Shown here: in pieces, positions 1 to 64,000 of the stretch
How the letters are laid out: each line of letters opens with the position of its first letter
Position numbering within the stretch: position 1 is the first letter of the stretch
Source of the DNA: Epithemia pelagica
Lineage: Eukaryota; Protista; Bacillariophyta
Length of the DNA: 64,000 bases
Assembly (NCBI GenBank): GCA_946965045.2
Contig: OX337231.1
Span: 1,612,001 to 1,676,000 of the forward strand
Direction: 5' to 3'
Position numbers and translations under genes: made by a program
The notes under the pieces: generated by a model
What the model was told of the DNA's origin: nothing
Databases searched by the model: none
Seen by the model: only the letters and a program-made list of their open reading frames with translations

Positions 1-1620
1 GACGAGAGTGGAACAACCCAAGATGAGCCACACTTTCTTTCCGACGACCAGAAAGAGCCCGTTGCGGCCATTGTTCGTAACCATGGAGCCCTGTCCCATA
101 CTATCAATCAAACTCTATTATTTCCCATAATTAATGTGGGTCTTCCCAAAAGTGGTGAAGACACCTTGTGGAATTTCTTTCACAAATTGGGCTTGGTCAC
201 ACAACATGGGTGTGGCCATGTGCGACGACCCCGAAACACATGCATTGCCATGGGACCGTGTATCTATGCCAATGTCCAAAACGAACGACCAGCCTTTACC
301 AATTGCTCCAAACAAATCAAGATTGTGGATCCCAATGAACGAGAACTGCAAGTCTACACACAATTGGATGGACAACGTTATTTAAGTCATCAGAAACCAG
401 TCAAAACGGGTCAATATGTACCTCAAATCCAATACTTGAACGAATTGTATAGTTTTCAACCCAATGCAACATGGATCCTTCCCTTGCATTTGCCTCAACA
501 CTGGGCCTTTACGGTTTCCAGACATCACATGCTTCGCAAACGATTGTGGAACGAAGGGTTGGTGGCAAAACATCACTCGTCGGTACCAGTCCGCAATCGG
601 TCCATTTTTCAAGAGGAACCAAACGAACTCGATGCACTCGACCATTGGGAACGCTATTACCATCAACACACGACACGAATACGGGATTTTGTCCAAGATC
701 ATCCAAGTCTTCGATTGATTGAAGTGCAATATCGCTTCCAACGTGCACCCTTTGATTTGATGGATCGTCTGGGTCTGCCACTTTCAGAGACTATGCGAGC
801 ATTCCAAGAACGAGGGGATTCCGACCAATCTGTTCAATTGTCTGACTTTTGGGAATGCCTTAGCAACGAATGCGACACGTGGACAGAAAACCTGCAATCG
901 ATTGACGCGATTCGGAATGGAAAAACGTCGGCCACGGGACAACCTCCGCTCAAACTAGAGACGCCAATTTTTGTGGTGGGCATGCCCAAGAGTGGGACAA
1001 CCAGCGTATTCAACTTTTTCTCGTGCGCAGGTGTTGTATCTCAACACTACTGTTGTTGTGGCGATGTTTCCGATCATCGGCCTTGTTATTCACCCATCAT
1101 GGCGGATTGTATCATGGATAACAAGAAAAATGGACGCCCGATGCTAGAAAACTGTGGTGATTATGACGTGTACGGAGAATTGGATGGGGAACAGATATAC
1201 AGCGTAAAGAATGCTACGAATGGAATGGAAGAGAAACTCGGGGGACATTTCTTGCCCCAAGTATTTGAACTAGATTGGATTCACAAAGAATATCCCAATG
1301 CAACCTTGATCCTGCCGCTACGAAACTCTAAGACATGGGCTGCCTCCGTCAGCCGGTGGTTCAATATGAGGCATCGAATCCAAAATGAATACATATACAT
1401 GAACCGGTCGGAGGAAGTTGTCAATGTTGGCAATCCCCTTGTTAACTTATACGAGAAACACACGACCAATATTGTCAAGTTTGTTCAAGAACACCCGTCG
1501 CATAAACTCATTTTGTTCGAAATCACCGATCCCAACGCGGGAAAGGTTCTGGCGGATGCATCCGGCCTTCCCGAACATTGTTGGGGCCATCACAACCAAA
1601 ACACAGAGCGAAAGTACTAG
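1..1620 (+). CDS. Protein with two tandem P-loop sulfotransferase-like domains (5'-partial; frame is open from base 1)
   Basis: Frame 1 is open from base 1 (DESGTTQ...LFPIINVGLPKSG). Two repeats of the PAPS-binding-type loop (INVGLPKSGEDT, FVVGMPKSGTTS), each followed by FLPQ/YVPQ and HPSxxLI motifs. Confidence 0.65.
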   Translation, partial: DESGTTQDEPHFLSDDQKEPVAAIVRNHGALSHTINQTLLFPIINVGLPKSGEDTLWNFFHKLGLVTQHGCGHVRRPRNTCIAMGPCIYANVQNERPAFTNCSKQIKIVDPNERELQVYTQLDGQRYLSHQKPVKTGQYVPQIQYLNELYSFQPNATWILPLHLPQHWAFTVSRHHMLRKRLWNEGLVAKHHSSVPVRNRSIFQEEPNELDALDHWERYYHQHTTRIRDFVQDHPSLRLIEVQYRFQRAPFDLMDRLGLPLSETMRAFQERGDSDQSVQLSDFWECLSNECDTWTENLQSIDAIRNGKTSATGQPPLKLETPIFVVGMPKSGTTSVFNFFSCAGVVSQHYCCCGDVSDHRPCYSPIMADCIMDNKKNGRPMLENCGDYDVYGELDGEQIYSVKNATNGMEEKLGGHFLPQVFELDWIHKEYPNATLILPLRNSKTWAASVSRWFNMRHRIQNEYIYMNRSEEVVNVGNPLVNLYEKHTTNIVKFVQEHPSHKLILFEITDPNAGKVLADASGLPEHCWGHHNQNTERKY

Positions 1621-1970
1621 AGTTATAGAAAGAGAGTTGAGAATGGGAGAATTGGATCACAGAGAATGAAAGAGTGTCCAAATTAACACTGTCGCATTCT
1701 TCACGGCAGCTAATAGAGAAAAGAGTCGGCTTGAGCTCCTCACCCCTACCAAGTTAAAATAAGTTATGTCGACGGCAACTCTCGAGAAACGGCTAATGAA
1801 TCTTCATCGACCTTCCTGTATCTTTAGGATTTCAGCATTCGCGTTTCTTCATGACTTTGTTGCAAAAACGTTCCATCCTTGACAGCCTTGGAAGGGATCT
1901 GCGTATTGCCTGTTTAGAATCAAGAGAGTGGGTGATTCACATCAAGACCTCAGCGAGAAATTTGTGTTAA

Positions 1971-2562
1971 CCCTTTCAGCCCGGCACTTTTTTTGGCCCG
2001 GTCACTGACAAATTTGTCACCAAAAATACATAACAAAATTGCAATCCAATTAACAAAATGCCACGTGAGTTATGACCAACAACTCGTGATTCAAAAAATG
2101 ATGACAATATCGTCATTTTCCAAATTTGTGATTTTGCAACGATCATATTTCAATGACCAATATGTTATAGGCCTACTGTTTGTCACATATGAAGCATATT
2201 GTAATGTACTTTCGTACGATAGTCAGAACTTCGTATTTTGACGGCTGCTTGTTCTGAAATCGCCAATTTCCCATTTTCATACAAAACCCCAAAAACCACT
2301 TCTCATCAACACCAATGGACAACCCGACTCTCTTGTAGAGTCCATGGTCTCCTATGGTATCACAAGATCAATGATCACTTTCAAACGAAGAGGAGGTGAG
2401 TCCTGGGCGAACACTCCCTATAGATTAGGCATACGTGGAGTGACGTGGATTGATATACCCATAGAGTATTTTGACTTTTTTGTTAAGTAGTTTGTGCGGT
2501 CACTAAAAAAGTGAAATGACTGACATATTTGTCAGAAAATGGGGTATGCCGGGCTGAAAGGG
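1971..2562. mobile_element. Non-autonomous piggyBac-type MITE, 592 bp, TTAA target-site duplication
   Basis: TTAA (1967-1970) + CCCTTTCAGCCCGGCA (1971-1986) ... TGCCGGGCTGAAAGGG (2547-2562) + TTAA (2563-2566): perfect 16-bp TIRs. AT-rich non-coding interior with subterminal TGACAAATTTGTCA / TGACATATTTGTCA palindromes. Confidence 0.93.
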
Positions 2563-3115
2563 TTAATCTCGATGGGTCGTTTGCAGGAAAATCTATGAGA
2601 GTAGCAGGTAGTCCAGGAGGCACGAAAGAGCAGAAAGCAGAACACTCGGCACGCGTGCTGCCGAGTGGCAAAAGTGAAGTGCGGTCACCGGTCACGCATG
2701 CCATCATTGTGCCATTTTCGGCGGGTAAAAGGTAACACGTTTGGCCTTTTGGCGATACTTGGATAACCGTTGCTACTAAATAAACGATGAAAATTGATTT
2801 GCCATTATTTCCCCTCCATATTGGTGAGGCGGCCAGACAAATCCCCAACCCTTGAAGCATGCTCGCTAGAAATCACACACCCCAGCAGTGAAACAGAGTC
2901 ATTCTTTATTACAACTTATGAACCCTCGGATTGTAGACGCTTGGAAGTAGGTTTTATTCGATATTCTTCTTGCATAGCCAAGAGTAAAGAATCGCGGCAA
3001 TTTCTTCCAAAGTAGATTAGTGCGCAATCTTCCAAACATACATACAAAATAGTCAAAGTTGACTCTTGCTTCTTGTTTTGCCTTCAATACCCAAGATCAA
3101 GGAGCACTTGTCACC

Positions 3116-4633
3116 ATGGCTGTTGATCCAAAGGATGAAACGTTCCAAGATGAGAACGACGTTGCTGTTCCTGAGGACTTGACCGAAAATGGGATGTCGG
3201 AGATCAAGAAAAACTATGACGATGCTCTTTGGGCTACGGCATGCAAGCCGTACAAACGGGAAATGATCATCACTGAAATTACGAACAATGAACCAGGTGA
3301 TGAACGCCGTGCCGCTGTGATCAACTGTCTCCGGGATTTGGGAGTGAAGGTTTTCATCATTGAGGCCAAGTCAATTGAAACAACTTCGGACATTCTCCAT
3401 CACATTCATCGTGTGATCGACTACGTGTCGCGTGAAAATCAAATGTATTCGCTCGGCCAACTCGACGAAAATGGAGAACATCTTGATCCCCTTGGATTCC
3501 AACGCTGTTTGTTGTATCAAGACCGTTCTGGACGTCTCTTCAATCTTGTGATTGCGCCACATGCTGTCGGACCGGCCAGCAAATTCGAAGAACTCTTGGA
3601 TTCTTTCAGAGGACTGGAAGCTATGATTGGCCTCACGGTTCTTTGTCGGTCATTTTCATGTACCGTCAGTGGTATGTAACACGGTCATATATTGCAAATG
3701 CACATGTATTCCGTTCAAGCGTAACTAACACTTTACTGTTTCGTGCTATCAGATGAGAATTTGGATATGCTCGAACCGGCACGTCTATCGCTCATTTTGG
3801 GACTTGTTTTCTCCGAAGAACTGGGTCTCTCCTACACATTTGCTCAAATGTTTGTCCGCGCCACACCATCGATCTCTGCTCACGCATTGACCACCTTTGT
3901 GGGATCTGACCTCTTGCGGAAAGCCGTGATTTTGCTGCTTGCTGTCGCAGGTAGCGCCAAAGACAACTCGACACGAGGTTACGTGACAGTTGCCGGTATT
4001 TCGCTTGCATGTGCGTTGTTCTTGGCTAACTTGGGTGCACGTGCATGGCGCTTTATGGGGTGGAAACCATTCCCCTACCAAGGTCCCTTCTCTGGTCCTC
4101 TCGCTTGGCTCGCTGCTGTCTTCACAGGCGCGGTCTTTCCGTTCATGGGTCATCGTAAAGTACACGTGGGAGGAAGGACTGCAATGGAACACGTCATTAT
4201 CACCGCCGTCATTGTGGCAATTGTGTTCATGGCGTCAGATATCGATAACGTACAGCGCTTCTTGGTCGTCGGCTCTGAAAACTGCGACCAAGACTACGTC
4301 AACATTATTGTAGGAGGATGGTGGACGTTTGCATTCATTTCATCTTTGTTGATGGTCATGGCAATACCATATGATGACTACAACATTACACCTGCGGAAC
4401 CCGAAGACGAAGAACAACTGCTAGAGCAAGATCACTCTAGTCCTGTTGGATACAAAGTACCGAACTTGCCTGACTTTGAGCTTGACCCAACATTGGCTGG
4501 AAATGGTGTCGCTGCTGGGTGCCCGCTCAACGTCATGAGCTTTTGTGGAATCTTCCTGGCAATTGTTTTTGGAGGAGGAATTGTCTACTTGGGTTTGATC
4601 GACGATGATGACGATTTCTGGTCAAGAATGTAG
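3116..4633 (+). CDS. Uncharacterised multipass membrane protein, paralog A: join(3116..3671,3753..4633), 478 aa
   Basis: GT-AG intron 3672-3752 with CTAAC branch site joins ORFs 3059..3679 and 3743..4633 in frame. Soluble N-domain followed by about 7-8 hydrophobic segments. Clear paralog at 9485-11147. Confidence 0.8.
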
Positions 4634-4894
4634 AAGGGCGGCAGTCTATTTTTAATTTGCATGTCTGAGAGAGGAGGTTGGTTAAAACATATATTGTATT
4701 CAATTGTCAAATTGCATGGCCTGCAACAACAGCTTGGTCTTTCAGTATTAATATTTAGCAAGTGGCATTAGCTTTGACTTGGTATCCGAAACACTCATTA
4801 TGATGTTGTGGTTGTCGTCTGCATCATTCAATGCATCTACCTACAATAGCAAAAAAGCAACACGGTTACAGCTCCTTCAAAGACAACGAATGTT

Positions 4895-6142
4895 TCATTG
4901 ACCACCACTCCCAATGGTATCATCGGACAACGGAATTGGATCTTCACTCTCAAAATCATTCGAACCAATGCTGGATGATTTTGCCCGAAATAATATTGGA
5001 CCCAACATGCCGACCCACATTACTGCATAGGTGAGGTAAACCAGCCAAGTCATGTTGAATCGCATAAATTGTTTATAATTCTTTCGACCGATGCAGCAAC
5101 CCATCCATGCACAATGATGATCGAAACCATCCACACACACATTGCAATCAGGACAATGGACACCGGTTGGTGGCTGGTAGACTTGGCATAAATCGCACCA
5201 ACGATGATGACGATCAGGAGGAGGCAATCGTTCATTCGTGTTGTTATCGCTTGGATTGTAATAGGCTTGAGGCACAACAATACCTGGATCCCGAAGGGCG
5301 GTATCGAACAAATACCATGTCGCTTGCAATGTGAAAAGGATGCATATCGTTGCCGTGATCCAACCGACGTGGTGAATTGCCCGCCGAATAAAGTACATGG
5401 ATGCAGACCATAGCACGGCCACCACGCACGGTGGACCCAAATAATGGGGACCTGAGATTTTTTATGAAACGATCATGAAGTGGAGGGTCAGGAGATAATC
5501 GGAACTGTCACTTTCCATTCCAAGATTCCTGAAGGCCACTCTTTCCATCGAGTGATGAAAGCTCCCGAATCTTTTCCACCCTAGCTGTTGAACAAGATGT
5601 TCTTCTCTCTCTCAATTGAACTTACCCATCATGCCCCAACCAGTTTTCTTGTACATATGTGGCCAGAAGACAGTGGTATTGCCAATTCTTTGGCTGGTAC
5701 AACACCGAGTCACGGGATCTGCAGCTCGCACTGTTCCTTTCATTCTCTTTGTTCTCCGAGTTCCCTTCTGAGTCTCTAGTAATCCTTCCATATCGTCATC
5801 GTCGTCGTCCAATTCATCGTCATCACCGATATCCACAACAACATTCTCGGTATTTTCAGTTTTGGTGAGAATAGCACTTTCCGGGTCCTCGATTTCTAGC
5901 GCCTCCATGCGTTTTCTTGGAGATTCAGATTTATCCTTCGAATTATCACTGCTGCTTTGGTCAACTGCTTCATTCTCACTGTTTGATGTTCTAGTGGTAG
6001 TCACATTTCTGCTTCCGTCATCTGGTGGCGTCACTGAAATTTCCACAAAATCGTCTTCATTCACTTCTTCCTCCTCTGGCTGCTCCTTGGATTGTTGCTG
6101 TTTCTCTGAAGAACCACCGTCAGAATCTTTTACAGTCGTCAT
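4895..6142 (-). CDS. DHHC-type palmitoyltransferase: complement(join(4895..5451,5626..6142)), 357 aa
   Basis: Cys-rich DHHC signature WCDLCQVYQPPTGVHCPDCNVCVDGFDHHCAWMGCCIGRKNY. GT-AG intron 5452-5625 restores the frame (MMG-PHYLG). Confidence 0.9.
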
Positions 6143-6487
6143 AACTATCAGGATCTTTGGGAAGGAGAAGAGGGCGTTGTCTTCTCTCTATTTGTAAATC
6201 GTTGTTGGGTTTCCATCGTTTCTTGATCGATCTATCGCGAAAAGTGGGGGCGCGAAGTATTACCCCTCCCAAATTAACGGGGTGAGTTGCGATTAGCCTG
6301 TACTACACTACTCAGGGACTCAAAAGCCTCCTTTGAATAATATGGTAGTGACGATTAATGACTCTATCGCTTGGAAGTTTAAAAGGTTTTTGTTTGTGCT
6401 GACAAAGGACGACAAGCCCAACAAACGGGACGCTGCTGACAATCTCTCGAGCTGTCACTTCTTGACAGCTTCCTCTCAACCGACAAA

Positions 6488-9236
6488 ATGTCGTCCAAAC
6501 GAAGTAAACCGGAACCTGGAGAGGTGGAATCAAAAGGAAATAGCGATGAAAGTTCGGCAGCAAAGAAAGCCAAGAAAACCGAGAATGGAGAACGGGAGGA
6601 GTTAGAGAGTTCCGTTCCTGATACCAACAAGGCTCCAACTAGCAGTGGTAGTGCCCCCAAACGTCTATCTCCCTTTCCCATCAACCCATATTCGAGAGAC
6701 AATCCGCCTTTGCCGGCTCAATTGTTCATTCCAGCTAGAACAAAGAATCGTGGAAACTTTCTTTGCATAAGACTGATTGGAGTAGTTCCACCAAGCGCTG
6801 ATGAAGACGATAAAGTTGGACCATCCAGTTCGCTAGGAATCGCATTGGATAGGAAGAGGGCTTACACTTCAGACGATGCGGTTGGAGCGTGGTGCACTGT
6901 TTGCCGTGACGCTGTGTGGTGGAGAAAGGGAGAGTCCAATGGAATTTCAAGACACATGTTTCGGTTCCATTCGGATCTTCTCCGTGAAGGTATGTTTTGA
7001 TTGAGAGATTTGAATTTCCGCTGGGTTGCAGAGGAAAAGTAAATGACATAGGTGCTCATCGTCTCTTGCGCATTTTACAGCTGGAATAGAGAGGGATTCC
7101 ATGAAAGGAAAGGGAGAGCAGTCGAACAGCAAGAGTAAGAAAGGGGCAGTCGAACGGGGCTCCAAGTATGACTCTTTGAAACACAGGGGATCGGATCCAC
7201 CAAAGGACTGGGGAGACACTTGTCAGACTCTATCAACTCCAAGTTCTCCCGCAGACCAAGCCAAGTTTGATGCTCTCACTTTGATGTGGGTTCATCATCA
7301 TTTACGACCCATGTCTATTGTCGAAGATTCGGGTTTGCACAATTTGATATCATTTGCCTCTTCGATGCAAGGAGAACCGACCCTATGTTCTAATCGACAT
7401 ACCTTGGCCATGTTGTCATCAAGGGTCCATGATCACTGTACGAAACGTATGAGCCAGCTCATTCAAGACCAGTCAATCAATAATCATCTGTATTACTCTA
7501 TGACAATCGACGCTACATCCTCACGGAACGGTTTGGACGATGGTTTCGCCTCCTACTTTGTCGCGTCAGTACATTTCGTCTCTACTGATTTTGCTTTACA
7601 CACGTTACACTTGGATTTTGGATCCGTAGAAGATCAGAAAGGAGACGACCTTCACAGGAATGTCGTTGAGAAATGGGGTATGGAGAAAGTGAAACCAGCG
7701 GTGGTGTTATATGGTTCCACGGCTTTCAACGACAAAGCAAACGAAGGCGTTGCGTCATCAAGCGTTCATCACATTCCCTTGTTTGGCTTAAGCATGCATT
7801 TAATTTGTGGTCCATTCTATTGCTTAAGGGAAGCTTCCCTTCATGACGGGCATTCAGATGACGTTGCAGATTTTTCATTCGATGAGAGGGCATCAAAAGT
7901 TTCGAACCTTGATCATGCTGTGTCAGCACGGCAAGCAGTATCAAAAGTCAGAAAACTTGTCGTTGCCTTGAAAAAGAAAGGGCCAACATGCTCGTTGAAA
8001 AGTCAGGATGGAGAAACTGGGGCGAAGACTGTTGATTTGGGAATCGACATTCCGAATCGATGGAGCACGACTCACAAGATGCTCGAACTAGCTATCCAAC
8101 AGCAATCAGCTCTTGAGGAACTGGCAGATGATCCGAATACAATGACTCAATTGGAGGAAGTTGGTTCTAGTAACTCGGAGACGAAGCCGTATCTTAATCT
8201 CACCTCAAGAGAATGGGCGCTGGCTCGCGGCATCTGGATTCTTCTTACGCCTGTTCAGAGTCTCGTCGAAAGTTTGAGTAGCGAAACGTATCTGACCGTT
8301 GTATACGCGTATCCCTTTCTCTGTCGCGTCAAAAATATTTTGAACTTGCCAGGCTTGTTTCGAGGAACAGAAGAGGGATTGTCATCTCGGAAGAAATGTG
8401 GAAACTTTATGAAGGAATCTTTGGAAGGTTTTTTGGATGCTAACGGAAAACAAGACTACTTTGATTCGGTTGTGGAGATATTGGAGGCTTGTCAGTGCAC
8501 TTTGCGAGATGAGTTCATTTTTCGCTTTGACCCTCTTAACAAGTTCTGTTTGTGGGCTTCGATGCTTGATCCCCGTCTTCGTAAGCTCAATCATTGTACC
8601 GAAGCAGGAGAGCGGCACTACGCAAAACAATCCCTCCTTTCGGAGATGGTAGCACTGGCAAAAGAAACGGTTCTCACACAGCAGCCCGCTGAAACTGTGC
8701 AGCCAGTGGAAGACAAGTTGACGTCCTCGTCCTCGATAGCTTTGAATGACATGTTTGGAGATGTTTTTGACGATCCAGACGCCGGAACGAAAGTTGACGT
8801 TGACGGAAATGAAGTTAAGTCATCTGTCGGCATCTCATCATCGGATCATCAGTATCAACAAGCTGCAGAAACTGAACTAGTGCAATATTTAGCGGCACCA
8901 AGGGTACACAAGAACATTTCAGCATTTCATTGGTGGCGGGACAACCGCGGAAACTTCCCAATGTTGGCTCGTGCGGCCCGAAAATGGCTGTCAGTTGTTT
9001 CAATCTCATCTGCGCACGACCGCATTGTTTCACATTGTGGATTTGTCGGCAAAACGAAAACTCAAGCGCTGGACGGGTGTTGTAGGTCGGTGAACGAAGA
9101 GAGACAGAGAAGTATGCGATTTGCTCTCATGAGTCTGAGAATGTCACCCGAAGAAGTCGCGGATGTTATTGCCCCCTCTGCAGCTCCTGGTTTGAAGGAC
9201 AATTTGCAGTCATCCTCAAAAGTTGCATTTGTGTAA
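6488..9236 (+). CDS. hAT-transposase-derived protein (BED-like finger, hAT C-terminal dimerisation domain): join(6488..6989,7081..9236), 885 aa; probably domesticated
   Basis: WCTVC...ISRHMFRFH finger; MTIDATS; PNRWSTTHKMLE; ASMLDPRL; FHWWRDNRGNFPMLARAARKWLSV. Intron 6990-7080 in frame. No TIRs seen. Confidence 0.75.
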
Positions 9237-9484
9237 GTCGTAGTTGGTAAAAGGTGTCAGTAAGTTGAATTTGTGCAAGTCAGCATGGGGACAAACTTGT
9301 GTCAAAACGGAACAAGCGTGAAATTTGTGAAATTACGGATAAGATGATGGATTCAAGTACAAAATCGTAACAGAGTAAACAGTGTAAATTATATAAAGAG
9401 AAATATTGATCAAACGGGCGCCGTCTTCAGTTTACCTGCGACGCGCCTACGAATGGTCATTCAGAAATCATTCTTCAACTATTT

Positions 9485-11147
9485 TCAATTTATGAGATCG
9501 GAGGTTTCGCTCCTGATTTCACTCACAACATCTTCATCCCAGCCTTCAATTCCCATGTACACAATACCGCCACCAATAGCCACAGCCAACAGAATCCCCA
9601 CAATGAGCTTGAACAACGGCCTGAGACAGTATACCGAGCCAGTCCAGGACAAACTGGGGTCCATCTCAAAGTCTGGTACGCTTGGGACCCTAAATCCGAC
9701 AGGACTTGCATGATCCTTGATGAGCAGGGGCTCGCCATCCGACGCAGACGCCGACGATTGGTCTTGATAGGGCATGCGGTACGCCATAACCAACGAGGCG
9801 ACAAAGGCCAAGAACCACCACCCTCCGATTGCAAAGTTTACAAAGTCTTGGTCGCACTGATCGGATGTAATAAGGAAGAACCTTTGCATCTCATTGACAC
9901 CAGAGGCAATGAAAATGAACCCAACAATCACTGCGGTCCTGATGACGTACTCCAAGCCAGCATCCCCTCCGACATGAATCTTTCGGTTCGCCAGGAATGG
10001 GAAGACCAGTCCCAGGAGGATCGAGGCACACCATGCAACAGCCGCCGATCCAGGGCCTTGGTAAGACAATGGTTTCCAACCCATGAAGTGCCACGCGCGA
10101 GACCCAAGATTGGAAAGCAGGAGCAAACAAGCCCCTGCCAATCCGAGGTAGCTCAAGTTCTCCTTGGTGTTTCCGTACGATGCACCAGCAAGTGCTAGAC
10201 ACAAGATAACGGCCTTTCGCAGGAGATCACCGCCGAGCATCGACGTAAGGGCATGTGCAGCAACGGAAGGAGAAGCTCTCACCAACATGCTGGAGTTCAA
10301 CCATGAAAGAGAAACTTCTTCCGTCAACACCAAACCAAGGATTAGGGCCAAGATCGCTGGTTTGAGACTGTCGACTCCGGATTCTGTTGAACAATAGTGC
10401 ATCGGTATGAGAAAAGCCAATCACAGTCACTTAGAAGCGAATACCGACATAGAACATACCTGATGACAGACAGCCAAAGGATCGGCACATGACTGTAAGA
10501 GCGATCATTGCGTGAAGAGCGGAGAAAGAATCAAGGAACTCTTCAAATTTGGCAGCTGAACCGAAGGCATGGGGCGAAAGAATCAAGTTGAAGAGACGAC
10601 CGGTCTTGTCTTGATACAAAAGGCAACGCTGAAAACCCAAGCTGTTGCCCGAAACCTCAGACATGTAGTCATCGTCGCGCAGAGGTTCTTGGTGACGAAC
10701 ATGACGGTTCTCACGTGCCACAAAGCCAATTACACGACGGACATGATGCAGGATATCAGCGGTTGTCTGAATGGATTTGGCTTCAATGATAAACACCTTC
10801 ACACCCAAATCACGAAGTGCCCCGATGATGGCCATTCGACGGTTAGCACCAGGGCCATTTTCTGTAACTTGCTGTGCAATGATCTCCCGCTTGTAGGGCT
10901 TGCTGATATAGAAGCCGCTCTTTGGAATCATTTCCGAAGGGACGGATTCAAAACCAGATCCTCGGCGAACGACTTCAGTTCCCGGATTAGGTGCCGTCGA
11001 GGGCGTTTGATATGGCTGTTCAGGATCTCCTTCCGTTGTCTCATTGGTCGTGGCGACTTCCTCTTGCTCCGAGTTCACAACCGACGTGACATCGTCTACA
11101 GGTTCTTCACTCGGCTGTTGCTGGCTGAACATCCAGGCAGGTGGCAT
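9485..11147 (-). CDS. Uncharacterised multipass membrane protein, paralog A': complement(join(9485..10383,10460..11147)), 528 aa
   Basis: Intron 10384-10459 at the same codon position and phase as in paralog A. Shared motifs LRDLGVKVFIIEAKSI, GFQRCLLYQD, LLRKAVIL, FMGWKP, GGWW. Confidence 0.8.
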
Positions 11148-11577
11148 GGTTTCAGTTGGCTTTTACGGTTCTCCGACTTGTATTATGGCAACGATTGTCA
11201 ATTCTTTTGTTGCAAGGAGGAGTTGAGATTTGGGTACAAAACAATCTTGGAAAAAATGAGGCAGTGCGCTAACGAATGAGGCTTACGCGTTGGGGTGAGC
11301 GATAGGTATCCGTTAGTTGGCGATCACGTCAGTTCGAGTCCAGCATTATAAATGTGGAGCCGGCGTTCGGACAGAACCTGCAAAATGTTATGCAAACGCG
11401 CAACAGATGTGTCCGTTGAAAACATAACGCCAGTGCACCACAAGTATGACGTCATATTCGTGTCTCATTCATTCAGGTTTCTCCCTTTTTCATTTTCGAT
11501 CTGTCGTCGTCGGCCGCGCTCCGTCATTCATTTCATCCTTTCTCATCATTGCATTTTGGAACGCATCGAAGAAAACC

Positions 11578-13384
11578 ATGGTGCAGGCAGGAGCAGCTAC
11601 ATCTGGTTTGGTAAGTTGGCGACACTTCAGCAAGCGGTCACTGGATCTTCTTTGCGACTTTTGTGCGCATCCACGAGTTCAGCTTTGATTTATTGCAAGA
11701 GTGCCTGTTTCTAAACTACTCCTAGTTTTTATCAGGCACCCGTGAATCTGGACAAGATGTACGAGTTGGCAACGTTACAGCTGTGATTGCTGTCGCAAAT
11801 GTGGTAAAATCTTCATTGGGGCCAGTGGGATTAGACAAAATGTTGGTGGACGATATCGGCGATGTTACAATCACCAATGATGGCGCTACCATCTTGTCGC
11901 AGCTGGAGGTAGAACATCCGGCGGCTCGATTGTTGGTGGATCTAGCGACCTTGCAGGATAAAGAAGTGGGCGATGGCACAACATCAGTAGTTTTGCTCGC
12001 GGCCGAGTTGGTGCGACGCGGCCAAGATCTCATGTCTGTCATGGGCTTGCATCCCACTACAATATTGGCCGGGTACCGCATGGCATTGAAAGCTTCCATT
12101 GCGTACATTAAACAAAATTTAGTAACGCCCGTGGCGGATTTGGGGGATGACTGCTTCATGCAGGCTGCAAAAACCAGCATGTCAAGCAAAATTCTCGGTA
12201 ATATGGAGTCGGATTTCTTTGCAAAGTTGGCAGTGGATGCCGTAAAGAGTGTGGAGACGACGAATGAAGAGGGGAAGCCTCGATATCCATTGTCGGCTAT
12301 CCACATTCTGAAGGCACATGGCCAATCATCCATGGCGAGTCAGTTGCTGGCTGGTGGCTTTGCCCTATCATCATCCAGAGCTGCGCAAGGCATGCCAACA
12401 TTTGTGGAAGCCTCCAGCGACGACGAGGATGGTATGGTCAAAATCTGTCTGTTGGACATGAATTTGCAGCGCCATCGAATGGGAATGGGCATCACATTAC
12501 AAGTGACTGATCCACAAGAAGTGGAAAGAATCAAGAAACGGGAGATGGACATTACCAAGGAAAAAATCGAGATGATTCTTAATACCGGTGCCAAAGTCGT
12601 CCTGACCACCAAGGGGATGGACGATTTGTGTCTCAAGTACTTTGTCGAAGCGGGAGCCCTATGTGCACGTCGATGCAATCGCGATGATCTTCAACGTCTC
12701 GCGAAAGCGACGGGAGGTGCGTTGATTACAACTCTGGCTGATTTAGACGGAAATGAATCGATTGATGTCGCCACACAACTGGGAAAGTGTCGTTCAGTTC
12801 AAGAAATCCGGGTTGGTGACGGCGAAATGTTGCAATTTTTGGAGTGTCAAGGCGGAAGTAAAGAGAGCGCAGATGGGAGCACTTCCACAGGGGCTTCTAC
12901 GATCCTGTTGCGTGGAGCCAATGAATACATGTTGGATGAAATGGATCGTGCGTTACATGATGCCCTGTGTGTGGTGAAACGCATGTTAGAATCAAAGACA
13001 GTGGTTGCTGGAGGAGGAGCCGTTGAGGCTGCATTGTCAATGTACTTGCAGGAATATGCTCGATCAACCACATCGACGCGAGAACAGCTGGCATTAGAGG
13101 AGTTTGCCCAAGCTCTTTTGGTGATCCCCAAAACGCTGGCCGTCAATGCAGCCAAGGATGCCACGGAACTTACCGCCCAATTGCGTTCCGCGCATTTTGG
13201 CAAAGATGTCAACCATAGCATTGGTTTGGATCTTATTGAAGGAGAAGTACGTGACAATTTCAAGGCAGGTGTGGTGGAACCTGCCATTTCCAAAATCAAG
13301 TCCCTTCGATTTGCGACTGAGGCAGCAATCACGATCTTACGAATTGATGATCGAATCACTGTGCAAGATCCTCAACAAGGCTAG
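11578..13384 (+). CDS. TCP1: T-complex protein 1 subunit alpha (CCT1): join(11578..11610,11726..13384), 563 aa
   Basis: RESGQDVR..NV.AV.AVANVVKSSLGPVGLDKMLVDDIGDVTITNDGATIL, QDKEVGDGTTSVV, RGANEYMLDEMDRALHDALCVVKR and FATEAAITILRIDD are alpha-subunit-type chaperonin motifs. Phase-0 intron 11611-11725. Confidence 0.95.
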
Positions 13385-13486
13385 TGCTAGTACTCTTTAA
13401 AATAAGATGCAAGAAGTCTTAAACTACTTTTAGTGAAGGGCGGAGAAGATAGATATCCCTTGGTTGCTTTTTGCATGGTGGACGAA

Positions 13487-14821
13487 TCAAAACTTGTACG
13501 GGGCTTTATAAGGTTTCCATGCATGTCCTTGCGGCTCCTGATCAAAGGCATCCCTACTCCATTCCTGCTTCACTGTGATGGGCTGGAACTTGTTTGGATC
13601 GACTGTGAAACGTGTATACATTGTCAAAGCTCGGCTGGCTCCTTCGGTTTGGTGAATCATCACGTTATGATGAGATCGAACTCTCGCCCCGACGTTGTGA
13701 GCACCAGGGTTCAATCTGGTCGAAAACCAACGATGAGTATCCGAATGAACAATCTGGAAACTCATATTCTTGTACTCTTGGGAGATTGCAATGAACTTTT
13801 CGAAAAGTGGATCGTACGGTTTATTGACAGTGTCATTCCACTTTGACGTCATGCTTCGGAGGTTCTTATGCTTGTAGTACTCGCCAATACTCCGAGCGCC
13901 TCGAGCTGTCCGGCCATTGTTGACGTAAAACTTTCCATGAAGCATAAAGAATATCGCACGTTTCTGAGCCTGATACGCTTTTTCTGTCACATGGCTGATC
14001 CAGTCCAAAGCACAATCTTTTGCATTAATGTACATAGCCAATCGATCGGCCAAAGGGTCAACCGTATTCTGGTTCGGATATCCATCCTCACGTTCGTCCT
14101 GTTGAAAATTGGGGTTTTTGCAAGATCTATTTGAGAAACGACACAAAGCAGCACACTATGGAGCACTGGATCCACACTTCCCACTCACATCCAAGTACCA
14201 GTGATTCCCAAGAACCTCCAACGTCGCCACAGCATAGTGATCCATTTCGATGTACTTGTCAAAGTCGCAGCTATACGACAAGCAATTGTTACCAGTTTCG
14301 TGACATGTAGCGGGGTTTTTGTGCGTTCCAAGATTATGCCCATACACTTCGTGGTTGCCTGTGACATCAAATCCGCTTCCAATATTCAAGTCGTCAATGA
14401 GAAATTGCCTTGCATTTGAGGCTTTCAAAATGTCTGATGGGTATCTCTTCCCGACCGGTGCTGATCCAAGGCGATGACAATCCGTCACCTCGTTGTCTCC
14501 AGGTGCGTACAAGACAATACTTGCACCCGCATCCACCAACATGTGCACAGAACGTGTCATGATTGTCTCATTGCATCCCATTGTTTCTCCAGGTTTCGTA
14601 TCTCCAATATGAACAACGATATCACAAGTATCTGCCAACTCTCGAGCCATGGCTTTGTACTTTTCAACTCCATGAAATGGGTGAAACGGATCAACGTAGG
14701 GTGTGCAACCTACCACGCACAATTCGTGCCCACCTGTCGCTTGAGAGACACATGTCATGGCAATGAGAATGACAAGAGACACATGAGCAACAAGATGTTG
14801 AGAACGACAGAGAAAAGTCAT
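13487..14821 (-). CDS. Secreted calcineurin-like metallophosphoesterase-family protein, copy 1: complement(join(13487..14098,14189..14821)), 414 aa
   Basis: Signal-peptide-like N-terminus; VVGCTPY, DIVVHIGDTKPG, YAPGDNEVTDCHR, FFMLHG, IVHSDTH. Phase-0 intron 14099-14188. Confidence 0.75.
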
Positions 14822-15278
14822 GATGGAGGCTTTTGTGGGACGACAAATTATGTGCAGGTACTAAAGGACTTCAGCAACAATGCCGGTCATTACCAGAGGA
14901 TATTTTTCGCAGTGCAATTGCGAATCATCGGCATGAAGACACGCTGGTTGTTCTGCAGAGGTCTAGAACCACGATCCAGGCGGTCTCGTTGACGAGTCAA
15001 CAAAAAACCACATCAAAGATTGTGACATCTCATCGTGAACAACGCAAGAAAGGGTGCCATTGCGATCGTGGAATGGGAAAGAGGTGCAGAAGATCCAAAG
15101 AACTACGCATTGACCATGGAAGATGAGATCGATTTTTTGTCATTGTGTTTGCCGTTTGCCTTTTGCCTTGTGATTTATCCGCGACTGATCTGGTTCCGTT
15201 TTCGGCTATTGTAATCTACAATAGCCCATTGAAAGGGAGTCACGAGTCACGAATGAATCTACTCCAACTCTAGGGGAG

Positions 15279-15304
15279 AGTACTCCTACTAAGGTAGGAG
15301 TACT
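15279..15304. repeat. Perfect 11-bp-stem hairpin AGTACTCCTAC-TAAG-GTAGGAGTACT
   Basis: Directly visible inverted repeat in the intergenic region between the two phosphoesterase genes. Confidence 0.7.
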
Positions 15305-15611
15305 AGTGAGCCAACTCCTGCTCCTAGGAGTAGCTCGAATAAACCACGAACTCCAACCTCCCCGACATCACCGTTGGCTCTTTGGTGATAAGCTAGGACA
15401 AGATGAAAAGAATGAAATGTTTTCTGGTGCCTTGCGGATTGCTCCCATCTACGACTTGAAGATGAGAAATTGTCGAAATCAGATAACCATGACAAAGCAT
15501 TTATAGGTGGGAAAAGAGGTAGGAGTATCATGTATTAGTCTGCATTTATACATAGCAGGTTGGTTTCAGACGAGCAGCTGCGTCCCGCACAATGATTTAT
15601 GCTGCACCACA

Positions 15612-16908
15612 TCAGTATTTATATGGAGCACTGTAAGGTATCCAAGAGTGCCCTGGAGGGCTTTCCTCGTAAGCTTCCAAACTCCATTCTTCTTTTACGG
15701 TAATTGGCTGGAACTTGGTGGGATCGACCGTAAACCGTGTGTACATGGTCAAGGCTCGACTAGCGCCCTCAGTTTGATGAATCATCATGTTGTGATGGGA
15801 ATTGATGTTACCGTTGCTATTGTGGGCATTCGGGTTCAATCGGGTGGAGAACCACCGATGGGCGTCGGAATGGACAATTTGAAAACTAATGTTGTTGTAT
15901 TGGAGCGCCACTTCTTTGAATTTCTCGAACAGAGGTTCGTATGGCTTTTGAACAGTGTCGTTCCACATGGAAGTGAAATTTCCAAGGTTGGTTTCGTTGT
16001 AGTACTCTCCAATACTTCCAGTGCCCAAAGCCTCTTGTCCAACGCCTCGGTAGAATGTCGCATGGAGCATGAAGAATACTGCGCGCTTTCCAGAATCGTA
16101 CGCTCTCTGTGCAACGGTGTCAATCCAATCTAAAGCACAGTCTTTCGCATTGACATACGTAGCAAGTCGATCTTTCAAAGGATCAACTGTGTCTTGATTC
16201 GGGTATCCATTTTCACGTTCGTCCTGTCTGCGTGTTAGAAACTGTAGTTGTGGTCTCAAGATTGGATGCTGATGGACTTACATCTAGGTACCAGTGACCT
16301 CCGATTACTTCCAAGGTAGCGATAGAGTAGTTGTCCATTTCAATGTACTTGTCAAAGTCACAACTATACCTCGAGCAGTTGCTTCCAGATGAATCACAAG
16401 TAGCAGGGTTGATAAAGTCAAACTCATGGCTTTCGATTTGAGTCGTCCCGGTGATATCGTATCCACTGGTGAGGTTTAAATCGTCAATGAGAAACTGTCT
16501 TGCTTCGGAAGCCTTGACTATTTCCGATGGATACCGGTTCCCGACGGGCGCTGATTGTAAGCGATGGCAATCGTTCAGCTCGTTGTCGCCAGGGGCGTAC
16601 AAAACAATACTCGCACCCTGATCGACCAAGATGTGCACAGCTCTTGTCATTGTTGTTTCGTTACATCCCATTGTTTTGCCAGGTTTAGTATCTCCAATAT
16701 GAACAACGATATCGCATGTTTCGGCCAATTCATTGGCGAGAGCCTTGTACTTGTTTATTCCATTGTTTGGGTCAAACAGGTCAACATACGGCGTGCATCC
16801 CACGACGCATAGCTCATCGCCGCCTCGGACTGTAACAAAGCAGCATATAGAGAAACACAGCAGCAGGGCTTGAATCAAATACATCGTTTGGTCTTGGAAA
16901 AGGGTCAT
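15612..16908 (-). CDS. Secreted calcineurin-like metallophosphoesterase-family protein, copy 2: complement(join(15612..16223,16282..16908)), 412 aa
   Basis: Same motifs as copy 1 (VVGCTPY, HIGDTKPG, PGDNELNDCHR, IVHSDAH). Same intron position; exon 2 is 612 nt in both copies. Confidence 0.75.
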
Positions 16909-17425
16909 ATCCTTGTTTTATGCAAGTGAGTGTTTGTTGCAGGTACTGGTCGAAATAACACACCAGTATTGTCTTCATGCAGATTCTGGTCCTCGATTTT
17001 CGATACCAACATCGTAGACATGGGAGTGGACACGTAACGACCCAAATTCAAAATTTACGAATTCCTGCAGTTGCGGGGAAAATTATGGGAGGATTCAGAC
17101 AACGGTTGTACTCCTATGTTTTTCGAGTCTGCGTGTGTTTTCCGGAAAAGTCTGGGCCGCCCGGCTACAATAAATGAAAGCAGGAAAGGCTTAACAAATC
17201 TTTACAATTGCTTTCGAATATTCCGTTTCAAGCCTCTGTCCCTGTGGGATTTCCCCCATCGCCGCTGAAAACACTTCTTCACAAAAACCAAGTCGCTATT
17301 TTCGCTGAAACAAGAAACACAGACACCGACGCATTCATTGGTGTGTAAACGGCACCAAGTCCACCAGCAAGCACGATACTTGTTGACCTGACTTGATTGC
17401 ACTTGACATTTGGGAAAGTACCACG

Positions 17426-19684
17426 ATGAGGAAGCAGATTGCCGCTATACGAGGACGAAGTGGAAGCGCACGTCGTGGGCGGCAACAAGAAGCCGTCAGC
17501 TACGATCGGGAAGCATACATTGAGAACATAAAAGAATCATCTGATCAGCGATTACCAGCATCAATGACAAATGAAGCTCCCGAGGATAAATATAGCTTTA
17601 TCGACCGACGAAACTGGGCTCGAGAGGAAGCGGCCAGTGAGGTTCGAGATGGACCACCAACTGATCACCACATGATGCCCCCTTCAACGCGAATGGTCCG
17701 CTCAGCGACTCCAGTAGCGAGTGAACATGAGCGGTGGGCTGCTACTCCTACATCACAGCCACAACATCTTCCGGCAGAGAGGGTAATGAAAGCTGTCCAA
17801 ATAATCGGATCGAGTCCATCCAGTCGGGAGACACTCAGAAGCATGGACCGAATTCTTGAATGGTGGGCGGCAACGTCAGATCGAAATATGCGATTGTCAG
17901 TGTCATCTGGAGGAGGATGCTTGACTTCCACTCTTCGTGCCATGCAAAACCATCCTGCTCATGCACGCGTACAAGAGCGAGCCCTTGTGTTGCTCAAGCT
18001 GATGGCCAAGCTTGAGGAAAACTTGGATAGTGTCGCCGATGAAGACGGTATGTCCGTCGTGATCAATTCAATGCGTCGTATACCTCGGGATGTCAAAGTC
18101 ATTTCAAGTGCATGTCGAGCGTTGGCGTACTTGGCCTACACAGAACGGAACCGAAATGCTGTCCTTAGTGCTGGAGGGATCGCAACAATCCTTTCAGCGA
18201 TGCGCTTCCACCAGCAAGACACAAACGTACAAGCGGATGGCTGTTCCGTTCTCCAAACACTTGCTGTTTCTGAAGATATACAACGTACCATCGCTTCTGC
18301 AGGTGGTGTGGAAATTGTTTTGGATGCCATGCGCCGGCATCGGGAAGTTGCCCGTGTTCAAGCAAACGCGTGTGCAGCGTTGATCAACATGTCGCAAATA
18401 GAACCTCTCAAAATCTCCATCGCTCTCCTAGGAGGAATCCCACTGGTAATTGGTGCCATGAAAATTCACGAAGACAGCGCTCTCATCCAAACGGATGCAT
18501 GTGGCGTTTTGTGGAACTTGAGCAAAAACGAAACCAACAAGTTTATTTTGGATTCGAATGATGGCGTGCCCACAGTTCTCAACGCAATGAAAATGTACAT
18601 TGAAGAAGACTTACTACAAGCATATTGTTGTGGTATTCTAGCCCAGTTGTCAATGAGCGAAGGACTTCGCGGAAGCGTTGCACTCGCCGGATCAGGGGCA
18701 TGCATATGTCGTTCCATGGAGCACCATTTGTACAATACTCATGTGCAAACCTACGCATGCGCTGCCCTCCAGAACCTTGCACTGAAAAACCAAGACCACA
18801 GCCTCTCTGTGGTTCTAGCCGGAGGAATCGATTTGATCATCCAGGCCATGCAGGTTCATGGTGCCGATCCAAGTGTCCAAGAGAGTGGATGTGGCGCTCT
18901 TGCCAACCTTGCAAAGTCCAACGTATACAAAGATTTCATAGCACAGGGAATCCATGTTATTCTAGACGCAATGGAAGAACACGGGGACAGAGCACGCGTT
19001 CAAGAGAATGGATGCGCAGCCATTCAAAACCTTGTCATGGAGAATGATGTATATCGCACTGCAATCAGAGACCTACAGGGTATTCAGTTGATTGTGGTAG
19101 CGATGACGAAATATCCAATGGAATCTCGAGTTCAGGAAACGGGGTGTGGGGCGTTGGCAAATCTGGCGAAGAACGAAGATTGTTCGCATGTAGTTGTCAA
19201 TACTGGTGGTCTCCAACAGATTATTGAAGCCATGGCACTGCATGAGAATGACGACAAAGTACAATCCTGCGGTTGTGGCGCGTTGGCCAATCTAGCAGTT
19301 TCCGATGCAAACAAGGGTCTGATTTCCACATCAGGAGGAATTAAGGCTGTTCTCTTAGCCATGCAACGGCACCCAAGAAATATTTGTGTGCAAATTGATG
19401 GTTTGGGTACGTTGTGGAATCTGAGCAAGATAGAGACCCACTTAGTTACCATGGTCGAACTTGGTGCTGCGAAGATTACGGAAAGGACAGTGTGGTTGTA
19501 TTTAGAAGATGAGCCAATACAGTCCTTAGGAAGGAAGCTGTTGAATATGATGACAAAATTGGAGAAAAAGGTGGAAAGCGCAAAGATGAAATCTCAGTCA
19601 CCGTCACCGGAACCTCCTGACGATGCATCTGAGGGATGTGAGGTCCCTCTAGGATTTTCAATGAGAAGCTTTGTGTGTCGATAG
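17426..19684 (+). CDS. Armadillo (ARM) repeat protein
   Basis: More than ten ~42-aa repeats of the type GGI..I..AM..H.....VQ..GCGALANLA after a low-complexity N-terminus. Confidence 0.88.
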   Translation: MRKQIAAIRGRSGSARRGRQQEAVSYDREAYIENIKESSDQRLPASMTNEAPEDKYSFIDRRNWAREEAASEVRDGPPTDHHMMPPSTRMVRSATPVASEHERWAATPTSQPQHLPAERVMKAVQIIGSSPSSRETLRSMDRILEWWAATSDRNMRLSVSSGGGCLTSTLRAMQNHPAHARVQERALVLLKLMAKLEENLDSVADEDGMSVVINSMRRIPRDVKVISSACRALAYLAYTERNRNAVLSAGGIATILSAMRFHQQDTNVQADGCSVLQTLAVSEDIQRTIASAGGVEIVLDAMRRHREVARVQANACAALINMSQIEPLKISIALLGGIPLVIGAMKIHEDSALIQTDACGVLWNLSKNETNKFILDSNDGVPTVLNAMKMYIEEDLLQAYCCGILAQLSMSEGLRGSVALAGSGACICRSMEHHLYNTHVQTYACAALQNLALKNQDHSLSVVLAGGIDLIIQAMQVHGADPSVQESGCGALANLAKSNVYKDFIAQGIHVILDAMEEHGDRARVQENGCAAIQNLVMENDVYRTAIRDLQGIQLIVVAMTKYPMESRVQETGCGALANLAKNEDCSHVVVNTGGLQQIIEAMALHENDDKVQSCGCGALANLAVSDANKGLISTSGGIKAVLLAMQRHPRNICVQIDGLGTLWNLSKIETHLVTMVELGAAKITERTVWLYLEDEPIQSLGRKLLNMMTKLEKKVESAKMKSQSPSPEPPDDASEGCEVPLGFSMRSFVCR

Positions 19685-20047
19685 CATTGAGATATATCAT
19701 AACACTTCAGTAAGATATGACCTGTCTATCTGATGATAATCCGTACTCACATCGTAGTTACAGTACTCCTAGGTGTAGTTTTGGATGACGGCGCCCCTCG
19801 GGAAACCCTGTCCGGGACAAGAAGGCGCAATGTGTGCTCCGCCCGCGCACGGCCGTGACGGGAACGGAACGGGTGGGGAACGGGACTCGGGACTCTGGGT
19901 GCCCTCACAATTTCTCTTGGACGTTAGTGATCAAGGAAGCTCGGGGTCGAACAAATCAACAAGAATAGTCCCGCGTATCACAACAACGCATATGAGATCC
20001 AAGCAAACACAACACGAAAGAGCGTGTGTGTCCTAGTAGAGGTAAAA

Positions 20048-21354
20048 ATGGAGGGAACATGTATCATGAAATGGAAACTCGGGAGAAAACTTGGAGAAGG
20101 CAGTTTTGGAAATGTCTTCCTAGGAAAAAATGGAAAGGGTGAAATGGTGCGTTTGATTCCTGCGAAGTCGATCGTTGTCTCTCTACTCTTATCAGTCTTC
20201 CCATGCAATATTTTCGTCCTTGATTCACCTAGCGAGCTGTCAAGCATTTGAAAGGAAGCTTTGATTGGCAAGCGAATCAGAGATTGCGGGAACTACAAAT
20301 GATCATGGCCATTAGCCGACACAAGAACATTGTGGAGCTCTACGAGGTCTTCCTGGAGGGAGATCAACTATACTATGTCTTCGAGTACATGAGTGATGGT
20401 TGCTTGAATGAATGGATCCAACAGCAACGTAAATCAAAGCGACCAACAACCAATTCTCAAGTTCGAGGCATTCTTCAACAGATTCTTCAAGGGCTGGAGC
20501 ATGTGCACCAGCATGGACTATGTCATCGTGATATCAAACCGGAAAATATATTACAGAAAGGTGGGCTGTGGAAACTTGCCGACTTCTCCTTGGCTCGCCG
20601 TGTCAGCAAACGGAGTGCCTGTGCAACATCGATGGACATACTTCGCGGGAATAGGTCCAACTTCCCAATGGAAGTTCAAGGCCAATTCTCCCCTGATTAC
20701 ATGGACACGTGCTTGACATCATATGTCTCAACAAGGTGGTATAGAGCTCCCGAGCTTCTATTGCATTGCGTCACGTACGGAACTCCGATTGATATCTACT
20801 CCACAGCCTGTGTTGTCATCGAAATGTACAACCACCGTGCCTTGTTTCCAGGAAGAACAGAAGTTGATCAACTATTTCGAGTAACAAAGTTGCTGGGGAC
20901 AACACCTGATTTACTTGTGGCCATGAAGCAATTACCCGTTTCGCTTCCAGCTCAAGAGCCAGGAAGTTCGTCAGAATGGAAAAATATCGTTCCGGCCGCG
21001 AGCGCACCCGCGATTGACCTTCTCAAGCACATGATCTCAATTGATCCCCTCAAGCGCTGGACTTGCACTCAAGCGCTACAACATAACTTCCTTGTTTCCG
21101 GTGAAGAATTGATGCCTCAGGCCGTAGTTTCTAGTGCCTCGACCAAAACGACAGGTCATCTCAAGAGGGACTCTCAACAACGTGCTCCGTTGCCACACTC
21201 GGAGGCCAATCTGAGCAGAGCACCGACAACTACACCGTCGAGCATCCCGGCAGTTACATGTCCAGCAAATCGACGAGAGACGCCACGCCATGTTTCCCCT
21301 CAGCCTTTGGTAGTGAACAACCCGTACAAAAAGAGGCAGCGCACGGCATTATAG
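20048..21354 (+). CDS. CMGC Ser/Thr kinase, RCK (MAK/ICK/MOK)-like: join(20048..20146,20233..21354), 406 aa
   Basis: LGEGSFGNV, AVKHLK, HRDIKPENIL, DFSLAR, TSYVSTRWYRAPELLL. Phase-0 intron 20147-20232. Confidence 0.88.
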
Positions 21355-21469
21355 AAAAGACGGTACTATACTGCCTCACAACTTCAGCTGGTCAAACGGG
21401 GAACAAGCCCTTGCAACGAAAGGATTCGTTTGTATGAGACAATGAATCATTCTTAGATGGGGATTTGCG

Positions 21470-24400
21470 CTAGATAGAAAAGACCATGTCTTCACGATCT
21501 CTAGAACCAACGTAGGCATTCATGCTTTGACACCGGAGGAATATCTCTAGAATCAGCCCAAAGCTTTCCGTATCCAAGGCTAGTTTTGTGGCTTCCGCTA
21601 CAGGCCGAAGCAGTGGTGCAAATGGTTTGTTGCGACGCTCATTCTTGATACGGAAAAAGCGATCTTCGTCGAAAAGGACCGTTGGGTCATTCGACTTGTC
21701 ATTTTCATCCTCTGATGCCTCCTCCACCCAATAACAGCAAGATGTCGTGCCGGCAAGAAGCTCTTCAACAAAATCATGACAAACCTCTTTCAATGCATCA
21801 AAAGGTTTCACATCACTCGATTCCCGTTCCACGATTGAATCACAAAGCCATGATTTTGGATCCATTCGACTACCCATCGCATTCCCAAGCCACTGAGCAA
21901 GTGAAAGGACTTGGGTTCTCAGAGCGCGAACTGTAGTTTCGTTCTTCGGAGTACCACGGCTTAACTCGGAATCATGAGCGAACGATGTTGCCAAAATTAC
22001 TCGACCAACATCGAGGTCGACCAAAGTCACATCATCAGGAAGTTCACGGATAAGGTCAAAAATCCCTACAAACAAGATACAAGGCAAAGATATACCACAA
22101 ACGGTGAGACGACGACAAGACGGACGAGACAACACCAGAGACGTTGGTTCCTTCCGTTTGAATGAACAACCAACCACAATTGCCACCACCATACAATCAC
22201 ACACAACAACGTACCGGGATCTTGGGCAGGCATACCCAGAATAAAAGGGGCGGGGTACTGCAAGAGGTCTGCAGCAAGAGAAGAGGGAACACGAGGGACT
22301 ATAAGGTGACACCACTTGAGGGGCTTGAGCATCTGTGTCAACGCAGTTGTCGCTGAAAGCAGAATACTCCTCCGACTTCCCGTTATGACAATCTTCTGTT
22401 CCAGGAGAGCTGTAACAAAAAGGAGTGCCAGAGGAATAGGCGGCAAGCTGTTAATAAGTTGCTCACCTGCGTCACGTTCAAATGCAAGCTGTTGTGCACC
22501 AAATGGACGTTCTAACCATGGTTTCAATGATTCTTGTAAACAAGGGGATACAAAATCCCTCAGAACATCGATTTCTACATCACCGTGTTCAAAAGTACCC
22601 AGGAAATCTGCCAGGCCATTGCAAAACAGATCTCGTGTCTTTTCGCCGTTGCTGCAAAATGCCTTAAGAAGATTTTCCAAAGCCTGTTGCATGGACGGGA
22701 TGGCACAATGGCGACTGACGAGGGCGATGCCGATCATAGCATTCTTGGAAGAGTGTACTTCTCTCCAGCTTTGTGACTGCATGCGGTCCTTAAACAATGT
22801 ACACTCACATTCCACCGCAACAATTCTTCGCAAATCACCAGATTCTTGTGATCCTTCATAATACACAGAGTTTTCGTTGGTGGGTGACTTGATCACGCTT
22901 GTGGGCATTGTGTTCTGGTCTGGATTAGACTGGTTTGGTAAGCGCCGCAGCACAAGAGACACTCCATATAAAGACGAATCTTCATTGTCATCCGTTGAAT
23001 CAACCCGAGGAACTTTAAAGCTCAACAAAGAGACTTCCCAGCCGTCCACACTCTCCAGGGGAGAGTTGAAATACCCTCGAAATGGTTGTTGGTACACGTT
23101 CAATGGCACTGTGGCATAGCTTTCCAAAGTAGGAGGCATTTCATCTGGTGTAAAGTCACAGTTGTCCAAAGACATAGATTGACAAGCATATCGTCGAACA
23201 CTTCCTTCCTCACCGGCAGGGGGACGAAACTCGTAGTCGAGCCCGATACTACTTCCAAAGACAACCGCACATTCGGCCGTGCACTGTTCTGGTACTGGGG
23301 GAGTCGAGGTTTGGAAATCAGAGCCAGATGCGAAGGAGTTGAAGGGTTTGTGGGATGAAACTCCTTTCGGTAGATGAGCCTTTCGCAAAAGACGTTTGAT
23401 ACATTGTGGTTCAAGACAAGGGATTGCGTCTTGGTCCTCTTTTTCGCTGTTCGCTTTTACAGCTTCCTGACACATCCATTCGTGTATCTTGTGAACACGA
23501 AAGTTGGAATGGCCAATCACGGCGTAATCGTACAAAAGGCCTCCTGCCAGTGATACCAGGTCGTCAACCAATTGGGTTTCGGTGAGCTGGGCGACCGTAA
23601 GTTCTAATGCAACGATTGAAGCTTCATCATCGTATTCCAGCGAGGTGGTCCGACAGGGAGCGCAGATTTGCTCCAACTCACTACGCAACATATTAACTTT
23701 GGCTCTGGTCTCAGCCGAAAGGGAGGTGGTATCGAGAGATCCTATCGCTGGCGCCATGAACAACTCCCAAAACGTTTCTAGCGCTTCAAAAAGTTGTTTC
23801 ATTGTCTCTTTGTTTTTCTTTTCGTTGATAGTACGAATGGTTTTGAGCAAAGTACGTTCGATAAAGATGGAGGCACATATACTGGCAGCAGCATCATCGA
23901 TACGTGTTCGACTCTCCTTTTTGCTATCAAGAATCTCACTCGTCTCTCCAACCTCTTCTGGATCTGCTTGACTAAGCAGGTAAACGATGACGTACAAAAG
24001 ATAGTTTGTGGCGAATGGATTTTGGTCTTCGGTCACCGCATGAACGACACGGTCCAACGGCACATTCAAGAAAGGAGCAGTATTTCGCATGTATGCGCGC
24101 ATGCGTGAACATTCATCAGAGACGAGAAAAGACAGAAAATGTTGCCCCGCCAAGGAATCCAATACAACTTCTTGAAAATCTTGAAAGAGGTCGATCTCAA
24201 TGGGAGTCGATTCGTCCTTTAGAGCAGCTTCAAGCTGCCGTAATGAGGCGTCTGAGACAACGTGATGAAAGTCTAACATCGGCGGAACCAACTCACTCCC
24301 GATTGCAACGGGCAAGAAAAACTTGTTGGCGATTTTTTGTGCCATGGAGCGCCGTCGTTCCACGGGGGTGACACCGTACAAGTCCACGAATTGGAAAAGT

Positions 24401-26583
24401 TCCAAGTAAAGCATAAGCATCGCATTTGGGGAATTGGCGAATTGAGTTTCCGGTGGCTGTTGTGTGCCTCCCCCAGGAGATGATCCAACTTGATTTGCCA
24501 AGTCGTCTTCTTTGCTCCACTGTCGGACCAAAAAGGCAAGACGTCTTCCATCGGCTGTGGTCAGGATAAAGGCATGCTTCAAGGCACGAAGTAAATTGCT
24601 GTCCGTTGAAACACTAACAGTAGACCAAAGCCGGTCGGCCCGAAAGAACGGCTCATTGCACCGTTGAGCGGCAATTCCCAAAAATGCTTGACGTAGCCCT
24701 GGAGATGGAACTACTGGCCGAAGTAAGCCTTCACTGGCTATGACAACATTGGGGACATTCTTATCATCCGAGTTGTTGTCAACGGCATCCTCTCTAGTTT
24801 CGTTGTTGTCAAAACTTGTCGGCTTGACCAATTCCATTGCAGAAACACTATTACTGTCCTCCTGACCATTGCGATCCTCGGATTCTTTCCGAATCGGTTC
24901 TTCAAACCGGACGACACTTGGTCTATCAGTTGTTTGCACAAATTTATGCAAAAGAGCTGTGGCAATATCAATATAATTGATTCTATCCTTGCTGGTCAAC
25001 CCCGTTGAAAAAATGAGGTGAATCGGACGTCGGGCCTGAGCAATCTGATTGGGAACCTGCAAAATATTGCCTTTCCGTACATCCAGCTCCCCAATCCTAC
25101 AAAGACTGTCTCCAGGGCAAATCACATTGGATTTTTGTGCAGCACCTCCTTTGACCAAATAATCCACAAAAACGCCACCGTTTTTCAGGTAGGTAGGCTT
25201 CAAGTTGACGCCCAACATTCCATGTCCCAACAGCATCAAGTACTCATTCGGCTCCAAGCCTTCCATCAGGTCTTGCAAGTGCTGTTTTGCACGCGACTGC
25301 AGCATACGATGCGTTTGTGATCCACCCGGCGGGGTGTGTTGCTTGTCAGAGGAAAGGGCGCTGGTTCGGACATTCAGGTTAGGAACATTGGGTCCAGCGT
25401 CTGACTGCCAATCCGATCCAGACCGATTGTAACGACCACGGTAGGTTTGCATTGAGTCGACCACAGAGGCCGCTGCCCACTTTAGTGTACCTCGCACCGT
25501 GCCATCGTCGCTCGTATATGTGCTAGACAAATAGCTACTAACTGTATCGTCATCATAAGCGGAAACGAAGGAAGAGCTAGCATCATCTGATATTCCGGAT
25601 CGTGTGGATTGTGGAGAGAGGAGTGAACCCATACTTAGCATAGAAGCTGGAGCAGTTTCGACAGTACGGAGTGGCACTGGAGTGAAGAGAGCACTGCTAA
25701 GGGATGACTGTCCCGAAGTTGGCGGCTGAGCCGCAGTGACAGAGGAAGGAGTTGTTGCATCCGGTGGAGTCCTCAACGTCGACGAGGATTCGTCGGGTGT
25801 TTGCATAGCACCACCAGGTCCTGTATGATCAGATGGTGCGAAGCTAGTGAGTTTTCTAGAGTCATCTTGCGACATCACGCCAGAAGTTTCCGATTCCTTT
25901 GCTTCCGCGTCTTCCTTACGTTCTTCATCCGTTGTAAACGATGTCGACGCTCCTTCGCCCTTCGAAGTTGGTGTCGGCACTTCCAAAGACGCCGTTGTCA
26001 AGGGTAACGACTTTTTGATTGTATCCGAAAATACAGCGCTAGTGACACGACGCTTGCTCCAAAAGTCTTTGGCATTAGCGTTTGCTTGTTTACCCCAGGA
26101 GCTCAACTTGGCCAGCATTGGAGCAGTCTTTTCCGTCAATGTTGCTCCTTGGAGTGCGCTTTTTTCATCGTCAGTGGCTCCATCGGCTGACACGGCTGAC
26201 TCGTTTGTAGTTCCATCCTCCATCCCGTCAGCCCTCGGACTTCTGGTTGTTTCTTCCTCTTTAGTTGTCCCTTCCGCCGATGGCTTGGCCGGTGGCGTTG
26301 TAAGAACCACGCCATTGACGTCGTGGTCTCCTTCCAAGGGGGTCACAGCATCAATGCCATCGGAACCAACAATAGTCTTGACTCGATTGGTCCTCACGGG
26401 TGTTGACACTTCGGTTGGATTGGAGGGAGATGAAACCGGAGCTGTATCAATCTCGCGCATGGGAGATTGATCTGCCATGGTTATTGTTGACGATTTTGTC
26501 CGTCCTCGATTTGGGTCTCTGTTCTCTGTCGCAAGGTTGCGTTCATCCATCGTATAACCGCCAGCCCACTCACGCAATGCCAA
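21470..26583 (-). CDS. Large PDZ + RGS + DENN-domain protein: complement(join(21470..22065,22215..26583)); start codon uncertain
   Basis: PDZ-like GMLGVNLK...GGAAQKSNVICPGDSL; RGS-like YLELFQFVDLY...AQKIANKFF...FQEVVLDSL...FLSFLVSDEC; DENN core ALLEQKIVITG...LKPLKWCHLIVPRVP...LLQYPAPFILG. Intron 22066-22214 gives DP-GIFDL. Confidence 0.8.
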
Positions 26584-27849
26584 AACGTTAATCAGCCGTT
26601 GTGGGTGCTGATGAATCGATTACAAGTCGTGTCACATGTACAGAAACCTTTAAGTAAAAAGGTTTCGCCTCTTTGTAGAGTAGACCACCGACCTAGCCAG
26701 CGTGCCGAGTCTTCGTGATCGATAAGATTCATTTCTTGTCATTTTCTTCTTCTCGCCGTTTTGTTTTGGTTGTCTCGAGCGTCTCGTGTGGTTTCCTCTT
26801 CACTCGGAAATCTGGTTTCCTTCCGGTGTCGAGACTATGCCAACTGTTTACTTCACTTATGCACTGTATATATGCCATGTCTTTCAAAATGAGTCGACCA
26901 AGGGTTTGACCAGACCATGAGATGCCTTCGTCCCGTCCTTGTTATGAGATGCAAAGACACGAAATTTCAAGTTTCTCGGAAAAAAAACGAGACGATTGCG
27001 AACGGATTTACCTACCGCCGGAAACCGTGCTTTCCCATGGTTCATCACTTCCATTGAGTCATACATTTCTCAAATGAGACCTTATCACAAGACGTGAAGG
27101 GCCATCGACTTGAAGACGTGTCTAGCCTCCATTCTTAGGTTGGATTGATGAGATAGATCAATCTGAAGATAAATGCTACAGATCCGTCCTTCGATAAGGA
27201 GAAACTCGCTTTGTAGTTCACAGGAGGCTACGTTGCTGAACTCAACGACAGTGTTTGTTCTCGCGTTTCCTAGAACAATCATTCAAGCCCAATCATCTCC
27301 TCATATATGGCAGTGCAGCTCCTTGGAAAGGTCTGCCAATTCGAAGTGCCCAATGGTTACAGAATAACTTAATTTAGCACAGATCATGTGAATGGCTTTC
27401 ATCAGACAAGAAAATGAGAAGTGAAATGTGTGGCAAGCTAAACCTCCAACATTCATAAAGGATTTTGTAACCCCGTAAGATATCAATTCTACGATTTCTC
27501 GTGGAAATGACGGAGCTCAACGACACGTGGTGCAACCAAGGCAGAACCAAGCCAACGTCCGTTTTGAAAGAGAACTCGGAGAATAGTCAAAATGAATGTA
27601 CGGTTCTGGCCGCAAGTATCATGTGCAATCGAACAGATGGATCTTTCAGTGGTTAGAGACCGGATCAAGTGTAGCCTCTCCAGCGTCCCCACCAATATAC
27701 AACAACCAGTTTTCTGTCTTGTCTCAAATACAGGATCAGGATCCGTGATGCCTTGGTTTACGCAACTTCTATGGGCTGGTAGCCTTCTGTTGTCAGATTC
27801 GGTATACTGTGGAACCACTTGGGAACATAGACTCTCCGTTACTGCATCC

Positions 27850-29163
27850 TCATTCGTCTTCGTCAGGAGGACAATTCTCATCGTTTGGAGTTGTTCCTTG
27901 ACCGTCGTTTTCTATTGATTTCCCTTCCGTTGGTGGATCAGAATCCATTTTGGTCTCAGGTTCGACCATGTCAGTGTTATAAGAGACACTGTTTAGCCAT
28001 TGTCCACGACGTTGATCGTTGATATGATTGTCGTTTGTGGTCCTGGAGATTGGTGCACTCCTCCCTGCAAGTACCTGTCGATAGGCCCAGAACCAAGAGC
28101 GATCAGAATGGGTTTCCCTCCACTGTACGATGCGTGGACGCATCCAAACCAGCATATTCAGGAATCCGTTGAGCGGAAAGAAAACGGCAACCAGTATGAC
28201 ACTGAGTGTTAACCCTGGCTTTCCTGACAGCTCCTTGACATCATCGATGTCAGTTGTAACTATTTGGTTCACAATTGTCGTTATAATGACAGCAGCAAAA
28301 CCAATGAAGAAAGAGAAGAAATATAAAATCGCCTGGACGGTCACGGTCCTCAAGATTTTGCGTTGCTGTGGTGTTAATGACTCCGCAATTGACAGCGACG
28401 GAGCTATCGAGTACGAGAAGCGGGTACTCGCCCGTAATTTCTGTCGAGTGGTCCAATAAATGAGCCATGTACATACACCACCCACCAGAGGAAACAATAT
28501 GGACAACACAGTGCGTGCGGTTGCGACCACAGACCAGCCCAGTGTCCCCCCTCGCTCACACTCAACATCATCGCGAAAACCACAAGCAGCAGGATATTCT
28601 GCCGTGACATCGCAGGCACTCATTGACAAAAGGGTGTTGAAATTTTCTGTGAAGAATGCCGCCGTCCCAATACCAATGGGGATCCCCAGAGAAAGAATAT
28701 GGACATACGGTTCCATAATTTTCGTAAGTTGGGCTTCTTTCTTGTTGTAGCGTATACACATCAAATAGTAAATGCTCAAGAAACAGTTGTAGACGTAGCC
28801 TCCCAAATGAAAACCAAATAGAAATCCCACTGCCTCACAGGTTCGTACATTTCCCCTTGCCAAAAGGAGACCCGAATCTGCTCGTACCATGAACGGCTGT
28901 AAAAATATGGAAACGCAGACGACCAAGTCTAAGACACTGATGCCAAATATCAGGCGATTGCTGAGCTTGGTAAGCTTGTGGTTTCGTATCATGAGTGTGA
29001 CGATGGTTGAAGAACCAAAAAAGGAGAGAGCGGTGGAGAACATAATAATGACCAGAGCAGACACATACACTGAGTCGGGTAGAAAGGCAGTTTTTGTAGG
29101 TGAACTTATCAAACCAGGTGGGCCTGAAGGCTCACCGGCTTGCGCAACTTCGTCGTCATCCAT
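27850..29163 (-). CDS. Seven-transmembrane GPCR-like protein (cAMP-receptor/Git3-like)
   Basis: Seven hydrophobic segments; LSFFGSSTIV, NRLIFGISVLD, CEAVGF, LSIYYLMCIRY, QAILYF, FFPLNGFLNMLVWMRP. Confidence 0.75.
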   Translation of the reverse strand: MDDDEVAQAGEPSGPPGLISSPTKTAFLPDSVYVSALVIIMFSTALSFFGSSTIVTLMIRNHKLTKLSNRLIFGISVLDLVVCVSIFLQPFMVRADSGLLLARGNVRTCEAVGFLFGFHLGGYVYNCFLSIYYLMCIRYNKKEAQLTKIMEPYVHILSLGIPIGIGTAAFFTENFNTLLSMSACDVTAEYPAACGFRDDVECERGGTLGWSVVATARTVLSILFPLVGGVCTWLIYWTTRQKLRASTRFSYSIAPSLSIAESLTPQQRKILRTVTVQAILYFFSFFIGFAAVIITTIVNQIVTTDIDDVKELSGKPGLTLSVILVAVFFPLNGFLNMLVWMRPRIVQWRETHSDRSWFWAYRQVLAGRSAPISRTTNDNHINDQRRGQWLNSVSYNTDMVEPETKMDSDPPTEGKSIENDGQGTTPNDENCPPDEDE

Positions 29164-30076
29164 TTCGAATATGATCCATCGACGATTTCTCTCGAGCGGA
29201 CTTTGCCAAGAAGAACTGAAAATCCGGCTTGGATGGATTCGAACGCAGCTATGCAAAAGATAAGGGTAAAGGATTTGGTTTGCTGTTAAGGCACGCTTTC
29301 TCTAGAACAAGAAAGACGATACCATTGTTGTTTCCTGTCCCTTTTAGCCAATTTTCGTTGTGTCGATGGACGAGTTCAATGTCGACGAGGACAGTCCGAA
29401 AACAAAAACTTCTGTGTAGAAAATGGATCAGAGTCATCAGAGTCAGAATGAACAATGGACAGGTCGTACTATAACAGATTCAGTACTCTGTCAATGTCAC
29501 TGTCATTTGTCTTTGGTACAGGTAAGCAAGCCCCAAAGGCCTCTCGGGGTTTCGGTTGGGTGTTGAGAGTACGAGTACAGCACTTAAAGATTGTAGATAG
29601 TATTATAATTTTTGGGCGCGATCCGACCTGCGCATTCACGTCGCACGCTCATTTTTTGTTTTGTAACAAGATTCGATCACTCTATCCGTGTATGTTGATC
29701 CGATTGACTGAATCCATTCGGACCGTGATTCTAACTTCGTGTTGCGCCCTTGTCCCGGAATTACCACCGAACCAAGACGGCTTGTCTGCTTCTCACTGAC
29801 CAAGAAAGAATGTGTAGTCTGCTTGACAGAGAACACATCCCATATCTCCTCGAACTTCGATTTTTTCAAGGCTTGGCTCGCGAGCTTTTGAGTGAATCAG
29901 AGTGTCGCTAACCGATTCGTAGGAACAAATTTGGCTACACAGCGATGGACATGTTGCCGAATTCGTGAACCCGATACAAACTTTGGCAACCTTACCGGTC
30001 GCGGTCAAGTGGATAACGAAGGTACTCATGATTGACCAAACATCATAGGACGGAACTGTATCGAGCGAGATTGACC

Positions 30077-30862
30077 ATGTTGTTGTGGTGTCACAAGGCC
30101 GACGAGGGACTATGTTATCTCCCGTTTAAATGCGGGCAAGGGAATAAGACCGCTTACTTGTCATCGCATCTGAACTCCGCAACATCCTCATTCCCTCGCG
30201 CTGACAGTGACTTCGATCGTAGTGTCCAAATGGCAAAAATTGCAAGTTTTCGAAACATGTTGGAGGACGAGGCGGATCCAGATCTATGGGAGTTTGCCAA
30301 AGAAAGAGCGTTGAATGTCCTCTCATCGCACGACAAGAGAAATATAGATCGCGGACCACAGAGCAGCAAGCAGAGGCATCACTTTGACATGTCCATGAAG
30401 CTCAATTCCTATTTTGATCAGGAGCACGATCAAGACTCCTCAGTTACAGAAGTGTCTCAATCTTCCTTTTCTTCGGGAAGTGAGATGAGCGAAACCCTTG
30501 TCGGGGACGAAGACGAGAATGATGCCGTGGGGATCTTGAGTGTACCTTTTCCGAATGTTCCATCACGAAAAGAGACCAACTATGGTAAATACACTTACTA
30601 CTATGAGGGGAAAATAAGTCTTGAAACACAAACAGCTAAAACCGAAACAAGGCCAACAAGGTTCCAGAAGAGTGGCTTCGGAGCACGTCATCGGAACATG
30701 GGTCAGAGGACCACTTCTCGCGGTGCTCCCAGAAAATTCGACCGACAATGGGAGGTGGGTCGATCCAGTCTGCTGGATCCTCAGTTGATTGGCATAATGG
30801 CACGACGCAAACAAAGCTACAATGTTCAAATACTTTCATCCAAAAGGGAAGTGTCAACGTAA
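30077..30862 (+). CDS. Hypothetical protein
   Basis: Open frame of about 260 codons with protein-like composition in a gene-sized gap; no recognised motif. Confidence 0.45.
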   Translation: MLLWCHKADEGLCYLPFKCGQGNKTAYLSSHLNSATSSFPRADSDFDRSVQMAKIASFRNMLEDEADPDLWEFAKERALNVLSSHDKRNIDRGPQSSKQRHHFDMSMKLNSYFDQEHDQDSSVTEVSQSSFSSGSEMSETLVGDEDENDAVGILSVPFPNVPSRKETNYGKYTYYYEGKISLETQTAKTETRPTRFQKSGFGARHRNMGQRTTSRGAPRKFDRQWEVGRSSLLDPQLIGIMARRKQSYNVQILSSKREVST

Positions 30863-31209
30863 TGGTCTTAGAAGAAAGTCGACGCCCGGCTTCCTGGGAT
30901 TCCACGAGTTTCTATGTGGAGCTTGCTGTGGGATGAATTTACTAGAAATGCCTGTAACATTCATAAAAAAGTGAAGTTGGCAACCAGCTTGAAAGAATCT
31001 GATTTTATCCATCAAAATCGATGCTCTTGAATTGAATTGTCTGCTCGTTGCCATAGTAGTGCAGGAGTAGGCTGTTGTTGGAGCTAACCTACCCTCATGA
31101 AGATGTCGGGATAGATAGTTTAGCCCCGCTCATTTTCAAAATTCCCAACCCAAGAAAATCTTGTTGGCTTCGTTGAACTACTTGACCCAACATCAAGTCC
31201 CAAAAGAAC

Positions 31210-32088
31210 ATGAGACTCCTATTCATCGCATGCATGGTTGTCTGCTCAGGGTATGTTGCTGGGTTGAGCCTTTCATCTAAACCTTTCTCTCGAAAAGAAT
31301 ATTTCAAGGAGCAATGTATGAGGTTCGTTTCATCAGGGATTTCCGCCTCGTCGCTCATAGGAGGTGCATTTCTTCCCTCCGCGAACGCCCATACTGCATC
31401 GGATGATTGTGCCTGCAGTGAAACGACAGCAAGTTTCAAAACTAATGCAGTGGCAGAATACACAAATTCCATCAGTGCAAGCCGAGACACGAACGTATCT
31501 CCAAAAGAGGCCTACGATACCATTCTTCAATACCTGCCACCAAACAAGAATGGATGCTCATCAAAGGCGCTCGATGTGGGAGCCGGCGCTGGTCTTTCGA
31601 CATCATTTCTGTATGATCAACTTGGATATAAAGTGATTGACGCTGTTGACTGGAGTGCTGACGCCTGGAAAAGCAACGTGGTTGAAAGTCCGCCCTCAGT
31701 TCGATTCTACGAATTGGATGATGATAGTTTTTTCACGATGCAAAAATCAACGAGTGGAGGCTTGATAACAAAGTATCAAGTTATCTGCTACAATTTTGCG
31801 GTGAATCCTAACAAGGCAATTGGAGTGGCTCGCGAGCATCTTGCCGCAGATGGAGTTTTATTTGCTCCCATCAACGACCGACCAGAGTACTGGTATAAGC
31901 AGACCTACTACGTTTTGAATACTCGCGGAGAGGTTCTGAAAAAGTCGGATGCCGAAGTTGGAGCCTGGTCTGTTCAGTTTCAACCAGATGTCACTTCGAA
32001 CACTTGTTCAGGCATTTGGTGCGGCGATATGAATGGATTCAATCAAAAACGGGCGAAAAGACAGCAGCTGTCAATGGACACACAATGA
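31210..32088 (+). CDS. Class I SAM-dependent methyltransferase-like protein with bipartite (plastid/lumen-type) presequence
   Basis: Signal peptide, then an SRKEYF...PSANA lumen-transit-like segment; motif I KALDVGAGAGLST; DAVDWS. Confidence 0.75.
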   Translation: MRLLFIACMVVCSGYVAGLSLSSKPFSRKEYFKEQCMRFVSSGISASSLIGGAFLPSANAHTASDDCACSETTASFKTNAVAEYTNSISASRDTNVSPKEAYDTILQYLPPNKNGCSSKALDVGAGAGLSTSFLYDQLGYKVIDAVDWSADAWKSNVVESPPSVRFYELDDDSFFTMQKSTSGGLITKYQVICYNFAVNPNKAIGVAREHLAADGVLFAPINDRPEYWYKQTYYVLNTRGEVLKKSDAEVGAWSVQFQPDVTSNTCSGIWCGDMNGFNQKRAKRQQLSMDTQ

Positions 32089-32442
32089 GAAGTGAGAACG
32101 CATCTCCTTTCAGTACCTACCGAATTGTTTTATATGGTGGCCTTGCTATCGTTTTCATTGATCGTATCAGTAAAGCCGCACTTGTCTCCCCCGAGTTCAA
32201 CATGCGAGGATATCGACATTTTCAGCACATGCGGTGGCTTTGTTTTCAACCACACGTCTTGCTGCTTGCTAGAACAGTCAGCTTTAAATCGAGCATCGAG
32301 AAATCTTTCGACGACCTCGTTTAATGACATGTACATGATGGGGTTACAATTCAAAGTCATAAATCTACTAGACGTATTCGAATTTTATCGGAGTAATCTG
32401 AGACGAATTTGTGCATACTTGTACGTCTTGGTTGCTGTAAAG

Positions 32443-33507
32443 CTATAGCGGTTTACCATCGGCTCCCAACAGTCCCGAAGAAGCGGAAGAATTGTCGTTC
32501 CCGTCCAACTTTTTGCCGTCGGCTCCGAGCAAAGTAGGGCTGCCACCAATTCCTGCTGTTAAGATCTCGATCAACTGAATCTTGAAGAAAAGTGTGCTAC
32601 CCCCAGGAATACGCCCATCCGGTGTGCCTTCCTCTCCATAGGCGAGGTTTGCAGGGATTCCCAACATGGCAGTTTCTCCTTCATGCATTTTCAGGACACC
32701 TTCTCTCCATCCGGGAATCACACCAGCCAGCGGAAACGACACTGGCTCACCTTTCACTGTCGAATCGAAAACTGTGCCATCGGCCAGCGTTCCGTGGTAG
32801 TGGATTTTGACTGTTGAAGATCGAGTGGGCCTCGTCCCCTTGCCTGGCCCTTCTGGCCCCGGTTCCAATACGTGCAACACCACACCCGAATCTAAAACTT
32901 CAACGCCTGGAGTTTGCTTCATATTGTCCAACATTTCCTGACCTGCCTGTTGCAGACGGACCTTAATGGCGTTTGCGCGCACTTGGACAAGTTCATTCAA
33001 GTCTTGACCACGTTTTTTCAGGAGCTCTTGCTGGCCTTCGTCTGACAATCTTCCGACGACAGTATCAAGCAATCCTTTGGCGACTTTTGCCAGTTCGTCT
33101 CCAGTCTCCACAAGAGGTCTAACATCTCCCAGTTGTCGCGCCAAGTTGACCCCCAATGCATACATAAGTTCATCGTGCGAGCCAGGATCCATCGGGGGCT
33201 CATCAATCACACCTGCAGTTTGTCTTTCCCCAGATGCAGATTCCACCTTTTTGGGCACTGCGGAATCTGATGTTGTAGCAGAGTCATCATCAACCGTCAT
33301 TGGTAACGCCACCGGTGAGGTAGGCCGCATACTAAAAGCGATCGTGCGTGTGGCTGGCAGCGATTTCGCTACTGTGCGTGACGGGTGGGGACGAAAGGCT
33401 TGAGTTTTCACAACAAAAGCTTCGATCACAAGATGTTCAGATCGGATAAGAAACGACACAAGAAAGACGAGTAAAGTTGATAATACAGAGCCAAGCAAAC
33501 GGTTCAT
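32443..33507 (-). CDS. FKBP-type peptidyl-prolyl isomerase (FkpA/FklB-like with N-terminal dimerisation domain), predicted plastid-targeted
   Basis: LMYALGVNLA; VKIHYHGTLADGTVFDST; VIPGWREGVLKMHEGETAMLGIPANLAYG; IPGGSTLFFKIQLI. Signal peptide followed by an EAF-like cleavage site. Confidence 0.92.
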   Translation of the reverse strand: MNRLLGSVLSTLLVFLVSFLIRSEHLVIEAFVVKTQAFRPHPSRTVAKSLPATRTIAFSMRPTSPVALPMTVDDDSATTSDSAVPKKVESASGERQTAGVIDEPPMDPGSHDELMYALGVNLARQLGDVRPLVETGDELAKVAKGLLDTVVGRLSDEGQQELLKKRGQDLNELVQVRANAIKVRLQQAGQEMLDNMKQTPGVEVLDSGVVLHVLEPGPEGPGKGTRPTRSSTVKIHYHGTLADGTVFDSTVKGEPVSFPLAGVIPGWREGVLKMHEGETAMLGIPANLAYGEEGTPDGRIPGGSTLFFKIQLIEILTAGIGGSPTLLGADGKKLDGNDNSSASSGLLGADGKPL

Positions 33508-34086
33508 CCCGACTGCGACTGTTCGTTTGGTTTCTAACTCGAGACGAACCCCAACGCGAGTAGATCTTCATGTACTCGTATGTGTGTCTCTCTAGCAGCA
33601 AAAATGCCGCTGCGTTTGGATTCTGTGGCGGCGATGAAAAGAGACGTGTGGGTGTGACTGTGGAGTGTAGAGTGTGGAGGGGAATGGGGAATGGGATATG
33701 GATGGTCCCGACCAGCGCCGACACCACCTGACACCCCTGGTCGGGAAATGACATCGGTGGAAAGAGGGCTTATTAAACATCGGTCAGGGAGGCAGGTCAT
33801 TCCTTAAGTAGTGTTAAAACCTTAGGACACAAGGAGCAGAATGAGACATAAACTCATTAAATACATTGTCTATACAATAAATCCTTCACAGCAATAAATC
33901 GCGCCGGGCGTCTATTCCATCTGCCACAAATAATGCATCGTAACACAAACATCACGTGACACAAACATCAAGGATACGGAGATCATACTCCTAGCTCCTA
34001 TTTAATCATATCACGAAGACGAAGGACAATTCTGAAATAAGCCAAATTATAAAATCCAGTAGAATACAAGAAAGATACTTCTCTCG

Positions 34087-36807
34087 CTAAGCAAGATAAT
34101 TGTACCGACTTCGATCTTTGGGATCTCGTTCCATGTATTCTCGTTCGATGAGGGATTCTATGCGTTTTTTCACATCCGCAGGTTGTGCAGGAACTTTTAC
34201 TTGTTCCAGTACTTCGGGTATCAAGGCATGGTGAAGAATCGTTTTCCGCGCCTTGAGGATTCGGACGAGAACTGCGTCGATAAGGTACAGTCGATCACGT
34301 GAAACCGCTTCGACTGTCTTATCCCGTTCTTCCTTTGTCTCCTTCATCATGATGTTATTAATACGAATCCGTCGCTGATTCGATTCAAACCCTTCATTAA
34401 TACTGAATACGTCAAAGTCCTCTACGTTCATTCGAACTTTCTTTTTCTTTGCTGGGTCAGTATCAGGATCAGCCTTGTGCAAAATTCGAGTGCCTTCTTT
34501 GCCCACAGATAGAGATTGCAGAACTCGCTCCATTTCGCTTCGATCTTCCAGTCCAACAGCTTTCATAAGATCAGGAAGCTTCCATTTTGACGTTGTTTCA
34601 AATTGAATCAGAACGAGTGCCTGACAAAGACTCACAACGAGTTCATACTGACGACCAAATCCGGAGCACTTCACAAGACAGTGCCCTAATGCGTACTGCC
34701 AATTCATGCGTCGTCCCTGATACTTTGTCTTGTAGTGCGTCGTGAATTGCTCTTGTTGATGACTCAGAGCATATGGTAATTGTAAATTCGGAAATTGAGG
34801 ATAGACAGGCCAATAGCCAGTCGTCAAAACTTGCACCTCCATCTCCACAGAACTGGTGACGGCACCATGACCAGACTGGGATTGCTTGTACACCATCATT
34901 GTTTCACGGCTCCAGTCAACATCTTGGAACATTCCTTCCATCTTTGATGTGTATGCCGCACCACATTCAGCTTTCAACATACTGCAGACCTGTTTCTCAA
35001 CGTCCATGGAAACAACTCTATTCCATAGAAGGCGTTTTGCCAAGTCTTTTTTGTAGAAGGCCTCAAAGACATCCTTGGCTTGAAGCGGAACAAAAACACC
35101 CGATATAATTTTTCCCAGCCAAGTGTCTGATTCTTGTTGGTACTGATCCATCTTTTTGTTGTTCCGTAGAATTTGGTCCAGAAACTTAGCCAGGGATTCA
35201 GCGACAGACGGTTTCGTATCTTGATTTGTCACCTCTTCCCATACGTTTTTCAGATTTATGAGGTCGCTCCCGTGAGGTAGAGAACGGATAAGATTGGACA
35301 GAGCATCTTGAAGTTTCAAGAGGTCTCCAATCGTCGAAACCTGGCTCAATGCGCCTGTGGCCGGAGGTTCCTTCTTCTTTTCAACTGCGATGGTTGACTT
35401 TGAATGCGTGTTTGCAAGACCCTTGACACGTTGGAGTCCAAGTGTCCGAGCAAATTGAGCAATCGCATGGGCCACTGCCGGTTGCCCGTTTGGTAACCTT
35501 CCCGCTAGAAGCCACAACTGCGAAATCGTGCTTTGGCCCTGCTCGTTGCCTTGACTCTTGGGTGCAATCGCGATGAAGCCCCCACCAAAAAGAGCTTCTT
35601 CCAGCAACGGATTGAAGTTACTGGGCTGTAGTAAAAGTCCGGGAGGGGGGAGTTTTCTCTTAAATGCCCCACTTGCAGTCCCTTCGTCCTCTGCCTTCAG
35701 GAGATGCGGAAGCAAAAGGCACTGTTCCAATATACTCATCAGCCACCCAGACGGTAACCAGGGCCATCGGTGAATGTGTTTATGTTTGTGAAAACAAAAA
35801 GATACAAACTGAACAGGTCGGTACGGAATTTCTGCCTCCCATGACAGTGACTCTCCCCTCCAGTAATCTTCCAAATCTTGCTGAATAGGAAGAACTGCCA
35901 GCAAGCCTAAGTCTTGCCACATGTACCATACTGACTGAGGATTGTGACGACCACTCAACTTCCCCACTATGTTGTCTCCTGTGCTGCCGATTTTAGGTGG
36001 ATTCCATTCATCCAACAGTGAGTGCAACCAACTTCGATAGAGAACCTTTTCTATTCCCAGTTTCGACAGCCGTTCTGCCCACACGGAAAGGCCCATTTGC
36101 CACAAGTTTTGCTGGGCATGAGGCGAAAAGGACGATCCGTTTGCATCTGAAAATGTATCCCCACCGAATTCTGAGGGCAGAGGTTTTGAGTTGCTTGAAC
36201 TAGATAATGGACCGCTGGGACCACGGATTGTCAAAACCTGTTGTGTATCTGCCTGCCAGACATGAGTGCGATCAAGAGGCAGAAAGACATGCTTGACGCA
36301 AAGCAGGTATTCGGTGTACGACTGGTAAAGAAACGGTATGAGTTCAAGAAGTGCGTGGTCACTACTTTCATCACCACCTGAGTCTGTCGCGGCACGAGAT
36401 GCTGTGTCGTCCGGTAGTACTTTCTCACAGGCCTTCTGCATTGAGCTTCGAAGATCATGGTACAATTGAGTTCCGAATTGATGCGAAACAAGATGAACAA
36501 CTGCAGTGTAAGCATTTTGCAACGATAAATTGAGGGGTGGTGAGGTCCCCTCACCAGCGCCCTTGGGTGCATGTTCTTGGAAAGCCGACAGGGCATTGGA
36601 AGAAAGCGACGAGGATCTCATAGAACCAAAACCAGCTGACCGCTTCTGGTCCAAGACCGAGAATGTCAACGTCATCAAGTCTGCGACGGTCTTCTCATAG
36701 TAGTTCGGGGGTAAAGTTGGAGGCTTTTGGTACGGACGAATCACAACCTTCTTGTTACCACTGGCTGCGCCCCCCCTCCCTTTCAGAAGAATCTTATTGC
36801 GGGGCAT
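34087..36807 (-). CDS. CUL4: Cullin-4-like protein
   Basis: KDVFEAFYKKDLAKRLL, MLKAECGAAYTSKMEGMFQD, VLTTGYWP, IDAVLVRILKARK (neddylation motif), IESLIEREYMERD...YNYLA. Confidence 0.88.
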   Translation of the reverse strand: MPRNKILLKGRGGAASGNKKVVIRPYQKPPTLPPNYYEKTVADLMTLTFSVLDQKRSAGFGSMRSSSLSSNALSAFQEHAPKGAGEGTSPPLNLSLQNAYTAVVHLVSHQFGTQLYHDLRSSMQKACEKVLPDDTASRAATDSGGDESSDHALLELIPFLYQSYTEYLLCVKHVFLPLDRTHVWQADTQQVLTIRGPSGPLSSSSNSKPLPSEFGGDTFSDANGSSFSPHAQQNLWQMGLSVWAERLSKLGIEKVLYRSWLHSLLDEWNPPKIGSTGDNIVGKLSGRHNPQSVWYMWQDLGLLAVLPIQQDLEDYWRGESLSWEAEIPYRPVQFVSFCFHKHKHIHRWPWLPSGWLMSILEQCLLLPHLLKAEDEGTASGAFKRKLPPPGLLLQPSNFNPLLEEALFGGGFIAIAPKSQGNEQGQSTISQLWLLAGRLPNGQPAVAHAIAQFARTLGLQRVKGLANTHSKSTIAVEKKKEPPATGALSQVSTIGDLLKLQDALSNLIRSLPHGSDLINLKNVWEEVTNQDTKPSVAESLAKFLDQILRNNKKMDQYQQESDTWLGKIISGVFVPLQAKDVFEAFYKKDLAKRLLWNRVVSMDVEKQVCSMLKAECGAAYTSKMEGMFQDVDWSRETMMVYKQSQSGHGAVTSSVEMEVQVLTTGYWPVYPQFPNLQLPYALSHQQEQFTTHYKTKYQGRRMNWQYALGHCLVKCSGFGRQYELVVSLCQALVLIQFETTSKWKLPDLMKAVGLEDRSEMERVLQSLSVGKEGTRILHKADPDTDPAKKKKVRMNVEDFDVFSINEGFESNQRRIRINNIMMKETKEERDKTVEAVSRDRLYLIDAVLVRILKARKTILHHALIPEVLEQVKVPAQPADVKKRIESLIEREYMERDPKDRSRYNYLA

Positions 36808-36962
36808 CTTCTTCTCCTAAAGCATTAGATCAGGTCTGAATCAAGACCACAGTGAATGAATATTGGGTCAGCCTAAAGCAACGAGATAAGAGAGACACAG
36901 CGGAGAGCGCAAGCATGAATCCGCACCGGGGTCGGAGAGCAATGCACTCATCATCTGCGTCT

Positions 36963-37031
36963 GACCGCCAGTCAACCGACCGTGCAACTCCCGAGCGGAG
37001 GAAATCCTGTTGGTATTCGTGACTGGCGGTC
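36963..37031. repeat. 12-bp perfect inverted repeat (GACCGCCAGTCA ... TGACTGGCGGTC) upstream of the cullin gene
   Basis: Stem 36963-36974 / 37020-37031 with a 45-nt loop. Confidence 0.6.
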
Positions 37032-37328
37032 CTGGGGGCAATTGAGTCCTGTAACTTGAACCAGAATATCACTTCGTCTGGGTAGTGGGTATGCCGATAG
37101 CCGACTAAGTACGCTCAGTACAAAAAATAAGTAAAGTACACAAAATGTTATAGTAGACGTCATACCAGACTTACTCTACCACTCTACAATACCGGTAGCT
37201 CTCTCTAGCTACTCTAGCTCTCTACTCTAGAGAGAGCTAGAGGGTGTTAAAAGACTCTCGCTAGTAGTAGAGGAATATACCTACCTAGAGAGTTGGAGAG
37301 GTCAGAGTACTCTTAGGAATACACTCCT

Positions 37329-37575
37329 AGCTAGAGAGCTACAAACATACAGCGAATGCTCTTTCTCTTATTAGAAAAGTTCATACAGCTAGCTAGAGAG
37401 CTGCAAACATACAGCGAATGCTCTTACTCTTATTAGAAAAGTTCATATAGCTAGCTAGAGAGCTGCAAACATACAGCGAATGCTCTTACTCTTATTAGAA
37501 AAGTTCATACAGCTAGCTAGAGAGCTACGAACATACAGCGAATGCTCTTACTCTTTTTGAGTAGTTCATACAGCT
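37329..37575. repeat. 62-bp tandem repeat, about 4 copies, CTAG/AGCT-rich
   Basis: AGCTAGAGAG starts at 37329, 37391, 37453 and 37515 (period 62). Unit AGCTAGAGAGCTGCAAACATACAGCGAATGCTCTTACTCTTATTAGAAAAGTTCATAYAGCT. Confidence 0.92.
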
Positions 37576-37780
37576 GTTTACTCGTATTGTTTTCTGTTTT
37601 CTCTTTTCCTATTCGTAGTAGTTCGTAGTTCGTAGTAGTAGTGATTCTTTTCAATTATTTAATTTACTACACATTAAACATCAGTATTATATATTATTTA
37701 TTTTTTGGAGACCTACTCAAGCAACTCCGACCTTGTTGTGATCCCGAATCCCTACCGACAAAACAAACTCATTCACACTC

Positions 37781-38284
37781 ATGTCATCCCACGAGTATGT
37801 GAAACATATCAAGATCCACTTGGACAAGAGTGCAGTCCAAATCAACCGTACCAAGTTGAAAGAAATCGTGGGCAACTGCTTCACATTCATCACAGAACTA
37901 GACCACAATGTCTCTACGAACGAAAGAGAATTTCTGAAAGAAAAAGTCAATTCTAAAGCAATTCCCCAACCAAAAATATTGGTCAAAGACCACAAGAAAC
38001 AGAATCCTGATGGCAGCTTCCCCACCAGACTTGTAGTTCCTGCAACCAACTTCACCACTGGCTTCCCAAAGGTTGGGTATTTGGGTATCAAGAGTCTTTT
38101 CAAAAAGCACAAGGTGTAACACAGACAACGAAACATTGTCCAAGCCTCCGACCTCAAAGAAAAGCTTGAGAAACTTAACATCACCACAAACAATGCTACA
38201 ATAGTTTCAGTGGACGCAGAAGCAATGTACCCATCCATCAAATTTCAACCCTGATATATGACGCAGTCCACTACTACACTGAAG
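37781..38284 (+). pseudogene. Penelope-like retroelement reverse transcriptase, 5' piece (decayed)
   Basis: PQPKILVKDHKK...FPTRLVVPATNF, then IVQASDLKEKLE, VSVDAEAMYPSI, AVHYYTE; contains a stop and a frameshift. Confidence 0.7.
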
Positions 38285-38288
38285 CTAG

Positions 38289-38555
38289 TGCCTCCTCTAG
38301 CCGTGTGCCCATTACACGCCAAAATGGGCCGTTGGGCACATATTTTCAACTAGATAGAACATGATCAATATTAGGCCTACGGCAACATGTGGATGCCCAA
38401 ACTTTTTCTTCAAGACATCCTCTGTCACCATTGGATACCACATGACACCCATATATGACATATCTAGGTCATAGGAGCATCTCCATTGGGGGGTTGTGCT
38501 CGATTTTTGACATGTGGGCACATGTGGGCACAGGTGGGGACATAGTGGGCACATT
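38289..38555. repeat. Left long imperfect TIR / subterminal region
   Basis: Shares GTGTGCCCATTAC, CGTTGGGCACA, TAGATAGAAC, GATCAATATTAG, CATCCTCTGTCACCATT and GGTCATAGGAGC with the reverse complement of 46461-46707; repeated TGGGCAC motifs. Confidence 0.85.
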
Positions 38556-38989
38556 GCTTCGGCAGGTCCTATGACAGTCCTATGACGATGATAGGACGTC
38601 GTGATGTTACCTGCATCCAAAGCAGTACTTTCGCGCCATTTTTTGTGCCATGGTCGGCTTTCTCAACGTGTCCCGGACTCCTCTGGACCCGCGCTGATTC
38701 GGAACCAATCGGAACTCCATGGGGGACCAGGGGGGAATTTTTGTCGAAAAGATTGTGACGATCAACTGACGACAGACGACCACACAATGGCAAGTTACAT
38801 GTTTTTCCCTCCATTTGAACAGTCCCCATCGGGATTATTCATCATGAAGAGCATGTGCTCATGAGATCGAACCTTTTGGTAATGAGGATCATTACCAAAA
38901 GTGTCAATTTCTTGAGCACAAGGACAACGAGGTGCAGGTGACGACGACGACAACAACAACAACAACAAGCACGAGGACACTGAAAGAAA

Positions 38990-41900
38990 ATGCCAGCAGG
39001 TGTTGGAACAACAGGTCGGTTGGGTCCTGGGTCCAGGGCATTTCTCAGAGGCAGCAAGGAACCTGTGCTAATTGTCCGAGCCCTTGCGAACAAGTCATGG
39101 GAAGTTGAGCGGCTTGACAAGAGGGATGGCAGTAGAACAGGTGAGCTGATGAACAAGACCTCTTATCAGCTGAAGAAGATACAACGAGGCGATAGCTTTC
39201 CTGGGGAATACCGAGTGCAGCAGACAGTGGCAAGAACAACTGCAACAACAGCAACAACATCAACAGCAACTACCACCACTGCTGCTTCCAACCAACAGCA
39301 ACGGCAAGAACAACAGCAAGAAGGCTCGTCAAATGAGGAGGAGGCTTTGGTTGTTGTTAACAGCTTTGCATCATCTGGTGCAGCCAACAACGAGGGTCCT
39401 CAACAAGAAGGAGGGGAGAATCAAACAGGTATTGAAGTTCTTGTTGCTCGTCAGGGTGGTAGTCAGCAGCAGCAGCGGAATGAGAACCACAACCAGCAAC
39501 ATCAAAGAACACAACAACAAGAACACATTGCCATGACGGCCGAGAATACAAGAGATGATGACGAGGGATTTGAAGTTGTGGCATTGAGCAACCGTGAACA
39601 GGCTCAGGATGAAGATGAGCAGAACAACAACAACAACAACGGGCAGGACAGTGCAATGGCAGGCCCGAGCGCCGAACAACGAGAACACACGACACACACA
39701 AACAACACTTCGAGCAACACCAGGAGTGAACCCACCCAAGTCATGGATGGGGATGCAGGTGGTGACGGTCAGCGTGGTGGTGATACCGTCCCTGTCGTTC
39801 GTACTCGTGAGGACGCGCACAACGTGGTCGAGACAATTCTCAATGACGACGACGACCGGAGTTGGATTTCCGACGTTGGAATTGCTGGTCCACCAGCAGT
39901 GGAGCAGCAGGAACGTGAAGTCGCGAGGAATGACCAGAACCTTTCTGGTCGCACTTTCCAACACACAACAGATGAGGATAATGCATCAGCCGTGTCGTTG
40001 GATGACTACTTCAACGACTTGGAGGACTATCTGTTTTTGTTTTCGGACGACGAGGATGCCATTGATCCTAACAGTTTGGCACTCGCACACGAAATTGAGA
40101 GCAGGGAGGAGCACAGGAACAGGTATACAAACTATATAAACAGAAAGAAACAACTGATAGAAGAAAACTGGACAGTGACCCTCGAGCCACCCAGCGAAAA
40201 TGGTATTGATATTGGCGACAGAGTCCGGGAGAACAAAAGGAACAATCCACGTTTCGGAATTGTGGTTGAAAAGCATCCGGATAGTATCCCTGGCACTCCT
40301 TTGTGGAATGTGCTCTTCGACGGAGACGAGGAAGAGACACTAGCGCTTACAGGCAGGAATGACCTGCGCAAGATTTATGACAATCGGAGTTTCACTTGGC
40401 AAATTGTTGATGGCGATACAGTACCCGACAACCTTGTTGAAGAATTCGAGAGTGTTGGTGTTGTTGGCTTTGACTTTCGCCAGTCATTTGCTCACAGCAA
40501 CTTGTCTACAACAAACCAACGCTATGACTTTCCATTCCTGCGTCTGCTGATCCACATGTGGCCAGGTAAGTCGTTGATTGTCGAGTTTCCTGTTGGTGTC
40601 ACAATGAAAAGGGTCTCAGTATTAATGGCGTGTTTGTCTTACAGGGAGTTGGCGAGAGCAGCTGCATAGGTTGAATGAAGCAATCAACGAACGCAATCAG
40701 GGCAGAGTCCGAAGCCGCCATATCCGTTGCGTCACAGAGCATGAGTGGTGGGCATGGTGGGGCATTCTTATCGGAGCAGCACCCTGCCACAAAGGTGGTA
40801 TTCGGCTCTTCGATGATACGTCGTCAACTTCACATCGTCAGTTTTCTCCGAAAGTGAATGCCAGCAAAGGTGGCATGGATCTCATGTCCAAGACTCGGTT
40901 CTTCGACATCAAGGAGATTCTTCCCTGTGCCTTTGAAGGGGACAACCACGGTGCGAAATGGAACCAGATCAAACCGTTGGTTGACGGTTTCAACAGCAAC
41001 CGTCGGAAAACAGTTGCCGCCTCATCAACAATTACGTTGGATGAGGCAATGTGCGCGTTCCAACCACGGACAACGAAGACATCAACACTCCCCCATTTGT
41101 CTTACGTCCAACGCAAACCCAAACCATTGGGGACGGAGTTCAAGGTAATGTTTGCTTTTCCGAACTGACTGCCTTTGCAGGTGACCAACTCATCCGTTTG
41201 ATTGTCGTTTGTTTTGTTCAAAAAGGTTTCTGGTGACACAGCAACAGGTTGTCTTCTCTTCCTTGAGATACAGGAAGGGAAGATCCCAATGCGGCGCAAG
41301 AAGTTTATGGCAGATGGAGGCATGACGGTAGGAACGTCGCTTCGATTGGTGGAAGGCTCGGAATATTCTGGCCAGTCAGTGCTTGAGCGTGTTGGAGCTC
41401 AGAGCCAAGGAAGCACAAGGCCCCTTGTATGTGCAGATTCTTGGTTTGGCAGCGTCAAGCTTGTCGAAGCCATGAAGTGCATGTACCGTGAACCACGAGA
41501 GCCGACAGCTCGTGATCGTCGGACCTACACTCTGTGTGTAGACAAAGTGCGGGGGAACAACCAGGATGCGCCCGAAGTCATTTGTTCCATCAAAACCAAC
41601 AATGGCTTGTTCCCCCAAGAAGAATTGAAAAAGGAGATGGAACCCTTTCCATCGGGATCGTATCTTGTGATGGAGAGCGTGGCACCAGGTACCAACGTCA
41701 ACCTGGTTGCCATCGCATACAAATACAATTCACGCAAGACTCTCTTTTTCGCCATGTCAAGAGATGCGGAGACTACGGAGCCTGGCCTCCCCTACGTGGC
41801 CAGGTTCGCTGATGAACATGGCAACGTCAGAGAGCGCCGCGTCCTACGGCCGAAATGTTTGTCTGTGTATTTTGGAGCGGCCAATCTCATTGATGTCCAC

Positions 41901-42737
41901 AATCACCTTCGACAGGGTGTGTTGCGGCTTGAAATGCTGTGGAAAACGCCAAACCCATGGTTTAGGCTTATCACCACGATAATCGGTATCACGGTGGTTG
42001 ATTGTTTTTTGGCGACCAAGTACCATTTGGGTGGCAGGCAGTCTCCAGTCTCGTCGGGAGTGGAGTATTTTGCAGATTGTTTGGCATGGGATCTTTCCCA
42101 CAACCAGTTAAACAACAACCTTGACCGTCGAGGTCAGGCCCGCCCCAATATTGCTTCAAATGTCGTTGAAGCTGAGGATGGTACTGCTGGACTTCAGCAA
42201 AGGTCGCTGACAGAACAGGCCACACAATTCGCAAAGCAGATGCTGGAGGAGGCGTTTATGGCTCAGTTCGGGGCCTCAACTGCTAGTGCTCCTGGCTTGA
42301 GCCGATGTCCTCCGATTTCAGTTGTTGATTTACAATCCACACAGCACCCCATCGTTTCCCCAACGGAGTCATTGACGGTTCAGGATGATGATGCCACGGC
42401 GTGTATTCCTTGCGACTCTGGAGTTCCACCATCTGGAGTCTTTTCTCACAAGCCCATCCCAAATCCCGAACGAGTCCAGGATGCGGATGGCAAGATACGT
42501 CCAAGCGCACGTCGATGCGTCATCTGTCGCATGAAGACGAGAGCACTTTGCGGACATCCTGCTTGTCTTGCAAAAACGAAGACCCGCAAGGTACCGGGAA
42601 CGGACGAGACCAAGACCCTCAAAGGTATTGGACTATGCAACGATAACAAGATTCGTTCTGGGATGACCCGCACCTGTGTTGAAGAGCACAGATACCAAAT
42701 GGAGATCCTCCGAATGCAACAACAGAACACAGCTTGA
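38990..42737 (+). CDS. piggyBac-family DDD transposase: join(38990..40565,40645..41144,41226..42737), 1,195 aa
   Basis: Introns 40566-40644 and 41145-41225 are GT-AG and in frame (MWPG-SWREQ; GTEFK-VSGDT). TLDEAM, RKPKPLGTEFK, ADSWFGS, NLIDVHNHLRQ give the catalytic Asp triad. C-terminal cysteine-rich domain RRCVIC...CGHPAC...GLC...TCVEEH. Confidence 0.88.
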
Positions 42738-42861
42738 TTTCACGACGATTGCTCTATGATTTAGTATGAAAATGAAAATACACAATACATGATTAGGTAA
42801 GACCAATACATAGTTCTATTTGAAGTTACATCCATACAGTTCGAACTAGTGCACTTATATC

Positions 42862-43643
42862 CTACATAGGAGTAGTCAGTTTCTTGATCACAATATTGGC
42901 AGTCTTGTCATCGTCTTTTCCCTCAACAGATTTGCATACTAGCTTCTCGTTGAGAAGTTTCAGAAACGTCGTGGCTCCAACGACACTCATCTTAACCGTG
43001 ACAACCATGGGCTCCATTGTCATCACGGTGTTAAGTGAGTGTGTCGTAGCAATCACGATCTTGCTCTTGACAACTTTGCCACTACTTGACTGAAGAATCG
43101 TCGTATCAAGTTGATTGTTGATATATTGCAGTGGGATGACGAGCTCTGGGACAGAATCATCCTTTTTGGTGCGGTCAAAGAAGCGAATTGAGACTGCATT
43201 CGTGTTGACTCGAGACAAATAAGTTCGCTGCAACAGCAACACACCACGATCAACAATCAACCGACCATCAGCAGAACATTCTCCGGCACTCTTCAGGTAC
43301 ACATTCACCCCCGCTTCTCCAAACACTGTCACTGTCTCCCCCTTTGTTTCAAGCGACTGACCACCATCATAAACCACTGTGAACCCATTAACGAGTTTCA
43401 TCGTCTCAAACCTCTTGCTTCCTTTCCTTGAATTCATCTTTCTGGACAAAGTGATGCAACAAGTGTGAGTGCTTGTTGGGGAGACAGTTCTAACAGCTTG
43501 TTTACTTACTTGCCGTCGTGCCGTCTTTCCACCAAAGAACTACTGTGTCTGTCGATGGGTGCAGCACTACTCCAGAACTTGTTGTTCTTGTTTGCTTTAG
43601 TTCTAGTATGTGTGTTCGTTTTGAGATTTGTGAGTGCGGGCAT
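42862..43643 (-). CDS. Unknown beta-rich cargo protein (ORF X), probably two exons (GTAAGT donor near 43508, TTGTCCAG acceptor near 43443)
   Basis: 195-codon open frame 42862..43449 preceded by a polypyrimidine/AG acceptor with CTCAC branch; the upstream ATG at 43643 joins in phase 2. Confidence 0.55.
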
Positions 43644-43834
43644 GGACGAGTTTTTCGCGCCTCATGGCGCACTTCTCAATTAAGGAAAATTTGTTGGCTG
43701 GCGTGAGGCGTGACATTTGGTCCGTTCGGAACCTATTCCAACCGACACGACCCACATCGGCCTCATATTTTCCGTGGACTCCTGTTACAGGAACAACAAC
43801 ACCACAAAAGAGAAGAAGACCACCATGTCGACAA
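43551..43834. promoter_or_regulatory. Bidirectional ATG cassette, copy 1
   Basis: Near-identical to 45548-45813; carries a leftward ATG (43643, MPALTNLK) and a rightward ATG (43825, MST). Confidence 0.6.
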
Positions 43835-44385
43835 GCCCCAATATTGCTTCCAATGTCGTCGACGCTGAGTCGCCTACAGAACAGGCCATGCGATACGCGA
43901 AGAAGATGCCGGAGGAGGCTGTTATGGCTCAGTTCGGGGCCTCAACTGCTGGTGCTGGCTTGAGCAGATGCCCTTCGATTTCAGTTGTTGATTCGCTCCC
44001 CAGTGTTTCCCCAGCAGAGTCATTGATAGTTCAGGATGATGGTACTGTGTCGTGTCTTCTTTGCCACTCTGGAGATCCACCAGCTGGATTCTTGTCTCAC
44101 TTGTCTCACAGGCCCATGCCAAATCCCGAACAAGTCCAGGATGCGGATGGCAACGAACAACCACGCACACGTCGATGCGTCATCTGTTTTATGAAGACGA
44201 GAGCAATTTGCGCACATCCTGTTTGTCTTGCTAAAACGAAGACCCGCAAGGTACCGGGAACGGACGAGATCATCAAGACCATCAAAGGTATTGGACTATG
44301 CAACGGTAACAGGATTCGTCCTGGGATGAACCGCACCTGTGTTGAAGAGCACAGATTCCGAATGCAACAACAGAACACAGCTTGA
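43825..44385 (+). CDS. Stand-alone copy of the transposase C-terminal cysteine-rich domain, 186 aa
   Basis: Paralogous to 42150-42737 (PNIASNVV...RRCVICFMKTRAICAHPVC...GLC...TCVEEH...MQQQNTA); open frame from its own ATG; 3' UTR duplicated as well. Confidence 0.7.
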   Translation: MSTSPNIASNVVDAESPTEQAMRYAKKMPEEAVMAQFGASTAGAGLSRCPSISVVDSLPSVSPAESLIVQDDGTVSCLLCHSGDPPAGFLSHLSHRPMPNPEQVQDADGNEQPRTRRCVICFMKTRAICAHPVCLAKTKTRKVPGTDEIIKTIKGIGLCNGNRIRPGMNRTCVEEHRFRMQQQNTA

Positions 44386-44980
44386 TTTCACGATGATTGC
44401 TCTATGATTTAGTATGAAAATGAAAATACACAATACATGATTAGGTAAGACCAATACATAGTTCTATTTGAAGTTACATCCATACAGTTCGAACTACAAG
44501 TATATCTACATAGTCAATTTCTTGATTGTCATATTGAAATTGACATAGGCAAAAAGGTGGCCCACCAAAGTAATACCAAGAGTGTCGCCAAGTCAAACGA
44601 TCAAGGGGTCGTCCAGCAAGTTCCGTCCTATTCCACCACACGGGCATGAATGAAGACGAACGCAATATACTCTTTGAAAGATTCTCGATGTGTTGGCGCA
44701 AAAATATTTTCAAGAAAATCAGGATACCAAGCAAATGATATTGGCTGCCGAATTGGCGCTTGTCTCCTCCTCCAACAAGGCACCACAACCACAACAACAA
44801 GCACCACAACCGACACAACGACGTCCAAGTCACCAAGAAGCACCACAGCCGCAACAACGACCACGACAACATCAACGACAAGAGTCGTTTGATGACACCA
44901 CAGCCGTCTTGTCTGCGGCAAGAAGTGCCACAGAAACCCATCAAGAACAAGGCGATTCCGGCAACCAAGAATGGCAAGAG

Positions 44981-45640
44981 TCATTCGGTCATGAGCAGCA
45001 ACCACATCGACGACTCCAAAAAGCCAGCCAGCACCAAACCAGCTCTGGAGGAACCGGTTCCGATTACCACGGGTGAATTGCTCCACTCGGGCGGTAGTCG
45101 TAGTCTCTTGTCGGTTTGTTCCTCCTCGTCTTCGGGATCGATCCACCCCAGACTTTTCAAAACCGCTTTGTTCCATCCACTCCAATTGCGGTGTCGTTCC
45201 GTCTCCGTCATGCGGGGCAGGTAGCTTTGGGACACGGCCCACAAGGTTTTTATTTCATCGACACTGTCCCAAACTCGCGTGGCCAATCTGGCACAAAAGG
45301 CGACACCAAGCGACGTGGTTTCCTTGATTTTGGGTTTGACCACGGAAACATTGAGCATGTCGGCTTGAAATTGCATTATGAGATTGTTGGCCGTACCACC
45401 GCCATCATTCGCAATGAAGGCGAAGAAGAAGAATCCACCTTGGTGGGAACCAGTTACTATTCGTCCGCGGCCACACCCAAAGGTTTGTGGCCAGGATGGG
45501 CCAAAGTCCTCTTGGCCTGTACGGCACCCACGACGGGACGTGGGGCGGTCGATGGGTGCAGCACTACTCCAGAACTTGTTGTTCTTGTTTGCCTTAGTTC
45601 TAGTATGTGTGTTCGTTTTGAGATTTGTGAGTGCGGGCAT
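44981..45640 (-). pseudogene. Chimeric ORF: cassette N-terminus fused to a captured glycerol kinase C-terminal fragment (about 45115-45406)
   Basis: DGGGTANNLIMQFQADML...KETTSLGVAF...W...WNKAVLKSLGW is the FGGY/glycerol-kinase C-terminus; conserved Gly residues appear as Arg (ARLATRVW). Confidence 0.8.
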
Positions 45641-45813
45641 GGACGAGTTTTTCGCGCCTCATGGCGCACTTCTTAATTAAGGAAAATTTGTTGGCTGGCG
45701 TGACATTTGGTCCGTTCGGAACCTATTCCAACCGACACGACCCACATCTGCCTCATATTTTCCGTGGATCTCCTGTTACACCACCGCGAAAGAGAATACC
45801 ACCATGTCGACAA
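45548..45813. promoter_or_regulatory. Bidirectional ATG cassette, copy 2
   Basis: Duplicate of 43551-43834; leftward ATG 45640, rightward ATG 45804. Confidence 0.6.
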
Positions 45814-46418
45814 CTATCAACGGCCGTCGTACAAGTTTGCGCTATCAAGCGCGCATCAAAGCAGCCTCAGGAGCTGATGCAGCTTCGCAGTGCACAAGCT
45901 CCATTCTTGCTCCTTCTGTTTCCGTTTCCAACCAACCCGCGTCCCGGTTGTCGCATCGCAAAAAGACGACGAAAACTAAGAAGGCAGTGGCAACCAAGAA
46001 AAAGAACATGAAGGCAAAGGAGAAGGTGGCGATGGACGTTTCAGATCTCAAGGATATGGAAGCCAAGACGGTGCATGCCAAGATTGTCCCCAAAAAGAAT
46101 CATGTTGCTGTTTTGTATCCAGCACCCGAGAAGAAGTTGCCCTCATCTCCGTCCCCCCCTTGCTTTGACTTGATGATGACGATGCGCTTCAAGAACATTG
46201 AGACATCATGCAACAATCAGCAATGTTCCGATACTGTAAGGAAGTCCGTGGAAATGCCAAGCAACTTTGATGACGACAATAATGAAAATGATTCATCCAA
46301 TGAAAACTTGTCCAGCAAATTTGGAAAGCGCAATTCGTCAATTGGTGTCGATAGCAACCTGTCCTCTGAGTTCTCTGAGACTCAGGAGCCAAGTGTTGCC
46401 TACAAGTTCGAATACTAG
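45804..46418 (+). CDS. Unknown cargo protein (ORF Y), 204 aa, basic N-terminus and acidic C-terminus
   Basis: ATG in a CACCATG context, open to a stop just inside the right TIR region; no recognised motif. Confidence 0.45.
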   Translation: MSTTINGRRTSLRYQARIKAASGADAASQCTSSILAPSVSVSNQPASRLSHRKKTTKTKKAVATKKKNMKAKEKVAMDVSDLKDMEAKTVHAKIVPKKNHVAVLYPAPEKKLPSSPSPPCFDLMMTMRFKNIETSCNNQQCSDTVRKSVEMPSNFDDDNNENDSSNENLSSKFGKRNSSIGVDSNLSSEFSETQEPSVAYKFEY

Positions 46419-46460
46419 GACGTAGTAAGTCTAAAAGCCGAGCTTTACATGAGTTTATAT

Positions 46461-46707
46461 AATGTGCCCATAATGTGCCCACACACGTTGCACACACCAC
46501 AAGCTTCTAGTAGAGGCGCTCCTATGACCCCCATATGTCGTATGTAGGCCAAATGGGGCATCAAATGGTGACAGAGGATGCCTTAAAGATTGGTAAGATG
46601 CATCAGATCATTGTCGTAGGGCTAATATTGATCGAGTTCTATCTACCTAAAATGTTGTGCCCAACGGGACATTTTCGCACGTAATGGGCACACCCGGAGG
46701 TAAGGCA
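46461..46707. repeat. Right long imperfect TIR / subterminal region
   Basis: Reverse complement matches 38289-38555; repeated GTGCCCA motifs. Confidence 0.85.
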
Positions 46708-46711
46708 CTAG

Positions 46712-46897
46712 GCCTCCCGAAACAAACAGAGAAGTTAGCCTATGCCTCGACCTTATCTTCTTACACACTCATCTCTTTCCAAGACAGTTTCTACCTCTAC
46801 GATGGTGACAAGAAACCTGAAGAGCGTGGTCTGAATCGGTGGTTACGAATCTGCCTGGCTGGCTGATCTTGTCATGTCCTACCTCTTAGAGGTAACA
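46712..46897 (+). pseudogene. Penelope-like RT, 3' piece (decayed, frameshifted)
   Basis: SLCLDLI / TLISFQDSFYLY...ERGL / IGGYESAWLADLVMSYLLEV spread over three frames; continues the RT from 38284. Confidence 0.7.
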
Positions 46898-48028
46898 TAC
46901 GACACCCTCTACAACCCAATGCACCAATACGAGCTTTTGATGCCAAAAAAAGCAACTTTTGGCAGAATTCTCACCAACAACTAGGTTGTGGTGGAATCTA
47001 CAACTCATCGACTGATGCTAGTATTTTATGGCATCCGATGACATTTTCGTAAAAGTGAGAAAAGAAAGACGGCATGCTCGCAGACCTTTAAATTCGGCCA
47101 AGGCATGCTCGCAATGCACGTGTTATGAGCGACCGATCGGATATTAATTATGGCCCAACACGTGCGCTCCCAATGTTCTCAAGCGCGCGCAATCAATACT
47201 CGAGTACGCACCTCCACGACTTAGCCCAACGGCCTAAGTAACCGAAGCACGAATCACGATCACGCGAGACCATATCTCTATTCCCACAAATCGAAGAATG
47301 CAAACAGCAACGCGCCAAGAAAACAACCTATATCGCAACAAAGCAAGAGCTGTTGGCATTAGTATATGATATACAAGTGCATATACTTCCAATGCACAAT
47401 ATCCATGTCTACTCCAACCAGACCAGTCCTGTCAGCGCCATGAATATATCAGTCATGCACCCTGGCCAGACCTGCACATCAAAACACACACCGTAGTCCT
47501 AAAGCTCACAATCTAACAATATCACCATTTATCACATCCTCTTTTGTGTCCCGACTATCCTTTTGATAGACTACGACTTGGTTGTATCTCTGACCCGTGG
47601 AGATACTACTATCGGTTGGTGACCTACCTGATTGTCTGCTCTACCAAGCATTATCCCCCATGAGTTTGAAAGAATTCTACTAGATTAACAGTCTCACTGC
47701 TTATTTCCCTGCAGTTGCATTTGGAACCTTACTTACCCATCAACACCCATTACAGATTGAGATACCCCAACAAACAAGAGTTAGAGGACAAAGCTACCCA
47801 ACCCAACAACAGGGCCAGCCTGGCTAAGGCTAGGGTCACCAACCCTCTCCTATTCCAGGACCTCAAGCTGCACCAGGACTCCGTGCAACTACCTTCCCCA
47901 TACCTGACCAGTGAACCACTTTGTTGAGGACCACGAGCAAGACGAGCAAGCTACCACTGTTCCTGACTCCCCGGCTCAACTCGATCACCGAAACGAGTCT
48001 GGAAGTGACCAAGAATAAGTATCCTTAA

Positions 48029-48835
48029 CGCCATTCGTAATCGGGCAGTAAATACACTACTCGCATAATTTTGAGTAGTAAATACACTACTCCCATAATT
48101 TCAAGTCGTCCTATCTTTGTCAATTTCAATTTGTTGTGTTTCTTATAGCTTGCTTCTGGTAGAACTTGAAATTCTGAACACATTGATATATGATAGTCTA
48201 CACTAATTTTCACATCATCACCGTGGTTTTGGCCGTCAAAATTTCAGCAATTTTCATGATTTTTTGAATCCATCGACCATGGCCCAACTTTGAATGCTAC
48301 GGACACAGTCAATAGCCAACAACAAATGCCAAGACCTTCCATTCTGGTGTAAAATAACATGAACTATAGGACTGTGCCTTTACATGTGATTTGCAAATGC
48401 CTCTGATGAGCATTTGCCATTTCTCTCTCTCAGACCATGTTTTTCCAGCTTCATACCATTGACCCTTTTTCGACACATTGCATCTTTCCTTCGTCAACTT
48501 TGGCCTCCACATACCATCTGTCTTGATCATATGGCTTTATTTCATCCATTCTCACCTGGCTTGGCATCACTGGAAGATGATCCATGCCATTTTCATTGTC
48601 CGTCCTCATTGTCTCTCATGGTCGTCGCAGGCGGTCGCTCGAGTAAAAAAGAGCGACTAAGATGAAAAAAATTCTCACTATCAATAAATTTGTACTCGAA
48701 GTTAAAACGATCTGTTTTCAAACACGGTTAAGGCGCGAGCAGTATAAGCGAGCATAATCACTAATCCCATAAATTTTACGCGAGTAGTAAATTAGTTGCT
48801 CGCTAGTGCTTAAAACGCGTTCCTTACGAATGGCG
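48029..48835. mobile_element. Second non-autonomous piggyBac-type MITE, 807 bp, TTAA duplication
   Basis: TTAA (48025-48028) + CGCCATTCGTAA ... TTACGAATGGCG + TTAA (48836-48839): perfect 12-bp TIRs. Subterminal GAGTAGTAAA and CACTACTC repeats. Confidence 0.9.
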
Positions 48836-48839
48836 TTAA

Positions 48840-50810
48840 GTCGTTTTCACGCCAAACCAGAGACAAAACTGAGTTCCGCACATCCGGGTTACCTTTTGGA
48901 CATCACAACACACATCCGGGTACTTTTCCGTGGTACATACGTGGTACATCCGGGTTCCTATCACACCACACATTAAATAAAACCAATCAAGTACTACCAT
49001 GGATCCTCAACCACCCAAGACACCTACGACTCCTAAGGAAGAAGATAACCAAGACAATGTCTCGAACACAGACCTAGTCGACCACATCATCTATACTGTC
49101 TGTCAATACTTTACCAAAGAGAGAGCTGACTATTTAATGAAATGGATGAAATACCACGGTTTTGAGAACATCACTCATGTTATCTCGTACATGCAAACCA
49201 ATACTGAGGAATCCATGAACGAACTAACCCAATACAAGGTGAACAACAAGACGCATGATCTGCAAGAAGGTCCTACAAGACAACAGATCAAGCTCTTAGC
49301 CTATTGGGCCATACACAAGACCAATGAAATTCAAGATGAGCTATCCAATAGCGACTGGATGAACCTAACGAGGAAAGAGTTCAACATTTGGAGGATCAAT
49401 ACAAATTTCTCCAATGGACTATCTAGCCAAGTCCCAGTCTCGCCAATGAAGTCGCCGTCATCTGCAAAATCTGTCAGCACAGTTACTGCCGCATCCCAAT
49501 CTCAACAAGACCTAACGGCGTTCAGAAAGGGAACTAAGTGCGACGCAACTGCATATGAGGTATTCAAGGATGAACGATACTACGATTCATTCTGGCGTGT
49601 ATTCAAGACTACAGCTAAGGCACAAGGCCTATCCAACATTCCAAATTTCAAGTACACACCTCCCAAAGATGATGAGTATGCTGAAGAACTATTCCAAGAG
49701 CAACAAGTATTTCTTTACTCCGTTCTTGTCCGTATTATCCAGACTGACCAAGGTCAAGCCTACGTACGTGAACATGAACATGATGAAGATGCGCGTGCCG
49801 TATTGAAGAAGTTACATTCATTGCATACCGAATCTGATCTCGCAAAACGAGAAGTCCTGCGTTTAACCAACTACATTTCCAATCTACGTCTTGATGACAC
49901 ATGGCGCGGAACAACACGTCAATTTCTTCTACACTTTCAAGAGCAGCTACGTTTGCTAGACAATCTTGTGACATTGTCTGATCGCATCCCTGATCATACC
50001 AGGATGACTTTCCTCATGCAAGCTGTAGAAAAGGTACCTGATCTCCGCCAAGTCAAGATCTTGGACAATGTGGTGAACACAAAATCCGGTGCAAAATCCC
50101 TTTGCTATCAATCATACTTCCGTCTCCTTCTAGACGCAGCTTATGACCATGATCAAGCAACCCAGTCATCTGCACATAGTCGCCGTTGACATGTCAAACA
50201 ACGTGATTCACAATACGGCCAAGATACAGATCCTGACTTAACCCCACAAGATGATGTGTAGTATCATGCACTAACGTGACATCTGACTCTCCATCCTCTT
50301 CATCTAAGGTTAGTCTGCCGCGTGACCTATGGTTCAAACTTTCTGAAGAAGATCGCAAGTTGATCATTGGGTACAACAAGATGATTCATGCACCATCATC
50401 AACAACGCCAAAGAAAGTGCAGACGCATGCCCTTGACATTGATCCGGAACCTGATCCTGACCCCAGTCAAGAAGCTGTTTCTAAAAATGCTTCACTTGGT
50501 GCGACTTCCGAGCATCAAGATGAGTCAGATCCAGTTACACAATTCATCAACCAAGCCATGACGACTGACATCAATCATCCAGCGTCTGACTTGACCAGTG
50601 TTCTATCCAACGCCAAGTCAAAAACAAGCAAGAAGGTTAGCCTCAAGGCCAATATGCATAAACAGGAAGGACACATACTGCACTATCTGTCTTCCAGGAA
50701 ATCTACTCTCCCAGGAAACCAATTGGTTGACCGTGGTGCTAATGGAGGACTTGCTGGTTCTGACATGCGCATCCTTTCTAAGACTGGTCGTCATATATCC
50801 ATTATGGGTA
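48840..50810 (+). mobile_element. Ty1/copia (CoDi-like) retrotransposon, 5' part: leader, gag and protease
   Basis: Leader with three ACATCCGGG repeats; gag ORF 48999..50189 (FRKGTKCDA..YEVFKDERYYDSF...QQVFLYSVL...WRGTTRQFLLHF); protease-like LVDRGANGGLAG near 50723; frameshift and stop between. Confidence 0.85.
48999..50189 (+). CDS. Copia Gag-like protein, 396 aa (truncated by a premature stop)
   Basis: ORF track plus diatom-copia gag motifs TAKAQGL, IQTDQGQAYVREH, AVEKVPDLRQV. Confidence 0.75.
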   Translation: MDPQPPKTPTTPKEEDNQDNVSNTDLVDHIIYTVCQYFTKERADYLMKWMKYHGFENITHVISYMQTNTEESMNELTQYKVNNKTHDLQEGPTRQQIKLLAYWAIHKTNEIQDELSNSDWMNLTRKEFNIWRINTNFSNGLSSQVPVSPMKSPSSAKSVSTVTAASQSQQDLTAFRKGTKCDATAYEVFKDERYYDSFWRVFKTTAKAQGLSNIPNFKYTPPKDDEYAEELFQEQQVFLYSVLVRIIQTDQGQAYVREHEHDEDARAVLKKLHSLHTESDLAKREVLRLTNYISNLRLDDTWRGTTRQFLLHFQEQLRLLDNLVTLSDRIPDHTRMTFLMQAVEKVPDLRQVKILDNVVNTKSGAKSLCYQSYFRLLLDAAYDHDQATQSSAHSRR

Positions 50811-51480
50811 CATCTAAGGAGGGAAATGGGCCCTGGCGCTTGATTTCCACCCCCAAAAGCGAATTTCTAGAAAAAATTCGCCGAATTAAAATTTTTTATG
50901 CGCAGTTTATTTTTATATGCGCAGTTTTTAACTATAATCCTGCTTTCCCAACTAAATCTGCAAATCTAGGTCTAACAATGCACATTTCTCTAGCTAGTTC
51001 TAGAGATCGAGCTAACTATCACGCGCATGCAACAATTTTAATGCGCACAAGCCCGCAATCAAACCATGAATAACGCGCGCCACACTCCGATAATGCGCAC
51101 TGCAACTATCTGGCGCGCTCGACCCCCCCGAGACGCGCATGACGCAACCCTCATGCGCAAGCGTCTGTCCCCTCACCTTTGAATCACGAATTTCCACTCC
51201 CACCACATCACACAGCAGCTGCCAGAAAGACTGACGCACATGGATGTCCCAAAGAATGTCTCAGACGGATCCTCCTTCCCAATCACCCAAACCGCGGGGA
51301 TTACCTACTCGACACTCTGATCCATCGAAGAAAACCGAACAACCTAGCATACTAGTCATTCAACAATCAACGACCACCAGAATCGATGCTCATTCATCTC
51401 CCTCCACCTCCACCCAACACACCACAACAAACAACAACAGCAGCAGCAGCAACAACAGCAATCGATCACCCAACGCTATC

Positions 51481-52240
51481 GAGATTCCCCTGTTCAATCC
51501 CATTATCTATCCAGCTTCTTTCATCAACCTAACAGCTCTGCCATTCCAATCACGCTACAATTAAAGCGGCTTGGGGCATCTGTCTGATTGTCGCTTGGTT
51601 CCTTTTCAGCCACCTTTTTGTTGCTTGCTTTCTCTCTGCCGAGATTCCCTTTTCAATCCTTTCACCTATCCAACTTCTTTCACCAACCTAACAGCTCTGC
51701 CATTCCAATCACGCTACAATTAAAGCGGCTTGGGGCATCTGTTTGATTGTTGCTTGGTTCCTTTTCAGCCACCTTTTTGTTGCTTGCTTCCTCTTCAGCC
51801 ACCTTCACTCCAAAACTGCTGCACCAGAAGAAGAGGAAGAGGAACTCAAGCACGGCCAGAGCATTCGAGACATTGATACTTGCACTATCTTGCAGCTCTG
51901 CCATTCCAATCACGCTACAACTAAAGCGGCTTGGGGCATCTGTCTGATTGTTGCTTGCTTCCTTTCAACCACGACCTTCACTCCAAAACCGCTACAACAG
52001 GAAAACAAGAAGAAGAGGAACCCAAGAAGAAGAACGACCACCAGAGCATTCAAAACATTGTTGACATTTGTCCTATCTTTGACACTTGCACCATCTTGCA
52101 GCTCTGCCATTCCAATCACCACGCTACAATTAAAGCGGCTTGGGGCATCTGTCTGATTGTTGCTTGTTTCACTCAGCTCTGTCCTTCATTCCAATCACGC
52201 TATTACAATTAAAGCGGTTTCGGGCTATCTGTTAGATTGT
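51481..52240. repeat. Composite subterminal minisatellite: ~65-bp core repeated 5 times with related variable linkers
   Basis: Core CAGCTCTGCCATTCCAATCACGCTACAATTAAAGCGGCTTGGGGCATCTGTCTGATTGT at 51533, 51692, 51893, 52099 and a degenerate copy at 52174. Confidence 0.88.
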
Positions 52241-52694
52241 TGTTTCTCTTGCAAGGAAGACTTCTTATCAAGAACCCTTCTGTCCTCGTGATACTTCGAC
52301 TTGAATAGAACAGACCCAAAGCAAGCAGTGTGACACGGTGGTAGCCAGTTGCTTCTGTTCTATTCTTGTCGCAAGATTGCTTGGACAACCAACCAACCCC
52401 TGGTTTTGGAGTAGCAAATTCTGGCACCGATTGTTGGATCACAACGAACAAGACGCTACACATAAAGCGCATCGTAGTGTATTCCTTCGATTTGGTTGTT
52501 GTTTTGTTACCACCAGAGTTCAGGACCAAACCAAAGACGCTACACAATTCAGCGCACACTTTTTACTGTTTAGACAAGTACACAAGGTTGTCTCAAAGAC
52601 GCTACGATTAAAGAGCTTCCTCGACTACCCTTGTTGTTGTTGTTGTTGTTGAAACAAAGACGCTACAAAAAAAGCGCATCGTAACAAGTACAAA

Positions 52695-53863
52695 ATGGCG
52701 GGCAATCGCATCAAGAAGGGCCCTCGCTACAAAAAGCCACCGACCGCCAAGAATCCTGGTGACCCTTCTTCAATGAATGATGAAGTGCGAAACAAAAGAA
52801 AGGACGAGTCGACTATGACTGTTTCTGGTACCAATCATACACTTCCAACACACACAAACGAGGAATCTCACTACACCGGTATTATGCCCATGACATACGA
52901 AAGTGTCCTCAATTGGTATGAAAGTGTTTTCCAAGACAAATCAGGAAAATGGACAACAGTGGAGGTACCACATGACGGCCATTATGTGAAGATATTCCTA
53001 CCAATCTGTTATTCGCCTGCATTCCAAGATATCATCTGTCACTCCGTTTTCTGTTTCACAAGAATTAAGAACGAGATGGATGATGATGACAAGTTGACTC
53101 CAATGTTGCTCGACTAATGTTCAAAAAGACTCTCTACAGTCCTCTTTCCAATATTTGGAATCAGGTATTTGGGACGACAGTGATAGACAGTGCTGAGAAT
53201 CTGAGACAAACCATTATCAGATTTCTTTCCTCTCATGGCCTAGTCTCTAAGAAGACACGCAAGGGGATCGGTGGGATTGGAGAAGCATTGAAACGATACC
53301 TTCTAGATGATTCCTCCCTTTACAGGAAACCGCGTCTCGTACCTGTTGGTAAAATCGCATGGGTTATCGAACATATGGTGGCCATACACCGTTTCATCTC
53401 AGAATCGACATCGGACGAGAACATGGGCGTGATTTCCAATATCCAAATGGAGAAAGCACTGTTGTATACGATGCCTGACACGTGGTTCAAGATGTACCTT
53501 GAAGAAAGAGATTCTTTGGTACAATATGGAAGAAACGGAGACGATGGCGGTATGTTCTACGATCTACTGCATTATATAGAAAAACAAGAGTTACTGTCTG
53601 CCAGGAAATCGAAAGAAATTGCCGTGCAACGTCGGAGTACAGACTCGCCGGCAAAAAAGAGACAGAAGGTCGTCGCTGGTAATGATCCTACTGACGAGAG
53701 AAAGGAACAAGTACTACCAACTTCCATTACAACGTCGAACCAAGTCGCCCTCAAATCAGACCGTGTGGAAGAGGTCAGGAAGATTATAAGCAACGACGAT
53801 GAAAAAACCGCAGACAACGAGGTAAGATGTTCGAGCGACTTGCCAAGAATTGAGAAGGATTAG
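52695..53863 (+). CDS. Cargo ORF(s) with a Ty3/gypsy Gag-like segment (52695..53117 and 53117..53863, overlapping TAATG junction)
   Basis: LKRYLL...RKPRLVPV...; KALLYTMPDTW...; DLLHYIEKQE resemble the KRY-x-KP-x / MP-x-W / L-x-Y-x-E pattern of gypsy gag capsid domains. Confidence 0.45.
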
Positions 53864-53945
53864 ACAATCTCAAAAATGATTGATCTCTTTGTCTTAGAGA
53901 CGTTGTGCTTCCATAAACAAGGGAAATGAGGAGACAGGTGATGGT

Positions 53946-55223
53946 GTGGTACCACCGCCTTTTATTGTAATTCCACACGTACTTGATCCTATAGTAAACC
54001 AGAAGAGAAGAAAAGACTCATGGGACTCGAATGAATCCATCGACAACATTGGTGACGGTTACTTAGACAAGTTCGCGGAAAAACAAGCTGACAGAAACAA
54101 CGAGAACATCAAGTCGGCCATGAAGCTAGCAACCCAGTATGCTAAGAGCATGGGGAAGGACAACACGCATGTCGAAATCAAGACATTATTTAGGTGCACA
54201 CTATGCATGTCTTACAGTGGGTTGATGAATGACCAGGACCCTACAACGCGTGTTTTGCATATCCCACATAGACATCGTCGGAGAGATCTTTGCTACAACA
54301 CTTCGAGGACGGGTATGCCGATTGAGTCTTTCTATACTTGTTTGAAGTTGATGGTCCATCACAACCATCAGAACCTAGTATATGTTGACAAAGTAACATT
54401 TGATGAAGCGAACAGGAACCCATTTCCTAAGAAAATTCCTATGTCATCATGGAGACAACAGGAACCAAACACACTGATATTGGCGATCGTTGCCTTGACA
54501 ACAGCAACTGATGTCAGCGACCCAGCTTTATTGGCTTTCGAAATCGACAAAAAGATACTTCATATCTACGAACCAATAAATAATCGATCAGACCAATACT
54601 GGGAAGGAACGACGCGTCATGTACTACGGAAATGGGACCTGGTCAATACGTCAAAAGGTGCCCCGCCTGTCAGTCTATGTTATGACCCATCATTAGTGGA
54701 AGACGATGAAGCGACACATGATACAAACAACGAATGTAACAAGTGGCGATATCGCATTGTGAAAATGCCAGAACCTAAGAAGGATACTCCAAAGCCAATG
54801 CCACAAGCTATTGTGATCAGAATGCTTGGAAACATAATGAGTAGTCGACCAAACCCGGGTCGGAAAGAAGGTCAGATAGACAAGAGTATGACGATATCCA
54901 ATTGTTTTTCGAGTAATCAAATACGGTACAATAATGAATTTTCGAGAGGACTAGAACATGCTGTGGGTGGCAATTCGATCTCTCCTTTGGTGTTGGGACC
55001 TGACAATTTCGATGGTAACAGCGACAACGATCCCGTTGAAGTGGGGTTTTCACGTGATACCGATAAATACGAATACAAGGAGAACGTCGATCTATCTGAT
55101 GGTGGGTGTTCAGAGACGTGGACTACGGATGGTGACATATTGTTTATACCGGGCCCAAAGGTGGGATTAGAACCCAAGGAGGTGTTACTTGACTCCAAAC
55201 TTTCCAAGAGAGATATAAATTGA
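53946..55223 (+). CDS. Cargo ORF, 425 aa, possible Ulp1/C48-protease-like fold lacking obvious catalytic residues
   Basis: LILAIV...ALLAFEIDKKILHIYEPI resembles the beta-hairpin after the catalytic His of Ulp1-type peptidases; the His and Cys are not evident. Confidence 0.35.
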   Translation: MVPPPFIVIPHVLDPIVNQKRRKDSWDSNESIDNIGDGYLDKFAEKQADRNNENIKSAMKLATQYAKSMGKDNTHVEIKTLFRCTLCMSYSGLMNDQDPTTRVLHIPHRHRRRDLCYNTSRTGMPIESFYTCLKLMVHHNHQNLVYVDKVTFDEANRNPFPKKIPMSSWRQQEPNTLILAIVALTTATDVSDPALLAFEIDKKILHIYEPINNRSDQYWEGTTRHVLRKWDLVNTSKGAPPVSLCYDPSLVEDDEATHDTNNECNKWRYRIVKMPEPKKDTPKPMPQAIVIRMLGNIMSSRPNPGRKEGQIDKSMTISNCFSSNQIRYNNEFSRGLEHAVGGNSISPLVLGPDNFDGNSDNDPVEVGFSRDTDKYEYKENVDLSDGGCSETWTTDGDILFIPGPKVGLEPKEVLLDSKLSKRDIN

Positions 55224-57386
55224 TTGCTACCGACCGTTGTATATTGTCCAGATTCTTGCGTATGCTGTAACAGGGCATTGAAAACAGATACAGACAGCGA
55301 AGTCTGTACCCTCATCCCATGTGGACATCTGGTTCACGGAAATTGCTTACGAATACGGTTCAAGTATCATAATGTATGGTGTCCCCAGTGTGGACAAAAG
55401 ATCAAGAGTAACATACACATGTTTGGTGCGGAGAAGATAGAGGGACACAAGAAAACAGCGGAAGACACTACAACTACGATCGAGGGATTCCCTGAAGAGG
55501 GACAAAGGAAAACAGTCGAAGACACTACAACTACGATTGAGGGACGCCCTGAAGAATCATCAAAAAAATCACCTGTGAGTAACAAGACGTCAACACTAGA
55601 ACAAAGAGGAGTTGAGACAAAATACAAGCCCGAGGTTTGTTCGATTTGTATGACCAGAAAAGTGGATTGCGAACTGTTTCTTTGTAGACATACATTTTGT
55701 CGGAAATGTGTTGGAGATTGGATGCAGCGGGGCCACAACACATGTATGGTGTGCAGCCAGGATATTCAAAGTCTATTGTACTTCTGTCCTATGACACGTT
55801 CTGTTCAAAGAACATATACTCATCCTTCTGAACACAAAGCAATCTATCAGTCACCAGAGGGTGAGAAGCCTAAATACCAGCAATGGGGAGGAAATAACTC
55901 ATCACGTTCCGTTGCAATGCCTGCGAATTGGGGTAACCGGAGTGAGCTGCCTGAAGAAAGACATAGAACAGAGCAAACCCAACATGATAACGAAAGAACC
56001 AAGGACAAGAGAGAGAATCCACATGGGCTATGGGGAGGACGGAATCAGAACAACGTCCCGTCGACAGCTCGAAGCCCCAGAACAACTGAGTGGGGTTCGC
56101 AACCTGAACATGACAGGCCAGTGTATTGTCAGCATGGACAGAATCGATTCAATGATGATCATCCAGGATCGAGAGGATCTAATACATCGGATTATCATGG
56201 ATCTCGTCATTCACATTTCGATCAAGATAACCAACAAACTAGAAGAGGAGTCATTGAACGACAAGACCAACATGGATATCATGATAACCACCAAGACGAG
56301 TCTAGAGGGAGAAGAGATCAAATCATGGAAAACACTTACCGGGATAGAAAAAGAAGACATGATAATCAAAATCAATTGTCTAATCGACATCCGATGGATT
56401 GGAGGAGATTCCCTGGATACAACGAACATTCCAGAGAACATACAAGGCACCATTTGGTATATAGAGATAGCCACAATCAATGGTCTAATCGACATCCGAT
56501 GGATTGGGAGAGATTCCCTGGATACAACGAACATTCCAGGCACCATTTGTCACTTAGAGATAGTCATCCTGGACACAACGATCATTCTAGGCGTACCCGT
56601 CAGAGAGAGCCTAACCGTCCCTCAACTGATAGAGGTAATAGTCAACCAAATCAATCACCTCGTAGAGAGAGAGAAAAGGACATTCATCACACCACAGAGA
56701 GTCGTGGAGGGCAGGATGGCCTATCCAAACTTGGTTGGAATTCCAAGGACAATCAGGAGAGGGATGATCGGAACAGACAGAGCGGTCAGAAAGCAACCTC
56801 CAGTCACCAAGATGAATGTGGACAAGGAGAAGAGATACAAAGCAGAGATGGCAACGGTTCTACAGACAAACAAAAGGGCAAGGACTGTGGCAAACAAGAG
56901 ATTGTTGCTTACAAACAACACGAAAATTCAGGAGATAAAGGGTCTAAGAATGCCAACAACACACCTGACAGTGATAATCCGTCTAGCTGTCACAATGACA
57001 GTGTCAACCAAGATGATGCGACACAAACCAAAGAAGGAAAGGATAGTACTGACAAACAAAAAGGTAGCAGCAAGAACAACGATGACCAAATGACAAAAAA
57101 GGACCATAACAAGGGAAGTAGCATCAATACGACAGCACAAACGGATCAGCGCATACAAGACGAACAAGGTACGAAGGAGATTCACGAGTCTCCAATACAC
57201 GGTAATCATGATGATACTGACGAACAGAATACTTCACCGGAAAGGAAAAGAAAAGGATGTAAGACCATTGGTTCATCCAGGGGACTACCCACGAACAAGC
57301 AACGACGACAAGAGGGCCTATCGAAGTTGACACTAACACATGAAACGATCAAAGTCGAAAATGTATCATTGTCTCTCTCTTGGTAA
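55224..57386 (+). CDS. Cargo protein with two RING fingers and a long low-complexity R/H/D/Q tail
   Basis: RING-H2-like CVCC...CGHLVHGNC...CPQC and RING-HC CSIC...CRHTFCRKC...CMVC. Internal repeats EDTTTTIEG x2 and SNRHPMDW.RFPGYNEHSR x2. Confidence 0.75.
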   Translation: MLPTVVYCPDSCVCCNRALKTDTDSEVCTLIPCGHLVHGNCLRIRFKYHNVWCPQCGQKIKSNIHMFGAEKIEGHKKTAEDTTTTIEGFPEEGQRKTVEDTTTTIEGRPEESSKKSPVSNKTSTLEQRGVETKYKPEVCSICMTRKVDCELFLCRHTFCRKCVGDWMQRGHNTCMVCSQDIQSLLYFCPMTRSVQRTYTHPSEHKAIYQSPEGEKPKYQQWGGNNSSRSVAMPANWGNRSELPEERHRTEQTQHDNERTKDKRENPHGLWGGRNQNNVPSTARSPRTTEWGSQPEHDRPVYCQHGQNRFNDDHPGSRGSNTSDYHGSRHSHFDQDNQQTRRGVIERQDQHGYHDNHQDESRGRRDQIMENTYRDRKRRHDNQNQLSNRHPMDWRRFPGYNEHSREHTRHHLVYRDSHNQWSNRHPMDWERFPGYNEHSRHHLSLRDSHPGHNDHSRRTRQREPNRPSTDRGNSQPNQSPRREREKDIHHTTESRGGQDGLSKLGWNSKDNQERDDRNRQSGQKATSSHQDECGQGEEIQSRDGNGSTDKQKGKDCGKQEIVAYKQHENSGDKGSKNANNTPDSDNPSSCHNDSVNQDDATQTKEGKDSTDKQKGSSKNNDDQMTKKDHNKGSSINTTAQTDQRIQDEQGTKEIHESPIHGNHDDTDEQNTSPERKRKGCKTIGSSRGLPTNKQRRQEGLSKLTLTHETIKVENVSLSLSW

Positions 57387-58812
57387 TCAACATCCTGTTC
57401 GGTCAGTTTTTCTTGATTTTCATTAAGACCCAATGCATTCAAGCACATTTTGTATGTACTTGCAGCGTTGATATAAGAACATTCATGCCATGGGTATCTG
57501 CTATCCCTTGGTTTAATGTTGCAACACCATGATAGTCTTCCAACACTTGGATGATGCGAGGCATACCGACCTGCAAGGTTATCCTGAGACTTCCCGTCTC
57601 CTTTGACAACAATCATTGGCAATATCAAACGGACAACTTTGATAATCCCATGGAGGCGTAGTTTCATCCATAAACCTTCCTGTTTTTGGATACTGACAAG
57701 ACCTTCGGGATCTTAGTCAATTGAGCATGATAATTTCGGCAAGGAGTCCCTTTATCGAGGATATGTTTTGCCGCCGATGATTTTCTTTCCATGTCTGTAA
57801 TAGTCCCAAGGATGATCTGTCGCCTTGCTTTCCTCATTTGTGTTTCCATTAGAAAAGATGGCACCATTACAACAGGCTCCGATGTATATCTTCCATCCCC
57901 TGTTGCATGTGTTTTGTCCATATAACAGACAAGACCAACCACGAAAGCATCTGGATCATCTCTATATTTCTCCACTGTTTTCCGAAATACTTCTCTGTCT
58001 TGTATATTTTGGATGTGCTTGTTTGGAACATATGGACGATACGGATCGTCATCATCGAGGATCGTATTTTCTTTCTTGGTTGCGTCGGGATCTTGTAATA
58101 CACGCTGTAGTTGACTGATCAAATCAAATACTGGTGTTGTTATCGATTTCTCACTCTCTGGTACAACCACACCCTGTTTTTGGGTGAATTCCATTGGTAC
58201 CGGGAAAAATTTGGCCTTGGGGTAATTGAAACCTTTGGTAGAAAACTTTTCGATGAACGTTTTCCTCTTTGAATGGTTGTCCAGGAAGAACCCAGGACCG
58301 CATCTTGAGTATGTGTCACTCGACCATGCCAGGATCGAATTGTACAAATATTTGGGGCAACCAGCTTTCCGAAGTAACATCATAAGTGAGACCAAGGCTG
58401 CATCGTGTTTATGAAGTTTCAATTGCTTCCCATCTCTATCGAGGAAAGCAGGAAAATCAACCGGGCACTCCTTGCTGTTGCGCAGAATAATATTATCTGT
58501 ATCACCAGGTACATAGTATGCTTTTGGTGGGTCAGCATGCGGAATAGTGGTTTCATCGTCCATGATATCAATATTCATCGGATCAGCATTCATATTACTG
58601 GCACAATCATCGTCGTCATCGCCAACATTTGGCCATTTCCCTCGGGTGTTCATTTTCAATTCACAAACTGTTTCGTGACGGCTGATTCCTCTTGCATCAA
58701 AACGTGATTGACAGAAACGACACACTTGAAAGGATATGAAGGACTCCTCTTGTTGGCTTGTATTTGAGCATCTCTTTCGCGACTTCTTTTTTACTTTACG
58801 ACGCTGGCCCAT
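57206..58812 (-). pseudogene. Plavaka-family transposase, frameshifted (about 57707) and 3'-truncated
   Basis: N-terminal CxxC-H-C finger; LLRKAGCPKYLY..I..W; FDL...L..LQDP; YMDKTH..G...EP; NYHAQL..I; then in the next frame KGDGKSQD.LAGRY. A 1-nt deletion explains the shift. Confidence 0.8.
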
Positions 58813-59386
58813 GATGGTACGATGCTGGTGGTTTTAGATTTTGGTTTGGAATGAAAAATGCTCTATAATCGATTTCTGCAAATTGAGACATCGGTGGTCA
58901 ATCTTGTGGCATGTATCAGAATTTCTCCGCATTGGGTGGATCGGCCGACGTTGGTGCATAAAAGCAACTGAAAATCATTTATGTACATGAACGGATCATA
59001 ATATTTTCAAACGGTCGTGTGTATTTACTTAATCCAATCCAGCCTGCCGGGTTAGATACCAACGGTGATAGCAGCGATTGGAATTCAAACACCGTGTCAA
59101 TGCCGAGGATACCGATGCTGTCGACATTCGAAAGGAAATGACAATCATTCAAACCCATGCACCAATGTTCCATCTGACAAGTATGATGTACTTGAAACCA
59201 CCTATGCTCATCTTCATGCGTTCTCCAAAGGACCATCGTTCAAACATGGAGTTTATGATTCAAACATGGAGCATTCCAGCGTTAGAATTTGAATGGTTGT
59301 CTGGTTGATCAAATCAGAGGACTTGTTGTCGCCCTGCTCTTGTTCACATCCTTGTCATAAATCAGACGGAGCATCCAAGATAAACA

Positions 59387-61379
59387 ATGGCAGGAGTCAC
59401 CACCAGAAATGCAGCTCCAACGAGGCGTCGACCCTTAGCAGTCCGAAATGCAAACTATGGAAGTAATCAGAAAGAGGTTGAACGACAACGAAGAAGCATC
59501 TTGGCAGCAGTGGCAACAAGAAATAAAGAGAATCTTCCTAACAAGGACGTGACAATTACAAACAAAGATGCTCTTATTGCAGCAGCCAATGGAGGTTTAG
59601 TACTCCAAGAAGATAGTTCTGATGACGAGGAAGAAGAGGAACAGATCTCGATGAACAACGATCAAGCGCAAGCACAAGAAGGCACAACTGTGGAAGGGAG
59701 TGGTAATCTTTTGGAGCAGGCAACAAATTCAGAAAAAGATGGAGCCAATGTGACTTCAGCAGATGATAGCAATAATGAACAGGGTGGGCTGAGAACACAA
59801 CCATCATCTGGTGTTGCGCAACCAACAAACACGGCAGTTAATAATATGGAGGAGGAGGACGTCGGTGTAAATATTCTCACTGGACCTGAAATGCAACAAG
59901 CATTGCAGAATATGAGCAATGGACCCCGTGAGTATGATGGAGATGATTTTGATCCTAATGAGAGACATTTTCCTGCTGGAGGACTTGTCAGTAAGTTGTT
60001 AGATGCACGAAATGGAGGAGGACAATTTGTCGGTGAGACGGCTCTAATGACGGGGGTGTTTGTGGGTTGAATGCATCAGGTGATACCTTTGCTAACGACG
60101 TTTCTTCCCTTTCGGATATGTCGTCATCTTCGTCATCTACTTTGCTAACAACAGGGCCTGATCAGGCGATGGAAACTCTTCTACAAGACGATATTCAAAA
60201 TCAGTTGGCACAGGAAACACAGACAACAACAGTACACCATAATCAATCATCTTGCCCGACAAGTACGATTGTAACATCCACTACACACAAAGGTTCTGTC
60301 GAAAAGGACAAGAATAAGAAGCTAAAGCCGAAGAAAAAGCCTGAGGTGGTATCGGAGAAGTTCTTTGATACATTTGTTCGGAAGGTGGCATGGCGTTATG
60401 TCAAGTATTTCTCCATGTCCGAAGATACTAAGGCAGATCCGAATGGTCTTTGGGGGAAGTATGGCAAAACATATTTTACTGAGCACTATTTCAAAGGCAA
60501 AGGCATTACGAATGCAAAACAACAAGAGGAGTGGTGGATTGAACATTCACCTTATATGCTTGACAAGTTCCGAAGCAAACGATCAAATGTTCTGGCTTCC
60601 ATGCGAAAAGCATTCATAAGTAAGTGTCAATCGAAGAGTGAATATGTTGGTTCATCACGTCGTCTTCTTATAAAGAGATGTGAGATAATTTGTTGTGGAA
60701 TCTAGAACATGTGGGTCTTGATCTATGGCGTGACAGTAATTTCCAGCGGAGGTATCCATGCCTTTTGAACGACTGTGAAGACTTTGGGCCAATGCCTACC
60801 CTGGAAGAATTTCTGTTATTGAGAGGAGAGAAGTGTGACAACTATGCCTATTCATATCTCTTGCAATTGTTTGGTCCATGTGTCTATGGTGAGAATATGC
60901 ATAAAACCGTGATTGATTTCAATTTTGGTGACCACACTGAGCAGCAGGGAAAGGAGCATTGCGAAAAGGCCTTGAAGTTATTCACTTAAAGTGACGAGGC
61001 GTTCATATTGACCATCCTTGTGGATTGCTGGGATGTGTGGACTCACATGGGCAAGACCACTTTCAAGGCGAAACTATTTGAAGTAAATCCAAGGTGGTAC
61101 AATGAAAATGGTGTTGATCAAATGATTGATACATCCTCAGCAAGGTATCCTCGCTTCAAATATTCAGGCAGTTGGAACTCAAGTCGATGTATGAATGAGG
61201 ATGGTATGGACTATTTTGAGGATATGGAAGAGAAAATCGCTCGTGAAGACAGAGCAGGCGACCGCGGTATCTGGTTCATGACATTTCTCAATGGGCAATA
61301 TTGCTCTCGAATGGGGTATGCAGATGATGATGCTGTGACAAGGCCTTCTAAAAGGCCGCGAAAACGGTCGTGGCAGTGA
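59387..61379 (+). pseudogene. Plavaka/CACTA accessory ORF2-like multi-exon gene with an in-frame stop at 60987-60989
   Basis: GTAAGT donors near 59989 and 60619. FT*SDEAFILTILVDCWDVW...KYSGSWNS...EDGMDYF..MEEKIAREDR resembles the T-SDEAF / G-W-S-x-x-G motif of ORFs accompanying such transposases. Transcribed divergently from the transposase. Confidence 0.5.
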
Positions 61380-61585
61380 TTGATCAGAGTGACAATTGGT
61401 TTCATTTCATATACTACTCCTATATAGCTACATGTATTGTGTTCCATTCATTCGCTGATTGTTAGTGGGAGTGTGTGCATGGTGCTAGTTAAATGCACTG
61501 TGTTCAACTTGCTTGCACTTGATGCTGGAGTAATGCGCATGATGGTGATGTGACACAATCAAGGATGAGTGCATACATAGGAGGG

Positions 61586-61704
61586 TATGTGATGACTGTT
61601 GGTTCTTGACTGTGCATGAAGGTGGACGATTGTGATGACTGTTGGTTCTTGACTGCGCATGAAGGTGGAGGGATGTGATGACTATTGGTTCTTGACTGTG
61701 CATG
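61586..61704. repeat. 43-bp tandem repeat x3 in the right subterminal region
   Basis: GATGACTGTTGGTTCTTGACTGTGCATG at 61591, 61634 and 61677. Confidence 0.88.
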
Positions 61705-61910
61705 GTGTTGAAGTTGGTGAAATGTGGGTCATGCGCTTGCTGGTTCTGGAAAGCACATTTTTAGTAATAACGTGAGGAAGGGGCATGCGCATGTTCTTGT
61801 AGGTGTGCGCGTGTCCTGCGCCCGGATGATTCTAGTAGGATGCGCTTAGGGGTGCTTTCTTATCGATACTTAAACCGCCATAAACTGGCGTACCGTTCCT
61901 TCCTTAGATG

Positions 61911-64000
61911 TATCGACAATCATGAGCTTACTGAGATTCCTATTGTCACATGTGCCGCTAAGTTTGAAACCAATGATGGACCCATTATTGGCATCTTCAA
62001 TGAATATGCATTCCACGGAAAAGGACAATCGATCCATGCTCCTGGACAATTCGAGCACTTTGGACATGCTGTTGATGAACGATCCGTTAAAGTTGATGGA
62101 AAACAATGCATCACAACACTTGATGGCCGTGCTATGTCTCTGCACATCAAAGAGGGACTAGTATACATTCACTCCTTAGGTATCCCCAGTGATGATGACA
62201 TGGAGACATTACCTCAGATCATCTTCACATCACCTGATACATGGGATCCTGGTGTTTTGGATCATTTGCATCCTGCCTCATCACCTGACAGTGCTTCTAA
62301 CTGGCAACAAGTCAACACTGATGGTAGTATGACACATTATGGGGAGTACACTGATCCTGATGTCTGTAACCTCACTCACCTTTTGGATTTACCTTACGAT
62401 CATGGACCTGGTACACCTTCCTTCTCCTCAGCCCTTATTGGAGACTCTTGTTCCAAACTGTACCGTCAAGATCACAACATGACTGAGAAGCGTTATCCTA
62501 CCGTTAAGAAGATGCCTTACGTCATCATGAACGTTTCTGGTCATCTTACTCTTCAGATCCTCAATGGCCGCCCACCCGATTTTTCCCAACCCCTTTTCTT
62601 CCTTCTCTGCGACCAGGTCTTCTCCTGTACCGAATCTTATGCACCCTATCTTTGTCCGGATGCCTCTTCAGGGGAGGAGTCACTTCCAAATAAACCCAAT
62701 GACAAGCAAGCTGACACCGTTTTCATTTGTAGCAAAGGTGAAGATCCATCCGCACAAATGCCTACGATCAAGAACTGCGACAAAATGTTTGGACAAGCGT
62801 TTCCTTACAAACCAGCAGAGGGAAATGGGGAGCAACAACAAGCATGTATAATCCAACATGTCAATTTAGAACAAGACGCTTTCAAGCAAGAAGCATGTAT
62901 CAAGAAGTACATTTTCTGCAAACACAATTCCTATATTGACAAGAAGGTGATCTCATGCAGTCAACTTATGGAATACAATGGACAGGACAACCAGGAACAG
63001 GCAACTGAAGATGTTGTTTTCCAATTCAGAGATGTTGTCATACATCAAGGACCTTTGAGCAGTAACAACAACCCTGACTACAAAGGGAGTCCCTGGAATG
63101 TACTTGTTGATTGGGAGACTGGGGAGATGATCTTTGAGCCTCCAACACCCACCATAACCATTGTCTATGGCAAGAAACATGACCTACTGAATGAACTTGG
63201 ATGGAAGCATTTCAAGCATTTTGTCAAGATCAGTGAATGCCTCATTCAAGCTGCTTAACAGCAGTCAAGAATCAAGCAACTTAGTTTTTTTGTCAAGTAC
63301 AAGTTTGGTTACCCACACGTTCTACAGACACACAAAGAAGCAATTGTTTTAGACAAGCAACATGGCAAAAACAAGTGGCAAGACACTACCGATTTTGGAC
63401 CCTCACAGATTCAATCACTCAAGACATTGAAGGATCATGATCAAGTTCAAGTCCGTCTTGGGAAAATGTTAGATGCACAAGAAGAGTATCACAACAAGAT
63501 TCAAGTCTATCTTGTGAAACATGATGATAGATGCAAGCCACTTCTTGTCACGTGTGAACATTTTACCAAAGAACCAGTTGAGGCAATCTGTCCATGTGCT
63601 ATTTCCTTTTGCAACTTCCATACTACCATCTACCTTGGGCCTCTCAATGATATGGATGTATGGAGAGCATACATTGGAAATGCATGCAACCTTAAAAGCT
63701 TTAGCTGGGGAGAAGACCTTGATAGTGGCAAGACAAGAACTCAAGGAATTATGTCACACCTTGGTTACCTACTACAAGACCTCAAATGGATTTGATTCTT
63801 CAGGAGCACGTCAACATGACTGTTTATTTGATGTCTTTCTTGGTATGGATTTGTCACCAAGTAAAGCAATTCCCAATGTTTGGATGAAGAAAGCACCCGG
63901 GGAGGAGAGCTCTGAAGGTATCTGCAACAACTTTACACTCAAGAATGATGGATTTATCATCAACTGCCTCCGACGTTTTTATACACCAATCCAGAAGATG
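61911..64000 (+). mobile_element. Ty1/copia (CoDi-like) retrotransposon, 3' part (decayed pol; integrase core largely deleted; runs off the window)
   Basis: IDNHELTEIPIVTCAA...EYAFHGKGQSIHAPGQ; HQGPL...YKGSPWNVLVDWETGE; KYKFG; KHDDRCKPLLV; DVWRAYIGNA are degenerate RT motifs with stops and frameshifts. Confidence 0.85.

Follow-up and report, generated by a model that had tools for sequence, protein, structure and literature searches.

A CTAG-flanked transposon of the diatom Epithemia pelagica with a divergent piggyBac-superfamily transposase

Introduction

Canonical piggyBac transposons, such as the Trichoplusia ni element (piggyBac/IFP2) and piggyBat, move by cut-and-paste with precise boundaries. 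Their transposases carry an insertion domain and a Cys-rich C-terminal domain in addition to a DDD core of RNase-H fold; the elements have asymmetric ends with internal repeats, terminal inverted repeats (TIRs) of 12–19 bp and termini of the form CC(C/Y)...GGG, and their target TTAA is a 4-bp palindrome with a central TA. Non-TTAA sites are cut by the domesticated piggyBac transposases of ciliates (PiggyMac, Tpb2), which produce TA-centred 5' overhangs of 4 nt. These enzymes are, however, products of host genes that lack transposon ends; they carry out no integration, and the outer bases of their sites are relaxed rather than re-specified.

Duplication of TTAA is described as a general feature of the superfamily (PMC5381638, PMC9587614). 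Surveys (PMC5381638), classification in the Repbase style (PMC9587614) and the structural model (PMC7351741) all take TTAA targeting to define piggyBac. The first terminal C of piggyBac-like elements is likewise highly conserved (PMC5381638). The largest mining effort retained only TTAACC-like junctions (PMC13461360), and a clade with another target such as CTAG would therefore be filtered out. Kolobok and Sola3 share sequence-specific 4-bp duplications with the element described here (TTAA; PMC9587614), but their transposases are unrelated, their termini are different and their target is TTAA.

In this study, we analyzed an 8.4-kb element within a 64-kb stretch of the E. pelagica genome (hereafter the window). 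It is very probably an autonomous, recently active cut-and-paste transposon whose DDD transposase falls on a deep and divergent piggyBac branch and which duplicates CTAG by a 4-nt stagger.

Results

Structure of the element and its ends

The element extends from position 38289 to 46707 of the window, reads TGCC...GGCA and is bordered by CTAG on either side. The boundaries mapped exactly where the initial annotation had placed them, at CTAG-TGCCT and AGGCA-CTAG. The features of the two ends are as follows:

38285–38288, no strand: left CTAG target-site duplication (from the letters and the genome-wide end table)
38289–38498, plus strand: left terminal/subterminal inverted repeat, first letters TGCCTCC (100% identity in four further copies)
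38304–38553, no strand: five TGTGCCCA motifs at 38304 (plus), 38333, 38515, 38525 and 38546 (all minus), candidate transposase-binding sites (motif scan)
46463–46692, no strand: four TGTGCCCA motifs at 46463, 46474 and 46656 (all plus) and 46685 (minus), mirroring the left-end set (motif scan)
46498–46707, minus strand: right terminal/subterminal inverted repeat, last letters AGGCA (inverted-repeat match)
46708–46711, no strand: right CTAG target-site duplication (from the letters and the genome-wide end table)

As in canonical piggyBac, the ends are asymmetric and contain internal repeats: all nine matches of TGTGCCCA in the window lie within the two ends, a number reached in 0/100 shuffles. 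In contrast to the short canonical TIRs, imperfect inverted repeats of ~210 bp link both ends in two blocks (38285–38385 with 46611–46711, 78%; 38407–38498 with 46498–46589, 75%), and the conserved first C is absent. The sequence CTAGTGCC occurs a third time within the window (21131), but this occurrence shows no features of an element and was discarded as a chance match.

A divergent transposase with a predicted DDD triad

The transposase gene is predicted to consist of three exons encoding ~1195 amino acids:

38990–40565, plus strand: exon A, 525 aa, with low complexity at the N-terminus and a conserved region after it
40566–40644, plus strand: intron 1, 79 nt, GT..AG, placed from the reading frame
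40645–41144, plus strand: exon B, with the PF13843 match and the predicted first catalytic Asp in LDEAM (codon 41040–41042)
41145–41225, plus strand: intron 2, 81 nt, GT..AG, with intron-less homologues colinear across the junction
41226–42737, plus strand: exon C, with the second Asp in ADSWFGS (41436–41438), the third in IDVHNH (41892–41894) and a Cys/His-rich tail (C431...H488)

Database searches were run exon by exon. Exon B matched the Pfam family PF13843 (DDE_Tnp_1_7) with 32.8 bits (cut-off 22.4; E 6e-8; profile positions 71–156), so that Pfam recognises only ~90 residues of the transposase core; the same domain was present in the relatives P0009, P0012, P0014, P0021, P0025, P0027 and P0028. 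Exon C by itself had no match in Pfam or among PDB sequences, a phmmer search of PDB sequences with exons B and C as queries returned nothing meaningful, and the clade profile reached only an insignificant match to piggyBat in the PDB (E 0.53).

The clade alignment was compared with full-scoring piggyBacs of the same genome (L147/L148 and L149–L151) using hhalign, which gave a significant match (probability 99.4%, E 7.5e-22, 322 columns). All three Asp motifs align with those of the full-scoring elements; the second and third Asp are invariant across 20 sequences, and the first aligns with the canonical DE. Both groups also share DxHNxxR as the motif around the third Asp, whereas the same-genome piggyBacs differ in matching PF13843 at E 1e-53 to 1e-58, in lacking introns and in their CGG...CCG ends. 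At the structural level, the top Foldseek match of the model, which is of medium quality (pLDDT 65), was piggyBac 6x67_C (E 5e-4, probability 1.0), with a TM of ~0.19 to 6x67; the VIA Z was 9.1, compared with 5.8–6.7 for Tn5. The Cys-rich tail contains C431, C434, C442, H444, C447, C471, C484 and H488, most of them conserved, and the local pLDDT is ~90, but the alignment to the Cys-rich tail of piggyBat is not significant.

Judged from sequence and model, the protein is a very divergent piggyBac-superfamily enzyme with a DDD triad in an RNase-H-like core and an insertion domain, for which a catalytic role is predicted. The initial annotation had called it a DDD piggyBac-family transposase; the PF13843 match, the hhalign result, the similarity to 6x67 and the triad bear out the affiliation, but this label greatly understates how far the enzyme has diverged from canonical piggyBac. 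Its length, its introns and its long low-complexity N-terminus further set it apart from the canonical transposases.

Accessory genes and internal cargo

Unlike canonical piggyBac, the element carries two conserved accessory genes, ORF2 and ORF3, among the following internal features:

42862–43449, minus strand: ORF2, accessory gene conserved in three families (39–59% identity, 57 invariant positions)
43544–43778, plus strand: duplicated upstream cassette, copy 1 (97–99% to copy 2)
43717–44385, plus strand: ORF duplicating the C-terminal Cys-rich tail of the transposase (67% amino acid identity)
44981–45640, minus strand: ORF with a 44-aa fragment of an FGGY_C kinase domain (E 9e-9)
45541–45768, plus strand: duplicated upstream cassette, copy 2 (97–99% to copy 1)
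45804–46418, plus strand: ORF3, accessory gene with the conserved C-terminal motif VDSxLSFEFAETQ

ORF2 showed no Pfam match, no Atlas neighbour and no homologue among 71 metagenomic loci, and its AlphaFold model was unusable (pLDDT 39). The ORF with the FGGY_C fragment is probably captured host sequence.

Copies, age and activity

The family is represented by dozens of copies in the genome. Five of these, at different loci, are 98.3–99.6% identical over 1.5 kb at either end, and non-autonomous derivatives of 1.6 kb and ~420 bp were found. Among further loci, L075 is truncated at its right end, and a search for ends gave no clear result for L076, L161 and L162.

It could be argued that the family is extinct, its copies being relics and the intron-bearing gene model an artefact of decay. 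The transposase reading frame is indeed broken twice, and the internal cargo, with its duplicated Cys-rich tail and kinase fragment, is rearranged. Both breaks, however, are 79–81 nt long, are bounded by GT..AG and leave an exact reading frame when taken out, and homologues without introns run colinearly across the second junction. The divergence of at most 1.7% between five copies at separate loci and the presence of short derivatives also speak against old relics, and we consider extinction improbable. In agreement with the initial annotation, which had regarded the enzyme as apparently intact, the frame looks intact once the two short introns are removed, and the element may still be active.

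Target site and length of the duplication

When the element and one CTAG are removed, the host sequence reads ...HYYTEARPPETNREVSLCLDLI... and aligns without gaps at the junction with 11 paralogues of the host repeat (in the closest, GAAGCTATGCC against GAAGCTAGGCC). The initial annotation had stated that excision rejoins an interrupted reverse transcriptase. The rejoining is borne out by these paralogues, but the identity of the ORF is unconfirmed, as its closest intact paralogue (686 aa) had no match in Pfam or among PDB sequences; the host copy of the interrupted ORF contains stops and a frameshift. For the 14-kb family, match coordinates revealed at least six paralogous sites in which left and right flanks are contiguous and have one CTAG in common. 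Empty paralogous sites thus keep a single 4-mer, and the insertion amounts to the element plus 4 bp.

Across the genome copies, CTAG adjoins 53/61 distinct ends, and the remaining ends are one-base variants. TTAA was found at none of the 61, and the bases outside the central TA are not variable but nearly invariant (C at −4 in 55/61, G at −1 in 58/61). Farther out, composition is flat at positions −8 to −12, and flanks beyond −7 are unrelated between copies. CTAG itself has only 120 occurrences within the 64-kb window. Deviating cases include a copy at C2:131532-138479 with the non-palindromic direct duplication ATAG...ATAG, a single copy with 5-bp flanks (CTAAG...CTAAG) and one divergent metagenomic element flanked by AGCTAG...AGCTAG.

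Because CTAG is palindromic, most copies cannot separate a 4-bp from a TA duplication. The same element and enzyme might instead duplicate TA by a 2-nt stagger, with termini GTGCC...GGCAC and a preference for C-TA-G; the empty site would be identical and 53/61 ends do not discriminate. The ciliate piggyBac-derived enzymes, whose sites are centred on TA and relaxed in the outer bases, lend this possibility some plausibility. The ATAG...ATAG copy, however, would then require both a mutated terminal base and a matching off-consensus flank base, and a GTAT/CTAT MITE also leans against it. Furthermore, the sister piggyBac families L147/L148 and L149–L151 in the same genome show unambiguous 4-bp duplications, of variable sequence (ATCA, ATAT, ATAT, AATA, AAAG) in contrast to the CTAG of the clade described here, and in piggyBac the 4-bp offset is set by dimer geometry (PMC7351741). 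Since the duplications of the sister families are perfect and vary in sequence, the 4-nt stagger appears to be a constant of the superfamily (cf. PMC7351741). A duplication of TA alone is thus quite unlikely, and a 4-bp duplication is favoured, although sequence alone cannot prove it.

The near-invariance of CTAG would also fit a terminal sequence (termini CTAGTGCC...GGCACTAG, no target duplication) or insertion of all copies into one repeated target, but this is hardly tenable, as uninterrupted paralogues keep one 4-mer without a 4-bp gap, off-consensus flanks come as a matched direct pair (ATAG/ATAG) and flanks beyond −7 are unrelated.

A clade with CTAG structure

The arrangement CTAG|TGCC...GGCA|CTAG recurs in two further families of the same genome, L073 (56% amino acid identity) and L074 (40%), and in three complete metagenomic elements on unrelated contigs (L082, L083 and L101; best-segment identity ~34–37%). 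Termini TGCC...GGCA were found in all families. For the metagenomic loci, junctions were counted only where TIR identity was extended, a generic inverted-repeat scan being too noisy; bare matches to the 7-mer CTAGTGC, which occur near chance level in 195 kb, were rejected. In the tree, all sequences with a known CTAG duplication cluster together and are separated from the same-genome piggyBacs that score fully (SH-aLRT 96). Being common to three genome families and three metagenomic elements, the CTAG structure is a property of the clade, and the distinct clade suggested by the initial annotation is well supported.

No description of a CTAG piggyBac was found in the literature searched; Repbase Reports lay outside this search, and a prior description there is possible. 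On balance, we regard it as likely that the elements form a previously undescribed clade of the piggyBac superfamily, present in a diatom and in aquatic metagenomes, that re-specified its target from TTAA to CTAG. As the palindrome with its central TA is kept, seamless excision is probably kept as well.

Discussion

In the mechanism we propose, the transposase would probably bind to the TGTGCCCA repeats located in the two asymmetric ends of ~210 bp and excise the element at TGCC...GGCA, possibly by hairpin chemistry. Integration at CTAG with a 4-nt stagger would then duplicate the target. CTAG shares with TTAA its palindromic form and central TA, and the 4-nt overhangs left by excision would therefore be expected to be self-complementary and to allow piggyBac-style seamless repair.

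The TTAA preference has been described as restricting the use of piggyBac for insertions (PMC13461360). Comparison with a natural enzyme whose palindromic target is different and rarer would help to identify which residues recognise the two outer bases; the foremost candidate region for residues that take over the T/A contacts is the stretch from the first Asp to the KPKPLG motif at the end of exon B. Such an enzyme could also serve to test whether self-complementarity of the overhangs alone governs seamless excision, and may provide a vector with a different distribution of sites.

Diatom elements were earlier called 'weakly related to piggyBac' (PMC2806351); these may constitute a lineage of active transposons that carry genes. 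If our reading is true, the CTAG clade, together with the variable 4-bp duplications of the piggyBacs in the same genome, would indicate that specificity for TTAA is not a fixed property of the superfamily, and would provide natural enzymes with which target recognition by piggyBac could be understood and re-engineered.

Element boundaries and empty sites

The sequence at both ends bears out the initial annotation, in which the element (38289-46707) was bounded by CTAG at either side. At the left boundary, at 38285, ...ACTGAAG is followed by CTAG and the element start TGCCTCCTCTAGCC..., and at the right boundary, at 46711, the element end ...GGTAAGGCA is followed by CTAG and GCCTCCC.... Over ~210 bp the two ends are imperfect inverted repeats of each other, with one stretch of 101 nt matching at 78% and another of 92 nt at 75%. 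All nine occurrences of the octamer TGTGCCCA in the 64-kb window lie inside the element within 270 bp of a tip, a number reached in none of 100 shuffles. Their positions are mirrored between the tips (16-23 and 45-52 nt inward, plus a cluster at ~227-265 nt), and we regard them as candidate transposase-binding sites.

The host repeat around the element (37700-38284 and 46712-46900) has at least 13 paralogs. As had been proposed, removal of the element with one CTAG restores host sequence: left flank, single CTAG and right flank together match 11 paralogs with no gap at the junction. The reverse transcriptase identity previously assigned to the interrupted ORF was not confirmed: the 686-aa ORF of the closest intact copy (L062:709-2766) matched nothing in Pfam or among PDB sequences. 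For L074, a related family of 14 kb, match coordinates show that, in six or more paralogs (91-97% identity), left- and right-flank matches share exactly six bases, namely CTAG plus a TG common to element start and right flank. The insertion length equals the element plus 4 bp for the window copy and, judging by match coordinates, for L074.

Flanking bases and length of the target duplication

A search of the 60.5-Mb assembly (23 contigs; the window is contig 4, 1612001-1676000) with the two element ends gave 49 and 44 matches. These include five 8.4-kb copies (one with an insertion) sharing 98.3-99.6% identity across 1.5 kb per end, a subfamily at ~90% identity with copies of 6.5-12 kb and non-autonomous 1.6-kb copies, and MITEs of ~420 bp. 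Tabulating the flanks, the check suggested by the initial annotation, showed CTAG next to the element in 53 of 61 distinct ends (52 directly, one after a 1-nt alignment offset), and the remainder were single-base variants. By position, C was found at -4 in 55/61, T at -3 in 58/61, A at -2 in 60/61 and G at -1 in 58/61 ends. Positions -5 to -7 were somewhat C/T-rich and -8 to -12 were flat, indicating that the insertion sites are unrelated loci sharing only the tetranucleotide. Since CTAG occurs only 120 times in the window, such flanks by chance are excluded.

Because CTAG is palindromic, most copies fit equally well a 2-nt stagger with duplication of TA and termini GTGCC...GGCAC. The copy at C2:131532-138479 carries ATAG at each side, a non-palindromic direct repeat, which a TA duplication could explain only if the terminal base had mutated and the flank base departed from the consensus in the matching way. 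One MITE is flanked by GTAT and CTAT, and one copy by CTAAG at both sides. Perfect 4-bp duplications (ATCA, ATAT, ATAT, AATA and AAAG) flank members of two full-scoring piggyBac families in this genome, and the 4-bp offset has been argued to be set by the geometry of the piggyBac dimer (PMC7351741). From these sequence comparisons, the duplication is very probably 4 bp and not 2 bp.

Transposase

The transposase (~1195 aa) is predicted to be encoded by three exons, linked by GT..AG introns at 40566-40644 and 41145-41225, with one split codon:

38990-40565, + strand, exon A, 525 codons
40645-41144, + strand, exon B, 166 codons
41226-42737, + strand, exon C, 503 codons

The second junction is supported by intron-less homologues (...RKPKPLGTE-YK-AADPETG...) colinear with ...RKPKPLGTEFK/VSGDTATG... 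of the element. Searches were made exon by exon. Pfam PF13843 matched exon B only (32.8 bits, cut-off 22.4), and exon C found no match in Pfam or among PDB sequences. A word search with exon C retrieved 28 proteins, and in the alignment of relatives ADSWFG and D-HN-RQ are invariant and the Cys/His tail is conserved. Compared profile to profile with five full-scoring piggyBacs from this genome, the transposase alignment matched over 322 columns (99.4% probability, E 7.5e-22), with all three Asp motifs in register. For the AlphaFold model of exon C (mean pLDDT 65; core 70-90), the top Foldseek match was piggyBac 6x67_C (E 5e-4, probability 1.0), with piggyBat second; VIA-align Z scores were 9.1 for 6x67, 5.8-6.7 for Tn5 and 5.2 for piggyBat. 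Based on the PF13843 match, shared motifs, profile-profile and structural matches, the transposase belongs to the piggyBac superfamily, as a deep and divergent member.

At the end of exon A (40200-40565), a conserved stretch, GDRV...FGIVV...W.V.FD, lies ahead of the catalytic core. P0027, a relative from the protein set, carries it at its N-terminus as well, and it resembles the start of the genome's canonical families. It had no match in Pfam and may represent a small beta-barrel (Tudor/SH3-like) module.

Other genes and internal insertion

Further features of the element and its relatives are:

42862-43449, - strand, ORF2, 39-59% identity to same-position ORFs of the other two families
L073:11666-12325, L074:11367-11903 and L075:11158-11694, ORF2 counterparts in related copies
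43544-45768, 2-kb insertion between ORF2 and ORF3
43717-44385, stand-alone duplicate of the Cys-rich transposase tail, 67% identity
44981-45640, - strand, fragment resembling FGGY kinase (FGGY_C), inside the insertion
45804-46418, ORF3, C-terminal motif common to counterparts

ORF2 (~180-195 aa, 57 invariant positions) follows the transposase closely, in opposite orientation. Pfam, Atlas and fold modelling yielded no usable assignment, and no homologue was found among the metagenomic relatives. Besides the tail duplicate and the kinase-like fragment, the insertion holds a second copy of the cassette preceding ORF3; the first copy now lies upstream of the tail duplicate, a possible competitor for DNA binding.

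Related families

The same boundaries were found in two more families of this genome, L073 (56% aa identity, 6.5 kb) and L074 (40%, 14.3 kb), the latter with repeat-built, kilobase-long ends. L074 also carries an additional 921-aa gene (4697-7462, - strand). A contig scan identified 70 metagenomic loci encoding transposase relatives. Three contigs hold complete elements (L083, 3978 bp; L101, 4440 bp; L082, 3661 bp), all with CTAG/TGCC...GGCA/CTAG and TIRs reaching well past the junction, and several more contigs carry lone ...AGGCA/CTAG ends. The most divergent member, on a metagenome scaffold (L159:1-2880), is 2.76 kb long and keeps TGCC...GGCA with AGCTAG at both sides, which is a direct repeat of 6 bp or, alternatively, CTAG with two extra bases at one end.

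The proposed distinct clade was recovered in a quick IQ-TREE phylogeny: the six rows with known CTAG duplication form one group (SH-aLRT 96, with some long branches and narrow outgroup sampling), which spans a 20-row subclade and is separated from the full-scoring families by long branches.

More than 100 PF13843 matches occur in the genome. Two intron-less families on other contigs (L147:922-3564, L148:922-3564, L149:923-3557, L150 on the reverse strand and L151:923-3555) have full-length matches (E 1e-53 to 1e-58) and CGG...CCG ends. With 4-bp duplications that are perfect yet variable in sequence, they are a second non-TTAA piggyBac group of this genome.

Comparison with previous studies

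Surveys describe TTAA as general for piggyBac, with exceptions being single, probably mutated copies (PMC5381638). Kojima restated TTAA (PMC9587614), and a 2025 mining study demanded a TTAACC-like junction (PMC13461360). A 2009 paper mentions elements of diatoms "weakly related to piggyBac" but gives no ends for them (PMC2806351). In the literature searched, which did not extend to Repbase Reports, we found no report of a CTAG-targeting piggyBac. The observation of a CTAG-targeting piggyBac-type element with distinct ends is confirmed here and its interpretation is supported; judging by the sequences compared, the CTAG/TGCC...GGCA/CTAG structure is a property of a clade and not of one element.
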